Positions 1-64,000 are shown, counted from the stretch's first letter. The stretch: DNA of 64,000 nucleotides from Mycobacteriales bacterium (GCA_038260095.1 JBBSOC010000001.1:952-64951), one strand, 5' to 3'. Numbers and translations: made by a program. The notes: generated from the letters alone by a model not told the origin.

Positions 1-1
1 G

Positions 2-496
2 GCATGGGGGCATGAGCTGCACGCCACTCCTGGCAGCAACGTGCTCGATATCCAAGTGAGGCCGGCGAGCAAAGGCAGGCCCATCATCTATCTGAAGCAG
101 AAATTTCCTGGCCAACCCATTACCTACATCGGCGACGACATCACCGATATCGCGGCAATGCGCCAACTGACCGAAGGCGACACGGCTATCATCATCGGCA
201 ATAGGATCACTGAGGAACTGGACAGGCAAGGCCTCGCCCTAGGCGTGAACGTGCTGCGGTTAGCCGATCCCGGGGAGCTTGCCGCCTTCCTCGGCGACGC
301 GGCCGCAGCGCATACACTCTCAACTCAAGGCCAGCAGCGAAGAGTTTCCGACGCTGCTACTCGGGTGCCCCTCCGGCTTGGGGACCCTAGGACACCTAGA
401 CACGCCGTGGGTAGCGCGCCAGCTACTGGCGGTGTTTTCAGGGCGAGTGTCCTTACTGAATCGTTTCAAGTGACGCAAATATCAGCCAACCACTGA
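2..496 (+). CDS. otsB: Trehalose-6-phosphate phosphatase, C-terminal part (5' end outside window)
   Basis: Frame open from nt 2 (..HELHATPGSNVLDIQVRPASKG..); HAD-type motif YIGDDITD; directly upstream of otsA. The last ~60 aa are low complexity, so the stop is less certain. Confidence 0.55.
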   Translation, partial: AWGHELHATPGSNVLDIQVRPASKGRPIIYLKQKFPGQPITYIGDDITDIAAMRQLTEGDTAIIIGNRITEELDRQGLALGVNVLRLADPGELAAFLGDAAAAHTLSTQGQQRRVSDAATRVPLRLGDPRTPRHAVGSAPATGGVFRASVLTESFQVTQISANH

Positions 497-559
497 AAAC
501 CAACCAGGCTTACTGGGACAATTGAGCCTTAGTAACTGCATCTACCGAAAAGGGCACAC

Positions 560-2110
560 ATGGCTCAAGATCTCACCATAGCCTCCTATCGGCTCCCGGT
601 GAGCCTCGACAGGGCTACCGGTGAGCTCCTGCCCAGTATGGGCGGGCTCGCTACCGCCTTGGCGAGCGTGAAACCGCCAGCTTCGCATTGGGTGGGTGCA
701 CTAGACGGCGATGGTGCCGGCCTACACGAGGGCCAGACCAACTACCACCCACTTGGAATGTCCGATGAGGAAAAAGCTGGGCATTACGCCGGTTTCAGCA
801 ACGGGGTAATGTGGCCGGTGTACCACGGGCTGCCCGAATTCGTTCCAGGCCCAGAGGACACCGGATTCTGGACGAGCGCAGCGGACGAGTGGTACAAGCA
901 ATACCGCGAGGTGAACCAACGTTATGCCGCCGAATTGGTGCGGCATGCATCGCCGAATTCATTGGAGTGGGTACACGACTATCAGCTACAACTCGTTCCC
1001 GCGATGCTGCGGACGCAGCGCCCCGACCTCACGATCGGATTCTTCCTGCACATCCCCTTCCCTAGCTACGAGCATTATGCCCGGATCCCACACCACGAGG
1101 AGCTACTTACCGGCCTACTCACCAACGACGTTCTGGGATTTCAAACCACACGCGAAGTTGACAATTTCACCACAATATTAACGCAAGTTCTCGGCCGCGG
1201 CACTCCACTATTGGTGAACAACCAGGCAGTTCGCCTACAGGATGGCGCTATCTACATCGGCGACCGCCAACTGCGCGTGGACGCCTATCCCATTTCCATC
1301 GACTTCGCCAAGTACGACGCTTTAGGCCGTAACGACGAGGTTCGCGCCGAGGCTCAGCGAATACGTGACACACTCGGGAATCGAAAGATCGTCGCCGGCA
1401 TCGAGCGGCTCGATTACACCAAGGGCATTTCCGAACGCCTGGACGCGCTCGAGCTCCTGCTAAAGGAAGGCCAGTTCAATCCACGAGAGCATGTTATGTA
1501 CTTGTCTTTCGCCAACTTCCGAAAAGGAGTCGAGGCGACACAACAATACGCCAAACAGCTCGCCGAGCGGATAGCGAAGATCAACAAAGCCTCCACAGTG
1601 GTTGACCCGGAAACCGGGGAGCGCTGGCAACCGATTCACGATCATTGGGAGGATACGCCGCCAGAGCTTGTACCCGCGGTATATCTAGCAGCTGATGTGA
1701 TGACAATTACGCCGCTGCGAGACGGCATGAACCTCATGGCAAAAGAATTCGTAGCGGCTCGGAGTGACGAAGGTGGGGCGCTTGTGCTTGGCAAAGGGGC
1801 TGGAGCAGCGTTAGAACTCGAGCTCGATGGCAACGGAGCGTTGATCGTGGACCCCCGCACCTCTCACGAGCTTGCCAATGCCATAAAGCGCGGCCTGGCG
1901 ATGCCGAGGGAGGAGCAGGGAAACCGCATGCGCCGTATGCGCAGCTGGGTGCAGGACCACCAAGTCGATGCCTGGAGCGCGAGTTTCGTCCATGACCTGC
2001 GCCAAGCCCAGGCACAACGAGCGACCCAATCGTCTACCGGCGGTCTCAGAGTAAGCAGCCGACCACCGACGGCGCCACTGCGAACCACTGGTAGACCCCT
2101 AGACCCCTAG
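560..2110 (+). CDS. otsA: Alpha,alpha-trehalose-phosphate synthase (GT20)
   Basis: 516-aa ORF with GT20 hallmarks (SYRLPV.., [43 protein letters not shown]). Confidence 0.85.
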
Positions 2111-2131
2111 ACCCCTAGACCCCTAGACCCC
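2092..2131 (+). repeat. Perfect tandem octamer (TAGACCCC)x5 at the otsA stop
   Basis: Five exact head-to-tail copies. The TAGs fall in all three forward frames, and the third copy supplies the otsA stop (2108-2110). Confidence 0.95.
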
Positions 2132-2174
2132 GGGAGACTTCCAGGCCCCAAGAGACGGAAAGGCTAAGTCCGCG

Positions 2175-3389
2175 CTACACGCCGCGGCTACCCCGGCCGT
2201 TGGCAGCGGCGCTACCTGCTAAGTGCGCTGTCTGCGACCCGCTGAGCTCTTCAGGAATCGCCGGCTCCGCTAGCTCGCTGGGAAACTTCAGCGGGGCTAG
2301 CAGCGGCGGGGCTTGCTCAGCATCTTTGGCTGCTTGATCGCCACGCGGCGAAGGGGAAGCCGCTTCGGCCTCAAGCGGATCCGCGGACGTTTCACCTGTC
2401 ATCTCGGCGTCGCCGACGCCTAACTGCTTGCGCCGCAGGTGCGAAATGGAACGCGACTGCCGCCCAGGTGTGGGAGTTGCCCGGATAGCTGGCCGAACAA
2501 AGCGACTTTGCTGCTGTCGAGCGGACGTTCCAGAGAACAGTTCGTCGGCCACCGCATGGTTCATTGCCCCAACGCTGATGTTCCGACCTTCCGGCCAGGA
2601 CTGATCTTCATCAGAAGCGTCGCGGCTCGGACTAGCCAAAGGTGGTGTAGACGTGTGATTGGCTTCTGGTTTGGAGCTGCGGGGTGACGGCTTAGGGGCC
2701 AACCGACTGCCATGAAAACCGCTACTAGCCGACTCGACGCTCGGAGCGTCTATTGCGCTTGCCGCTGCGGTTTCCCGGCGCAACGGAACGGACACACCGA
2801 AAGGCGCAGCAGTCTGACCCGCGGAGGAAGCACCTAGTTCCAGCAGCTGACAACCTTGATCATCGGTATACATCGCCGCGCGAAGCACCGAGACTGGCGC
2901 ACCGGTGTCGGTGAGGAAACCCAGAGCGGCCTCGGCTGAGCTAGTCATCGCAGTTGCCACAATCATTAACTGCGGGGTGCGAGAGCCCGATTCTGGCGCG
3001 ATCGGCGAAGTGGTTCCGCTGAACTCCTGCCAGTCATGCCAAAAATCGTCGTTTTCCCGCCAGTAACAGCTGGCGAGTTCGCTGACGGTTACGCCGCGCG
3101 CCCAACCAACCTGCTCCAAGCAGAATGCCAAACCAGCGGAATCGACCGTGGCCCCGGCGTACAGCACCACTATTTCACCCTGCTCGTCTAACGCGACGAT
3201 GGCCGGTGCATCCTCGTCGCCATCAGCACTGCCCCGAACAACTGGCAGCAGCCGCCGGCCCACAACAGCAGACAGGTCTGACCACAACGCCTCCATGAGA
3301 GCCTCGGTAGCCTCCACGTGAGGCACTGACTCACCAGTGACGCGTCGAAACGGGATCAAACCTTGTGCGGAGACACGAAACAACGACAT
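2175..3389 (-). CDS. Hypothetical protein: ordered N-terminal ~190 aa plus long Pro/Ser/Ala-rich tail
   Basis: 404-aa ORF with coding-like third-position GC. The N-terminal segment (AIVALDEQGEIVVLYAG..LEQVGWARG) faintly resembles a degenerate PD-(D/E)xK/NucS-like core. No family recognised. Confidence 0.5.
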   Translation of the reverse strand: MSLFRVSAQGLIPFRRVTGESVPHVEATEALMEALWSDLSAVVGRRLLPVVRGSADGDEDAPAIVALDEQGEIVVLYAGATVDSAGLAFCLEQVGWARGVTVSELASCYWRENDDFWHDWQEFSGTTSPIAPESGSRTPQLMIVATAMTSSAEAALGFLTDTGAPVSVLRAAMYTDDQGCQLLELGASSAGQTAAPFGVSVPLRRETAAASAIDAPSVESASSGFHGSRLAPKPSPRSSKPEANHTSTPPLASPSRDASDEDQSWPEGRNISVGAMNHAVADELFSGTSARQQQSRFVRPAIRATPTPGRQSRSISHLRRKQLGVGDAEMTGETSADPLEAEAASPSPRGDQAAKDAEQAPPLLAPLKFPSELAEPAIPEELSGSQTAHLAGSAAANGRGSRGV

Positions 3390-3806
3390 GAGCTTCCTCG
3401 GTTGGTGCTGAACAAATCATTCCGAAAGCAGCTAGCCTGCAGTAAAAACGTTGCACTAGCCTGGCTACCTTCGTTGGAAATTAGTAATGCCACCTGGCGC
3501 GAGCACCACGTGTTTACGCAACGTTTTCTTTCCGGCGGAGAGAACCAGAACTCAGCAGCCCAGGGGCAAGGCTGCTTTGGGGCCTTGAGCAAGCATCCCT
3601 GTGGGTGAAGCCAGAGTCAAAGCACCGACAGCTTGGGCGCGAGAGGTTCGAATTGACCGAGAAGAACGAACAAACATGGTGCACGACAGTAACCACGTTG
3701 TCGCACTCAATGCCACCCCGCTTCCCGCGCGTCTGACAGATTCTTAACAGACTTATACAACAAACATAGAGCCCTCAGCTACGCTTTGGGTTGCCGTATA
3801 GCTCAT

Positions 3807-3939
3807 GCCGGTTCTGCAGCACCAAACTATGTCCATGTTGCCGGCTTCACCACCCTGTGGTTCAGTACGCTATAGATAGCACGTCACTAGCCCTCGTAGC
3901 TCAGTGGATAGAGCACCAGACTTCTAATCTGATGGTCGC
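3807..3939 (+). repeat. Direct repeat copy 1 (tRNA-Arg upstream region plus first 50 nt of the tRNA)
   Basis: About 90% identical by eye to 13842-13976; identity stops inside the tRNA after ..GATGGTCGC. Confidence 0.85.
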
Positions 3940-3962
3940 TGGTTCGAATCCAGCCGAGGGCA
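3890..3962 (+). tRNA. tRNA-Arg (anticodon TCT)
   Basis: 73 nt. Acceptor GCCCTCG/CGAGGGC, T-arm GCTGG-TTCGAAT-CCAGC, anticodon loop CTTCTAA. CCA not encoded. Confidence 0.9.
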
Positions 3963-3998
3963 CTGATCAACCATGCCATAAAGTTGGCGCTCCAACAG

Positions 3999-4072
3999 GC
4001 CGCGCAGAATAGGCAGTATGGACGGTAACGCTCACATGTGCGGCTTTGACCGTGTCTCCGCGAACGAGAGGA
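3999..4072 (+). repeat. ~72-bp repeat, copy 1 (partner at 9560-9632)
   Basis: GCAGAATRGGCAGTATGGACGGTAACGCTCACA..TTGACCGTGTCTCCGCG shared with 9560-9632 in the same orientation. Confidence 0.8.
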
Positions 4073-4303
4073 CCTTCATTGATCGCACGCGAGTGGTCCA
4101 GTTCAGCCGGTAAGTTGGATCGATCGCTACAGAGCAGCGTTTGCCATCCGCCAGTGACGGCTCTCGATCCCACCTTACTGATCGCCATCACGCAGCGCAT
4201 CTCGAAACGCCCTGACGACGTCCCATGGCAACCGAACGTCTCCCAGGAAAATCGACGCGGTGGCGTTCCGGCCTGGCCACACCAGCCGGTCGGTCAGCAC
4301 TGA

Positions 4304-5022
4304 GGTCTACCACTGGAGGCCGATCCTGTCTTGTTGGCGGAGGTCAACGCGGGTTTCACGGTGTCGGTTGTTCGGCAGTTCGGGCAAGCGGTTGAGCAGA
4401 CTCACCGCGACGCCACCGAGACGGTCGGCAAGATGACTCAGGCGTATCAGGGCGCGGCGACCCAGCAGATGCAGTCGGGTTGGGCTCAACTGTCCTCCCA
4501 ACACGTCGACGAGATCGTCGCAGGCTGCACTGTTCTTTCCGGGGCGTTGGAGGTCGGGCGGTCTGGATCGTCGCCCACAAGGTCGAGGCGTTGGTCATCC
4601 TGGTCGAGATGGCAGTGGAATTCCTGGAAGCCCAGGCGGCCGCGGTGGAAACCCTCGGGGCCTCCGAGTTCTGACATGGCTGGAGAACTACGGGCCATCT
4701 TCACCGCTCTAAAAAAGGACGCCGAGAACGCGCTGCGTAGTATTGGTCAGCACTTCGGCAAGTTTTGGTCACGACACCGCCAACAAGGCCGAAGAGGCGC
4801 TCAAAGCGACAAAAAGCCACCGAGCACGATCTCAAAAGCAAGTGGGACGGGATCAAGACCAAGCAGGGTCTCGATGGGATAAAACCAGCTCAAGTTACCC
4901 GCAAGCCGCCCCCGGTCGATACGGTTGCTGGCCGTCGACCCATCAACTCCGCTGGTGCCGTAAAGCACACCGGAGGTGCTGCAATCATTCGCAGTCGTGC
5001 CGCCAAGCACAATTTAGATTGA
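4304..5022 (+). pseudogene. Decayed helical toxin-type gene(s) upstream of a SUKH-1 immunity gene
   Basis: Plausible coding sequence jumps between all three forward frames (4304-~4555, ~4555-4674, 4676-~4766, ~4745-4815, ~4800-5022). No single intact ORF; family not recognised. Confidence 0.35.
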
Positions 5023-5034
5023 GGAACAAATACC

Positions 5035-5559
5035 GTGATTCAATTCATCACATCTGGCCCTCCTGCTACCGCCGAACAAATTTCTCAGGTGCAGCAGACA
5101 CTTGGTCGTGACCTTCCCGGCCCCTATGTGGAATTCCTGCGCACTCAAAACGGTGGTCGCCCAGAGCCAAACATGTGCGATCTCCCCGAGGCTCGTTATT
5201 GGAGTGTTGGTGTCAGCGAGTTCTTCGGCATAGATCGGTCGCCAGATCTCCTTCAGCAGCGTCGTTCCTGCGAGGATAGGGTTCCCGAAGATCTGCTCGC
5301 GGTTGCTGATGCCGAAGGCGGCAACCTGATCTGCCTGGCGCTTGCGGGGGACCACCGCGGCGCAGTCTTGTTCTGGGATCACGAAGAAGAATCAGAGGAT
5401 GACGAACCTCCGGGATACGGAAATGTGCATCGAGTCGCCTCTGACTTCGATGCCTTCACCATCGCCCTCCATCCGGTGGCAGACCAGCCGTTACCAAGCC
5501 AGGTGCAGGAAGCATGGATCGATCCCGATTTTCTTACTGAGATCCGCAAAGATAGGTAA
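5035..5559 (+). CDS. SMI1/KNR4 (SUKH-1) family immunity-type protein
   Basis: 174 aa. N-terminal ..ISQVQQTLGRDLPGPYVEFLRTQNGG.. matches the SMI1/KNR4 signature. GTG start 13 nt after the decayed upstream ORF. Confidence 0.7.
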   Translation: MIQFITSGPPATAEQISQVQQTLGRDLPGPYVEFLRTQNGGRPEPNMCDLPEARYWSVGVSEFFGIDRSPDLLQQRRSCEDRVPEDLLAVADAEGGNLICLALAGDHRGAVLFWDHEEESEDDEPPGYGNVHRVASDFDAFTIALHPVADQPLPSQVQEAWIDPDFLTEIRKDR

Positions 5560-6113
5560 TCTCTCGACCGAGCGGGTCATTAAACCATCAGCACCATAAG
5601 CATTTACACCCCGACCCGTCTCGTTATAGGCCTAAAAATAGGAACGTTGTTCCGGTCCAGCCAGCCCGTGAGCCGCGCTTTTTGAATCATAGTCGAAGAA
5701 GAGTTGATTACGTCAGCAGAGTTCCCGTCCGAGTCATAAGCATATCGGATAAGCGTGACTCCTTGCGCGTTCTTCTCCATGGAGATGGAGAGCAGTGATT
5801 CGATCGCCGTTGGTCTCTACGCTGATTCAGTGCCTCACCTGAAATGCCGGACCATCGGTCAGAACTCCCATCCTGGTCGCAGTCAAGATCGATACGGTGT
5901 TTGGCTCGGCCGCCGATCACTTGCAATGGCAACCCTGCAGATGTGTTGACTGATGAAAAATGGAAGGTAAGACCGGGCTCGTGATCAGTGATAGCTCCTG
6001 TTCTTGGAATGTGTCTCCCGTTTACTTAAGGGCAGCTGCGCTAGCGCGCGCTCTGCATCCTCGCTACGGTTGCTCTTCTCCTTCATCACGTTAACGTTGG
6101 CGTTTAAGCGATA

Positions 6114-6591
6114 TTATTCACCATTGCGGTTAATTGCCGAATTGAGTGGAGAATCTGACAGGTTCTCGTTAGGAAAGGTTTCAGTAAAGAAAACTAGAGC
6201 ATCTTCGACCTTCAGGCCCTCGACATCGGGGGCTTGGTCGGGACCCAATGCCACGTAGCTTAAATTGAACATGAAAATCAAACTCATTGTTGCAGTTGCC
6301 TGACCAGGGGAAACGGACCGATTGTCGAGCGATCATGCGGCTTCGCTGAACAACGGACGACGACGAGAAAGCCCAGTTCAGAAGGTTGATCAAAAATAAG
6401 CTACGTGGCATTGGGTCGGGACCGAAGTGTTTGGTTACCACGTCATACATGACGTCTTCAACTTGTTCCACTTCCGCGTAGCTGGGTGATTCTTTGCTAA
6501 GTAAGCTAGCAAGCAGCTCAGGAGCCCTTTCTTGAAGGATACGATACACGACGTCACGATGAGGCTGCGCCACTTTTTCCAAGATGTTCAT
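6114..6591 (-). pseudogene. Immunity-type small gene interrupted by a 168-bp MITE-like insertion
   Basis: MNILEKV..VVTKHFGPD runs into the insertion. Removing 6246-6423 (element plus one 10-bp duplication) rejoins in frame to ..QAPDVEGLKVEDALVFFTETFPNE..NGE*, a 99-aa ORF. Confidence 0.6.
6246..6413. mobile_element. MITE-like non-autonomous element (168 bp, 16-bp perfect TIRs, 10-bp flanking direct repeat)
   Basis: TIRs CAATGCCACGTAGCTT (6246-6261) and AAGCTACGTGGCATTG (6398-6413). Flanking GGTCGGGACC at 6236-6245 and 6414-6423. No ORF inside. Confidence 0.65.
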
Positions 6592-6764
6592 TTGGGAAAT
6601 CTCCTTCCAGCACTCGATCTCGCCCATGCGGAAATAATCTTGCCGTCTTTGTTGAGGACGACGACAGCGTCTTTGCCCGTATAACGATACCCACCACCGT
6701 AATTATCGGGCTTATACTGGGACGGCTTGATCGGGTTGTTCACGGCATCCTCAGACCACAACAG
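6588..6764 (-). pseudogene. 5'-truncated toxin C-terminal tip (..GGGYRYTGKDAVVVLNKDGKIISAW..)
   Basis: Frame opens right after an upstream TAG and has no start codon. Its TGA overlaps the ATG of the downstream immunity-type gene (ATGA at 6588-6591). Confidence 0.4.
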
Positions 6765-7129
6765 CTAACCAGGCGACCTGCTCTTCTTGAAGAGAAGCTC
6801 ATCGCCGACTACCCGAACGGCCGACAACTACCGATCACTTAGTCCTTGCAGGCAGCAACCAGCGCGCGCCAGGCCAGTCGCCTCAACCGAATACCGGCCT
6901 GGTCGCGCGTTCAGATCGAAGTCAGCCGTCGCCGTTGCGCTGCTTCTGGGCCTCGGAGAAGTCGGCGTTGTAGCCGTCCCGGTAGCATCCTGCCTGACAT
7001 TCCCTAGGCCTTGGACACTATCGGTTCCAGCGGGAGTCGCACCTAATTCTCGGTTGCCCGCGTCGGAGCCAGGAACCCGTCGCCTTCCACACGGCTCAGC
7101 TACGAGCCGCGACCACACTTCCGTCTACC

Positions 7130-7537
7130 GTGGTGGAAGTTCGCCTCTTCGGGTTCAGCGAGGTCAATCTCTATCGCGCCCCCAGGGCCGGACTCGGCGG
7201 CAAGGAGCTCCTACACGGGTTCGATCCTAAAGACTATCCTGGACGTTTTGACGCACCCCAGCCTAACCCTGACGGTTCCGTCTACTTCAGACTTAATGAT
7301 GAATCCATTGCGGCGAAATATAGGGGGAGAGCAGGGTACGAGAATCGTATCCTCCGTGTCACCTTGCCTCGCGAGATCTTCGAAACCCACTTCGCCGGCA
7401 ATCGTAACTTCGGTTATTCTCTGGTAAGCATTATCGATGCGGGGCCTCAACAGCAGCTACAGGTGCCCAAGGAGTTGTTCAACATCCTGAACAGGTATGG
7501 AAAGAGATCCTGGTATGACGGCAGATCGCGACGCTGA
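7130..7537 (+). CDS. Toxin-like hypothetical protein (possible RES/ART-like motif GRFD..SVYF..ES)
   Basis: 135-aa ORF with coding-like codon bias. Only a GTG start and no clear SD, so it may be a 5'-truncated tip. Its 3' end overlaps the next ORF. Confidence 0.4.
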   Translation: MVEVRLFGFSEVNLYRAPRAGLGGKELLHGFDPKDYPGRFDAPQPNPDGSVYFRLNDESIAAKYRGRAGYENRILRVTLPREIFETHFAGNRNFGYSLVSIIDAGPQQQLQVPKELFNILNRYGKRSWYDGRSRR

Positions 7538-7787
7538 GCAGGAGGCTCAACGGGCCGGTTTCCGAGCCTTTGTGGACACGCACAAGGTAGGTGATGTCGT
7601 CACAGGAAGCGTGCTGGCTAACCGGCCATATGGTATGTTCGTGGATCTCAGTGGCGGGTGCATCGGATATATTGATGTCCGGCATCTCGCAGATCCCCCG
7701 ATCGAGCCCCCGATTGGAACAGAGGACACGTTCATTGTGGCGAGCTTCGAGGAAGGCAAGCCACGTGTCAATCTTCTTCCTGGTTGA
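7515..7787 (+). CDS. Stand-alone S1/OB-fold RNA-binding domain protein
   Basis: VGDVVTGSVLANRPYGMFVDLSGGCIGYIDVRHL matches the S1-domain consensus. The ATG at 7515 overlaps the preceding ORF by 23 nt. Confidence 0.55.
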   Translation: MTADRDAEQEAQRAGFRAFVDTHKVGDVVTGSVLANRPYGMFVDLSGGCIGYIDVRHLADPPIEPPIGTEDTFIVASFEEGKPRVNLLPG

Positions 7788-7894
7788 TCTTCGAGCGATG
7801 CATCAGCTTGCGGCTCGTACTGTTCAGGCGCCTCGATGTAATCCATCAGGTACTCATGGGTCGCTCACGGCGGGCGGTTGCGGTAGCGGAGTCT

Positions 7895-8374
7895 TTACCC
7901 GTCACCGCCACCCAATGGCCGGTCGCTGTCTTCTTGGAGGACCGACCCGCTCCCGGCCCATCGCGCGGCGGTTCGGATGAGCTCCAAACCGCTCGTTGAT
8001 TCGACCAGGCGTGGATGGATGAGGTGTACCCAATGAGCTTGGCTGGCGATGGACTTCCTCAGTCCGAAAACCGATTGTGCCCCGAGGGAGACCCTTTGGC
8101 GGGGGGCGAGACCGGCTGCCTCGACCAGCAGGTCGAGCTCTGCGGTGAGATACCGCTCCTCGTAGGCTGTCCAAGCGCTGGTGAGAATCTTTCCCTCTCG
8201 TGGTTCGAGGGATACCTCATAACCGAAACCGGTGGTCATATACGAGACGCTGCGGATTATATGGTCCTGGCGGCGTGGCCCGGCGAAGCCAAACTCATCA
8301 ACTAAGAAGCCGAACCGCGACTCCACCTCCGGGTAGAACGACTTCAACACGCTCGACCAGGCCTTCGTTCCCAT
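7895..8374 (-). CDS. Hypothetical protein, immunity candidate by position
   Basis: 159-aa ORF starting 26 nt downstream of the toxin-tip ORF 8401-8748; no family recognised. Confidence 0.5.
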   Translation of the reverse strand: MGTKAWSSVLKSFYPEVESRFGFLVDEFGFAGPRRQDHIIRSVSYMTTGFGYEVSLEPREGKILTSAWTAYEERYLTAELDLLVEAAGLAPRQRVSLGAQSVFGLRKSIASQAHWVHLIHPRLVESTSGLELIRTAARWAGSGSVLQEDSDRPLGGGDG

Positions 8375-8400
8375 GGTCTACCGCTCGAGGCAATTTTCGG

Positions 8401-8748
8401 TCATGGCCTTGTCCGAACGGGTATCCAATGATCTCCAGCTTGTTCCCATGCGTACCCCTTGTCGCGCAAATACTTCAGTTCCCTCTGGTAGGTGTTTCCG
8501 CTTTGATAAAGTGGTGTATCTGGATTCGTTACTAAGCGAATGTCATCACCACGGGCGATTGCATCATCAACATAACGCTTGTTGCGCGTCCAGGTCCAGC
8601 CGCCCACCCCTTTCTTGCCATTGGCCATCGTCCCTTGGATGTTGAGAAAGTCGGCATCAAGCTTCGTGTCGGGGTGATTGCGAATGTAGGCCTTTTCCGG
8701 TGCGGGTGAGGATGGCTTGGAGCTTACCCGCGCTTGACACTCGAACCG
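8401..8748 (-). pseudogene. 5'-truncated toxin C-terminal tip (..GGWTWTRNKRYVDDAIARGDDIRLV..GNTYQRELKYLRDKGY..)
   Basis: Frame is open from the stop at 8749-8751 with no upstream domain. The only ATG (8628) is internal. Confidence 0.4.
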
Positions 8749-8927
8749 TCAATCTCCTCAAACTGTGGGACCTCGGTCACGAGATCTGCTACGCCAAGCA
8801 GTTCGTCGCGAATCTCGTGCCAGACAATGCAGGGAAAACAGCGGCTGACCACGTACTCGATCAGGCCCCACCCAAATGCCAGGTTGCTCGACCCGCAGTT
8901 GGCCGATGGCGGCGTGGCGCCGCACAT
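8724..8927 (-). CDS. Small hypothetical protein (67 aa)
   Basis: High third-position GC from ATG 8927 (MCGATPPSANCGSS..WHEIRDELLGVADLVTEVPQFEEIDGSSVKRG). The upstream part of the listed 101-aa ORF looks non-coding. Confidence 0.4.
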   Translation of the reverse strand: MCGATPPSANCGSSNLAFGWGLIEYVVSRCFPCIVWHEIRDELLGVADLVTEVPQFEEIDGSSVKRG

Positions 8928-9066
8928 CGGATATGGCCCGCGTAGTTCGTGGTATCCGCGTATTCGGCGATGTGGAGTCAGCCTGGTTGGAGGCGTCTTC
9001 GGCCACGTCGTAGGGCGAACTGGGCCCATTTTCAGCTGGAACAGGAACCCTAGGAGGGAGAAATCC

Positions 9067-9543
9067 TTAAGAAAAGGCGAGCGTGGCGCGGCGGTAGTGG
9101 TGAGACAATGCAGACAAGCGGTGTGGGGGCCACAGATCCGCCTGCTCGCTCACGTTCAGGTCGCCGCTGCGGCGCAGCAGCCAGATTTGTTCGAGGTCCT
9201 TATGCAACACCGCGTCGCCAGGGACCCGGTCCAGCACGCTGGATACCAGCCGGATCATTTCATCCTGCTGGTCGGAGATCTCGCCCTCCTTGTCGAGACG
9301 GAAAACCACTGATACTGCCGGGGTGAACCCAAGATCGGTGATCACCGCGTTCCACGGCCGTGGTTTAGATTCATACACCCGAATCCAGGTGCCGAGCTCA
9401 GTCGCCGCTCCCTCGTTGAGTACTTGCTCGAGGGTGACCGACGCGTCGAACAGCCCGATGTTTTGGGCGGCGTCGTGCAGCTCCCGAGCCACATGCGCCG
9501 CAGGCAACGGCGTTGCCATGTCGAGATCGTAGGAGATGGCCAC
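9067..9543 (-). CDS. Immunity-type protein (SitI3-like by recollection)
   Basis: GTG 9543 preceded by GAGGAA. VAISYDLDMATP..GTWIRVYESKPRPWN..FRLDKEGEISDQQDEMIRLV..WLLRRSGDL. Family assignment is from memory and not verified. Confidence 0.5.
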   Translation of the reverse strand: MAISYDLDMATPLPAAHVARELHDAAQNIGLFDASVTLEQVLNEGAATELGTWIRVYESKPRPWNAVITDLGFTPAVSVVFRLDKEGEISDQQDEMIRLVSSVLDRVPGDAVLHKDLEQIWLLRRSGDLNVSEQADLWPPHRLSALSHHYRRATLAFS

Positions 9544-9559
9544 CTGAAATTCCTCGCTT

Positions 9560-9632
9560 GGTATGCAGAATGGGCAGTATGGACGGTAACGCTCACAATA
9601 TGCGTCCTTGACCGTGTCTCCGCGCACGTACC
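9560..9632 (+). repeat. ~72-bp repeat, copy 2 (partner at 3999-4072)
   Basis: Same-orientation copy lying just upstream (minus-strand sense) of the 9067-9543 gene. Confidence 0.8.
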
Positions 9633-10066
9633 TTTTGTTTGACCTGTCTCTCGAGCTGCCGGCACCGGCATGGCCCACTTGTCTTGGCTTGATCGGAAGC
9701 TTGTCCGCTTCCGATCGTGACTCTCCCCCGTGCTGCCGCGGCCAGTGACCTCTTCCCAGACCTGTACCGACCGCGTTCGCCCTGGATGAGAGGACAACCG
9801 CATGGTCATGCTGGCAGGGCAATACAACTACGTTATCGGGGCGACCCGACCGGGACACCATCGATCTGGCCACTGTGCCCCTAAGTACTGGGCTGGCATT
9901 GGCAAGGAGTTCGCTGTCGCGCGACCGGAGCCCACGAATATTTCGCCGAATCTGACCCACCCACGCCACAGCAGTTGTTCGTAGAGCGGATCTCGGCATG
10001 ACTCAGTGGGTCGTCCAGGTGCGGGTAAGGCCGCGGGTCGGGGTCAATTGTACTGAAGAACATCGC

Positions 10067-10573
10067 TTAATCGAGTGCGGCCAGCGAGGTCTCGTCGAGT
10101 TGGACGATCGGCTCGGGCTTCAGGTTCTCCTCGACCGTCCCGATTCGGATTCCGAGCGTGTCGACATCGATAATGCCGCTGCCCTCGGCGTAAAACCCCC
10201 CACCTCGCTCAAACATCACGAGCAATGGCTCGAATGGCAGGGGCGGTGCCTGCGGAAGATCTATCCCCACGTCGAGCAGCGCTGCAAAATGTAAAGCGCG
10301 GACACAGACTCTGGTAACCAGCGTCCCCTGAAGAGCTTTGCTCAAATTCGCCGCAACACGCTCAACGACTGCGGAATCAGCCCGAACGGTCGGGTTCACG
10401 GCGGCAGCGATATCAAAGAACGGCCACTGTTGCGACTTCGTGGCCTTTGCCCACCAGGCAGCTCGGCGAAGGTACTCCTTCATCAGATATCCGCGGGATC
10501 GTGTCTTGCCTGAGGGTGCGGACCAGTTGATAGAAAGGATCCGCTCGGTCAGGCCAGTCACATGATTAGCCAT
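10067..10573 (-). CDS. Hypothetical protein, immunity candidate by position
   Basis: 168-aa ORF starting 57 nt downstream of the Rhs-type toxin tip. Confidence 0.5.
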   Translation of the reverse strand: MANHVTGLTERILSINWSAPSGKTRSRGYLMKEYLRRAAWWAKATKSQQWPFFDIAAAVNPTVRADSAVVERVAANLSKALQGTLVTRVCVRALHFAALLDVGIDLPQAPPLPFEPLLVMFERGGGFYAEGSGIIDVDTLGIRIGTVEENLKPEPIVQLDETSLAALD

Positions 10574-10630
10574 CAGCTTCCTCCACCCAAGATTTACGAA
10601 TAGTGTCGTCCAGATTGGACAGGTCCGGTG

Positions 10631-11337
10631 CTATCTCCGTGATGCCCGGGTGATCCCGTCCCAGCGACTCCTGCCAGTGCCCGAACGGGTCCCGTTTGGG
10701 TCAACGAGCGGTGCGAGATCATGCGCTCCATGATGCTGCGGCGTCGAACGGAAGCCCAGTTCCGGGTCCCACGCGTCGGGGTGGATTGACCGGTAGGGAA
10801 TTCCGTTGTTCATGAGACTGCTCTCGACATACTCGTGCGCCATCAGCGGGTGAAACCGCTCCGCCTTTTCCGGTGTAAGCGTGCCGGCTTCCGCTTTAGG
10901 CCACAAGTCAACGAACTCAGAGTCTGGCGAGAAGTTCCCCCGCTGGGTTTGCCCAGGCCCAGTGGGAAGTTCATACTCGCGATTGAAGATGTGGTCTTTG
11001 ATCTGGTCCATTTTGCTCTGCGGGATACCGGTGTTCTCGGTTATCGCCAGATCGGCCGTAGATCGCCGTACCCACTTTCATCGAGGATCTCGGTAACATG
11101 CACGATATTAACGCGAACACTCATGTTAGCCCGTCCGAGTGCCATCTTGATCTGCCGAACTCGGCATGGAGTCAAACCGAGCGGACCTAGCCAGCCAACT
11201 GGGTTCGGTACATATGCATGCGAATTGGGTCCGCCATCGAGATGCAGCGGATCATTAGAGCGGTAACGGCCTGTTACCCGTAGTGGAATGGAGCGTGGGT
11301 GAGGATCTATGAACCGAGGGTTGCGGACGGTTTCCAA
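10631..11337 (-). pseudogene. Rhs/YD-family C-terminal core end plus toxin domain; 5'-truncated and frameshifted
   Basis: GRYRSNDPLHLDGGPNSHAYVPNPVGWLGPLGL matches the Rhs core-end motif (GRF.S.DP..N.Y.Y..NP....DP.GL). No YD repeats upstream. Frame changes near 11040 into a domain with HEYVE and HHGAHD motifs. Confidence 0.55.
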
Positions 11338-11853
11338 TGGGTTTTTCCGGTCGATGACGACGATTTTGAGACATTCTGTAGTTTCGACGGATCCTCCCGT
11401 GAGTCTACTTGGAGCCCTGTGAGAATGCGGCTGCTATTAGCTGACGACGAGGAGCGAACGCTAGAGAAATCAGACTTCCCTTGGCTTGGTGAACACGTAT
11501 TGATCTTGTCTTCCCGCGCTGTTGACGCCGTAGGGGGGCTGCTTCGAAACGACGGCGAGTTGCTGCCTCTAGCGTGCGACGAGCAAGAATTGTGGGTATT
11601 TAATCCTACGACCGTTGTTGATGCCCTGGATCAGAATCGATCTGAACTCAGACGATTCGATAGCGGCCGCATCATGGCAGTGTCGAATTATGTTTTTCGG
11701 GCCGAACTCGTAGGTGATGCCGTTGCATTTAAGGTGCCGGAACTTCATCGCGTCTCGACATTTGTGACCGAAAGATTCGTTGATGCGGTGAAGTCGGCCG
11801 GCTTGCGTGGGGTTGACTTTGAAATGCTGTGGGAATCATGCAGCGATTCCTAA
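11299..11853 (+). CDS. Imm11/DUF1629-like immunity-type protein
   Basis: 184 aa. C-terminal ..STFVTERFVDAVKSAGLRGVDFEML.. resembles the conserved Imm11 tail (recollection only). Confidence 0.45.
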   Translation: MRIYEPRVADGFQWVFPVDDDDFETFCSFDGSSRESTWSPVRMRLLLADDEERTLEKSDFPWLGEHVLILSSRAVDAVGGLLRNDGELLPLACDEQELWVFNPTTVVDALDQNRSELRRFDSGRIMAVSNYVFRAELVGDAVAFKVPELHRVSTFVTERFVDAVKSAGLRGVDFEMLWESCSDS

Positions 11854-12314
11854 ATGCACCTGTGGACTATTCACCGGCATTCACTGAACGAGTGAGTAAC
11901 GTGGCACAGAGCTTGTCTGCTGCGCTCGGCGTCCCGGTACGTCACAACACCGACATGAACTACAACCCCGGTCAACTGCTTGCTGTACACCTACTGCCCG
12001 ATGGCTCCGCCACCTCAGACGAGCGGGCAGCGTCGCATTCGGTGAGCGTCGCAGTATCCTCCCGAGGCCCACTGTGGGCAATGTTGGTCTTCCGTAAAGG
12101 AGACCGTGAACTGGAGTGGTTTCCCTCGACGGTTGGCGAGATTGAAGGCCAACGGGCCGACGAGGTTTTGACGACGATCGAGCGAACCCTGCACGCGGCG
12201 GGCTTCAAGCGGGTGCCAGACACAACATTGGAGGAATTGGTGCCGGGGCGGGTCACCGAACTCGATGGTGCTCCTGCCACAGTTCGTGACCTTCTCTTCT
12301 GCGAGGTATGTTGA
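11838..12314 (+). CDS. Hypothetical protein
   Basis: ORF overlapping the end of the preceding gene; ATG at 11838; no family recognised. Confidence 0.4.
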   Translation: MQRFLNAPVDYSPAFTERVSNVAQSLSAALGVPVRHNTDMNYNPGQLLAVHLLPDGSATSDERAASHSVSVAVSSRGPLWAMLVFRKGDRELEWFPSTVGEIEGQRADEVLTTIERTLHAAGFKRVPDTTLEELVPGRVTELDGAPATVRDLLFCEVC

Positions 12315-12596
12315 CCGCAAGAGTCTTTGTGTGGTGGGTAGGCAGGATGTTCGGCATGGCGATTTGGGGCGTGGCAATCTCGTCCAACTCGCCACGGTTT
12401 TCGCGCCCGAGTAATTGTAATTAGGCGGTGGGAACCATGGACAAGTGTACGCACGCCGGGATTGCTAGGGCACATAAATGTCATCGATCTCTGTTTCCAG
12501 TTGTCCACGACTGAACTTTCGCTCAGTCAATGACACAAGGGACTGCCCAGGGTTTGGTTGATACCTGACCTGTGAGGATTTGTCCTCGCTGGAAGG

Positions 12597-12893
12597 ATGT
12601 CGGCCATGCCGAAGCCCTACCCCCATGAGTTCCACGAGGATGTCGTGGCTGTTGCCCGCAAGGGTCAGGTTCCGTTGAAGCAGATCGCGAAGGACTTCGG
12701 GATCCCCGAGGGCTGTTTGTCGAACTGGATGAAGAAAGCCGACGTCGAGGACGGCAACCGTCCGGGCGTGACTGAGAAGGCCGCTGCTGAGCTACGCGAG
12801 CTGAAGAAGCGCAACCGGCTGCTAGAGCAGGAGAACGAGGTCCTGCGCCGCGCTGCGGCCTACCTGTCCCAGGCGAATCTGCCGGGAAAATAG
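12597..12893 (+). CDS. IS3-family transposase OrfA (HTH)
   Basis: 98 aa: ..PYPHEFHEDVVAVARKG..LKQIAKDFGI..LSNWMKKA..LRELKKRNRLLEQENEVLRRAAAYL. Ends at a GGGAAAATAG slippery-like site. Confidence 0.85.
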   Translation: MSAMPKPYPHEFHEDVVAVARKGQVPLKQIAKDFGIPEGCLSNWMKKADVEDGNRPGVTEKAAAELRELKKRNRLLEQENEVLRRAAAYLSQANLPGK

Positions 12894-12939
12894 TCTTCCC
12901 GCTCGTCGGTGAGATGGCCGCGACCGGTACCACATCAGG

Positions 12940-13798
12940 GTGCCGGTCGCGGTGGCGTGCAGGGTGCTGGGACTGACGACCCAGGGGTACTACAAGTGGC
13001 TCCAACAGCCCATCTCCCAGCGAGACTATGACGACACGCACCTGATCAACGCAGCCCTCGACATCCACGCCGAGGACCCCGGCTACGGGTACCGGTTCAT
13101 CGCTGATGGGCTCGCCCAGATGGGCATCGTGGCCTCTGAAAACCGGGTCTGGCGGCTGTGTTCGGCGCAGCGGATCTTCTCGGTCCATTCGAAGAAGCCG
13201 GAGCTGAACCGTAAGCCCGGCCCACCGGTGCACGATGACCTGCTCATGGTCCTGGACAAGCACGGCCAGACTGCTCGCCCGGGCCGCGACTTCACCGCCC
13301 AGACGCCGAACCTCAAGTGGTTAACCGACATCACCGAGCACCCCACCGGCGAGGCACCCTCTACCTCTGCGCGATCAAGGACTGCTACTCGAGTCAGATC
13401 GTGGGCTACTCCATCGACTCGAGGATGAAGTCCTCTCTCGCGGTATCGGCGATCTGCAACGCCATCGCGCTACGCGCGCCGCCGCCACGATCCTGCACTC
13501 CGACAGGGGCAGCCAGTTCCGCTCTAAGAAGGTCGTGCGACTACTCAAACACAACGGCCTGTTCGGCTCCATGGGCCGCGTCGGTGCCTGCGGCGACAAC
13601 GCCGCCATGGAGAGCTTCTTCTCGTTGCTGCAGAAGAACGTCCTGACCACCAAGAGGCGGAAGACCCGAGAGGAACTCCGCCTCGCGATCGTGGTCTGGA
13701 TCGAAACCAAGTACAACCGCCGACGCCGGTAACGCCGCCTGGGCAAGCTCACCCCGGTCGAGTTTGAGATGATCTACACGACCGCACACGCGGCCTAA
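12940..13798 (+). pseudogene. IS3-family transposase OrfB (DDE), multiple frameshifts
   Basis: The OrfB sequence (..CRVLGLTTQGYYKW..WLTDITEH..LYLCAIKD..HSDRGSQF..GSMGRVGACGDNAAMESFF..) is spread over three frames, beyond the one programmed -1 shift. Confidence 0.8.
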
Positions 13799-13841
13799 GA
13801 ACCACCCACCCCGAGTGTCAACCAAACCGGAGGCAGCCCCT

Positions 13842-13976
13842 GCCGGTTCTGCGGACACAAAAATTGTGTCCATGTTGCCGACTTCACCCCGCTGCGGTTC
13901 AGTACGCTATAGATAGCACGTCACTAGCCCCCGTAGCTCAGTGGATAGAGCACCAGACTTCTAATCTGATGGTCGC
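13842..13976 (+). repeat. Direct repeat copy 2 (abuts the IS3 right end)
   Basis: Matches 3807-3939; similarity ends at ..GATGGTCGC and then diverges into AT-rich sequence. Confidence 0.85.
13927..13976 (+). pseudogene. tRNA-Arg(TCT) 5' fragment (nt 1-50, lacks T-arm and acceptor 3' strand)
   Basis: Identical to 3890-3939 except for one T>C change in the acceptor stem. Confidence 0.85.
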
Positions 13977-14220
13977 AGCCGCTTTAAATCGACTAATAGC
14001 AGTACATACGTTATGTCTATGAGTCGGTGGTAAAGCTTGGGCACATTTTGGGCGCACATTATTTTCTACAGCTGGATTTCCATGATTCCCTAAAGCTGCA
14101 TAGGCAGCATTAGTTCGCCTCCACGCAACTAAGCTGTAGCAACCCCGAGGTCGGTCTACGTGAGGACGGGTGCGGTTCTATGCCGACGGTTCGATGCGGG
14201 TCGTCATGTTCTAATTGTAC

Positions 14221-14250
14221 GTATCGAGCTGATTGATTTCAGCTCGATAC
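14221..14250. terminator. 11-bp perfect hairpin downstream of hicA
   Basis: GTATCGAGCTG-(8 nt)-CAGCTCGATAC, 13 nt after the hicA stop. No clear U-tract on either strand. Confidence 0.4.
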
Positions 14251-14262
14251 GGCTGACCTGTG

Positions 14263-14490
14263 TTAGAGGAGTTCCTGGAGCTCTTCGCGGCTTATGCCAG
14301 CCGCGGTAAGGATGCTTTTAAGCGTTCCGATGGGAAGGTCTCGACGGTGCATTGGTACCGAGATCGGGTGTGCAAAATCGTGGTGCTGAAAAATGTGATG
14401 GCTTCCCGTGACCCGATCTAGGCTCCACCCCTTGCGCTCTAGGGCACGCACTACTTCCCTCGATGTCGCGGTAGGGAATTTAGGGCTCAA
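14263..14490 (-). CDS. hicA: HicA-family mRNA interferase toxin
   Basis: 75 aa: ..SREVVRALERKGWSLDRVTGSHHIFQH..PISVPMH..LPIGTLKSIL. TTG start overlaps the hicB stop (TTGA). Confidence 0.85.
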   Translation of the reverse strand: MSPKFPTATSREVVRALERKGWSLDRVTGSHHIFQHHDFAHPISVPMHRRDLPIGTLKSILTAAGISREELQELL

Positions 14491-14711
14491 GCCGCAATCT
14501 TAACTCGGTCATACTCGCGCCGGACTGGAGTTGGTAGAGACTGTTTATGGGCCGCCATGGATTCGAGGTAGCCCTGAATCGCTTCTTTTATCATTTCCAC
14601 GGCCTCTTCGTGAGTGCTGCCGTAGCTGATGCAGCCGGGCAAGCCAGGGACCGTAACCGTGTAGCCACCCTCGGGTTCGGGCTCCAGGATCACATCGAAC
14701 TCTCGCATCAC
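14487..14711 (-). CDS. hicB: HicB-family antitoxin (UPF0150 fold)
   Basis: 74 aa: ..FDVILEPEPEGGYTVTVPGLPGCISYGSTHEEAVEMIKEAIQGYLE.. Confidence 0.8.
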   Translation of the reverse strand: MMREFDVILEPEPEGGYTVTVPGLPGCISYGSTHEEAVEMIKEAIQGYLESMAAHKQSLPTPVRREYDRVKIAA

Positions 14712-14738
14712 ACATTCAGGCTACACGGTGTGTCAGAA

Positions 14739-14758
14739 TTTCCCCAATAAATTGGGGA
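14739..14758. promoter_or_regulatory. Perfect palindrome TTCCCCAAT-AA-ATTGGGGAA upstream of hicB (candidate operator)
   Basis: 9-bp arms, located 28-47 nt upstream of the hicB start. Confidence 0.45.
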
Positions 14759-15244
14759 AGTTTGACCTAGCTACTGTCTACACCTCTGGTGTCGAGTCTG
14801 GGGTTTACCCCGGCTGTGACGTTTCAAGCTGTGTTTGGTCTAGGAACGGCCCTAGATGACGATGGGGGCCAGCTTGGACAATTGGGTATGTAGCCTTCGA
14901 GGGTCGAGAGCTGAACACCAGTTGGCTGGTGGGTTGGGTAGTCCTTTGTGGGGTACCACCCTTTCCTTTCCAAAAGAAGGTAGCACCCGCACCCGCTGAA
15001 ACGATTCAAGCTATTTAGAGAAACGGCCGGGACGGCAGATTTTAGCGAGGCCATCCGTTGGCGCCACCGTGCTACCTCTCCGGCTGTTCGCTATAGGGGG
15101 AAAAACGAAGAAAATAAATCAGAAGCGTCTAAATGGTCGTCTTGCTGCTACAAGGGCGGATACGCTACTAGATAGAACGACTTTGCCCCCTGAGGATGGG
15201 TTTGCCGGTTGCGCCGCCCCGGTACCTAGATTTGGAGGTGCTCC

Positions 15245-16108
15245 TTGTGGGTGCACCTAGTCTCCCTGGCTTCCACTCAGCCCCTGCATGATCCCAGTGT
15301 TCGCACTATCACTCAGGCTTCGGCGCGGGTGGCTTACGTTGCGACGTGCTTGAGCCTGTGTTGGGGGGTGTTCGTCTCAACCGGCTGGACCTCTCGAATA
15401 ACCGGCCGGGCCGCCATGCGCAAGAGCCACGCCACTCTGGCGGTCCTCGCTATCGTCTTGGCTGGAATTCACGCCGCGATGTTCCTGTTTCTCGACAATC
15501 AAAATGTTCGTTTTCATCTGGCCACTGTCACCGTTCCTCTATTAAACGGCGGAAAATGGCGCTGGGCGTTGGGGATAGTGGGGCTTGAGACCATGATCGC
15601 GATCATGGTCTCCTCGGCATTGCAACGACTTTTCGTTTATCGTCGCTGGCTTCATGTGCATCGGCTCAGTTATCCCGCCGTCGCACTGGTCGTAGTGCAT
15701 GCCTGGTTGGGAGCTGCCGCCAACGGTCACTTAGCAACGTTATGGCTCGCCGGACTCACCGTGTTGGTGCCCACCGCAGTGGTGGTTATTCTGCGTTTTG
15801 TTCCCGCCAGCTTCCTGGCTACCGTGGGGCTATTGACCGAAGAACCTAATAGCCGCGGTAAGAAAGGGTCGGCTATTAGCCGTGGTCCTATATTGACTCG
15901 GACAGCTATGAAGATCAGTGTCGACAACCAGCGCTGCCACCTGTACGGAGTATGTCAAGCTGAAGCTCCGAACCTGTTCGAGCTGACCCCCGGCGGAAGG
16001 CTGCACTACGTCAGTCATGTAATCGACGAGCATACTGACCAAGCCAAAGCTGCAGCCCGAGCTTGTCCAATGCGTGCCATCCACCTGTCTGGAGAGCAGC
16101 CAGTATGA
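15245..16108 (+). CDS. Ferric-reductase-like multi-pass membrane domain fused to a C-terminal single-cluster ferredoxin
   Basis: About 5 hydrophobic helices with conserved-looking His (GIHAAMF, LHVHRL, VVVHAW). The C-terminal 65 aa carry CHLYGVC..ACPMRAI, typical of actinobacterial [3Fe-4S] ferredoxins. The start codon is uncertain. Confidence 0.6.
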   Translation: MWVHLVSLASTQPLHDPSVRTITQASARVAYVATCLSLCWGVFVSTGWTSRITGRAAMRKSHATLAVLAIVLAGIHAAMFLFLDNQNVRFHLATVTVPLLNGGKWRWALGIVGLETMIAIMVSSALQRLFVYRRWLHVHRLSYPAVALVVVHAWLGAAANGHLATLWLAGLTVLVPTAVVVILRFVPASFLATVGLLTEEPNSRGKKGSAISRGPILTRTAMKISVDNQRCHLYGVCQAEAPNLFELTPGGRLHYVSHVIDEHTDQAKAAARACPMRAIHLSGEQPV

Positions 16109-17310
16109 CCTGGGCGGCTCGTCGGCCACGCATCGCCATCGTCGGTGCTGGATTAGCCGGCCTCCGTGCCGCTGAGCGCCTGCGCGAGCTGAACTTCGAC
16201 GGTGAGCTGTTGATCATCGGCGAGGAGCGACACCGGCCTTACCACCGGCCAGATCTGATTGACCAGCTGCTGACCGGAAAGCTCAACTCGCGTGACATGG
16301 CGCTTCGGACATACGTCGAATTGGGCGACTGCTGGCGAATCGGCACCCGAGTTTACCGACTCGACCCGGCGCAACATCTCCTTTATCTTCCCGGGGCAGA
16401 GAAACTACGGTACGACGGATTGATTATCGCTACAGGTCTACGGCCTCGCCTGCTGCCTGGCGCGCCGCTGCGAGACCCTCGCGTTCATTTGTTGCGCGCC
16501 CTCGATGACGCCACGGCCATCCGTTCAACCTTGGCCTCCAGTAAGGGTCGCGTGGTGGTCATAGGGACTGGTTTTACCGGCTGCGAAGTTGCCGCGAGCA
16601 TGCGTAGTTTGCAGCGCAAAGTCACCATCGTTGGGCGGTCGAAGACCCTACTGGGTAATGCACTGGGCGCCGAATTCGGAGCCCAAATAAACGGGCTCCA
16701 CCAGCGAAACGGTGCCGATCTAGCTCTAGGAACCAGACCTCGAGACTGGCACTGCACGCCCGACTACGTGGAGATCGAGCTCTCGGATGAACGAACCCTT
16801 CAAGCGTCCTGCGTCATCCTGGCGGTGGGAAGCGTGCTCGGTACTCAATGGTTGCGTGGTTCGGGGATCGACATCACTAACGGGGTACTGTGCGAACCCA
16901 CCTGCTTCGTCGCAGGCGTCGAAGACATTGTTGCCGCAGGTGACGTTGCCTGCTGGCCCAATCTGCGGTTCGATGTCGGACCTAAGCGGTATGAGCACTG
17001 GCTGAACGCAGCTGAAATGGGACAAGTGGCGGCAGAAAATCTGCTTGCCGGCCGCTCCCAAGCCCGCCCATACAGCCCGCTGCCTAGATTCTGGTCCGAA
17101 CAGTACGGAAAGCGTATCCAAGTAGCCGGCATGCCGGCCCTGGCAACCAAAACTCTGCCGCTAACCAAGTCATCAAGTGCTTCGTGGAAGCCGATCGTCG
17201 GCTATTTCAAAGATGGCCGACAGATCGGGGTGGTAGGAGTTGACCAACCTCGGGAAATGCTGCGCCTAATCCGCGATCTCTCTGCCGAATCGGCCTTACT
17301 GATGCCGTAG
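16105..17310 (+). CDS. FAD-dependent ferredoxin/NAD(P)H oxidoreductase
   Basis: IAIVGAGLAGLRAAERL and VVVIGTGFTGCEVA Rossmann motifs. ATG 16105 overlaps the upstream stop (ATGA). Confidence 0.75.
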   Translation: MTWAARRPRIAIVGAGLAGLRAAERLRELNFDGELLIIGEERHRPYHRPDLIDQLLTGKLNSRDMALRTYVELGDCWRIGTRVYRLDPAQHLLYLPGAEKLRYDGLIIATGLRPRLLPGAPLRDPRVHLLRALDDATAIRSTLASSKGRVVVIGTGFTGCEVAASMRSLQRKVTIVGRSKTLLGNALGAEFGAQINGLHQRNGADLALGTRPRDWHCTPDYVEIELSDERTLQASCVILAVGSVLGTQWLRGSGIDITNGVLCEPTCFVAGVEDIVAAGDVACWPNLRFDVGPKRYEHWLNAAEMGQVAAENLLAGRSQARPYSPLPRFWSEQYGKRIQVAGMPALATKTLPLTKSSSASWKPIVGYFKDGRQIGVVGVDQPREMLRLIRDLSAESALLMP

Positions 17311-17414
17311 GCAACGAGCCAAGCGCTCGTTGTTCTTCAAAAAGCGGCATCCGGGGGTCGGCCATAAATCCGCAAGCACATGAACAACAGAGGTATCCGG
17401 GTTAGGCTTAAGAG

Positions 17415-18887
17415 ATGACGGATATGCCAGACAGCACGGGGGGGACGCGCCAAAATCCGTTGCTGGGTGCGATTCTCGAAGATTTGGGTTGGTCACGTAC
17501 CCGGCTCGCTTGCGAGGTCAATGCATGCACGAAAAAGGACTACATTGGCCGTTCCACAGTATCTGAGTGGGTCAATAGGGGACGGGTGCCCCACGATCCA
17601 TTGCCTACCGTTGTAGCTCACGTACTCTCGGAGGCGACGGGGAGAAAGATCGCTGTTGCTGATCTGTGGCAGAGAACTGGTAAAGAGTCGGCGGCGTGGG
17701 TTCCGGCAGATCATCGTTACCCGATGTCGTGGAATTATCAGAGTGTGCTTCATGCCGCTGATGACTGGATCGCCAACATGGGGGAAACTTTGGATGTAGA
17801 CCGCCGCGTATTCCTTGCTATCTCTGGTGCGGCATTAACTAGTATTTCTTGTGGATACGTCGAGAACCCGACTCCTACAGGTTCATTCCTATTACAGAAG
17901 AATGTAAGCGTACCGGATGTAATAACGATCACTCCCGGCATAGTTAATGTTCTTGAAGTAACTATTGGAGAACTGCGAAATCTTGATGACCATGAAGGGG
18001 GAAATCGTAATAGTTTGCGAATGGCACACCGGCATTTCCGCACTCTGGCGGAGTATGTGAAGTCAGGTAAAGTCGTTGATGCACACACGCAGCAGCGCTT
18101 GTTGACATTGTGGGAAACCCTCTGCGAGATTGCCGGTTTGATGGCCTTCGATGCCCACCTCTATGGCTTGGCTCAACGATATTGGTTTACCGGACTGCAG
18201 ATAACCCACACCACGGGAAATTCAGAGTTGGGCGCCCATATTTTGGGTTACCTAAGTTTCCAAGCGGCACATAGAGGACAAGCAAACGACGCCGCTCAGC
18301 TGGGTCAAGCAGCTATGAGGACAGCAGCAAAAGGTACGAGCATGGCTGTCCAGGCATTAGTGACGTCACGGTATGCTCAGTCTCAAGCAGCGCTAGGTAA
18401 TAATTATACTTGTCGCGAAGCGATCGATAAAGCTAGTCAGTTACTCGCCGCTCCCGGAGCTTTGGCGAATAGGCCAGAGTACGTGTCGTGGTTTGATTCT
18501 AGAATGTTCGCATCACAAAGCGGCCAGAGTCTTCTGGCCTTAGCGCGGGTAAGTTCCGGAAAATCTAATCATCTTCTCGAGCAGGCTGATCGTCTTTTAA
18601 CACCACAGACGATGAGCGGTAGCGATTTTTCACGTGATTTTCCACGGGATGCTCTCTTTTGGGGCTCATGGCAGGCGCGCAGCTATGTCTGGCAAAACGA
18701 ACTAGAAAAAGCTGTAAAAACAGGTACGAATTTAATCAATCTTTGCCGATCTGTTCGCTCACAACGCTGTGTAGCGGCACTTCGTCAATTGAATAATGAA
18801 CTAGTGCAACGCCGTGGCGCCCTAAGCAACCCACATATCGCTGAATTCTCTCAAGAACTCAACGCCGCCATCACAGCACAGGCATAG
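17415..18887 (+). CDS. HTH (XRE-like) regulator with large helical/TPR-like C-terminal domain
   Basis: 490 aa. N-terminal ..LGWSRTRLACEVN..RSTVSEWVNRGRVP... Visibly lower GC than the neighbours. Confidence 0.5.
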   Translation: MTDMPDSTGGTRQNPLLGAILEDLGWSRTRLACEVNACTKKDYIGRSTVSEWVNRGRVPHDPLPTVVAHVLSEATGRKIAVADLWQRTGKESAAWVPADHRYPMSWNYQSVLHAADDWIANMGETLDVDRRVFLAISGAALTSISCGYVENPTPTGSFLLQKNVSVPDVITITPGIVNVLEVTIGELRNLDDHEGGNRNSLRMAHRHFRTLAEYVKSGKVVDAHTQQRLLTLWETLCEIAGLMAFDAHLYGLAQRYWFTGLQITHTTGNSELGAHILGYLSFQAAHRGQANDAAQLGQAAMRTAAKGTSMAVQALVTSRYAQSQAALGNNYTCREAIDKASQLLAAPGALANRPEYVSWFDSRMFASQSGQSLLALARVSSGKSNHLLEQADRLLTPQTMSGSDFSRDFPRDALFWGSWQARSYVWQNELEKAVKTGTNLINLCRSVRSQRCVAALRQLNNELVQRRGALSNPHIAEFSQELNAAITAQA

Positions 18888-18987
18888 TTCCTTAGGGGCA
18901 GCCGCTCGGCGTATTCGCTCTAGGAGCCCTCAGCCGTGAGCTTGACCCCGTTTACCTGCATGTCCTCTCCCATAGACGCTCATTCTG

Positions 18988-19010
18988 ATACCCATTGGGG
19001 GTATGGGTAT
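18988..19010. promoter_or_regulatory. CsoR-type operator (ATACCC-ATTGG-GGGTAT, followed by GGGTAT)
   Basis: GC-cored inverted repeat 18-40 nt upstream of csoR; resembles published CsoR boxes. Confidence 0.5.
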
Positions 19011-19027
19011 AGTGTAATCGGAGGTAG

Positions 19028-19312
19028 ATGATGAATGGCTACACCGACAGCAAAGAAGCACTACTGGCCCGGCTAGCCCGCATAGAGGGACAAGTCCGCG
19101 GCCTAGCAGGCATGATCGAGGACGACAAGTACTGCATCGACGTTCTTACTCAGGTCTCGGCGACCACGCGGGCACTGCAGGTCGTGGCCCTTAGGCTGCT
19201 AGACGACCACCTAGCCCACTGCGTGGCCGAGGCCGCGGGACAGGGTGGAGAGCTGGCGCAAGTGAAAGTCCGCGAGGCCAGCGCCGCAATCGCCCGGTTG
19301 GTCAAGTCATGA
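19028..19312 (+). CDS. csoR: CsoR/RcnR-family metal-sensing repressor
   Basis: 94 aa: ..LARIEGQVRGLAGMIEDDKYCIDVLTQVSA..LLDDHLAHCV (DUF156 C-H-C ligand pattern). Confidence 0.8.
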   Translation: MMNGYTDSKEALLARLARIEGQVRGLAGMIEDDKYCIDVLTQVSATTRALQVVALRLLDDHLAHCVAEAAGQGGELAQVKVREASAAIARLVKS

Positions 19313-19388
19313 GCCTCCGCAGTTGGGCAGCATCGACGCTACCGTCGGCCTGCAAAAGCAACCTGCAACACAACTTTAGGAGTACGGG

Positions 19389-20708
19389 ATGATGGGTGTG
19401 CTGACCGCTATCGGGGATAGCCTCTATGAGGCATTCTCGATGTTCTGGGAGACTTTGTGGGCCCTCGTGCTCGGGTTTGGACTCTCCGGGGCGGTGCAGG
19501 CTTTCGTTTCTCGCGGGCAAATGCAGCGCGTCTTAGGCAACCACCGCCCGGCCACAATAGGCAAGGCGGGGTTCCTGGGAATGGTGTCCTCGTCGTGCTC
19601 CTATGCCGCTGCTGCCCTAGCTAAATCGTTGTTCGCCCGCGGCGCGGACTTCACCTCAGCAATGGTATTCATGTTCGCCTCTACCAATTTAGTCGTAGAG
19701 CTGGGCATCGTATTGTGGCTGCTGCTCGGATGGCAGTTCGCACTCGCCGAGTTCATCGGCGGCGCGATTATGATCACGCTGCTCGCAGGCGTACTACCCC
19801 GGGTGATCCCCCGCCGGTGGATCGAGAACTCCCGTGCCCGACTCAACACCAGGCAGGGCGACGCGAACGAGCATTCCCACCACGGTGCGCCCCACGAGGA
19901 GAAGCAACGCCCGGTCCGAGAGCGTATCCGTAGTCGTGCTGGCTGGTCCGATGCGGCCGGTTACACCATCAGTGATTTGACCATGCTCCGCAAAGAACTG
20001 GTCATCGGTTTCTTGATCGCCGGGTTCGCCACCGCGCTAGTGCCGACCGAGGTATGGCAGGCACTGTTCCTCACCGGCCATGGCTTTTCCTCGAGCCTGG
20101 AGAATGTGTTGCTAGGCCCGCTGTTGGCGATCTTGGCGTTCGTGTGCTCGATCGGGAATGTTCCACTGGCCGCGGCGCTATGGATCGGTGGGATTAGCTT
20201 CGGCGGGGTCATCTCCTTCGTCTTCGCCGATCTGATCACGCTGCCGCTGCTGTTCATCTACCGCCGCTACTACGGCACCCGGCTCACCCTGCTCCTACTC
20301 GCGGTGTTCTGGGCGGTGATGAGCGTTGCCGGGTTGGCCACCGAGTACCTGTTTAACGCAGCCGGCTTAGTGCCCACATCCCGAAGGCAGCTGGTGGCGA
20401 TGGAAGGGGTGCAGTGGAACTACACCACCATCCTCAACATCATCGCTTTGGTCGCCTTCGCTGCCCTGTACTGGCTCTACCGCAACCGTGCCCGCTTTGG
20501 CGGCGGCGCGGGTTACGCCAAAGATCCTGTCTGCGGTATGCAGGTGGAAAAGGCCACCGCACCAGCCACCGCGCGTCGCGACGGGCAGACCTACTACTTT
20601 TGCTCCGACCACTGCCAACACCGCTTCACAGGGACCCGGCCCGCCATGGCTGGCGAACCTATGATCTCGATGGGTTGTCACCAACAAGTGGCTAGGCAGG
20701 CGCGGTAG
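19389..20708 (+). CDS. Multi-pass permease with C-terminal YHS/TRASH metal-binding domain (SO_0444-like Cu/Zn efflux candidate)
   Basis: 439 aa, many TM helices; tail ..KDPVCGMQVEKATA..DGQTYYFCSDHCQHRF. Immediately downstream of csoR. Confidence 0.65.
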   Translation: MMGVLTAIGDSLYEAFSMFWETLWALVLGFGLSGAVQAFVSRGQMQRVLGNHRPATIGKAGFLGMVSSSCSYAAAALAKSLFARGADFTSAMVFMFASTNLVVELGIVLWLLLGWQFALAEFIGGAIMITLLAGVLPRVIPRRWIENSRARLNTRQGDANEHSHHGAPHEEKQRPVRERIRSRAGWSDAAGYTISDLTMLRKELVIGFLIAGFATALVPTEVWQALFLTGHGFSSSLENVLLGPLLAILAFVCSIGNVPLAAALWIGGISFGGVISFVFADLITLPLLFIYRRYYGTRLTLLLLAVFWAVMSVAGLATEYLFNAAGLVPTSRRQLVAMEGVQWNYTTILNIIALVAFAALYWLYRNRARFGGGAGYAKDPVCGMQVEKATAPATARRDGQTYYFCSDHCQHRFTGTRPAMAGEPMISMGCHQQVARQAR

Positions 20709-21433
20709 TGAACGCCAAGAAACAGGCAGTCGATCCTGCCGCGGTTGGATATCCTGGATTTCAGGTGAGGTGCCCGCCCGATCTAAAACTCACGCCAGTG
20801 GCTCTCAAACGGATAGCGCTAGCCAAACTATCCGACGTCACCATGTTGAGCGCCTCCTTCGGCGAGGAGCGCTTCCTGTTCTTACCGTGGCTGACGATCT
20901 TGATCAATTGCGGCACCAGTATGCAGCTCATTGGGGCATATCGAACGGATGAATCTGAACCAGCTGAGAACTCGGCCGAATTCTTTCGAGTTCCTAGAGT
21001 CTGTCTGCGTAAGTCCGAATGGAACCTCAGCTTTGACCTTCAACAGGACCTCAACACAGAAAATCTAAGACAGTACTTGTCTTACGGTCCTCAGATTAAG
21101 CACACATGGGTTTTCGCTAATCGAGCAACACATCCCACTATTGACGATGTGATGAGCAGCGTTTTATCCGTTCTCACCCAGGGCATATCGGTGACACCCG
21201 TCGGTCCGAGAGACCCAGAATGGAAATATATCGAAGTTGACCTGGCCGACGACAAGCTCAACTGCAAAATTAACTATTCTCCGCTACTCGCGCAAAGTGA
21301 ATCAGTCGAAACCGCCCTTCCATCCTGGATGGACTCGATGAACGAGCTGCTCCAGAAAGAGGGGTTGCCGCCTGATGGCGAAATAGACATCAGCATTAAA
21401 AGGTCGGTCCCCGAAATGATCTCGACGATGTGA
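20708..21433 (+). CDS. Hypothetical protein (lower GC)
   Basis: 241-aa ORF. GTG shares one nt with the permease TAG (TAGTG). No family recognised. Confidence 0.4.
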   Translation: MNAKKQAVDPAAVGYPGFQVRCPPDLKLTPVALKRIALAKLSDVTMLSASFGEERFLFLPWLTILINCGTSMQLIGAYRTDESEPAENSAEFFRVPRVCLRKSEWNLSFDLQQDLNTENLRQYLSYGPQIKHTWVFANRATHPTIDDVMSSVLSVLTQGISVTPVGPRDPEWKYIEVDLADDKLNCKINYSPLLAQSESVETALPSWMDSMNELLQKEGLPPDGEIDISIKRSVPEMISTM

Positions 21434-21493
21434 CGCTCTGGTGCAGCCGAAGCACTGGTCTCGGTACGGCTGCGACACTGAATGGGCGTTGAG

Positions 21494-21982
21494 TTAGCGG
21501 CGGTAGCGAGCCTTAATAAACTGGTCCACCTGCGTTTGATCCTCGGCGGAGAAGGCAGCTCGCGGAATCACGATGAAGCGCCGAGTGCCGACGAGGCCCA
21601 AGGCCCATGCATGCGTGCGGGTACGCGCCTTGGATATACCATCCCAGCGCACAGTGACGGCGGTCTGCGAGGTGTGAATGCCGACCGAGGAATCGCTGAT
21701 CTCATAGCGCCATTGGTGTTCGGCTAGTTTGCGCATCCGCCACCAGCCAAGGGCTACGAGCATATCGTAAGCGACGAGAAAAAATAGGCCACAAAAGAGT
21801 ATTGTCAGGTCGGGATGGGTGAAGGATGCACCAGCGAACAATGGCATGAACGCCAAGAGAAAAAATAGCAAACCTAGAACACGGAAGAGCCACACCTTAC
21901 GGCCGAGTGGCGCAAGCGCCATCTGACGGTAGGTAGCGTAGTTGAGAACGAGTTCACCCACGAGCAGCATAGAGATCTCCAA
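21494..21982 (-). CDS. YcxB-like membrane protein
   Basis: Two central TM helices followed by ..WDGISKARTRTHAWALG..RFIVIPRAAFSAEDQTQVDQFI.. (YcxB-type tail). Confidence 0.45.
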   Translation of the reverse strand: MEISMLLVGELVLNYATYRQMALAPLGRKVWLFRVLGLLFFLLAFMPLFAGASFTHPDLTILFCGLFFLVAYDMLVALGWWRMRKLAEHQWRYEISDSSVGIHTSQTAVTVRWDGISKARTRTHAWALGLVGTRRFIVIPRAAFSAEDQTQVDQFIKARYRR

Positions 21983-22188
21983 ACACGAAAGGCACCATCA
22001 TGCCATGGGCTGCATAAGGCGCTCAATGCACGCTAGTCGAGGACGTTGACGACGAACCCAATCTTGTAGTCGGCGAGGTACTGGCGAGCGTGTTCGATCA
22101 GTCCAGCGGCCTCCACACTTGGCGGATATGGACAGTCAAGTGCGAATGCGCAGCGATTTTCCTGCCGCCTGTGGATAAGTTCAGATCG

Positions 22189-22965
22189 TTACTCAACTGA
22201 GCGCACCGACCAGAAGTCGCTGGCAAGTCCGCGGTTGATCAGGTAGGCGTAGGGCAACGTGAAATAGCCGGCTGCGCCCCATCCTTCACCCCAGGAGTTG
22301 CGCACCAGAAAACGCTGCGCGGCGTCGTCATAGCCCACGGCAAGCACAGCATGTCCACCTAGCGCCTGCTCGGTTGAAGCGGGCATTGGGGCTTCGCCCG
22401 TATGGGCAACTTCCTGGCTTTCAAAACTCTCATAAACCCGGAAACCAAAGACAAAGGGGAAGCCGGTTGCCAGACAGCCCTTCATCTGCTCTAGGGTACG
22501 AGGAATCCGCTGGTAGGCGAGTATCTGATGCAGTTTCGCATCGTCGTATGCCTGTTGCGAGGGCTTGTCGCGGAATTTGCCAATCTCATAGGGCCACGCG
22601 GTCTCTGGCGGCGCGCCATCCCGGTTCACACACTTGATGCCATCTCGGAGCATCGCGCCGCTATCGGAGTCGATCGTATTTTCGACCTCACGCTCGCAGT
22701 AGTAGATGAACAACCGCGACGGCACAAAATCTTGCTCACGCTGTTTACGTTGGTCGAACTGCAACGCCCCGCCGATAGCATTGGCGGTACACGATCCTAA
22801 AGCGCCTTGGTCATACACCGGCGGGCATTGCGCACGCAAGTCCATTTTGGGCGGCAGCGCGCCCAATACCTCCGGCGGAGCCGCATAGAGATAATCACGA
22901 TGATCGGGAAGATCGGGAATCCAGCCGTAACCAGCAATTGGGCGAGACATAGTAGACATAGGCAT
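22189..22965 (-). CDS. Papain-family (C1) cysteine peptidase, no obvious signal peptide
   Basis: Catalytic motifs QGALGSCTANA and GGHAVLAVGYDD..FLVRNSWGEGWG. Confidence 0.8.
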   Translation of the reverse strand: MPMSTMSRPIAGYGWIPDLPDHRDYLYAAPPEVLGALPPKMDLRAQCPPVYDQGALGSCTANAIGGALQFDQRKQREQDFVPSRLFIYYCEREVENTIDSDSGAMLRDGIKCVNRDGAPPETAWPYEIGKFRDKPSQQAYDDAKLHQILAYQRIPRTLEQMKGCLATGFPFVFGFRVYESFESQEVAHTGEAPMPASTEQALGGHAVLAVGYDDAAQRFLVRNSWGEGWGAAGYFTLPYAYLINRGLASDFWSVRSVE

Positions 22966-23086
22966 CCACTTCTCCTCGTTAATCCATCAAGTAATGCGAC
23001 ACAGTGGCATCCGGGGTGTTCTCCACTGACCTTGGAACGCAAACCTCCTTCGATTCTGCCCTAAACGAGCGCTACGAGACAACCGT

Positions 23087-23812
23087 TTGTTAGTCCATCA
23101 TGCCTGCCACGACTGCCTTGGTGGCTTTTACCCATATGGAAAACCTGCGTATTGCCCACCTAGGTGGGACTACAATCACCCGGTGAACAGTTCCCAAAAG
23201 CCGCCGCTCACGATGCGTGCCGTGCCACGTAGTCCAGTGTTGGTCCGTTGCCCATGGTGCGCCGCACGGGCAATGGTAATCGAGAACCGCTTCGTCTGCG
23301 TGCAGTGCGGTCACACCCACGTGGACCCTGATGCTCGGCCTGGCTACTGGTGCGGCTGTTGCGCGCGTTGGGAAGGTACTACTTCACAATGGTTTCATGG
23401 CGAAGTTTTAGCTCAAGCCGTTGGCCGGTGTGGCACCTGCGGCCAGCCCCTGGCTTGGTCGCAGCGATGCAATCGGCAATCGATTTCGGGCGCCACCCGC
23501 GATGTGGCATGCCCCGGATGCGGGGCGACCACCCAACTCAAGCTCGAATTCACTAATCAGCTCAAACCTCATGACCCCGTCGACCGAGTGTTCGGACTGC
23601 CGCTGTGGCTACAGGCACCGTGCGCTGGACACATACTGTGGGCAGCCAACTCCGAACATCTCGATTTTTTGGCGGCGTTCATCTCGGCGAAGAACCGCGA
23701 TGTGCCCCAGGCCACGCTCGGTGAGCGTCTGCCACAGTGGATGGTCACGGCGAAGAACCGTACTGCCGTACTCCGCGTAGTCACCAGACTTCGCGCCACC
23801 CTTGGAAGTTGA
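23087..23812 (+). CDS. Multi-CxxC zinc-ribbon hypothetical protein
   Basis: Four CxxC pairs (CPWC, CVQC, CGTC, CPGC) plus CGCC. The true start may be the internal MRAVPRS.. (~23213). Confidence 0.45.
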   Translation: MLVHHACHDCLGGFYPYGKPAYCPPRWDYNHPVNSSQKPPLTMRAVPRSPVLVRCPWCAARAMVIENRFVCVQCGHTHVDPDARPGYWCGCCARWEGTTSQWFHGEVLAQAVGRCGTCGQPLAWSQRCNRQSISGATRDVACPGCGATTQLKLEFTNQLKPHDPVDRVFGLPLWLQAPCAGHILWAANSEHLDFLAAFISAKNRDVPQATLGERLPQWMVTAKNRTAVLRVVTRLRATLGS

Positions 23813-24040
23813 GCGCACGCAACGTAGGCAGCGCCACGTGAACTTCACTGGAACCGGACTATTTGACGAAAATTCAATCAACCACCCAGTGCAATTCGAG
23901 CATAACTTCCCTACGCTGAACACGTACTCACAGCAAGCACGGTAGACCCGTTGCCCGAAACACCACAGTGCCTAAACATGTAGGCCTCGTTACGCGTTAC
24001 ACCATGTTCCTGTCTGTCGGAACAATCGAGGGGACGGCCC

Positions 24041-25080
24041 ATGGATTTTGTCGCCGTCCTGCTCACCGGGCTACTCGCCGGCGGAATTTCCTGCACCGCA
24101 GTACACGGAGGGCTGCTTGCTGGATTGCTCAGCCGCCAGAAGAGCGAAGCCGAGCAGCCCGATGCACCCAGCTCATACTTCCTGCGTCGGTCAGACCCGC
24201 TTCGCGCCGAGCTGGCGCCGGTAGGCGCGTTTCTTACCGCCAAACTTCTCTCCCATACGCTGCTAGGTGCGGCACTCGGCGCGTTGGGGAGCGCCGCGGA
24301 GGTGTCGATTCAGGCCCGCAGCTGGCTGCAACTTGCGGCTGGAACACTCGTGATCAGCTTTGGCTTAGCCCAGCTCAATGTCCCGGGTTTTCGCCGCATC
24401 GCGATCCGGCCGCCCACTAGCTGGGCTCAGGCTCTCGACAGCCAAACGTGGGCTCACACCACAGCACCAGCTCTGCTCGGCGCGGCAACAGTGCTGCTGC
24501 CCTGCGGTGTCACGGTGTCGGTTCAAGCGTTGGCGCTTGCCAGCGGATCGGCGCCGCGCGGGGCAGCGCTGATGGTGGTGTTTGTACTGGGTACAAGCCC
24601 AGTTTTGGCCTGTTCGGTTACGCCGCACAGCGGACAGCACACGCGTGGCGCGGCAGGTTCGGCGTCATCGTCGGACTCGCGGTGCTCATCGCGGGTCTCT
24701 ACACTCTCAACGGCGGTTTGGAGCTTCTAGGCTCTCCACTCGCGGCAACTAACCTCACGCAGCGATTCTCCGAGAGGGACGAGAGCACCAGCAGTGCCGT
24801 TTCCACTGCCCATGGGGCTCAAGAAGCCAACGTCACAGTGAGCAGCCATGGGTACAGTCCGCGTAGCATTCGCCTACGCTCCGGTATTCCCACCGCTCTA
24901 ACACTGCGCGCAGTACAGGCGCGCGGATGTGTGCGGTCCTTCACCATACCGTCCCGCAACCAGGAGCGGAGCCTGCCTGAAAACGGCACTACTCGTATTA
25001 CCCTCGGCGTGCTGTCACCAGGAATTTTGCGCTACTCATGCAGCATGGGCATGTATACGGGCAGGCTTATTATCAGTTAA
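24041..25080 (+). pseudogene. Membrane (DsbD_2/TauE-like) plus C-terminal cupredoxin-like domain protein, frameshifted
   Basis: Two overlapping ORFs (24041-24730 and 24448-25080) join if one nt is added or removed near the T-run at 24604-24607. Tail ..YSPRSIRLRSGIPTALTL..LRYSCSMGMYTGRLI. Confidence 0.55.
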
Positions 25081-26049
25081 GGACTTTGCGGGGCTGTTGT
25101 TATCGAGCCGATCTCGCAGTTCACGCAGTGCGGCTACCTCTAGCTGCCGCACTCGTTCACGACTTAGGCCAAGGCCGGAGGCAATCTCGGTCAGCGAGCG
25201 CTGTCGCCCATCATCAAGCCCAAATCGTTTGCGAATAATCGTGGCTTCTCGAGGATCGAGTCGCATCAGCATGTGGTTGAGCCTGCGACGCTCCACCCCA
25301 GCGATGACCTCATCTTCCGGCGATGGCACATCGGATTCGGCCACCAGGTCAGACAGAGATGTCTCCTCATCCTCGCCGACTGGGGTATCCAAGCTCACAG
25401 TCTCTCGAGCGTAGGAGGTAATCTCCTCCACTCGCGCAGGTTCAGCTCCGAGCGCCTGCGCAAGCTCCCCCACCTCTGGATCGCGGCCTAGCTCGCGGGT
25501 GAGATCTCGCCGAATATTGCGCAGCCGATTGATCTCCTCTACCAGATGCACCGGGAGTCGAACCACTCGCGCTTGTTGAGCGATTGCCCGGCTGATGGCC
25601 TGCCGAACCCACCACGTGGCATAGGTGGAGAATTTGAAACCCTTGCGGTAGTCAAATTTCTCCACAGCCCGGACCACACCTGAATTACCCTCCTGGATTA
25701 GATCCAACATGGGCATAGCCGAACGTGCGTACCGTCGCGCGATCGAAACCACCAGACGCAGATTTGCCAGAATAAATGCTTCTTTGGCGCGCCGACCAGC
25801 GCTAACAAGTTCTCGCAGCTCTCGCTCGGTGGCGTCACAGGCCGGCTTTCTACCCTCAGCCAGCAAATACTCGGCGTACAAACCTGCCTCAATTGCGCTG
25901 GAGAGTTCGACTTCGCTTGAGGCATCTAACAGCGGAGTCTGGCTGATCTCATGCAGGTAGGTGCCTATCAGATCGCGATCGGGCGCGGCAAAGCTACGAC
26001 TGGCCGAATCGGCCATCCGCTCATCACGCTCGTCCACAAACCTAGCCAT
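25036..26049 (-). CDS. RNA polymerase sigma-70 family factor (group 1/2-like)
   Basis: Regions 2-4 are recognisable: LANLRLVVSIARRY, DLIQEGNSGVVRAVEKFDYRKGFKFSTYATWWVRQAI, SLTEIASGLGLSRERVRQLE. Confidence 0.85.
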   Translation of the reverse strand: MARFVDERDERMADSASRSFAAPDRDLIGTYLHEISQTPLLDASSEVELSSAIEAGLYAEYLLAEGRKPACDATERELRELVSAGRRAKEAFILANLRLVVSIARRYARSAMPMLDLIQEGNSGVVRAVEKFDYRKGFKFSTYATWWVRQAISRAIAQQARVVRLPVHLVEEINRLRNIRRDLTRELGRDPEVGELAQALGAEPARVEEITSYARETVSLDTPVGEDEETSLSDLVAESDVPSPEDEVIAGVERRRLNHMLMRLDPREATIIRKRFGLDDGRQRSLTEIASGLGLSRERVRQLEVAALRELRDRLDNNSPAKSLTDNKPARIHAHAA

Positions 26050-26131
26050 GTGTCCTCATTTGTTGGGCAGTTACCCATTAGCGTTTGATATAACGTAAAA
26101 GTTTGGTTGAAGATTCCTCTCCTGAGCAGTA

Positions 26132-26665
26132 ATGCGACACGTAGTGTTCGTACTAATGTCTACTTCTGGTTCACTTCCGTTACAGCCGTATGAGTTCGTC
26201 GATGCCATGGCGCAGCTCCCCGCGGCCATCTCACTGGTGACGCTGCGGGACGAGCTCGACGACGTGGTTACCACAGCGAGCTCGTTGGTCTCAGTCTCCC
26301 TACAACCGGCGCTGATTTCGATCTGCACCGATCAAGCCTCGTACTTCAATGAAGCGCTCGCTCAAAGCCCGGAATGGGCAGTGACAGTGCTTTCAGCAAC
26401 ACAGCGGCACCTGGCTGGCCGTTGCTCAGCACCCGGGCGACCCAGCGCGCGACTACTACTCGCCGAAGAACCACACCATCGCGGCGCTCACAGTGCGGCA
26501 CTGATCGTGGAGCAGGGCGTGGTGGCGCTGGAATGCCGAACCATACAGCGCATCCAGGCCGGGGACCACTACCTAGTGATTGCCGAAGTCGCCGCAGTGG
26601 ACTACATAAATTCTGCCCGAGAGCCGCTCATCCGACTCCGTCGCACCTACCGCGGCGTGATGTAG
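26132..26665 (+). CDS. Flavin reductase-like (split-barrel) domain protein
   Basis: 177 aa: ..FVDAMAQLPAAISLVT..SSLVSVSLQPALISIC..GDHYLVIAEV.. Confidence 0.6.
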   Translation: MRHVVFVLMSTSGSLPLQPYEFVDAMAQLPAAISLVTLRDELDDVVTTASSLVSVSLQPALISICTDQASYFNEALAQSPEWAVTVLSATQRHLAGRCSAPGRPSARLLLAEEPHHRGAHSAALIVEQGVVALECRTIQRIQAGDHYLVIAEVAAVDYINSAREPLIRLRRTYRGVM

Positions 26666-26743
26666 CGGCCGGACCTTCTAGGAAAACGGCCGTTATCCGG
26701 CCAGTTACGGGATGTTTTTCTTTAAAACCCCTAGGGTTGCGGA

Positions 26744-27364
26744 GTGACCGACAAACCAACAGATCGCCTGGTGTGGATCGACTGCGAGATGACCGGGCTT
26801 AGCCCTGCCAGCGATGCACTGATTGAGGTTGCTGCGATTGTTACTGACGGCGAGTTGAACGTACTTGGTGACGGGATCGACATTGTGATCCACACCGCTG
26901 ACAGCGTGCTGAACAGCATGGATACCGTGGTGGCCACCATGCATGCGCACTCCGGCCTTACCGAGGAAGTTCGCGCGTCCACTGTGAGCTTAGCCGTGGC
27001 CGAGCAGCAAGTGCTCGCCTACGTGACCAAACACGTACCGCAAGCCGGGGTTGCTCCGCTCTGCGGTAACTCAATCGGCACCGATCGAGCATTCCTCAAG
27101 ACATACATGCCCAATCTGGACAACCACCTGCACTACCGCATGGTGGACGTCTCCTCGGTGAAAGAGTTATGCCGACGCTGGTACCCGCGTGTGTACTTTT
27201 CTCAGCCCGAAAAAGGGCTAGCGCACCGCGCGCTTGCTGACATTCTCGAAAGCGTGCGCGAACTCAGCTATTACCGGCACTCCATCTTCGTGCCTGGTCC
27301 TGGTCCAGACATCGAAGAAGCTAAGGCCATAGCCGCGACGCTAACCCAACGGCAACCGCTATGA
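26744..27364 (+). CDS. orn: Oligoribonuclease
   Basis: [53 protein letters not shown] (DEDDh exonuclease motifs). Confidence 0.85.
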
Positions 27365-27415
27365 TGGTTGAGACGCGCATTGATCGTTGATTGATCGGTG
27401 TCGATCACGGAACAT

Positions 27416-27492
27416 GGTGGCTGTAGCTCAGCTGGTAGAGCACCGGGTTGTGATCCCGGGTGTCGTGGGTTCAAGCCCCACCAGCCACACCA
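27416..27492 (+). tRNA. tRNA-His (anticodon GTG), extra 5' G and encoded CCA
   Basis: G-1 plus acceptor GTGGCTG/CAGCCAC, anticodon loop TTGTGAT, T-arm GTGGG-TTCAAGC-CCCAC. Confidence 0.9.
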
Positions 27493-27505
27493 ATATCCGC
27501 GGTGC

Positions 27506-28708
27506 TCAGGGCGCGGCAGGACCACTCAGGGCACTGCCGGCCTTAAACTCGTCCCAGTTGAGGTTCCAGTCTGTCCACCCGTCACCGGGAGTAACCTTGG
27601 TCTCGGTGCCGACCACTTCGACGAGATCACCTACGGTACTCAGGTCATAAAACCACTGGGCATTTTCGGTGGAAAGGTTCACGCAGCCATGAGAAACATT
27701 GCGTTTGCCTTGATCGGCGATCGACCATGGCGCGGCATGCACAAACTCACCGCCCCACGTAAAGCGAACATCCCAATACACCTTGAGCTTGTATCCACCG
27801 TCGGCGTGTGAGAGACCAAAAGTCTCCGAGTCGAAGATTTTATCCGCAAACTTTTCCAACACCACGTGGGTACCCGACGAGGTAGGCGCCTCGGGTTTGC
27901 CGAGGCTTACCGGCAGCTGTCTAATCAGCTCACCATCTTTGTATACGCTGGCTGTATGCGAGGCGTTATCCACTTTGGTAATGACCTTCGAGCCAATGGT
28001 GAAGCTCGCCAAACGATCGCTGTACCCGAAACGATTATGGGCTAGCTCCAAACCGCCGGTCCCCAGCCGGACCGACACCTTCGTCCCGGACTTCCAGTAC
28101 TCCTTCGGTCGGTAGTGCACTTCGTTGCCGGAATACCAGTGCCACGCTCCTTCGGTAGCCGGTTGCGCTGTGACGAAGAATCGCCGCTCAACGGCGGCGC
28201 GGCGCGATGGTGGGACACTCACACCAAACTTCACCACTACGGGCATTCCTACGCCTACAGTCTGGCCATCTGGCATATACAACTCGCTGCTCTCCGTACG
28301 GCCACGGCCTCCTGTGGTGAAATTCAAGGTGCGCGTCTTGGATATCCGACCTTGTTCAGCACTTACCTCCAGCCGATATTTAGTTCGGTACGACAGCTGA
28401 GTACTCGGAATCCACGTGTGGTCGTCTCGCGCGAAGCTGCCCGAAATGCGCGTGCCGTCAGAAGCGACAAGGTCAGCCGAAGTGACAGTGCCGCTCGTGG
28501 TTATAGGGAACTCAGTGGCGACCGAGACACCCGTGGCGCCCGCCGCCGGGCCAGCGATCGAAAGGCGAAGGGGAGCTAACGCCGTTGAGCTCTTGCCATC
28601 GGAACCAGGGGTGTAAAAGCTACCCGAGCTGGTGCAAGCGGTGGTGAGCAACAGCCCCAGGAGGGCGAAGACCAGTAGAAATCTGCGACTGTTTCGCCGT
28701 CGGCGCAT
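27506..28708 (-). CDS. L,D-transpeptidase lipoprotein (YkuD domain)
   Basis: Lipobox LLTTAC; catalytic ..NVSHGCVNLSTENA.. Confidence 0.85.
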   Translation of the reverse strand: MRRRRNSRRFLLVFALLGLLLTTACTSSGSFYTPGSDGKSSTALAPLRLSIAGPAAGATGVSVATEFPITTSGTVTSADLVASDGTRISGSFARDDHTWIPSTQLSYRTKYRLEVSAEQGRISKTRTLNFTTGGRGRTESSELYMPDGQTVGVGMPVVVKFGVSVPPSRRAAVERRFFVTAQPATEGAWHWYSGNEVHYRPKEYWKSGTKVSVRLGTGGLELAHNRFGYSDRLASFTIGSKVITKVDNASHTASVYKDGELIRQLPVSLGKPEAPTSSGTHVVLEKFADKIFDSETFGLSHADGGYKLKVYWDVRFTWGGEFVHAAPWSIADQGKRNVSHGCVNLSTENAQWFYDLSTVGDLVEVVGTETKVTPGDGWTDWNLNWDEFKAGSALSGPAAP

Positions 28709-28943
28709 TACTTACCCCTGCTACATCTAATGCTGAATACGTTTGTCTGGGAGTGTCGGCGCTGACCACGTGTATCGAGGGACGTGACGTGTCTACACCG
28801 GTGTTGGTATCAGCGTATCCCGCCACGGCCAAGTATCGTGACATTGCTGAAACTTTTGTATGTGACTCATCCCCTAGGCGCCGCGTGGCCCACCACATGG
28901 AGGCTGCTAGATTGGGACCCGCACGATCGGGCATGCTCGATCG

Positions 28944-29019
28944 GCGCCGCTAGCTCAATTGGTAGAGCAGCTGGCTCTTAACCAGCGGGTTCGGGGTTCG
29001 AGTCCCTGGCGGCGCACCA
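28944..29019 (+). tRNA. tRNA-Lys (anticodon CTT), encoded CCA
   Basis: Acceptor GCGCCGC/GCGGCGC, anticodon loop CTCTTAA, T-arm CGGGG-TTCGAGT-CCCTG. Confidence 0.9.
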
Positions 29020-29377
29020 CGTTCGATGCCACTAACAGAGCAAACATCGTTACCGATTTAGGATACCCCCGCTGGTTCAGCCGGAGTGCTCACCGAATGC
29101 TCACGGAGGGTTTGGGGACTAGCGGATTAGCACGCTCAGAACCCAACCTATCTACCCCTTCAAGATCACAGCGAGGTCAACTCCTGCGGCCATACTCAGC
29201 GCAGCCGCCCCGTAGCGAAGACCGTACACATTGTTGAGCCTTTAGAAGTAAGCCCGACTCGGTACTCCGATGGCGCTCGGTAGGGTTTAGCGCTTTCTAA
29301 GTGCCCCACCTTGTCTTTGCTTCCTTCGATGGGGTACGTTTAGGTTAATCCCCCCAGGGGCTTCGGCTGCTGGGTGC

Positions 29378-29399
29378 AAGGCCCACTTTGGTGGGCCTT
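29378..29399. terminator. Hairpin AAGGCCCAC-TTTG-GTGGGCCTT
   Basis: 9-bp GC-rich stem 10 nt beyond the NYN gene stop. T-rich run (TGCTTTAT) on the plus side. Confidence 0.5.
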
Positions 29400-29408
29400 T
29401 GCTTTATG

Positions 29409-30035
29409 TCACCAGTTCTTAGGCTTGTGGATCGTGAAACCCTGAATGTCGGTAAGTTTTAAGGGAAACTGGCATTGCCTAAGCGCTGAAGCTCGAATCT
29501 GCTTGAAGAACGTGGCCTCCATCGAGCGGCTGCGTTTATATGCTGGGTGAGGGTTCAAAATTCCCGTTGTCAAACCGAGCTCTTCCCGAACTACTCGCAG
29601 CGGCTCTCGTAGGTCTGAATCGTTGCTGATAACAACCGCAGCAGAGCAGTCACCTTTGCAGGCGTCCAGCGTGAGATAGGTCGCCAGGTTTACATCTGAC
29701 CCCTTCTCCTCAGTCTTAATTACTTCCACCGTCTTAGTGCCGTTGGGTTCTGGATGGGCTAATGCCATGCGTACCGAACGCACACGGAACTCGCCAAGGT
29801 GAACGGAAAGGTTCGGCAGAGTCGCTAACGCCCGCAGGTAGGCATCTTGCCGAACATGCTGCTGGGCATCGTCTGGTCGCGGCGAGACCTTAGCGGTGAA
29901 ATACCTGATTCGGTGGATTTGATGCTTGGGGAGGAGTTTGCGACAGAGCGCCCCAAGGTTGAGCCACTTATAGGGAGTACCTTTAAGGCACCCGTAGTAC
30001 GTATTGAACCCGTCAATATAGACGTTCGTGATCAT
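29409..30035 (-). CDS. NYN (PIN-like) domain protein
   Basis: MITNVYIDGFNTYYG..YKWLNLGAL..IRYFTAKV..EEKGSDVNLA..VVISNDSDL. Lower GC than the flanks. Confidence 0.7.
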   Translation of the reverse strand: MITNVYIDGFNTYYGCLKGTPYKWLNLGALCRKLLPKHQIHRIRYFTAKVSPRPDDAQQHVRQDAYLRALATLPNLSVHLGEFRVRSVRMALAHPEPNGTKTVEVIKTEEKGSDVNLATYLTLDACKGDCSAAVVISNDSDLREPLRVVREELGLTTGILNPHPAYKRSRSMEATFFKQIRASALRQCQFPLKLTDIQGFTIHKPKNW

Positions 30036-30682
30036 GAGTGAGCCTTTATATAGCTGCAAGGGTTACCGCTGGTCTAGCTCTTGGCAGTTCTAGATGATCT
30101 TTAATCTTTTGTATAGGAGTTAAAAAATCTCTAATGGTGGCCTAGCCGTGTTGCAATCCGACTAGGCCGTGATACAAGGGACATACACTCCCTACGCATC
30201 GTGGTTATCGTGCCACGCCGCGCAGCTGTGTCTTCCTTGCCTTAGTCGAGGAGGCAACTAATCCTGCGCAATATCTCAGTGAACACCCAGGCTATGACGT
30301 TTCTGGCTGTCAGTGTGTCGGATGTCAAGACCGACCGCGAGTCTAGGGCGCAGCTCCACAGGTTGATGTGGTTGCTACGCAGGCCTCAGGTGATCGCCCA
30401 GAGGTTTTGAGGATCACCACGCCGTCAAGCCTGTGGGTGGGGAGCCCGGTGCCGCGGTAACGCTGGGCGGGCTAACCGTGTCGTCGTGGGAAGTCGACCG
30501 ACGAAGCGGCCTTAGTTGGAAACCAGCGTCCAAGTCACTGTCCTAGTCCATAAAAGCCCGTTACCCAACAGCACCGCAGCCTTAAAATCGGTCAGTAATA
30601 ACTCCAATCATGGCCAAGGCGATCCTGTCCCAGCCGGCAAGAAATAGCCGGCATAGTCTGGAAGCTGACCGCGCACTGTCAG

Positions 30683-30797
30683 CAGGAAAACGTCAATTTT
30701 CTATTTGATCGTCAGTGTCCTTGGCAGGCAACGGGGTAGTTTTCAGGGAAAACGTCTGCTAGACGGCAATTTTCACCACGTTTTCAGGGAAAATGTC
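30683..30797. repeat. Reiterated motif TTTTCAGGGAAAAYGTC (2.5 copies), last copy overlaps the acyltransferase stop
   Basis: Copies at 30683-30694 (partial), 30740-30756 and 30781-30797. Confidence 0.6.
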
Positions 30798-31674
30798 GTG
30801 ATGACGCCGCGCAGCCGGCTAACGCAGCCACGCCTGCTGCTCGCACCGCCAATGCTCGGCGCGTGACACCAGCGGGTTTCGCAGGCAGCAGCTCTTCCCC
30901 CAGCTCAGCGGCAACACCACGCAGCTTCAGTAGCCGCCATAGCGACGACCATGCGGTTTCCCCACGCAGTAGGGCCGCGTGGCTGGTGGGCTGATCAGCG
31001 GCGAAGTAGCTTAACCGCACCACCAGCACCTCGGCTTTGGCGTCTACCGCAGCTTGGAACACCGCGCTTCGCCACGGCAAAGCATGGCGGCCGCATGTCG
31101 TTGCCCCCTCGGGGAATGCGCCAAACGTCTCACCTGCTCGCAGCGCCGATGTGACCTCGGCGACCGTCGCCGGAAGCGCCAGTAGGCGATCTCGATCAAT
31201 AAATACGGTGCCCACCTGCCGAGCGAGCCAGCCCAATACCGGCCACGTCACCAACTCGCTCATCGCGAGCATGCGCATAGGACCGCATACGGCTTGCAGC
31301 ACCAGAATATCTAGCCACGACATATGTCTGGAGACGACTAAAACTCCTGGTAGTCGAGCCGAGGGACGAGGTATTGGGTGCCCCGGCAAGGGCAGCGAGC
31401 GCACCGAAACCCCCATGACGAATAGGCCAGAACGCGACCCAGCCCACACCGCACATCGGCTGAGTCGACCGCACTTGGGCGCGAGCGCGACCAGCCCCAT
31501 AGTCAACGCAAAGCATACGGATAGAGCCAAGAATCGAAGTACACGCAGCAACCACCACACCGCCAACGGCGAGTCACGGTTCAGGCACGTCACGTCGCAA
31601 CCGGTAGGACGCCACGGCACGCGTACATCTGGGTCGGGAAGTGCGGCATTGGCGAGTTTCCGGTACCAACCCAT
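30784..31674 (-). CDS. Lysophospholipid (PlsC-family) acyltransferase
   Basis: HxxxxD motif (SRHMSWLD) and FPEG motif (AFPEGATT). Confidence 0.7.
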   Translation of the reverse strand: MGWYRKLANAALPDPDVRVPWRPTGCDVTCLNRDSPLAVWWLLRVLRFLALSVCFALTMGLVALAPKCGRLSRCAVWAGSRSGLFVMGVSVRSLPLPGHPIPRPSARLPGVLVVSRHMSWLDILVLQAVCGPMRMLAMSELVTWPVLGWLARQVGTVFIDRDRLLALPATVAEVTSALRAGETFGAFPEGATTCGRHALPWRSAVFQAAVDAKAEVLVVRLSYFAADQPTSHAALLRGETAWSSLWRLLKLRGVAAELGEELLPAKPAGVTRRALAVRAAGVAALAGCAASSRHFP

Positions 31675-31775
31675 CCCATCCCATTCACGTCGGCGCTACT
31701 ACCGTGATTGCAGCGCGTCCAGCTCGACGGCGAACCAGGGATCAGCGTTGAAATCTCCAGTGCACGATATGTGCA

Positions 31776-33110
31776 CTAATGCCGCGCGACCACGCAGCTG
31801 AGCCGCTCGGCTATCTGCGCAGCATGCTCGTAGCTGCCAGCCTCCACCATGACCCGAACGAGCTGCTCAGTACCCGAAGGCCGCAACAACACCCGACCGG
31901 TATGGTCCAACTCAGCTTCAGCTTGCGCAACAGCGGCCACCACAGCCGGAGACGCCGCTACCGCGCTACGGTCATGCACCTCCACGTTACGCAGCACTTG
32001 CGGTAGTCGAGTCACGATCGCTGCCAGCTCCGCAAGTGACTGCCCGGTGGCGGCCATCCGCGCCAATATCGACAAGCCAGTCAGTAGCCCATCACCAGTC
32101 GTGGAGAACTCCGGCATCACCATGTGACCAGACTGCTCGCCACCCAGTGACAAGCCACGTTCACGCAGCGCTTCCAGCACGTAGCGGTCACCAACGGCCG
32201 TGGTAAGCACCTTGAGGCCGCGCTCACGCATCGCCACATGAAGCCCAAGGTTGCTCATCACCGTGGCAACTATCGTGTGATCACGCAGCTGTCCAGACTC
32301 TGCCAAGCCAACGGCAAGTATCGCCAAAATCTGATCACCATCGACGATGGAACCATCAGCGCTCACCGCAAGGCATCTGTCAGCATCGCCATCAAGCGCC
32401 AGGCCAATGTGAGCGGCGTGCTTGCGAACCGCTTCACGCAGCGGATCAAGGTGCGTCGATCCCACACCGTCGTTGATGTTCAGGCCGTCAGGCGAGTCTC
32501 CGATCGTGATGACATCCGCACCCGCACGTCGAAGCAGTGCTGGTCCGAGTTCAGCCGCCGCTCCGTGTGCAGCGTCCAACACCACGCGCAGGCCGTGCAG
32601 CGGCTGTGGCACACACGCCAGCAGATGATGCACATAGCGCTCACCGGCATTAGTCAGTTGGGCGATTCGGCCGACTTCGCCACCGATCGGCCGCTGCCAG
32701 TCAGGGTCGGCCATGGCGGCTTCGATCGCATCTTCGGTCGAATCGGGCAGTTTGTGGCCGCCTCGAGCAAATAGCTTGATGCCGTTGTCCGGCATGGGAT
32801 TGTGGCTGGCCGAGAGCATTACCCCGAGATCAGCACCGCCGTCGGAGACCAAAAATGCAACCGCTGGGGTAGGAATAACGCCTAGCCGCCAGACATAAGC
32901 GCCCGCGCTGGCTAGGCCCGCGCATACCGCGGCTTCCAGCATTTCGCTGCTTGCCCGCGGATCACGGCCCACCAGCGCAACGGGTGCCTTATTTGGCTCA
33001 CGGGCCGCCAAAACCCGGGCAGCCGCGCTGCTGAGGTCCAGCGCAAGCTCCGGCGTAAGCTCACGATTTGCGAGCCCACGTACCCCGTCAGTGCCAAACA
33101 GTCGACTCAA
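31776..33110 (-). CDS. glmM: Phosphoglucosamine mutase
   Basis: [12 protein letters not shown].., active-site [15 protein letters not shown]. Confidence 0.9.
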
Positions 33111-33628
33111 CGCTTGCTATACTGCGGAGCCTTACGCGCCTTCTTCAGACCAGCCTTCTTGCGCTCCTTGGCACGCGCGTCACGAGTAAGCAGGCCAGCT
33201 TTTTTCAACAGTCCACGCCATTCGACGTTCACCTTGATGAGCGCTCGGGCGATAGCAAGAACCATCGCGCCGGCCTGACCGCTGGTTCCGCCGCCAGACA
33301 TGGTGGCGCGCACATCAAAAGACTTCAGGGTGTCAGTGAGCTGAAAAGGCCGCAAAATCAGCTGCTGTTGCACCTTGTCAAACGTGGTTTCGAAGACGCG
33401 CTTACTCTTTTTGTCCAGCTTGAACTCACCCGTGCCAGGGGTCAGTCTGATTCGAACAATGGCTTTCTTGCGGCGACCTACTGTTTGCACGGGCTCTGTG
33501 CCCACAAAACTACGCGGGGCTGGAGCGGGCATGCTAGTAGCGCTAGTCGTGCTGCTAGCGATGGTACTAGCGGCATTTGTGGTGCTACTAGTAGTGACAT
33601 TGGTCGTGGGGTCAGTAGTAACGGTCAC
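33107..33628 (-). CDS. rpsI: 30S ribosomal protein S9 (with ~40-aa Thr/Ser-rich N-terminal extension)
   Basis: ..[22 protein letters not shown].. ending ..APQYSKR. Confidence 0.9.
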
Positions 33629-34092
33629 GCTGCGGCCTTCTCTTGGTCAATCTGTGGCATCTGGATGATCTCAAACGATGTCGGCTGCTGAGCCGTATGC
33701 GGATGCGACGAGCCGGCATACACTTTGAGCTTGGAGAATATGGCCCGACCCAAGCGGTTTTTAGGAAGCATTCCCTTGATGGCGTTTTCTACTACACGCT
33801 CTGGACGGGTATCCAGAAGCACCCCAATTGGGGTGCTCTTGATACCGCCAGGATAGCCCGAGTGGCGGTACACCATCTTGTCGCGACGCTTGTTTCCGGT
33901 GAGCGCGACCTTTCCCGCATTGATGATTACGACATAATCACCGGTGTCCATGTGCGGGGTGAATATGGCTTTGTGCTTGCCGCGAAGCAACTTGGCTGCC
34001 GCGCTGGCTAGCTGGCCTAATATCACATCGGTAGCGTCGATCACATGCCACTGATGCTCGATATCACCCGGTTTGGGAGTGTAGGTACGCAC
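33625..34092 (-). CDS. rplM: 50S ribosomal protein L13
   Basis: [20 protein letters not shown]..; start set to GTG 34092 instead of the upstream ATG 34161. Confidence 0.85.
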
Positions 34093-34303
34093 AGGGTTTA
34101 CCTTGTCTTTCTCAGTCTTCGCTAATCCGTGACGAGCGTACTCGCCAACTCCGCGCGGCACACTCGTGCCGTCAACTTCTGCCGCGACCAGAACCTGGTT
34201 AAGAGTCCCAGCTCACGCATCCAGCGCGAGGTCATTACTGCCATTCAGAATACCTGGCCCAGTCAGACACACTTAAAGCGGGCGCCTACCACCTTTCACC
34301 CTC

Positions 34304-35203
34304 CTAGATAACCCGCATCTGCCTGGTGATCAAGGCTCGGGCCGCGAGCTCATTCGGTTCGGGGTAATCCACCCGTACCAGAGTTAACCCATGCGCCGGA
34401 GCCACCGTAACTGAACTGGCGCGCTCGGTCAGTCTCAACAGCTCAGCTGGCCAGTTGGCCTCACGCCGGCCGTCGCCCACCGCTATCAGCGCCCCTACCA
34501 GGCTCCGCACCATAGAGTGGCAGAACGCATCGGCCGCAACGTGAACTACCAGAATGTCCTCGGCATCAGCATGCGCGGGGTCAGTAGGCTCTCTGCGCCA
34601 CTCCAGTTGTTCCAAACAACGAATCGTACTTGCCAGTGGTCGGCGTCGACAGAACGCCGCAAAATCATGCTCTCCCAGTATTCGCTGGGCTGCTTCGTTC
34701 ATGGCTATCTGATCCAGGCGGTGCGGCCAGCTCAATGTGTCCCATCGACGAAGCGGCGTACTGCCGTGTGGCGCATCGTCAATGCGATAACGATAATGCC
34801 TGCGAAGCGCGGCAAAGCGGGCATGAAAGTCGTGCGTCACCGCTGTGATCCGATGCACCCGAATGTCGGGCGGAAGCGCTCGATTGAGCCTTTTCAGTAG
34901 CGACTCAGCTGGGTATCCAGAGCACACCGCTTCAGGCACATCGATGTGCGCCACTTGCCCCGTGGCATGCACACCAGAATCTGTCCGCCCAGCCACGGTG
35001 AGCGTCACCGGAGTCCGCAGGATTACCGACAACAGCTCGGTTAAAACCCCTTGCACCGTACGCTGATCGCGTTGACATGCCCAGCCAGAGAAATTCGTAC
35101 CATCGTAACCAAGGTCTAGACGGAGCCGGACCAACGGCACAGCCGCTATCTCTGTTGAATTGATACCGCCACCTCCACGCGATCTGCTCATACAGCTTCG
35201 CAT
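34304..35203 (-). CDS. truA: tRNA pseudouridine(38-40) synthase
   Basis: ..RLRLDLGYDGTNFSGWA..AGRTDSGVHATGQV.. The exact start is uncertain. Confidence 0.85.
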   Translation of the reverse strand: MRSCMSRSRGGGGINSTEIAAVPLVRLRLDLGYDGTNFSGWACQRDQRTVQGVLTELLSVILRTPVTLTVAGRTDSGVHATGQVAHIDVPEAVCSGYPAESLLKRLNRALPPDIRVHRITAVTHDFHARFAALRRHYRYRIDDAPHGSTPLRRWDTLSWPHRLDQIAMNEAAQRILGEHDFAAFCRRRPLASTIRCLEQLEWRREPTDPAHADAEDILVVHVAADAFCHSMVRSLVGALIAVGDGRREANWPAELLRLTERASSVTVAPAHGLTLVRVDYPEPNELAARALITRQMRVI

Positions 35204-35239
35204 GTTCTAAAACGAACTGCTCAGTGGCGTCGACCACAC

Positions 35240-36445
35240 TTGGGGGCCGTGGCTCGCTACCCTAAACATGTGACTACCCCGTTTTCGACGCCCGCGCCAT
35301 CGGGGCGTCACTCTGCTCCTGAGGACTACCCTGCGCCCACACAACATTCTGCGCCCAGCTGGAGACCACCAAGCGCACCACCCGCCCAGGCTATCCCCAC
35401 ACCAGAGCTGCCCCAGCAGGTTTCGCCTGAGGGTTTCACGGCGCAGCTGAGGACAGCCGCGCGGCGAGCATCAGTCGCTGGCTCCGCTCGGGTGCCGCCG
35501 CGACCCGAACCCGCACAGTTCGACGGCGGGCCACCACTTCCTCCGCTATACGCCACGGCCATGCCGCACAACCCATCGGCGCTATATCAGCCCCAGCCTT
35601 ACCCGCTCTCAGCTCCCTTATCGGGAGCGCCCATGTACGAACCAGAGCAGTACCCAGTAGAACAACCATGGTCTGCCCCAGCAGCACAGCCAAGGCAGAA
35701 CTTCCCCGATTACAGCTCAGCTAACGACAACGACGCTAGTGAGGGTGATTCCGTACAGGATGTCCTATGGCGGCGGATCACCTTAGGCACCGCTGGCGTG
35801 TTGATTGTGGTGATCTCCGTTGCGATCACGCTGTTTGCCACTCGCAGCTCGGACTCCAAGCCTGACACCGCCATTGCGATTGCCCCTGGGCCGGCGGGCC
35901 CCACTGTTAGCTTGGCAAGCCGTGAGCAAGATTCCATCCCACTCACGGTAAAAGAAGTGTTTCCGACCAAGGCGCTGCAGTTTGGAAAAGTGCGCTATGA
36001 GGTGTTGGCGAGCGAAGAAGTCAAGGGTTGCCCAGAGACGGTAAACGGCAACGCCGCTGCCACACTGCGAAATCTAGACTGCACTCAAATGATCCGCGCT
36101 GCAATCAGCGATCCAGATCGCAAGTTCCTGATCACCGCTGGAATTTTGAACCTAGCCAAGGCTGAAGACGTTGACGCTCTAGCGCAAGTACTGCGCAGCG
36201 CCGGCGGCGGCAACTTCGACATGATTGTACCGACGAGTATGAGCGTAGAGGCTGCCCAAGCGCGGCCGCTGCATTTCTCCCGCAATGGGCATTACTTGAC
36301 GTTCACCACCGGTGTGCCGATCAAGATCAAGGCAGGTGAAAACATTTTTGAAAACGCTCAGCTCTCCCAGGCTCTAAACATCACCAGGGTGCTTACGGCG
36401 AACGCACTGGACCGCCGCGAGCTTGGTGCTGGCGTCGGCCATTGA
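35240..36445 (+). CDS. Hypothetical single-pass membrane protein (Pro-rich N-terminus, ~200-aa extracytoplasmic domain)
   Basis: 401-aa ORF with one TM (ITLGTAGVLIVVISVAITLFA); TTG start; no family recognised. Confidence 0.5.
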   Translation: MGAVARYPKHVTTPFSTPAPSGRHSAPEDYPAPTQHSAPSWRPPSAPPAQAIPTPELPQQVSPEGFTAQLRTAARRASVAGSARVPPRPEPAQFDGGPPLPPLYATAMPHNPSALYQPQPYPLSAPLSGAPMYEPEQYPVEQPWSAPAAQPRQNFPDYSSANDNDASEGDSVQDVLWRRITLGTAGVLIVVISVAITLFATRSSDSKPDTAIAIAPGPAGPTVSLASREQDSIPLTVKEVFPTKALQFGKVRYEVLASEEVKGCPETVNGNAAATLRNLDCTQMIRAAISDPDRKFLITAGILNLAKAEDVDALAQVLRSAGGGNFDMIVPTSMSVEAAQARPLHFSRNGHYLTFTTGVPIKIKAGENIFENAQLSQALNITRVLTANALDRRELGAGVGH

Positions 36446-36511
36446 TACCCATAGACCGATAGCGGGTGACAACTTTTACGAAGCTGACGGCCTAGCCTAC
36501 GTTTAGTAAGG

Positions 36512-37087
36512 CTACTTGACCTCGTCTGTGGGCTTTTCCACCGTGATGTTCTCAGCGCTATCACTGTTTTCCTCGACAACGGCTGAGTCCCCGGCAGTGC
36601 CGGCCTCCTCTTGAGTCTCCCGCTGCACGTCCTCAACCTGCTCTCCGGCGAGCGCCGCCACAGAGTCGTTGGTTCGGGCCTGCTTCACTCGGCGAGAACG
36701 CGCGGCGTCTGTCTTGACCGCAGTAGCAACTACGTCAGTGATCAGCTCAATCACAGCCATTGACGCATTGTCGCCCTGTCGTGGCTCAAGCTTGACGATC
36801 CGCGTGTATCCACCTGGCCGCTGCGCATACCGCGGGCCAATATCAGTAAACAGCTGATGCACCACATCTTTGCGCCGCACTACTGTGAGCACCCTGCGGC
36901 GTGCATGCATATCACCCCGCTTAGCGAATGTGATCAGCTTCTCCGCTAGGGGGCGCAGCCGCTTAGCTTTGGTAAGTGTGGTGGTAATACGGCCATGCTC
37001 AAACAGCGCGGAAGCCAGATTGGCCAACATCAGCCGCTCATGGGCTGGGCTACCGCCGAGGCGAGGACCCTTAGTGGGCGTAGGCAT
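36512..37087 (-). CDS. rplQ: 50S ribosomal protein L17 (acidic C-terminal extension)
   Basis: [25 protein letters not shown].. Confidence 0.9.
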
Positions 37088-37240
37088 GGGACGTACTCCT
37101 TCGTTACTACGAAATAAATCAAATCATAGACCGTGCGACATCAAGGTCACTGCCTAGGCCGCAGAAACCGCTGCGTGCTTGAGGCACGCAAGGCGGCTCA
37201 AGAACAGCGAAACGACGGCAGAGGCCTAATGTTGGACGGT

Positions 37241-38260
37241 CTAAAGTTGTTCGGTCTCGGCGTAGTCCGGCTCATCGGCTTCCTCAGAGTAATTCTCCAC
37301 CGCTTTCGCGGGATCGAATCCGGGAGGTGAATCTTTAAGCGCAAGACCCATGGTCGCAATTTTAGCTTTGACCTCATCAATGGATTTCGCACCGAAGTTA
37401 CGGATGTCCAGCAAATCGGCCTCGCTGCGCGACAACAGTTCACCTACAGTATGGATACCCTCACGCTTGAGGCAGTTATAGGAGCGCACAGTTAAATCGA
37501 GATCCTCCACCGGGAGCGCAAGGTCCGCGGCCATCGCCGCGTCTACCGGCGAGGGACCGACCTCAATTCCTTCAGCTTGCTCATCGAGTTCGCCGAACAA
37601 ACCGAACAACTCCACCAACGTGTGGCCAGAAGAAGCTACGGCGGTAGCGGGATTCTGCGCTGGTTTAGTCTCCACATCCACGATCAGCTTGTCAAAGTCT
37701 GTGCGCTGCTCAACGCGTGTGGCCTCAACCTTGTAGGTCACCTTCAGTACAGGAGAGAAGATTGAGTCGATCGGTATGCGCCCAATTTCGGAGTTAGACT
37801 GCTTGTTCTGCGATGCAGAAACATAGCCACGGCCGCGTTCGACCGTAAGCTCCATGTCCAAACGACCCTTATCGTTCAACGTAGCGAGGTGAAGGTCGGG
37901 ATTAGCAACGGTGACGCCGGAGGGAGCGTTAACGTCGGCAGCGGTGACATCACCAGAACCTTGTTTGCTAATGGTCAGCGAAACTGGCTCGTTGGATTCC
38001 GAGGCAACGGTAAGCTCTTTGAGATTCAAGATCAGCTCGGTGACATCTTCCTTCACACCGGGGATCGTGCTGAATTCGTGTAGCACGCCATCGATTTTGA
38101 TGCTGGTCACGGCCGCACCAGGGATGGACGACAGCAAAGTACGGCGAAGCGAGTTACCTAACGTGTAACCGAAACCTGGCTCCAGTGGCTCGATGATGAA
38201 CTGGGAGCGAGTGGGGCTGAGTTTTTCCTCGGCAAGCGTTGGCCGCTGCGTGATGAGCAT
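37241..38260 (-). CDS. rpoA: DNA-directed RNA polymerase subunit alpha
   Basis: [26 protein letters not shown]..; ATG 38260 preceded by GGAGAAG. Confidence 0.95.
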
Positions 38261-38387
38261 GTACTTCTCCTTTAGAAACGTAGGCATCCACTATTTGACG
38301 CCACGAAACAACTACTTATTACTTAATACAGTGGTGCATAAAACTGTTGATCTGTAAGCGCGGGGGGTGCTTACAGATCAACATGTA

Positions 38388-38804
38388 TTAAACGCGCCGA
38401 CGCTTGGGCGGCCGGCAGCCATTGTGTGGATTAGGACTCACATCAGAGATCGACGCAACCTCAAGACCAGCTTGAGTCAAGGAACGAATTGCCGTTTCAC
38501 GACCAGACCCTGGACCCTTGACGAAGACATCTACCTTACGCATGCCGTGTTCCATAGAGCGTCGCGCGGCAGCCTCGGCGGTCATCTGCGCGGCGTACGG
38601 AGTGGACTTACGCGAACCCTTGAATCCGACTTGGCCAGAGGAAGCCCAAGCAATAACGTTACCGGAAACGTCAGTGACTGACACGATGGTGTTGTTGAAC
38701 GTACACATGATGTGCGCGTGACCATGGTTGACGTTTTTCTTTTCTTTACGCCGGACCTTGGTGGCTCCGCCGCGCGAAGTGGCGGACCGAGAAGTGGCAG
38801 GCAT
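38388..38804 (-). CDS. rpsK: 30S ribosomal protein S11
   Basis: ..[33 protein letters not shown].. Confidence 0.9.
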
Positions 38805-38901
38805 GGACGGACAACTCTCCTTGTGAACAACTGACATCTATGGCGCAGCTGGTTTACACCGAGACTGCGTACTGCCAAAGCAGCATGGAATTTATACAGC
38901 T

Positions 38902-39285
38902 TTACTTCTTGCCGACTTTCTTTTTCCCAGCGACGGTCTTCTTGTGCCCTTTACGAGTACGGGCATTTGTCTTGGTTCGCTGGCCACGCACTGGCAGGCC
39001 TCGACGGTGACGGATTCCCTGGTAGCAGCCGATCTCTACCTTTCGCCGAATACATCCCTGTACCTCACGACGTAAATCGCCTTCGATAACCAGGCCCGAC
39101 TCGCTGATGAACTGGCGCAGCGTGTTGACCTCATCATCGCTGAGGTCTTTGACCCGGGTGTCGGGGTTAATGTCGGCTGCTGCAAGCAGCTTTTGGGAGG
39201 TGGGGCGCCCAATGCCAAAAATGTAGGTAAGAGCGATCTCCACACGTTTATCACGTGGGATGTCTACACCGGCGATACGTGCCAT
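38902..39285 (-). CDS. rpsM: 30S ribosomal protein S13
   Basis: [26 protein letters not shown].. Confidence 0.95.
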
Positions 39286-39300
39286 AGCTGGGCTGTCTCC

Positions 39301-39414
39301 TTAACCTTGCCGCTGCTTGTGGCGCGGGTTCTCACAAATAACCATGACGCGCCCATGACGACGAATCACACGACATTTTTCACATATTTTTTTTACGCTA
39401 GGTTTAACCTTCAC
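39301..39414 (-). CDS. rpmJ: 50S ribosomal protein L36
   Basis: Hand-translated 37-aa ORF (below the ORF-track cutoff): [37 protein letters not shown]. Confidence 0.9.
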
Positions 39415-39424
39415 GGCTACGACC

Positions 39425-39646
39425 TTACTTGTAGCGGTAGACGATGCGACCTCGGGACAGGTCATAGGGGGAGAGCTCAACGACTACTCGATCCGAAGGC
39501 AAGATACGGATGTAGTGCTGCCGCATTTTGCCACTGATATGAGCGAGCACCAAGTGACCATTTTCCAGCTCAACTCGAAACATTGCATTGGGAAGTGCTT
39601 CGTTGACCGTGCCTTCGACCTCGATGGCCCCGTCTTTCTTCGGCAT
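39425..39646 (-). CDS. infA: Translation initiation factor IF-1
   Basis: [34 protein letters not shown].. Confidence 0.95.
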
Positions 39647-39761
39647 GTCCTCCGCAATTCTGAGTTTGGTACTGGTGGCTGTGGGCGTCAGGTTTGCTCA
39701 GAAGCCACACAACTATTAGCGCATAGCTTACGCAATCGCTCACCGGCATAAGCATCCGGGG

Positions 39762-40607
39762 TCAACCAAGGTAAAGGCCGCTTACGGCCTCCCCGAGTTG
39801 AGCGCTGCCACCATCGGGCTGGGTGAGCACAAAAATGCCATCTTCGGTGAGCGCGAACGTGTGCTCGGTATGTGCGGCAGCGGATCCATCCTTGGTAACT
39901 ACGGTCCAGCCATCGGCGAGCTCACGCGTGGACGCCGAACCCAGCGTGATCATTGGCTCGATTGCCAGCACCGTACCCACCGCTAACCCCGGACCTCGAC
40001 CTGCTTTCCCGTAATTGGCCAGATATGGATCTTCATGCAAGCGGGTACCGATCCCGTGTCCGCCATAGCCGCGCACAATGCCATAGCGATCGTGGTTGCC
40101 CTGCTTGTTTGCCGCACGCTTAACCGTGCGCTCCACCGCGTCGCTAATATCGCTGAGATGCCCACCCACTTTCGCGGCGGCAATACCAGCCCACATTGCA
40201 TCGGTACAGACTGCAATCAACCTCGTCAACTGGGGGCGCACTTCACCTACAGGTACCGTAATTGCCGAGTCACCATGCCAACCATCGACGATGGCGCCAC
40301 AGTCGATGGAGACCACGTCTCCATCGCGAAGCACCCGACGTGGGCTGGGAATTCCATGCACAATCTCCTCGTTCACTGAGGTGCACAGTGTGGCTGGAAA
40401 GTCGTGGTAGCCCAAAAAGGAAGGTTTGGCGCCGGCGTCGATGATGCAGCTGTAGGCAGCATCATCGAGTTCAGCGGTGCTCACACCTGGAGCAACCAGC
40501 TCACGAACCACCGCGAGCGCATCGGCCACTATTAGGCCTGCCTCGCGCATCAGCCCGATCTGCTGCGAAGTCTTCAGCGATTCAATCTGTTCCATGGTCA
40601 CACTCAA
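39762..40607 (-). CDS. map: Type I methionine aminopeptidase
   Basis: ..DGDVVSIDCGAIVDGWHGDSA..GHGIGT..EPM.. metal-ligand pattern. Confidence 0.9.
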   Translation of the reverse strand: MSVTMEQIESLKTSQQIGLMREAGLIVADALAVVRELVAPGVSTAELDDAAYSCIIDAGAKPSFLGYHDFPATLCTSVNEEIVHGIPSPRRVLRDGDVVSIDCGAIVDGWHGDSAITVPVGEVRPQLTRLIAVCTDAMWAGIAAAKVGGHLSDISDAVERTVKRAANKQGNHDRYGIVRGYGGHGIGTRLHEDPYLANYGKAGRGPGLAVGTVLAIEPMITLGSASTRELADGWTVVTKDGSAAAHTEHTFALTEDGIFVLTQPDGGSAQLGEAVSGLYLG

Positions 40608-40659
40608 CCAGCCCGGTGAAAGTTCCTTGGTCTAGGGCCGCCTATCGATCTGGTTAGCG

Positions 40660-40812
40660 TAAATCGTCGCTGAGATCCCTGTCCCTTAAGCGACTTACGC
40701 CGGGTGCGCGATAAAAATTTTTGCCACAAGTTCTCCTAACTTGGCAAAAACACGCTACTGCTGATCTTCGTTTCATCGGCGATGAGGGCCGTAGCTTGCA
40801 ATCGTTCACCGC
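40660..40812 (-). repeat. ~150-bp hairpin-containing repeat, copy A (adk-map spacer)
   Basis: The reverse complement aligns at ~75-80% (by eye) with 60187-60340. Central hairpin at 40718-50: TTTTTGCCACAAGTT-CTCCT-AACTTGGCAAAAA. Confidence 0.75.
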
Positions 40813-40816
40813 ATCG

Positions 40817-41467
40817 TTAGACAAAGGATCGAAGCGCGCCGATCGCACGTTCGGTGACATCTTCCACCGGACCTACCGCGTCTACTCCTACCAAGATTCC
40901 CTGCGCGGCATAGAGATTAATCAGTGGTGCTGTCTGTTTGGCGTATACGTCTAGCCTATGTTTGACCGTCTCGGGCCTATCATCTTCACGCTGGAACAGC
41001 TCTCCGCCACAGCGGTCACACACCCCTTCAACCGTAGTGGGGTCGAATTCGGTATGCCAAATCTTTCCACAGCCATGACAGGTACGACGCCCCGAGAGGC
41101 GGCGAATCACTTGATCAGTCTCGACCACCAGTTCCAACACGACATCAAGCTTCACGCCACGCTGCTCAAGCAACTCATCGAGCGCCTCAGCTTGATGAAT
41201 CGTGCGCGGGAAACCGTCTAGCAAAAATCCATCTGCAGTATCAGGGTCGTCGAGTCGCTGCTCGACCATGGCAACGGTCACCTCGTCAGGTACGAGCTGA
41301 CCGGTATCCATAAACTGCTTAGCTTCCAAACCTAGGGGGCTTTCGTTACCTACGTGGGCACGGAAAAGGTCACCAGTAGAAATTTTTGGAATCGAAAAAC
41401 GTTCCGCAAGGTATTCCGCTTGAGTTCCCTTGCCTGCCCCTGGCGGGCCGATGAGCACTAGCCTCAT
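40817..41467 (-). CDS. adk: Adenylate kinase (zinc-lid type)
   Basis: [17 protein letters not shown]..; lid [15 protein letters not shown]. Confidence 0.95.
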
Positions 41468-41561
41468 GTCAACACCGGCCCCTCACAGCAATCGATGGCA
41501 ATCAAGAATTCGCATAATTTGGAAGGCGTCGCGACTTGACGGCTTCCCATTCTGCAGAACT

Positions 41562-42911
41562 CTATCGAAGAAAGCCCTCGTAGTTACGTTGCTCAAGCTG
41601 ACTTTGGATTTGCTTTACGGTTTCCAACCCAACCCCGACCATAATCAACACCGCTGTGCCACCAAAAGGGAAGTTTTGGGTATTTTGCGAACCTCCGGCG
41701 AGTTCGATGAACAAATTAGGAAGAATGGCGATCAAGCCCAGATATAACGAACCTGGTAACAACATTCGACTGATAACGTAGTCGAAATACTCAGCCGTTG
41801 GACGTCCGGGGCGAATTCCAGGAACGAAGCCGCCTCGCTTCTTCATGTTATCTGCAACTTCAGTGGGGCTGAGTTGAATTGAGGTATAGAAATATGTGAA
41901 GAAAATAACCAGGGCGAAGTACAGCAACATATGCACCAAACTGTCCGGAGGCTGCACATAGCGCTGAATGAAAAGAGTTACGGGGCCAGGGTTTTGCCGG
42001 TCTCCCAGCTGGGCAAGGATCGTTGGCAGATAAATGAGCGACGTGGCAAAGATGACAGGGATTACACCCGCCGGATTCACCTTAATCGGCAAATAGGTAG
42101 AAGTGTCGCCGTAACTTCGACGACCTACAATTCGACGCGCGTATTGTACTGGGATTCGGCGCTGTGCCTGCTCAATGAAGACGACCGCTCCGATGACAGC
42201 CACACCAATACCGAGCACGATCACGAATACGGTGACGCCCTTGGTGTCGAGAATATTCTTACCCTCGCTGGGAAGCCGGGCAGCGATCGAGGAGAACATC
42301 AGAATCGACATACCATTGCCCACACCACGGTCGGTAATGAGTTCACCAAGCCACATAACCAATGCCGTGCCAGCGGTCATGGTAAGAATCAGGCCACCAA
42401 TTGTAAGGGCGTATGGCTGTGCACCCGTATCGGGAATCAGCTCAAGACCCTTGGGGCAGCCAGGAAGCAGGTTGCCCGAGCGCGCTAGCGCAATAATCCC
42501 TGCCGACTGCAGGATAGCCAGACCTACCGTCAAGTAGCGGGTGTATTGAGTAATTTTAGCTTGCCCAGCCTGGCCTTGCTTTTTAAGTTCTTCAAGCCGC
42601 GGGATCACTACCGTCAACAGCTGCAAAATGATGCTGGCCGTGATATACGGCAAAATTCCCAGTGCAAATACACTCAGCTGATAGAGCGCCCCACCGCTGA
42701 ACAAGTTCAGCAGCGTAAACACCCCGGAGTCAGCATTGCGCGCAATATCAACACAGCGTCGCACGTGGTCCACCGAAACGCCCGGCGAAGGTATCGATGC
42801 TCCGATCCGGTAGATCGCGACCACCAGAAGTGTAAACACAATCTTCGAACGCAAATCTGGTGTTCGAAATGCCCGAACAAAAGCGCCGAGCACGTTGCCT
42901 CCTGCACTCAA
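41562..42911 (-). CDS. secY: Preprotein translocase subunit SecY
   Basis: 449 aa, 10-TM pattern, ..LFSGGAL..SVFALGI.PYITASII.. Confidence 0.95.
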   Translation of the reverse strand: MSAGGNVLGAFVRAFRTPDLRSKIVFTLLVVAIYRIGASIPSPGVSVDHVRRCVDIARNADSGVFTLLNLFSGGALYQLSVFALGILPYITASIILQLLTVVIPRLEELKKQGQAGQAKITQYTRYLTVGLAILQSAGIIALARSGNLLPGCPKGLELIPDTGAQPYALTIGGLILTMTAGTALVMWLGELITDRGVGNGMSILMFSSIAARLPSEGKNILDTKGVTVFVIVLGIGVAVIGAVVFIEQAQRRIPVQYARRIVGRRSYGDTSTYLPIKVNPAGVIPVIFATSLIYLPTILAQLGDRQNPGPVTLFIQRYVQPPDSLVHMLLYFALVIFFTYFYTSIQLSPTEVADNMKKRGGFVPGIRPGRPTAEYFDYVISRMLLPGSLYLGLIAILPNLFIELAGGSQNTQNFPFGGTAVLIMVGVGLETVKQIQSQLEQRNYEGFLR

Positions 42912-42978
42912 AGGGGATAACTACTAACTACAAATCTCAGCGACCAGCTCACAATAAGCCGGCTGAGTTCACCGCGAC

Positions 42979-43446
42979 CTAATGGCCGGGTGACAGTTTC
43001 GTGACACTGCCACCGGCGGCAGTGATCTTGTCCCGAGCGGAGCCGGAGAAAGCATGCACCGTTAGCTCAAACGCCACGCCACTAACGTTCCCGTCACCCA
43101 ATACCTTGATCAAATCTTTGGACCGTGCAACTCCAGCTGTCACAAGTTCACCTGGACCCACAACGCCACCCTTGGGGAAAAGCGCACTCAATCGGTCAAG
43201 GTTGACAACAGCATAGGAAACTCGGAACGGGTTGGAAAATCCCTTGAGCTTGGGTAACCGCATGTGTAACGGCGTTTGCCCACCCTCAAATCGAGCTGGC
43301 ACGCTGCCTCTCGCTTTGGTTCCCTTGGTGCCTCGCCCCGCGGTCTTACCTTTGGAGCCTTCACCCCGACCCTTTCGGGTCTTAGCTTTATTAGAACCAG
43401 GAGCTGGTTTTAGGTGGTGCAGCTTGAGCGCCCGTGTAACGGCCAT
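42979..43446 (-). CDS. rplO: 50S ribosomal protein L15
   Basis: ..[31 protein letters not shown].. Confidence 0.9.
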
Positions 43447-43448
43447 AT

Positions 43449-43724
43449 CTACTTAACCTCCTCGACTGTGACCAGATGTGCCACTGTCGCTACCATGCCG
43501 CGGATTTCAGGTCGATCTTCTTTTACAACCGTGTCGTTGATTCTACGTAGCCCAAGAGTCGTAAGCGTGTCCCGCTGGGAGGCCCTCGAGCCAATCCGGG
43601 AACGAACCTGCGTGACTTTAAGCTTCGTTGTGGCTCCAGATTTCGCCCCTCCATTGAGCTTGGCGGGAGCCGTCACTTTCGTTGGGGCTGCAGGTTTTGT
43701 AGATTTTGTTGTTGCGCTTGCCAT
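43449..43724 (-). CDS. rpmD: 50S ribosomal protein L30 (~30-aa N-terminal extension)
   Basis: ..[30 protein letters not shown].. Confidence 0.85.
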
Positions 43725-43727
43725 GGC

Positions 43728-44369
43728 TTAGACCTCCGCCGCTTTACGAGCCCGCAGCATGTACGCCGGAGCTACATCTTCCAAGGGCAGACCGCGAGCA
43801 GCGGCAATCTGCTCAGGCTGCTTGAGGCTCTTGAGCGCCGCTACCGTGGCGTGCACGACATTGATCTTATTAGACGAGCCAAGACTCTTGCTGAGCACAT
43901 CGTGAATGCCCGCACACTCCAGCACCGCTCGAACTGGACCACCAGCAATTACACCAGTACCTGGGCTCGCCGGCTTGAGCAGTACCACACCCGCGGCTTC
44001 CTCGCCTTGCACCGGGTGCGGAATCGTCGCAGCAATCCGAGGTACCTTGAAGAGCTGTTTTTTGGCTTCTTCCACGCCCTTAGCAATGGCGGCCGGAACT
44101 TCTTTCGCTTTGCCATAACCAACGCCGACAGTTCCGTTCCCGTCACCCACAACCACGAGCGCGGTAAAGCTGAATCGACGGCCACCTTTTACTACCTTGG
44201 CCACTCGGTTAACAGTCACCAGGCGCTCGATGAGCGGCGATTTTTCAGCGCTCTGTCCTGAGCGACGATCTCGGCGCGAACCGCCTTCACTACCGCGTCC
44301 GCCGTCGCGCGTATTGCGGTCAGGACCACCAGTGGCGGCTCCGCCGCTACGGCGCTGCTGAGTCGGCAT
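43728..44369 (-). CDS. rpsE: 30S ribosomal protein S5
   Basis: ATG 44369 preceded by GGAGAAAC; ..[25 protein letters not shown].. Confidence 0.9.
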
Positions 44370-44440
44370 GAAAGTTTCTCCTTGTTTGGTGTAAACGCGG
44401 TCACATGTAAATATCTGCGACAACGCTGCTAACTATGCTG

Positions 44441-44851
44441 TTAAAACTTAAGGCCAGCTTCACGCGCCGCATCAGCAAGCGCGGCGAGCCGACCATGGTA
44501 AGCGTCACCACTGCGGTCAAATACCACTGTGGTAACGCCGGCCTCTTGTGCTCGCTGCCCGATCAACGCCCCGACCGCGGCCGCTTTGGCTTTTTTATCG
44601 CCGCCGGCCGACCGGACGTCGGCTTCCATACTGGAAGCCGACGCGATAGTACGAATCGCGATGTCATCGACGAGCTGGACAAACACGTGCCGCAGTGAGC
44701 GAGTAACCACCAGGCGCGGACGGTCTGCCGTACCACGGATCTTCTTCCGCAGCCGGAAATGTCGCCGCGCTCGCGAAATCCGCCGTTCCGCTGCGGCGCT
44801 ACGGCCACCCGAGCTACGAGCATCCGAACGATGTAACAGGGTGGCACCCAT
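44441..44851 (-). CDS. rplR: 50S ribosomal protein L18
   Basis: ..[39 protein letters not shown]. Confidence 0.9.
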
Positions 44852-45391
44852 TTACTTACCTGCCTTTCCGGCTTTGCGCAGGATCGTTTCGCCAAGGTAG
44901 CGGAGCCCCTTGTTCTTATATGGGTCGTCCTTACGCAGCTTCCGAATTTTGGAAGCCACTTCACCTACCAGCTGCTTGTCGATACCTTCGACAACAAACT
45001 CTGTGGGCTTGAGTACCCGAAAGGCCACTCCGTCGGGTGCCTTGATGAGCACAGGGTGACTGTAACCTAGGCTGAATTCCAAGCTCGAACCCTTAAGCTG
45101 CACCCGGTAACCCGTACCAAGAATTTCCATTGGGATCGAATAACCCTCGGTGACACCAGTAATCATGTTGGCGACCAACGTGCGCGTCAAACCGTGGCGT
45201 TCCTTGGCAATCCGCTCATCGTTGGGTCGCTTAACGATTAACTGGGTCGCTTCGCGCTCAATAACAATTGGCTCGGGCACGGTCAAGCTGAGCGCACCTT
45301 TGGGGCCCTTTACGGCGACAGTACCGGCGTTACCGAGATCAACCTCGACACCAGTCGGTACATCAATTGCGCGACGTCCAATACGTGACAT
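44852..45391 (-). CDS. rplF: 50S ribosomal protein L6
   Basis: [19 protein letters not shown].. Confidence 0.9.
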
Positions 45392-45402
45392 GTGCGGCAC
45401 CC

Positions 45403-45807
45403 CTACCAGACGTAGGCGAGGACTTCCCCGCCTACTTTCTTCTTCATGGCTTGCCGGTCTGTCATCAAGCCCGACGATGTGGAGATGATGGCCACTCCCA
45501 GGCCGCCGAGTACTTTCGGCAAATTGTTGGAGTTGGCGTACACCCGAAGGCCAGGCTTAGAGACGCGGCGAAGGCCAGCGATGCTGCGCTCACGAGACGG
45601 GCCGTACTTCAACTGAAGCACGAGCGCTTTACGGACAACGTCCTCGGCATGCTCAACACTCCACGTAGCTATGTAACCCTGTTCGCGCAGAATGTCGGCG
45701 ACTCTCGCCTTGAGTTTGGAGTACGGCATGGAGACCTGGTCGTGAAATGCGGAATTCGCATTCCGCAGCCGAGTCAGCATGTCCGCGATGGGATCGGTCA
45801 TCGTCAT
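45403..45807 (-). CDS. rpsH: 30S ribosomal protein S8
   Basis: [17 protein letters not shown]..; ATG 45807 preceded by AGGAG. Confidence 0.9.
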
Positions 45808-45931
45808 GAGCAGGCTCCTATCGTGAGCACACCACAGGAGCACAGCGAGAGGAGTCTGCGGGCCGGCAAGGTCATGAGCGGGCTCCTATCGTAAGCACAC
45901 CACTGGGGCGGAACGAGAGAAGTCCGCGAGC
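45803..45931. repeat. Imperfect ~68-bp tandem duplication that copies the rpsH SD/start region
   Basis: GTCATGAGCRGGCTCCTATCGTRAGCACACCAC.. occurs at 45803 and again at 45871. Confidence 0.75.
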
Positions 45932-46009
45932 TAGCGTCATCATTGTAAAAGTTGAAACCTTTCTCGCCGGGGTTCCGCAGCGCGGCCTACAGCGAAGCAA
46001 GAGTTGTGT

Positions 46010-46041
46010 ATTACTAATCAGATTTCAGACTGATTAGTAAT
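46010..46041. other. 12-bp perfect AT-rich hairpin in the rpsN-rpsH spacer
   Basis: ATTACTAATCAG-(8 nt)-CTGATTAGTAAT. Confidence 0.7.
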
Positions 46042-46067
46042 GGTCGACTCAATTGGAGAAGTTGTAG

Positions 46068-46253
46068 TTACCAGGAAGACTTGGTGATACCGGGCAGCTC
46101 ACCTGCATGTGCCATTTCGCGGAAGCAGATACGGCAGAGCTTGAACTTGCGGTATACCGCACGAGGACGACCACACCGTGCACAACGAGTGTAACCCCGC
46201 ACCTTAAACTTAGGTTTGCGGGCCGCCTTTTCTACCAGCGCCTTCTTTGCCAT
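46068..46253 (-). CDS. rpsN: 30S ribosomal protein S14, zinc-binding type Z
   Basis: 61 aa with CARCGRP..CRIC. Confidence 0.9.
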
Positions 46254-46256
46254 GGT

Positions 46257-46871
46257 CTACTTCTCCTCGCTGAATCCACTGAACGGAAAGCCCAGTGCGC
46301 GTAGCAGCGCTCGACCCTCGTCGTCGGTTTTGGCCGTAGTTACGACCGTAATATCCATGCCGCGTGGGCGGTCGATGGAGTCAATGTTGATCTCGTGGAA
46401 CATCGACTGCTCGGTAAGCCCAAACGTGTAGTTTCCGTTACCGTCGAATTGTTTGGCTGACAAACCACGGAAGTCTCGGATACGCGGCAGCGCCAAGGCA
46501 AGCAAGCGATCCAAGAACTCCCACATCCGGGCGCCGCGCAGAGTGGATTTAGCGCCGATCACCTGTCCTTCGCGCAGCTTGAACTGAGCGATCGACTTGG
46601 TTGCTTTGCGTAGCTGGGGCTTCTGACCAGTAATAACGGTTAGATCAGAGATAGCACCGCCGATGAGCTTGGCGTCACGCGCAGCCTCGCCTACACCCAT
46701 ATTGACCACAATTTTGGTCACAGTGGGTACCTGCATTACATTGACGTAGCCAAACTGCTTAGTCAACGCTGGGACAATCTCTTCAACATAACGCAGCTTT
46801 AACCGAGGAGCAGGAATGTCCTGCGCTGAGTGCTGGTCGGTTTTGGAGTCGGATACGGCTGTGGGGGCCAT
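46257..46871 (-). CDS. rplE: 50S ribosomal protein L5
   Basis: ..[21 protein letters not shown]...[11 protein letters not shown].. Confidence 0.9.
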
Positions 46872-47218
46872 CAGTCAATGTCCTTACCGTCGTTACGCGC
46901 CACACGAATCTTCTTGGTCCGTGTGACGCCTGCTGCGTCCTGTACTTCTTCAAAGCGGTAGCCCACCCGAGTGGGCTTGCCGTTAGGTCCGACCACCATG
47001 ACATTGCTTACCTGAATCGGTGCTTCCTGAGTAATGATGCCGCCGTTCTTGGAGCCCCGTTGGGTAGTTGCCACCTTGGTGTGCTTGGTGATGAAATTGA
47101 CACCCTCGACAATCACTTTGCCGCGTTCTGGGTAAGCCACCAGTACCGTGCCCCTGGCTCCTTTGTCCTTACCCGCGATGACCTCGACGGCGTCGCCCTT
47201 TTTAACCTTCATGCTCAC
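46871..47218 (-). CDS. rplX: 50S ribosomal protein L24
   Basis: [21 protein letters not shown].. Confidence 0.9.
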
Positions 47219-47583
47219 AACACCTCCGGCGCGAGCGAAATAATCCGCATGAACTTCTTGTCGCGCAGCTCACGGCCGACTGGGCCGAAGATGCGAGTCC
47301 CTCGAGGATCTCCACCATCTTTAATCAGCACAGCGGCGTTCTCGTCAAACCTGATGTAAGAACCATCGGGACGACGGCGTTCCTTCACAGTACGCACAAC
47401 AACCGCCTTGACCACATCACCGCGCTTGACTGCGGCACCGGGTATAGCGTCCTTAACGGTGCCAACCACAATGTCGCCAATACCGGCGTACCGCCGGCCA
47501 GACCCACCGAGCACACGGATACATAAGATCTCTCGGGCACCCGTATTGTCCGCGACTCGCAGCCGCGACTCCTGCTGAATCAT
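47215..47583 (-). CDS. rplN: 50S ribosomal protein L14
   Basis: [28 protein letters not shown].. Confidence 0.95.
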
Positions 47584-47596
47584 TTCCTACCCGCCT

Positions 47597-47902
47597 TCAC
47601 TGTGCTTTTTCGAGAATCTGCACGACTCGCCAGCGCTTGGTGGCCGACAGCGGCCGGGTTTCCATCAGTGAGACTCGGTCGCCCAGGCCACACTCGTTGT
47701 TTTCATCGTGCGCCTTGAATTTCTTGCTGCGGCGCATGACCTTCTTGTACAACCGGTGCTTGACCCGATCTTCAACCTCGACAACCACTGTCTTATTCAT
47801 TTTGTCACTGACTACATAACCCTCGCGGACCTTCCGGTTCGCGCGAGACTCAGAGTTGTCAGGCTTTGGCTGTACAGCTTTAGCGCTCGCCGTGGTACTC
47901 AC
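47597..47902 (-). CDS. rpsQ: 30S ribosomal protein S17
   Basis: ..[32 protein letters not shown].. Confidence 0.9.
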
Positions 47903-48264
47903 GCGTTCACCTCTTCCTTGGTCTCAGCTTTGACTGAACCTTTCGGCACTGAGCTACCTGACTCAGAGTCGCTGCTCGGCTGTTCAGCCTTCTTAGTAGT
48001 GCTTTCTGCTTGCTTGGGTAGGGCAGTTGGTCCAACCGCTACAGGGGCGACAGCGATCCCTAGCTCGCGCTCTCGCAGTACAGTGTAGATGCGGGCGATA
48101 TCGGTCCGCACCACACGTAGCCGGTGGTTGCTCTGCAGCTGGCCAGTCGCCGATTGGAATCGGAGATTAAACAACTCTTCTTTGGATTCGCGAAGCTTAG
48201 TAGAGAGCTCGTCGTCGGCAAGCTCGCGCAGCTGCGCAGCCGCCTGATTTGGGCCGCTTGGCAT
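47899..48264 (-). CDS. rpmC: 50S ribosomal protein L29 (long Ser/Lys/Glu-rich C-terminal extension)
   Basis: ..[32 protein letters not shown].. Confidence 0.85.
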
Positions 48265-48689
48265 CAGACCTCACCTATTTCTCGCTGCACGATCCGACAC
48301 TTGATGGGCAGCTTGTGAATTGCCCGAGTCAAAGCAGTGCGAGCAACCTGATCGTTGGGAAACGACAGCTCAAACATGACCCGGCCGGGCTTAACGTTGG
48401 CTACCCACCATTCCGGTGAGCCTTTACCGGAACCCATGCGCGTCTCGGCAGGCTTCTTAGTCAACGCATGATCGGGGAAGATCGTGATCCACACCTTACC
48501 CCCACGACGGATGTGTCGCGTAATGGCAATACGGGCGGATTCGATCTGCCGGTTGGTGATGTATGCCTGTTCTAACGCTTGAATGCCGTATTCACCGAAC
48601 GATACTTTCGTGCCGCCCTTAGCTTTTCCAGCCCGCTTAGGCTTATGTGGCTTGCGAAACCCCTTCGGGGGGCGTTTTGGTGACAGCAT
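48264..48689 (-). CDS. rplP: 50S ribosomal protein L16
   Basis: [16 protein letters not shown]..; start set to ATG 48689. The upstream 86 codons of the listed ORF overlap rpsC. Confidence 0.9.
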
Positions 48690-48690
48690 G

Positions 48691-49566
48691 TCAGCCCTCC
48701 TGAACTGCGGTCGTAGCTTGACCAGCACCGGCCAGTGCCGCCTCAGGCACCGGCGCGACGGGGGTCGAAGTAGGTCCTGATTCTGGCTCGACAGCTGGAC
48801 GCGCGCTAGACGGGCTTGATTGACTAGATAGACTTGATTGACTAGATAGACTGCGATCGGCTGGCTTGCGACGGCTGTTACGGCGCTGCTGCTGCGCGAT
48901 CCGTGCCGTGGCCTCAGCCGCCTCACGCTCAGCGCGACTACGCACAATGTCGCCCTTGTAGATCCAGACCTTTACCCCAATACGACCAAATGTGGTTCGT
49001 GCCTCATAAAAACCGTAGTCGATATTCGCCCGTAGTGTGTGCAGCGGTACTCGGCCTTCACGGTAAAATTCCGAACGGCTCATCTCCGCTCCGCCAAGAC
49101 GACCGGCGCATTGCACCCGGATACCTTTTACGCCTGGGCCGCGCATTGCGGATTGCATGGCTTTCCGCATAGCGCGCCGGAAGCTCACCCGGCTGGATAG
49201 CTGCTCGGCAACACCTTGCGCTACTAGCTGAGAATCAGATTCGGGGTTTTTGACTTCGAGGATATTGAGCTGTACTTGCTTACTCGTAAGCTTTTCCAGC
49301 TCGCCTCGAATCCGGTCGGCTTCAGCGCCGCGGCGCCCAATCACGATGCCAGGACGCGCCGTATGGATATCCACGCGTACCCGGTCGCGGGTGCGCTCAA
49401 TCTCGACACGGGAGATGCCGGCACGTTCCATGCCGCTGCCGAGCATGCGGCGAATGCCCACGTCTTCGGCCACGTAAGCGGAGTACAGCTTGTCGGCGTA
49501 CCAACGAGATTTCCACTCGGTGGTGATACCTAGGCGAAACCCGTACGGGTTGACTTTCTGGCCCAT
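48691..49566 (-). CDS. rpsC: 30S ribosomal protein S3 (C-terminal extension with in-frame 18-bp x2 repeat)
   Basis: [24 protein letters not shown]..; repeat at 48815-48850 encodes SLSSQS x2. Confidence 0.9.
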
Positions 49567-50231
49567 TATTTCTGGCCTCCCTCATCCGCGGCAGCGGAAA
49601 TGTTTTGAGTCGCGGCAGCGGAAATGTTGTGAGTCGCGGCAGCGGAGCTAGTTGAATCTGTCGCCTTAGCGGAAGTATCGGATGCCTTTTTCGGAGCCTT
49701 CTTCGTGGTGTGATTGGTGGTTAAACTTTTGACAGAACCCTTGGCGGTGGTAGCTTTGGACGTATCGACTGGGCGCTGAGCGCGGCCTTGACCAGAGCCT
49801 TTGCCGCTCGCGCGAGCACCCCGGCCTGGCTTCGTAGCCTCGACGCTTTCCACCACGACAGTGATATGACAGCTGCGTTTGAGGATCCGGTAGGCGCGTC
49901 CCTGGGCCCGCGGCTGAATTCGCTTGAGAGTGGGGCCTTCATCCACGAATGCACTAGAAACTAGCAGCAGCTCAGGATCGAGTCGCTCGTTGTTCTCAGC
50001 GTTAGCTACAGCGCTGGCCAAAACCTTCGCAATGGGTTGGCTGGCTGCTTGCGGCGCAAAACGCAGCGCGGCCATAGCCTCACTTGTAGTTAAGCCTCGG
50101 ATCAGGTTAATCACCCGTCGCGCTTTCGACGCCGAGATGCGCACAAAACGCGCCTGCGCGAAGGCCCCTGGGGCATCGCCCAGTAGCCGCTCGCGGCGTG
50201 CGTTTGGTCGCTCGCTCTCGATCACTGCCAT
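49566..50231 (-). CDS. rplV: 50S ribosomal protein L22 (C-terminal extension with in-frame 24-bp x2.5 repeat)
   Basis: ..[20 protein letters not shown]..; repeat at 49588-49648 encodes AT(H/Q)NISAA. Confidence 0.9.
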
Positions 50232-50316
50232 TGTCTCTCTCTTTTAGTCTCGTGGATCTTCTTGTGAAGCTGTAACTATCGCGCCAGTTAATTGGGTTCG
50301 GTTGAACCCATACGAT

Positions 50317-50598
50317 TTAGCGGCGGGATGACTTGCGGTCTTCCTTATCATGGCCTTTGAACGTTCGGGTAGGTGCAAACTCCCCAAGCTTGTGCCCCAC
50401 CATCGATTCAGCGACAAACACCGGAACATGCTTGCGACCGTCATGCACACCAAGGGTTAGTCCAAGCATGTCCGGAATGATCGTGGAGCGCCGTGACCAA
50501 GTTTTGATGACAGCCTTGGCTTTCGTTGCGATCGCTACCTGCACCTTTTTGAGCAAGTGATCATCAACGAAGGGTCCCTTTTTCACACTGCGTGGCAT
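50317..50598 (-). CDS. rpsS: 30S ribosomal protein S19
   Basis: [19 protein letters not shown].. Confidence 0.95.
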
Positions 50599-50609
50599 TG
50601 CGTTGTACC

Positions 50610-51446
50610 TCAGCTCTTCTTGCTGCTATTACGGCGGCGAATAATCAACCGATTACTGGGATTCTTCTTACTGCGGGTGCGTCCTTCGGGCTTGCCTTGC
50701 GGGTTCACTGGATGGCGACCACCAGAAGTCTTACCTTCACCACCACCATGCGGGTGGTCTACTGGGTTCATCGCGACACCTCGCACCTTAGGCCGGCGGC
50801 CTTTCCAGCGCGATCGGCCAGCTTTCCCCAGCTTGATGTTGGACTGGTCGGCGTTACCCACTTCACCTACAGTTGCCCGACACACCACCAAGACCTGCCG
50901 AACCTCACCGGAAGGCATCCGCAGCGTGGCATATTTGCCTTCTTTAGCCAGCAGCTGAATGCCGCTACCAGCTGAGCGGGCTAACTTGGCGCCGCCACCG
51001 GGGCGAAGCTCGATCGCATGAATTACCGTACCCACAGGGATATTGAGTAGTGGCAAGTTGTTGCCGACGATGATGTCAGCACCGGAGCCACTCTCCACCA
51101 TAGCGTCTTGAATAAGCCCGCTTGGTGCAATGATGTAACGCTTCTCGCCATCTCGATAATGCAACAACGCAATTCGTGCCGTGCGGTTGGGGTCGTACTC
51201 GATATGGGCGACTCGGGCCGGCACACCATCTTTGTCTGCACGACGAAAGTCGATGAGTCGATACTGCTGCTTGTGACCGCCGCCCTTATGCCGAGCAGTA
51301 ATCTTGCCACGCGCGTTACGACCACCGGTACTGTGCTTGGAACGCAGCAACGACTTTTCCGGCGTATCACGAGTAATCTCGGCGAAATCCGAGACACTCG
51401 CCCCGCGACGACTCGGGGTCGTGGGTTTATAACTACGGATACCCAT
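50610..51446 (-). CDS. rplB: 50S ribosomal protein L2
   Basis: [33 protein letters not shown].. Confidence 0.95.
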
Positions 51447-51757
51447 TAGGAAACCGGCCCTCCAAACAACTCGATGGTGTTGCCTTCAGCCAGAGTCACC
51501 ACGGCACGTTTGCTGTTGTTGCGTTTGCCCCAGCCGGCGCGAGTACGCTTGCGCTTGCCACTCCGGTTGATGGTGTTGACGTTGAGCACAGTGACGTCGA
51601 ACACCTTCTGGACCGCAATTTTGATTTCGGTCTTGTTAGCCTTGGGATCGACGATGAATGTGTACTTGTTATCGCGCTCAACCGCTCCATAGCTCTTCTC
51701 CGAGATGACTGGAGCTAACAACACATCGCGGTGGTCTTTCTGGTGAATGACGCTCAT
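51446..51757 (-). CDS. rplW: 50S ribosomal protein L23
   Basis: ..[11 protein letters not shown]......[21 protein letters not shown].. Confidence 0.9.
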
Positions 51758-52509
51758 GCCGTTGCCTCCTGCTTCGAACTGGACGCCTCAGCGACCGCGG
51801 AATTATCAGTTCGCTCGCGACCTGTTGGGGATGCGTCGATATATTGCGAAAGCGCAGTTTTAGTAAATACCACAGCCTCATTCACCATCACGTCGTAGGT
51901 GTTGAGCTGGTCGGAATACAACACATGAACGTTGGGCAGATTTCGTGAGCTGAGTACCGCGGTGTCATCGTCGCGCGTAAGCACAAGCAACACATGCCGC
52001 GCTTGAGTAAGTGCGGCAATCACGGCCCGAGCAGCCTTGGTCGACGGGCTATCGCCAGGCACCAAACGATCAACTACAAAAATCGCGTCATGTCGTGCCC
52101 GGTCTGAGAGCGCGCAGTGCAGCGCAGCGGCTTTCATTTTCTTGGGCGTACGCTGCGAGTAGTCGCGTGGAGTGGGGCCGTGGACTACACCGCCACCAGC
52201 AAACTGGGGGGAGCGAATGGAGCCTTGACGGGCACGACCAGTGCCTTTCTGCCGGTGCGGCTTTACGCCACCTCCGCTGACTTCGCCTCGCGTTTTAGTA
52301 CTGTGTGTTCCCGCTCTCGCCGCCGCCTGCTGTGCTACCACTACCTGGTGAATCAGGGGAATATTGGCATCACGGTCAAACAGCGCGGCGGGTAGCTCTA
52401 TGACTCCGGCTTTATTGCCGGCCGAGTCAAGAACATCGAGCTGTTTTGAGCTACCCGCAGGCTTAACTCGAGTAGCGGTGCGGGCCGAAGTTGTTGCCGT
52501 TGCCATCAT
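51754..52509 (-). CDS. rplD: 50S ribosomal protein L4
   Basis: ..[33 protein letters not shown].. Confidence 0.9.
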
Positions 52510-53171
52510 CGACCGCCTTCGTCAACTGGAACCATCTTTACTGCCGTGCGAACCAATACCAGGCCGCCGCTGGGTCCTGGGATCGCTCCCTTTACCAACA
52601 GCAGACCGCGCTCAGCATCCACTTTGTGCACCGTGAGATTTTGCGTCGTCACACGTGCGTTACCCATTCGCCCGGCCATCCGAAGTCCTTTGAAGACTCG
52701 ACCAGGGGTAGAGCAGCCACCAATGGAACCTGGCGAGCGGTGCTTTGCTTGGGTACCATGAGAGGCGCTCAAGCCGCTGAATCCGTGCCGCTTCATCACA
52801 CCCGCAGTACCCTTACCTTTACTCGTACCGACCACATCGACTTTTTGACCGGCATCAAAGACTTCAACGGTTATCTCTTGACCAAGCTGGTATGACGGGG
52901 CATCCGTTGTACGAAGCTCAACAATATGCCGGCGAGGCGTCACGCTGGCCTTGGCGAACTGTCCGGTAACGGGCTTGCTGACTTTGCGGGGGTCGATCGC
53001 ACCGTACGCCAACGCAACGGCCGGATAACCGTCACGTTCTTGTGAGCGCACCTGGGTAACCACGCACGGCCCAGCTTTAATGACGGTCACCGGGACGACC
53101 CGATTAGCCTCATCAAAGACCTGAGTCATGCCGAGCTTCTCGCCCAGAATGCCCTTGATCTGCCTATCCAT
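52506..53171 (-). CDS. rplC: 50S ribosomal protein L3
   Basis: ..[29 protein letters not shown].. Confidence 0.95.
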
Positions 53172-53240
53172 GATGCTTTTACGATCCTTACTATGGCTGC
53201 TGCGGTTATCTGCTGGCGCCCTGCGGCTCGGTAATCGGCG

Positions 53241-53567
53241 CTACAGCTTGATCTCGATGTCTACACCTGCGGGCAGATCAATCTGCATCAGTGACTCGAC
53301 GGTTTTTTGGCTTGGGTTGAGAATGTCGATCAGCCGCTTATGCGTACGCATTTCGAAATGCTCCCGACTGTCTTTGTATTTGTGCGGGGAGCGAATAACA
53401 CAGTATACGTTTTTCTCAGTCGGCAGCGGCACTGGACCAACGATCTTGGCGCCCGTGCGGGTAACCGTGTCGACGATCTTGCGCGCCGACGAATCGATGA
53501 TCTCGTGGTCGTAGGCCTTGAGCCGAATGCGGATCTTAGGTTCCGCGGCGGTGGCTTGCCCAGTCAT
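53241..53567 (-). CDS. rpsJ: 30S ribosomal protein S10
   Basis: ..[24 protein letters not shown].. Confidence 0.95.
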
Positions 53568-53758
53568 TGTGGCGTGCCCTGTCTCTTGAGTTACGTGGAT
53601 GGTGCTCTGCTGTGGTGCTTCTAGTGCTGTCTTGTTTTTTGTCTTGTGCTGCTTAGATCGTCCCCCAGTGAGTGGCTACCAAGGCCGCAGGAGTCGTCGT
53701 GTGCTTATGGCACACAAGACGACGAGAACGCCGGTAGCCGCCCACTGGGGGTGATCCA

Positions 53759-54952
53759 CTACTTCAAAATCTTCGTGACTCGACCAGCACCGACAGTACG
53801 GCTGCCTTCTCGAATCGCAAAACGCAGACCGTCTTCCATCGCGATGGGTTGGATCAACGCAACCGTCATCTCGGTGTTGTCCCCAGGCATGACCATCTCG
53901 GTGCCCTCAGGAAGGGTCACTACACCGGTCACGTCTGTGGTGCGGAAGTAGAACTGCGGACGATAGTTGTTGAAGAAAGGCGTGTGCCGCCCGCCCTCGT
54001 CTTTACTCAGGATGTACACCTGGGCAGTGAAGTCGGTGTGCGGTGTCGTGGTGCCGGGCTTGACGACAACCTGGCCACGCTCAACGTCTTCACGCTTGAT
54101 TCCGCGAAGTAGCAGACCGACGTTCTCGCCAGCGCGAGCCTCGTCGAGCAACTTACGGAACATTTCCACACCGGTGACCGTGGTCTTGGTGCTGCCTTCG
54201 CGGATGCCGACGATCTCGACCTCTTCGTTCACCTTGAGCACACCGCGCTCGGCGCGGCCAGTGACAACGGTGCCGCGACCAGTGATGGTAAAGACGTCCT
54301 CGATGGGCATGAGGAACGGCTTGTCAACATCACGATCAGGCTCGGGGACAGACTCATCAACCGCAGCCATCAGCTCGATGATCTTCTCGCCCCACTCGGC
54401 GTCGCCCTCAAGCGCTTTGAGCGCTGAGACACGCACCACCGGAGCGTTGTCGCCATCGAACTCCTGTGAACTCAGGAGCTCACGTACTTCCAGCTCGACA
54501 AGCTCGAGGATCTCCTCGTCGTCCACCATGTCAGCCTTGTTTAGCGCCACCAAGATGTAAGGCACACCCACCTGACGGGCAAGCAGCACGTGCTCACGGG
54601 TCTGTGGCATGGGACCATCCGTGGCCGATACCACCAAGATGGCACCATCCATCTGGGCTGCGCCGGTGATCATGTTCTTGATGTAGTCGGCGTGACCTGG
54701 TGCGTCTACGTGGGCATAGTGCCGCTTTTCGGTCTGGTACTCAACATGGGAAATGTTGATCGTGATACCACGAGCCTTTTCCTCCGGTGCCTTGTCGATC
54801 TGGTCGAAAGGCGTGAAGGGATTAACGTCGGGGTACTTGTTGTGCAAGACCTTGGTGATAGCAGCCGTCAGCGTCGTCTTGCCATGGTCGACATGGCCGA
54901 TGGTGCCGATGTTGACGTGCGGCTTGTCCCGCTGGAACTTCGCCTTCGCCAT
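53759..54952 (-). CDS. tuf: Elongation factor Tu
   Basis: [27 protein letters not shown]..; start set to ATG 54952. Confidence 0.95.
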
Positions 54953-55010
54953 TGGATCCTCCTGATACGCGTTACGGATATGAAAATCTGTACTTCCGGG
55001 CACTGTTGCT

Positions 55011-55144
55011 TATGGCTCGGCTTGGACTCGAGCCCTGCTTCGCTCGATGCTCACTCCCCCGTCGCCTTCTATACCTATGGCTCGGCTTGGCCTCGCTCCT
55101 CGCCTCGCTTCACTACGCTCGATGCTCACTCGCCCGTCGCCTTC
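55011..55144. repeat. ~65-bp tandem duplication that copies the last codons, stop and 3' flank of fusA
   Basis: TATGGCTCGGCTTGG..GCTCGATGCTCACTC(C/G)CCCGTCGCCTTC occurs at 55011-55069 and again at 55076-55144. Confidence 0.75.
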
Positions 55145-57228
55145 GCAATAATCTCTTTCGCGACGTTGCCAGGAACCTCGGCGTAAGAGTCAAACTGCAT
55201 AGAGTAACTTGCGCGACCCTGGGTCTTCGACCGCAGATCACCGACGTAGCCAAACATTTCCGACAAAGGCACAAGCGCTTTGACGACGCGGTTGGCACCG
55301 CGCTCCTCCATGGCTTGAATGATGCCGCGGCGGGAGTTGAGGTCGCCGATGACATCACCCATGTTGTCTTCTGGGGTGGTGACTTCGACAGCCATCATCG
55401 GTTCGAGTAGCGCAGGGCTAGCTTTACGGGCCGCGTCCTTAAGCACCATCGAACCAGCGACTTTGAATGCCATCTCCGAGGAGTCAACCTCGTGGAACTG
55501 GCCATCGACCAGCTCCAGCCTGACACCGACCAGCGGATAGCCGGCCAGAACACCGTACTGCATGGCATCTTTGGCGCCTGCGTCCACCGACGGAATGTAC
55601 TCCCGCGGGATACGCCCACCGGTGACTTTGTTGACGAATTCGTATTCGAGGCTCTCGGCTGCCTGCGGAATCGGCTCAATGTTCACCTTTACCTTGGCGA
55701 ATTGGCCGGCACCACCGGTCTGCTTCTTGTGGGTGTAATCCACACCTTCGACCCGCTTGCGAATAGTCTCGCGGTAGGCAACCTGTGGTTTACCCACGTT
55801 CGCCTCGACGCTGAACTCTCGCTTCATGCGATCGACCAGCACCTCTAAGTGAAGCTCACCCATACCCTCGATGATGGTCTGACCGGTATCGATGTCACTG
55901 TGCACCTTGAAGGTGGGGTCTTCTTCGGCAAGCTTGCCGATGGCGATACCCAGTTTTTCTTGGTCACTCTTCGTCTTGGGCTCGATGGCCACCGAGATTA
56001 CCGGGGCCGGGAACGTCATCGACTCCAGCAGGATGGGCTTGGCCGCATCACACAGCGTCTCACCGGTGGTAGTCTGCTTCAGACCGGCCACCGCGACGAT
56101 ATCACCGGCACCGACACTGGCGAGTTCTTCCCGCTTGTTGGCGTGCATCTGGTAGATCTTGCCGATGCGCTCTTTGCGGTTCTTGCTGGCGTTAAGAACT
56201 TGCGTTCCATTATCCAAGCGCCCGGAGTACACCCGAACGTATGTGAGCTTGCCAAGGTGCTGGTCGGTCTGGATCTTGAACGCCAGCCCGGCGAAGGGCT
56301 CGGACTGGTCGGCGTGCCGAGTCAGCGGCGTAGCACCGTCGACAGAGGTTCCTTCTACCGCCTCGATATCCAGCGGGCTGGGCAGGTAGTCGATCACGGC
56401 GTCGAGCATGGGCTGCACGCCCTTGTTTTTGAATGCCGAACCACACAGAACGGGGTTGAGGTTGCCGGCAATAGTGGCGCGACGAATTCCGGCACGGATC
56501 TCCTCTACCGAAAGCGTGTCACCGGCAAGGTACCGCTCCATCACCGCATCGTCGTTTTCGGCGAGGGTCTCGATCAGCTTCTCGCGGTACTCCTCGGCCT
56601 GATCCTTGAGCTCGGCTGGTACCTCTTCGACGACATAGTCCTCGCCGATCGCGGTCTCACCACGCCAGGTTAGGGCACGCATGCCGACCAGGTCGACCAG
56701 GCCCAGGAAGCCGCCTTCGGCACCGATGGGCAGCTGAAGCACCAACGTTGTAGCCCCGAGGCGGTCTTGCATCATCTGAACACAGCGAAGGAAATCGGCA
56801 CCGGTGCGGTCGAGCTTGTTCACGAAACACATTCGAGGCACGTTGTACTTGTCGGCCTGCCGCCACACCGTCTCAGTCTGCGGCTCCACACCGGCGACGC
56901 CGTCATACACAGCGACTGCGCCATCGAGCACACGCAGCGAACGCTCCACCTCGACGGTGAAGTCCACGTGACCCGGGGTGTCAATGATGTTGATGGTGTG
57001 GTCTTTCCACTGACACTTAGTGGCAGCGGAGGTGATGGTGATTCCCCGCTCTTGCTCTTGCTCCATCCAGTCCATGGTGGCTGCGCCATCGTGGACTTCA
57101 CCAATTTTGTAGTTGATTCCGGTATAGAACAGAATGCGCTCGGTCGTGGTCGTTTTGCCCGCGTCGATATGCGCCATGATCCCAATGTTGCGGACCCTAG
57201 CGAGGTCGGTGATGGGCTTGTCAGCCAC
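55126..57228 (-). CDS. fusA: Elongation factor G
   Basis: ..[25 protein letters not shown].., 700 aa. Confidence 0.95.
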
Positions 57229-57280
57229 TGTCTTCTCCGTGTCCTAATTTCTATGTGCGTACTACGCGGTTGATATCACT

Positions 57281-57394
57281 TACCGCTGTCACCAGCGGGC
57301 CGTGCCTATGATTACCGCTGTCACCAGCGGGCCGTGCCTATGATTACCGCTGTCACCAGCGGGCCGTGCCTATGATTACCGCTGTCACCAGCGG
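57281..57394. repeat. Perfect 32-bp tandem repeat x3.5; the last partial unit is the 3' end of rpsG
   Basis: TACCGCTGTCACCAGCGGGCCGTGCCTATGAT at 57281, 57313 and 57345, partial at 57377. Each unit holds the hairpin CCGCTG-TCAC-CAGCGG. Confidence 0.95.
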
Positions 57395-57855
57395 TAATGG
57401 GCAAACGCCTTGTTGGCGTCAGCCATTTTGTGAGTGTCTTCACGCTTTTTCACAGCGGCACCAAGGCCGTTGCTGGCATCGATGAGCTCGTTCATCAAGC
57501 GCTCGGTCATGGTCTTCTCGCGACGCGCCCGAGCGAACTGGATCAGCCAACGCAGTCCCAGCGTGGTAGCCCGAATGGGGCGGACTTCCACGGGAACCTG
57601 GTATGTGGCGCCACCCACTCGGCGACTACGCACTTCCAACGTCGGCTTGACGTTGTCTAGTGCACGCTTGAGCGTGGCGGCTGGATCGCTGCCGGTCTTC
57701 TCCTGGCAACCCTCCAACGCTTGATACACGATGCGCTCAGCAAGCTGACGCTTCCCACAAAGGAGGACTTTATTGATCAGCTGAGTAACCAAAGGTGAGT
57801 TGTGTACAGGGTCAGCAACGAGCGGACGCCTGACGGCTGGGCCTTTCCTAGGCAT
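57385..57855 (-). CDS. rpsG: 30S ribosomal protein S7
   Basis: [22 protein letters not shown]. Confidence 0.95.
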
Positions 57856-57865
57856 TGTCGCTTAC

Positions 57866-58240
57866 CTACCCTTTCTCTTTCTTTGTGCCGTAACGGCTGC
57901 GGGCTTGCTTTCGGCCTTTGACGCCTTGAGTGTCCAGCGAGCCACGAATAATCTTGTAACGGACGCCGGGAAGATCCCTGACTCGGCCCCCACGCACCAG
58001 CACAATGGAGTGCTCTTGCAGGTTGTGACCTTCTCCGGGGATGTAAGCCGTCACCTCGATCTGGCTAGTAAGCCGGACGCGAGCAACTTTACGAAGCGCA
58101 GAGTTCGGCTTTTTGGGCGTAATGGTGTACACACGGGTACACACTCCGCGGCGCTGTGGACTGCCTTTAAGCGCTGCAGTGCTCGCCTTAGAGAGCTTCT
58201 TTTCGCGGCCTTTGCGGACCAACTGCTGAATCGTGGGCAC
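57866..58240 (-). CDS. rpsL: 30S ribosomal protein S12
   Basis: [12 protein letters not shown]....[23 protein letters not shown].. Confidence 0.95.
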
Positions 58241-58820
58241 TAAAGCTTCCTTGTCGTGTGCTGTTCGTCTGCTTCTTTTGCCAGGTGTTGCTGAAAGTCA
58301 TACGGTGGTGAACCGTGCGTTACGGGATGCGTTCCCCGGGGTCTCTCGACCCCCGCAGTCGGGCGTGTCGAGCCATTTCGCCAAATTTGGTGAAAGGCTA
58401 CATTCCAACCGATGTACTCAGCAGTTAGCCGAGTGATCACAGGAACAAGCGAGGCGCCCTCGGCACGAAGCACACCACTAGTTTTGCACTGGTGTTCATC
58501 GCTACCACGGATGCGGCGACTGAACAGTCACCACTCAAAAATGGGAAACCTAAGCAAGCTTAGATACCCGCGCTTTGAGGCACGATTAGTAAGAGTACCG
58601 ACTCCCCAATGGCCGGTCAAAACGGCCCCCACCTCAAGCTCCAGCCGCTGCTTAGTCGCAGGCATTGGCCCGCGCGACTACCACCTAGTCGCCATCTGAT
58701 GTTGCGGACACGGACGCATATTGGATTTCAACGATCTTCGCTAGGGTGAAGCCACTCTAGGCCCACCACCCCCGCAGCAACTTTCAGTGAGTAGTGATTC
58801 TCAGGAGGTCCGAAGCTCTT

Positions 58821-59702
58821 ATGTCGTCTAATCCGCGCACTGTCGCCTTAGTAACGTCTGAGCGGTTAGGGGAACGAGGATGGAACGATACTGACACACC
58901 GTTAGTGCAGGCCGCGCTTGAACAGCACGGGATCAACGCGCAGCTCGTCCCGTGGCACGAGGATGTTGAATGGTCCTCGTACGCACTTGCCGTCCTGCGG
59001 TCCCCATGGGACATGTTTTTAGGGCACCTCAACGAATTCTTTGACTGGCTCGAGCAGGCCGAAAAGCAGACTGTGGTGCTTAACGCACCGCCTGTAGTGC
59101 GCCGCGTACTGGACAAACACTATCTCCAAGATCTCGCGACAGCCAAAGTGCCGGTGATCCCCACCGCCTTCGTTGAGCTCGGACAATCGCCTAAATTTCC
59201 CGACGTTGAATTCGTCGTGAAACCCGTTATTTCGGGTGGAGCCTCAGACTCGGCTCGATATCGACCAAACGACGTTGCGGCGGCGACTACGCACGTAAAG
59301 TATTTACACGCACAAGGCTTTGCCGCCATGGTGCAGCCATACATGTCGTCGATTGACAGTGAAGGCGAACGGGCCTTGATGTTCTTCAACAACGTCTATG
59401 ACCATGCCATTGTTAAACAGGCCATCCTCGCGCCGGGTGAAAGCTTCGAGGTAGTTCGTAAACTCCATCCCGGACCGCGCGCGTACGAACCCACGAAGGC
59501 CGAGCAATCGGTGGCTCGCGCGGCGCTGGAAGTCATGAGTACCGAGGGAGAACTGCTCTCGGGACGCGTGGACATGGTTGTCGATTCAAACAACAATCCC
59601 GCGGTCATGGAACTAGAGCTGATCGCGCCTATCCTTTTTCTCACGCATGACGACGGTGCGGTGGAGCGTTTCGCGGCCGCCATTCGTCAACGACTCACCT
59701 GA
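58821..59702 (+). CDS. ATP-grasp-like protein (RimK/glutathione-synthetase-like fold, tentative)
   Basis: ATG 58821 downstream of AGGAGG. Pattern ..DKHYLQDL....VPVIPT..FVVKPVISGGASDS..VQPYM.SI...GERALMFF..RVDMV....NPAVMELELI.P.L. Confidence 0.45.
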   Translation: MSSNPRTVALVTSERLGERGWNDTDTPLVQAALEQHGINAQLVPWHEDVEWSSYALAVLRSPWDMFLGHLNEFFDWLEQAEKQTVVLNAPPVVRRVLDKHYLQDLATAKVPVIPTAFVELGQSPKFPDVEFVVKPVISGGASDSARYRPNDVAAATTHVKYLHAQGFAAMVQPYMSSIDSEGERALMFFNNVYDHAIVKQAILAPGESFEVVRKLHPGPRAYEPTKAEQSVARAALEVMSTEGELLSGRVDMVVDSNNNPAVMELELIAPILFLTHDDGAVERFAAAIRQRLT

Positions 59703-59741
59703 GGAACCAGTCTCTGGCAAGTCACAGTTCAGGTCGTTGCT

Positions 59742-60087
59742 ATGCCTGCGATCAAGCGCTGCGAGCCTCACGTCTCGCTCTTTATGCTCAGCGTGGATGA
59801 GACAGAAGTGAACCGCGTGACTCAGACCGTAGGGCACCTTGCCAGCAAGCTACCGGCTCTTTCAGTTGATGGACACGAGTACCGCCACAACCCATCCCCG
59901 ACGACACCAGCTGCTCAAGTATGGCTACGACGAAGTGGCCAAGGATTCAACCGGCGGCCGGGACCGCTTCAACCCTCACATCACATTGGCATGGCCACAT
60001 GATCCCGACAGGCGAGTCTCTTTCGAAGGCTTGCCACGTCCGCAGATATTCAGTGGGCACCTGACCGAACTTGCCGTGTTGGCATGA
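59742..60087 (+). pseudogene. 2H-phosphoesterase (LigT-like) family gene, frameshifted
   Basis: The two HxS/T motifs lie in different frames: PHVSLFML (59742 frame) and PHITLAWP (59839 frame). The shift is near 59860-59890. Confidence 0.5.
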
Positions 60088-60186
60088 GCGCATACGGCAT
60101 CTGCACCAAGAACTACAGCTCTTTCGACTTGTCTGAGCCGAAAGCTGGGCAGTTTATTCTGAGATGAAGCACGCCTTACGCCATGG

Positions 60187-60340
60187 TGCCCGATTGCAAG
60201 CTGCTGCCATCATCGTCGATGAAGCGACCAGGTCAGTGGCAGCGCATTTTACCAAGTTCTCCTAACTTGGCAAAAATTTTTATCGTGCACCACCTCGTTA
60301 GCGTCTCATCTCTGGATCGATTACGCGACGTTCAACATCT
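60187..60340 (+). repeat. ~150-bp hairpin-containing repeat, copy B
   Basis: Aligns with the reverse complement of 40660-40812. Hairpin TTTTACCAAGTT-CTCCT-AACTTGGCAAAA followed by ATTTTT. Confidence 0.75.
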
Positions 60341-60413
60341 CTACAGGTGGTTGATCGTGCTGCATAGCTTGGGCGAGATCGTAGTTTTCGGTGGCGGATG
60401 TCAACCGTGCAGC

Positions 60414-62129
60414 TTAGCCGTCTACTGGCATGGCTTGCGCTATGCAGACCTGGTCACGGCCTTGGGTTTTGGCTTGATAGAGCGCTCGATCGGCAGTCGC
60501 AATCAGCGTCGTACTTTCGCCACCGGCCGCGCTAGCCACACCTGCGGACACGGTAATTCGCAAACCTTCAGCGAATTGGGTTAGATCAAGCTCGCCGACC
60601 CACCCCCGTAGCCGTTCCGCAATCGTCGCGGCGCCCTCGGCCGAAATGCCAGGGAGCAGCACAGCGAACTCCTCGCCGCCCACTCGCGCAGCTAGGTCAC
60701 TGGCTCGGCAATGCCGAGCCAGCTCGGCAGCAACCGCCGCTAACACTTGATCCCCGACGACGTGACTGTAAGAATCGTTGATCTGCTTAAAAAAGTCCAA
60801 ATCCAGCAGTATTAAACTAACGTTTTCCTTGGTCAACTCAGCTTGCACCAGCAGACGGGTGAGTGCGGCATCAAAGTGCCGTCGGTTGGCTAGCCCGGTG
60901 AGAGCGTCGGTGTGTGCTAACCGCTCCATTGCACGGCGCTCCCCGGCCAACCGACGGTTCACCCTAGAGAGTCGGTGCAGCCGCGCACCCGCTTCTTCGG
61001 AGACTTCCGAACGGCGTTCTGCCTCAAAACGTGCGACCGCGATTTGATCTTCACGGTCGCCCACTCGGTCACGTAATCGGAGCTCAGCCTCCAGCAGTCG
61101 TTTGTGCATCGCCAGCGCCGCCGTGATGTCCCCAGAAAGTTCATGAGCTTGGACTAGCAGGCGCAGCACCTCCACCATGTCGTAGGTGAGGTCCCACTGC
61201 TCGTGTAATGCCAACGCTCGCTGCAAATGCGTAATGGCTTGCCCCACCGCGCCTGTAGCCAGATACGCCATACCGGCATAGTGCAACGCACTCACCGAGC
61301 GATAATCTAGATCCAGCGCGCCAGCCAAACGCAGCCCATGTTCGGCCACGATAATTGCTTCGTTGTAGCGCCCCAGCCAGCACAGCGGTAGCACCTGCGT
61401 CGCTAGCGCCACCGGCTCGCGCGCTACGTCGCCGGACTGCATGGCGCCTTCATAGGCGCGGCGCAGGCTACGCAGAGAGGCCGCAAACGCCGAGCGCGCC
61501 TGCGCCCCACGTCCCAGCCCAGCCCAGCGAACGCCAATCTTGCCGTGCACCTCGCCAAGGTGAACCAGTGCAATACCCTCACCAAGGCGATCGTTGGATT
61601 CCTCGGCTAGGGTGCGTGCTCGCTCCAGCAGCGCTAAGGCTTCATCAAGTCGATCGACGAGAAACTGGTTATCTCCTAACGCGCTGAGTGCCCACGACTG
61701 GCCACTGAGCTCTTCGGTATGCACGAAGCCGCTCAGCGCGCGTTCTAGATGCACTGTTGCGCCACCCGGATCGCCCAGGTACTCCAGCGCTACCCCGATG
61801 AAGTGGTCGCACCAGGCGACTCCGACAGTGTCGGCCAAGCCCAGCGAACGAGCCCGCGCGTCACACAGCTCTTCATACGTTGCTCTAGGCCCCAACGTGT
61901 GCAGCCACGCCTGTGCATGCACTCGCATCGCAGTCGCCAGCAACGCGGGGTCATCGCTGTTGCGGGCAGCGGCAAGACCTTCATCTGCTACCGCGCCTGC
62001 CGCACGCGGATCTGCCCCAGCTAGCCAGGTACCCAAGACCAGCAGGGCCTTGATGCGTTCGGGCTGCGATGCGGCCGCGTCCACCCGCTCGGTTAACGTC
62101 TTAGTGAGCGTGACAGCGCGCATACGCAC
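60414..62129 (-). CDS. Diguanylate cyclase: TPR-like N-terminal region plus GGDEF domain
   Basis: ..DALTGLANRRHFD.., active site RVGGEEFAVLLPG, I-site RASD. Confidence 0.85.
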   Translation of the reverse strand: MRMRAVTLTKTLTERVDAAASQPERIKALLVLGTWLAGADPRAAGAVADEGLAAARNSDDPALLATAMRVHAQAWLHTLGPRATYEELCDARARSLGLADTVGVAWCDHFIGVALEYLGDPGGATVHLERALSGFVHTEELSGQSWALSALGDNQFLVDRLDEALALLERARTLAEESNDRLGEGIALVHLGEVHGKIGVRWAGLGRGAQARSAFAASLRSLRRAYEGAMQSGDVAREPVALATQVLPLCWLGRYNEAIIVAEHGLRLAGALDLDYRSVSALHYAGMAYLATGAVGQAITHLQRALALHEQWDLTYDMVEVLRLLVQAHELSGDITAALAMHKRLLEAELRLRDRVGDREDQIAVARFEAERRSEVSEEAGARLHRLSRVNRRLAGERRAMERLAHTDALTGLANRRHFDAALTRLLVQAELTKENVSLILLDLDFFKQINDSYSHVVGDQVLAAVAAELARHCRASDLAARVGGEEFAVLLPGISAEGAATIAERLRGWVGELDLTQFAEGLRITVSAGVASAAGGESTTLIATADRALYQAKTQGRDQVCIAQAMPVDG

Positions 62130-62235
62130 CTCCCCAGAATCTCCCCGCTCAACGCAAACAACCGCGGAGCTTGTAGCTTATTCACGGGCACGCACCTGCA
62201 ACGCCTGCGTGCTGAAAACACAGGGAAGATCGGCA

Positions 62236-63162
62236 CTATCCCACAGAGGTTTCAGCTGCAACAGATGGAGTAGGCCGCTCGAGTACGGTCAAAGTGACAG
62301 CAGCGAAAACGAGAAGTCCACCAATCGCCACGACTAAACCCGGCACTTCCCCATAGAAGAGTAGGCCTAAAAGCGGCGCGAAACCGATCTCAGTACTGAG
62401 TAAGATTGTTCCGACGTTGAGATCGAAGTGGCCAAAACCGTACAGCGAGAGGTATCCCACGCAGACTAAACCAATAGCGAATGCAAGCGCGACGAGCAGC
62501 GGCCCGATAATGTTCATCGGCTTGTCACCCTCGACGTGGATGAGGCGCTCAGCTGTTAAAAGCGCGATCAGCAACGCGACAAACGCACCCACGCCGTACT
62601 GAATCATGGACACAGTGCTGCGGTCAGCTCCTTTCAGAGACTTACGCAGACCGTTGACGATGCCCTCACATACCCCGGCGGCAAGACCAGCCCACGCCCC
62701 AACGCCAAACACAACGAACGATCCGGCGTACACACCCAAACCCACAAGCGCGGTTATGATCGCCGCTGCCTTCAGCAGCGTCATGGGCTCACCCCACACA
62801 AGTGTTCCGATAATCAACGAGGTGATGATCCCTCCGGCGTACAGCAAGAAAATGGTGTTAGCAAGCGGCGTTCGGATAACGGCGATGGTGAAGAAAATGG
62901 CTTCCACGCTAAACATCCCGGCCAGGCTGAACACACGCCAATGATGCTCACTCAGGACTCTGCGAACTACTGCGCGGTCCCCTCGCCACAAGATAAATCC
63001 GCCAAGAAACATCGCGGCAATAAAGAACCGCACCGCCACTTGGGTGCTGTCTCCAAATAGGGTTCCTAGTATCCGGATTGGGACCCCGAACGAACCGTAT
63101 AGTGCGGCGGCTGCCAGTAAGCTTAACGCCCCGCGAAGCCGGACGTCTAAACCTTTAGTCAC
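62236..63162 (-). CDS. EamA/DMT-family transporter
   Basis: 308 aa, ~10 TM helices in two internally repeated halves. Confidence 0.75.
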   Translation of the reverse strand: MTKGLDVRLRGALSLLAAAALYGSFGVPIRILGTLFGDSTQVAVRFFIAAMFLGGFILWRGDRAVVRRVLSEHHWRVFSLAGMFSVEAIFFTIAVIRTPLANTIFLLYAGGIITSLIIGTLVWGEPMTLLKAAAIITALVGLGVYAGSFVVFGVGAWAGLAAGVCEGIVNGLRKSLKGADRSTVSMIQYGVGAFVALLIALLTAERLIHVEGDKPMNIIGPLLVALAFAIGLVCVGYLSLYGFGHFDLNVGTILLSTEIGFAPLLGLLFYGEVPGLVVAIGGLLVFAAVTLTVLERPTPSVAAETSVG

Positions 63163-63234
63163 ATCACGACGCTACAGTTATCCCTTGTAAGGGCAACGAG
63201 CAGTCCGAAACCGTAGTCCTCAGATTCAAACGCA

Positions 63235-64000
63235 CTACGCCGAAATGGCAAGCGAGCTCCTGCTGACTTCCTCAGCGACGCATACTCGGTTCCGGCCCTG
63301 CGATTTCGCCCGGTACAGAGCGGCATCGGCGGCGCTATACAACTCGCCGGGGCGGCTGCCCAGCATCGCCGCCGCGCCCGAGCTCACCGTCACCGTCCAG
63401 CCGGGGCAGATATCGGTGACGTCGAGTCGACTAATAGCGGACCGGACCCGCTCGGCGACGCCCGCCGCCGCCGCAATATCTGTGTGTGGCAGCAGCAGAG
63501 CAAACTCCTCCCCGCCAACCCGAGCGGCAATGTCATCCTGCCGACACATGGAACGCAGTGTTGCCGCGAGCCGCCGTAACACTTCATCACCGGCGACGTG
63601 ACTGAATTGATCATTGATCATCTTGAAGAAGTCAATGTCGCAGATCACTACCGAGATGGGCCGATGAGTAAGCTCAGAGCGTACCGTCGCCCGCGCCAGC
63701 TGTACATCAAAGTGACGGCGGTTTGCCAACCCGGTCAGCGGATCGGTATGCGCAAGCCGCTTCAATAGGGCAAGGTCGCGCTCCAGACGTTCATTGTCGA
63801 GCGCCAGCTCATCAGTGAGCTCCCTGGCGTCGCCAGTATCAGACTGAGTGAATACAGCCTGGCCGTCGGCGCCATCAGCGCGACTGTTTGCCAGCTCTAG
63901 GCGGGCCTTGCTCACTTCGCGCTCCCGGCGCTCCCGCATACTACGCACCGCAAGCTCCACGTCAAGTAACCGCTTATGCAGCTCAAATGCGGACTTAACA
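63235..64000 (-). CDS. Diguanylate cyclase (GGDEF), N-terminus beyond window end
   Basis: Frame stays open to nt 64000. ..DPLTGLANRRHFD.., RVGGEEFALLLPH, I-site RQDD. Paralogue of 60414-62129. Confidence 0.8.
   Translation of the reverse strand, partial: VKSAFELHKRLLDVELAVRSMRERREREVSKARLELANSRADGADGQAVFTQSDTGDARELTDELALDNERLERDLALLKRLAHTDPLTGLANRRHFDVQLARATVRSELTHRPISVVICDIDFFKMINDQFSHVAGDEVLRRLAATLRSMCRQDDIAARVGGEEFALLLPHTDIAAAAGVAERVRSAISRLDVTDICPGWTVTVSSGAAAMLGSRPGELYSAADAALYRAKSQGRNRVCVAEEVSRSSLAISA

Follow-up and report, generated by a model that had tools for sequence, protein, structure and literature searches.

We analysed a 64-kb stretch of DNA (hereafter the window) from an uncultured soil actinobacterium that is represented by metagenomes only, here by a MAG related to Mycobacteriales. 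Beside a tRNA-Arg gene lies a variable stretch of about 11 kb (3964-15066), in which seven modules occupy both strands between the tRNA gene and a copy of an IS3 element (Table 1): modules 1, 3 and 7 on the plus strand, and modules 2, 4, 5 and 6 on the minus strand. Modules 2, 3, 4 and 6 each consist of a toxin stub and an immunity gene, and the remaining three hold a SUKH-1 gene, a SitI3 gene, and an Imm11 gene with an ORF of unknown family, respectively. This array far exceeds chance expectation. The HMM searches of ORFs that an earlier note on this DNA had proposed returned the SUKH-1, SitI3 and Imm11 matches. The bidirectional array of toxin parts beside immunity genes described in that note is real, with five of the seven modules as it had them (2, 3, 4, 6 and 7) and modules 1 and 5 amended as set out below.

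Table 1. Features of the variable region and its borders, with positions in the window
Feature	Position	Strand	Evidence
tRNA-Arg(TCT), left border of variable region	3890-3963	+	ARAGORN; Rfam RF00005, 74.7 bits
63-nt repeat, copy 1, just 3' of tRNA	4004-4066		Repeat families D2 and D3
Module 1: decayed WXG100/WXG100_2 gene, recognisable core	4364-4668	+	tblastn P0068, P0071, P0074: 64-74% identity, two frames
Module 1: SUKH-1 (SMI1/KNR4) immunity-type gene, intact	5035-5559	+	PF09346, E 2.7e-20
Module 2: immunity gene, interrupted by 168-bp MITE-like insert	6114-6591	-	99 aa after insert excision
MITE-like insert 6246-6413 (168 bp), 17-bp terminal inverted repeats	6236-6423 including flanks		10-bp target-site duplication GGTCGGGACC
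Module 2: toxin tip 2, last 55 codons of T7SS-type WXG100_2 toxin	6588-6764	-	91% identical to P0030 residues 399-453
Module 3: toxin 3, complete C-terminal toxin domain (about 115 aa), without delivery part	7130-7537	+	35 relatives
Module 3: S1/OB-like immunity gene of toxin 3	7497-7787 (alternative start 7515)	+	PF00575, conserved pairing
Module 4: immunity gene, intact, 159 aa	7895-8374	-	28% identity, E 7e-17, to gene after PT-HINT toxin fragment P0027
Module 4: toxin tip 4, near-complete toxin domain	8401-8748	-	48-63% identical to C-termini of P0026-P0029, P0031
Weak candidate for a WXG100_2-like remnant, 5' of tip 4	8778-8912	-	tblastn P0030 residues 127-181: 33% identity, E 6e-4
Module 5: SitI3-family immunity gene, intact	9067-9543	-	NF040657, E 3.5e-36
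63-nt repeat, copy 2, ends 22 nt before SitI3 start	9565-9628		Repeat families D2 and D3
Module 6: immunity gene, intact, 168 aa	10067-10573	-	62% identical (E 8e-66) to gene after intact PT-TG toxin P0010
Module 6: toxin 6 pseudogene, twice frameshifted	10566-11077	-	47-80% identical to domains after PT-TG in P0002-P0022
Module 6: Rhs core end remnant (...YVPNPVGWLGPLGLTPC)	11098-11316	-	tblastn P0024, P0025, P0035: 44-63% identity
Module 7: Imm11-family immunity gene, intact	11299-11853	+	PF07791, E 7.5e-10
Module 7: 161-aa ORF, unknown family, intact	11829-12314	+	Immunity gene presumed by position only
IS3-family element, 27-nt inverted ends, integrase core split across frames	12538-13841	+	
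Partial tRNA-Arg copy: 5' 50 nt and upstream sequence	13861-13976	+	94% identical to 3824-3939

We compared the region with a sister locus, L010, and with the closer relative L015, whose housekeeping DNA is 90-99% identical. The window and L010 are 97.3% identical over 6752-12538, and the two sister loci are 97-98% identical over shared stretches. To the right of 12538, where the window has the IS3 copy, L010 runs on into further immunity genes (DUF7668, Imm15 and DUF4240). L015 carries both copies of the 63-nt repeat and lacks 4314-7489 and 9664-15066, its synteny breaking at 9663. The variable stretch adjoins a tRNA gene, as a tRNA-linked island would, but the repeat beyond the IS3 copy consists of the 5' part of the tRNA and upstream DNA, not the 3' end. 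No integrase or Xer recombinase was found among the ORFs searched with Pfam and NCBIfam or in the L015 gene table, and a degenerate IS3 transposase was the one gene of this kind seen in the region.

Four toxin-immunity pairs recur as neighbours next to intact toxins on unrelated contigs. The pair of module 2, a tip followed by an interrupted immunity gene, also stands beside intact P0030, a 453-aa WXG100_2 toxin, in locus L006, where the immunity product restored by excising the insert has its counterpart (85% identity, E 1e-61) in the gene after P0030. Tip 2 lacks the front of the toxin domain, and its stop overlaps the immunity start (ATGA). In module 4, the relatives of the tip carry the domain behind PT-HINT, and one of them (P0027) is followed by a gene that matches the immunity gene here; the tip has no upstream start codon, and translation from its first ATG (8628) would yield 75 aa. 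Both parts of module 6, an Rhs core end with a toxin and the immunity gene that follows, were likewise found, together with the pairing at P0010. Toxin 6, for which neither a Pfam family nor a PDB fold was matched, is frameshifted near 10697. The Rhs core end lies out of frame with it, in a frame open over 11041-11433, and retains about 45-70 codons, having lost about 25 codons internally.

Module 3 differs in that its toxin domain is complete and is followed, as the earlier note had it, by an S1-like ORF, the downstream partner being conserved. The frame of toxin 3 is open from 6998, with GTG at 7130 as its first start codon. Elsewhere RHS, PT-HINT and ALF-repeat proteins end C-terminally in this domain, which had no match in Pfam. 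The AlphaFold2 model (pLDDT 82.5) was closest in Foldseek to KptA/Tpt1 (E 9e-3, probability 0.97), exotoxin A domain III and PARP10/15, with TM-scores of only 0.34-0.51; the motifs LY[KR]AP, G.AYFG and [EQ]V.IP resemble ART motifs, with no glutamate invariant. The model thus hints weakly at an ART-like fold. The S1-like ORF matched PF00575 at 22.9 bits (cut-off 22) over profile positions 2-39 of 74 only, and the partner gene in locus L013 gave a likewise weak S1 match. The ORF aligns with genes 3' of toxin-3 relatives, and an HMM made from these partner genes matched the ORF directly downstream of the toxin-3 domain in 29 of 37 genomic loci.

This pair, possibly with the HicA/HicB pair nearby (14263-14711), might be read as a toxin-antitoxin system that acts within the cell and keeps the island stable, instead of serving defence against incoming toxins. 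Toxin 3 is complete with its GTG start and 98% identical in L010 (P0033), and in cyanobacteria 13 ORFs of about 102-140 aa, mostly about 123 aa, consist of this domain alone, with the S1-like partner directly downstream in 5 of the 13 and weak or more distant in 2 more. However, no Shine-Dalgarno-like sequence precedes GTG 7130, and this explanation covers one of the seven modules. L015, moreover, has lost toxin 3 and kept the S1-like gene, which is the opposite of what addiction predicts. We therefore regard it as very unlikely.

The other three modules contain curated immunity families (SUKH-1, Imm11 and SitI3). The SUKH-1 gene of module 1 scored 73.7 bits against a Pfam gathering cut-off of 25.4, over profile positions 1-122 of 125, and so stands as named; the toxin part read in front of it does not. 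That stretch is a decayed WXG100-like gene with no recognisable toxin tip. Its core aligns with residues 54-155 of WXG100/WXG100_2 proteins of about 240 aa, with a frameshift near 4556, within a wider wreck represented by the 4331-4882 ORF; the N- and C-terminal parts are gone, Pfam WXG100 and WXG100_2 matches are weak, and no homology was found for 4669-5034. Similarly, the SitI3 gene of module 5 held (124.7 bits against an NCBIfam cut-off of 31, profile positions 1-140 of 140), whereas the decayed ORF 9600-10063, taken as its toxin, showed no toxin homology, and no trace of the CdiA_C toxin, which SitI3 relatives follow, was found in the window. In module 7, an Imm11-like gene and a further small gene were correctly recognised: the former matched PF07791 at 38.9 bits (gathering cut-off 22.1), over profile positions 105-190 of 194 only, and the latter had no Pfam or NCBIfam match and no identifiable relatives.

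No full-length delivery gene was found in the 64-kb window, in agreement with the earlier note, the scope being the window and not the rest of the genome. The longest ORF in the window (700 aa) belongs to a protein cluster named elongation factor G, and tblastn matches of Rhs, Esx and WXG100_2 protein queries were confined to the island, those of RHS proteins to 7079-7504 and 11098-11316. Orphan rhs/cdi arrays of Enterobacteria consist of start-less toxin tips, each followed by an intact immunity gene. The present locus resembles them in its tips without start codons beside intact immunity genes, and in the PxxxxDPxGL-type Rhs core end that one stub keeps. It differs in its mixed orientation, its mixed delivery origins, the lack of a main gene upstream and the origin of at least one stub by deletion in place.

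The latter differences bear on whether, as the earlier note had also suggested, the stubs are silent cassettes for recombination with a main rhs or polymorphic-toxin gene at another site; such an exchange would switch the weapon of the cell. Recombining orphan rhs and cdi cassettes are known (PMC3482391), and the Rhs core-end stretch upstream of toxin 6 and the complete or nearly complete toxin domains 3 and 4 would suit such a store. However, no full-length rhs gene lies upstream in the same orientation within the window, and no other main gene was seen there. A conserved core-end stretch is missing from tips 2, 3 and 4; pre-toxin homology is limited to one of five stubs (11098-11316), in a short, out-of-frame stretch with an internal deletion. 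The tips derive from at least three delivery architectures (T7SS, PT-HINT and Rhs, while relatives of toxin 6 use PT-TG), and the stubs point both ways. In stubs 2 and 6 the truncation or frameshift lies within the toxin domain itself, and decay by nonsense and frameshift mutations is independent in the sister loci: toxin 6 carries a frameshift in the window and a stop codon in L010.

The history of module 2 also speaks against such a store. The esxA-esxB-toxin-immunity operon of L006 is incomplete in the window, where the esx genes are absent and the last 55 toxin codons and the MITE-split immunity gene remain. Similarity of the tip to L010 breaks at 6752, and to the left of the shared stretch L010 retains esxA, a portion of esxB, and an N-terminal fragment of the toxin whose tip survives in the window. 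The window thus keeps the C-terminal tip and L010 the N-terminal piece, which indicates different deletions of one operon. The comparison with L010 and L006 shows the tip to be the product of deletion in place of a complete operon, not of cassette displacement. A cassette store is the part of the earlier reading that found no support, and we consider it quite unlikely.

The sister loci differ not only in their deletions but also in independent inactivating mutations. Of the 16 indels that separate the window from L010, 15-16 fall outside the six immunity ORFs, which account for 48% of the length (P about 4e-4). For the immunity genes the pooled pN/pS against L010 was 0.27, compared with 0.78 for the toxin stubs (Fisher P 0.017), on the basis of small counts (142 differences in 5.8 kb). 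Among individual genes, SitI3 had a pN/pS of 0.05, the module-4 immunity gene zero indels and one synonymous change, and the conserved 161-aa ORF a pN/pS of 0.35. In addition, the S1-like, module-4 and SitI3 genes are present in all three locus variants (window, L010 and L015), with toxins lost or truncated.

These contrasts back the claim that the toxin parts are broken and their immunity partners mostly intact, and they make "kept for immunity" the better half of the earlier reading. Alternatively, the locus may be functionless wreckage of transferred operons, in which the immunity genes have merely been spared so far. The IS3 copy and the loss of large blocks in relatives fit such decay, and the MITE has already broken one immunity gene, indicating that not all immunity genes are maintained. 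Against neutral decay stand the avoidance of immunity ORFs by indels, the difference in pN/pS, and the retention of the same three immunity genes in three variants; we regard it as unlikely.

In Bacteroidales, acquired interbacterial defence (AID) gene clusters act against T6SS toxins and are carried by defined mobile elements that include recombinases. Like them, the present locus groups orphan immunity genes in a variable region gained by horizontal transfer, of the kind thought to protect against toxins of other strains; unlike them, it shows no recombinase or transfer genes, and its mobility is putative. AID clusters are mentioned in PMC10470768. In Firmicutes, orphan immunity genes of the T7SS, for example esaG and tsaI, form strings whose members are tandem paralogues from a single family, shaped by homologous recombination (PMC9484751). 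They share with our locus the retention of T7SS-toxin immunity genes without the toxin and variation among strains, whereas no two genes here share a family, our host is an actinobacterium, and its toxins have WXG100_2 and not LXG N-terminal domains.

The closest counterparts are the heterogeneous polyimmunity loci that vary between strains, actinobacteria included (Zhang, de Souza, Anantharaman, Iyer and Aravind 2012, PMC3482391). As in those loci, several immunity genes of unrelated structure stand together with no complete toxin among them, the content varies among close strains (here the window, L010 and L015), and the typical members SUKH and Imm11 are present in an actinobacterial host. 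At least four immunity genes of unrelated families are clustered here: three were assigned by curated models and four by toxin pairing (the S1-like, module-2, module-4 and module-6 genes). The described loci are co-directional and probably polycistronic, whereas ours uses both strands and still has recognisable stubs of former toxins attached; several of them adjoin an XerC/D-type recombinase, which is not obligatory, and here only IS3, the MITE and the tRNA gene are present. The broken module-2 immunity gene, the mixed gene orientation and the lack of an integrase or Xer gene in our searches count against placing the locus in this class.

Taken together, we consider it probable (roughly 0.7) that polymorphic-toxin operons decayed here in place, as in a graveyard, and left a heterogeneous polyimmunity locus that varies between strains. 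The operons would have been gained whole, toxin and immunity gene together, by horizontal transfer, and with several kinds of delivery: ESX/T7SS WXG100_2 toxins with esxA/esxB partners, one Rhs protein, and toxins with PT-HINT- or PT-TG-borne relatives. Internal deletions, frameshifts and nonsense mutations would then have removed the toxin and delivery parts on site, and a MITE insertion the module-2 immunity gene, while the other immunity genes (SUKH-1, S1-like, module-4, module-6, SitI3, Imm11 and the 161-aa ORF) have stayed intact, presumably under purifying selection. This type of locus is already known; what the present one mainly adds is the toxin/S1-like immunity family, for which there is no Pfam model. 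The stubs would not be functional weapons, and toxin 3, the sole complete toxin domain, could at most form a toxin-antitoxin-like pair with its S1-like partner. We infer that the immunity genes likely serve to neutralise matching toxins delivered by neighbouring actinobacteria.

We compared the window with a sister locus on a soil-metagenome contig (L010), which is 97.3% identical across 6752-12538 and differs by 142 substitutions and 16 short indels. The six immunity ORFs account for 48% of this length, and 15-16 of the indels lie elsewhere (binomial P ~4e-4). The pooled pN/pS ratio was 0.27 for the immunity genes (~30 synonymous and 24 non-synonymous changes), compared with 0.78 for the toxin stubs (10 synonymous and 25 non-synonymous; Fisher P 0.017). 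The two results agree; the counts are small. Toxin 6, the toxin part of the sixth toxin-remnant/immunity unit (module), is inactivated by a frameshift in the window and by a stop codon in L010, where its WLDPLGL motif is intact.

The stubs between the tRNA-Arg gene and the IS3 element come from at least three delivery architectures, are inactivated, lie in both orientations, and carry a core-end stretch in one case only; one stub can be traced to a deletion in place. We therefore read the array as a heterogeneous polyimmunity locus and not as an Rhs-type cassette store; it fits that category, as defined in PMC3482391, with fossil toxins still attached. The earlier note had proposed orphan cassettes kept for immunity or for recombination into a main rhs or polymorphic-toxin gene elsewhere. 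The indels and pN/pS ratios favour the first part of this proposal, and the mixed architectures, single core end, and inactivated stubs speak against the second.

Features of the variable region and its borders, in window coordinates
Feature	Position	Strand	Details
tRNA-Arg(TCT)	3890-3963		left border; region starts just past the tRNA
63-nt direct repeat	4004-4066 and 9565-9628		first copy just 3' of the tRNA; second stops 22 nt short of the SitI3 start
SUKH-1 gene (module 1)	5035-5559	+	full-length, E 2.7e-20
MITE-like element	6246-6413 (6236-6423 with target duplication)		168 bp; 17-bp inverted ends CAATGCCACGTAGCTTA; 10-bp target duplication GGTCGGGACC
Module 2 tip	6591-6764	-	matches the C-terminal 55 residues of P0030 with 91% identity
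Module 4 tip	8401-8748	-	48-63% identical to the post-PT-HINT domain of PT-HINT proteins among P0026-P0031
SitI3 gene (module 5)	9067-9543	-	E 3.5e-36
Rhs core end (...YVPNPVGWLGPLGLTPC; module 6)	11098-11316	-
IS3 element	12538-13841		27-nt inverted ends; right end of the module array
Partial tRNA-Arg copy	13835/13861-13976		directly after IS3; 94% identical

The deletion in place is visible in module 2. Its tip corresponds to the end of P0030, a 453-aa protein carrying a WXG100_2 domain, whose gene on contig L006 has two Esx-type WXG100 genes in front of it and a 100-aa gene behind it. The window homologue of this last gene is split by the MITE-like element (single copy in the window); with the insert removed, its product is 85% identical to that of the L006 gene (E 1e-61), and the toxin stop overlaps the immunity start (ATGA). 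To the left of the shared stretch, L010 retains esxA, an esxB cut short, and a piece of a P0030-like toxin (residues 85-123), and the window counterpart consists of toxin residues 399-453 and the immunity gene. As each keeps different pieces, the two loci represent different deletion products of one operon. Another metagenome contig, L002, diverges from the window within the MITE inverted end, so that this sample has either a further element sharing those ends or a break in the assembly.

Variation extends to the right side. Beyond 12538, exactly where the window has IS3, L010 carries DUF7668, Imm15, and DUF4240 genes, all three of immunity-associated or DUF families, and two unassigned ORFs. 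In the locus of a close relative (L015), whose source has housekeeping DNA 90-99% identical to that of the window, position 4313 is joined to 7490 via 337 bp of its own sequence, and the locus departs from the window at 9663 and resumes at 15067. From these junctions, the relative has kept the S1-like, module-4, and SitI3 genes and lost toxin 3, and the variable region of the window spans 3964-15066. A HicA/HicB pair lies inside this strain-variable stretch (14263-14711, minus strand; PF07927 E 5.5e-20, PF15919 E 7e-14) and is not found in L015.

The window has a G+C content of ~58%, its proteins lie on a 91-kb MAG contig, and its DNA was found in sequencing runs of soil metagenomes only. Relatives sharing at least 90% identity with these proteins come from MAGs named "Mycobacteriales bacterium" or "Acidimicrobiales bacterium". 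The IS3-family element appears degenerate, with an integrase core domain broken across two frames that overlap, in addition to the programmed frameshift normal for such elements. It was the sole match when the window was searched against a plasmid collection. The partial tRNA-Arg copy comprises the 5' 50 nt of the tRNA and ~65-90 nt of upstream DNA (source 3800-3939); a classical integrase duplicates the 3' part of a tRNA, not the 5' part, and no second copy of the 3' end occurs elsewhere in the window. Both copies of the 63-nt repeat are also present in L010 and in L015, where synteny ends at 9663; the repeat, which had no match in the metagenome contigs searched, may be a scar left by past recombination or attachment. 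Since no integrase was found among the ORFs of the variable region submitted to Pfam and NCBIfam, calling the region a mobile island would exceed the evidence. Rfam gave no match in the window beyond the tRNA. Between otsA and tRNA-Arg lies a 404-aa ORF (2175-3389, minus strand) whose C-terminal half is rich in Pro, Ser, and Ala and which had no Pfam match.

The remaining modules differ in what is left of their toxins. In module 1 (plus strand), 4364-4668 aligns in two frames with residues 54-155 of the related proteins P0068, P0071, and P0074 (64-74% identity), with ~50 codons at the start and ~85 at the end no longer recognisable. Judging from this alignment, the "helical ORFs" that had been taken for the toxin part of the SUKH-1 module are a decayed gene for a ~240-aa WXG100/WXG100_2 protein, and not a toxin tip, because these relatives have no separate toxin domain; the SUKH-1 assignment itself holds. 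A YD-repeat-looking peptide at 5604-5780 (minus strand) was backed neither by Pfam nor by tblastn with RHS proteins, and we dropped that identity.

Similarity of the module 4 tip to PT-HINT proteins begins a few residues past the HINT end, and its immunity gene (7895-8374) matches the gene after one of them, P0027 (E 7e-17); upstream, 8778-8912 holds a faint WXG100_2-like trace (E 6e-4). For module 5, relatives of SitI3 (72% identity) in the actinobacteria-like metagenome contigs L056 and L058 lie directly downstream of a toxin gene ending in CdiA_C (PF18451, E 3e-20), which links the SitI3 immunity family to this toxin domain in those contigs. The window has no trace of CdiA_C and has the 63-nt repeat upstream of SitI3 instead; hence, we rejected ORF 9600-10063, suggested in the earlier note as the decayed toxin partner, as a toxin remnant, whereas the SitI3-like gene was upheld.

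In module 6, the Rhs core end has a ~25-codon internal deletion relative to P0024/P0025 and is followed, out of frame, by the toxin 6 domain (10566-11077), with a further frameshift near 10697. The C-termini of P0002-P0022 share 47-80% identity with this domain; where these proteins have an identifiable N-terminal domain, they are of the PT-TG type and ~325 aa long. The core end and toxin 6 may never have been one gene. The proposed pairing with gene 10067-10573 is corroborated by a 62% identical homologue after the intact PT-TG toxin P0010. A confident AlphaFold2 model of a family member (P0005; pLDDT 85.8) had no fold match among PDB structures, and the pattern of invariant residues in the family (K, H, H-E-x-x-E, and H-D) hints at a metal-dependent enzyme with an unsolved fold. 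In module 7, the Imm11-like gene (plus strand) indeed belongs to Imm11 (E 7.5e-10). For the 161-aa ORF at 11829-12314, a search with a chimeric query found no relative among the best 8000 candidates by shared words, a weak negative given this limit on the candidates scored.

Searches of Pfam and NCBIfam assigned no family to tips 2, 3, 4, and 6, to the immunity genes of modules 2, 4, and 6, or to 11829-12314, and PDB sequence searches with toxins 2, 4, and 6 returned nothing meaningful. Four toxin domains of the locus and at least four of its immunity proteins have no Pfam family; one pair among them, a predicted ART-like toxin and its S1-like partner (module 3), is widespread. An exhaustive profile-free search found 35 relatives of 6998-7537 (plus strand), with a ~115-aa domain, covered by no Pfam model, at their extreme C-terminus. 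The carriers include RHS-repeat proteins of 1162-1652 aa and one PT-HINT protein; those tested among 37 reference-genome loci include ALF-repeat, RHS + PT-HINT, and RHS + DUF6531 proteins. In the window, the domain is complete, with nothing of a carrier upstream. The overlapping S1-like ORF (7497-7787) aligns with genes after four independent relatives, and an HMM built from that alignment matched the ORF immediately after the toxin at 29 of the 37 loci (23 of 23 actinobacterial), so the pairing is well supported. The AlphaFold2 model (pLDDT 82.5) gave weak but consistent Foldseek matches to KptA/Tpt1, exotoxin A domain III, and PARP10/15, pointing to a putative ADP-ribosyltransferase (ART). 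In cyanobacterial loci (L040-L054), the domain forms a stand-alone ORF of ~102-140 aa (most ~123 aa), often with a weakly S1-like ORF after it, an arrangement that resembles a toxin-antitoxin pair and is unlike a polymorphic toxin tip.

It is possible but rather unlikely that toxin 3 and its S1/OB-like partner form an undescribed toxin-immunity family. In this reading, the toxin would be a small protein of ART fold with a motif of the K/R-Y-[E/Q] type, and an S1-like OB-fold protein would neutralise it, perhaps by mimicking the toxin's nucleic-acid-binding or translation-factor target. Across Actinomycetes, the pair would be carried by Rhs, PT-HINT, and ALF-repeat (umbrella-toxin-type) proteins, and in cyanobacteria it would stand alone. 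The whole locus would in that case be the actinobacterial equivalent of the Bacteroidales acquired interbacterial defence islands, assembled beside tRNA-Arg.

Protein-toxin warfare in soil actinobacteria (ESX/T7SS, Rhs, umbrella particles) is far less studied than that in Proteobacteria and Firmicutes, and this locus provides an example from soil actinobacteria. From the selection pattern and family membership, we infer protection against incoming toxins. Whole toxin operons would arrive, their weapon part would erode in place, and the antidote part would be retained by selection. The category is already well known and the general picture is unchanged; the three near-identical variants illustrate how a polyimmunity locus can form.
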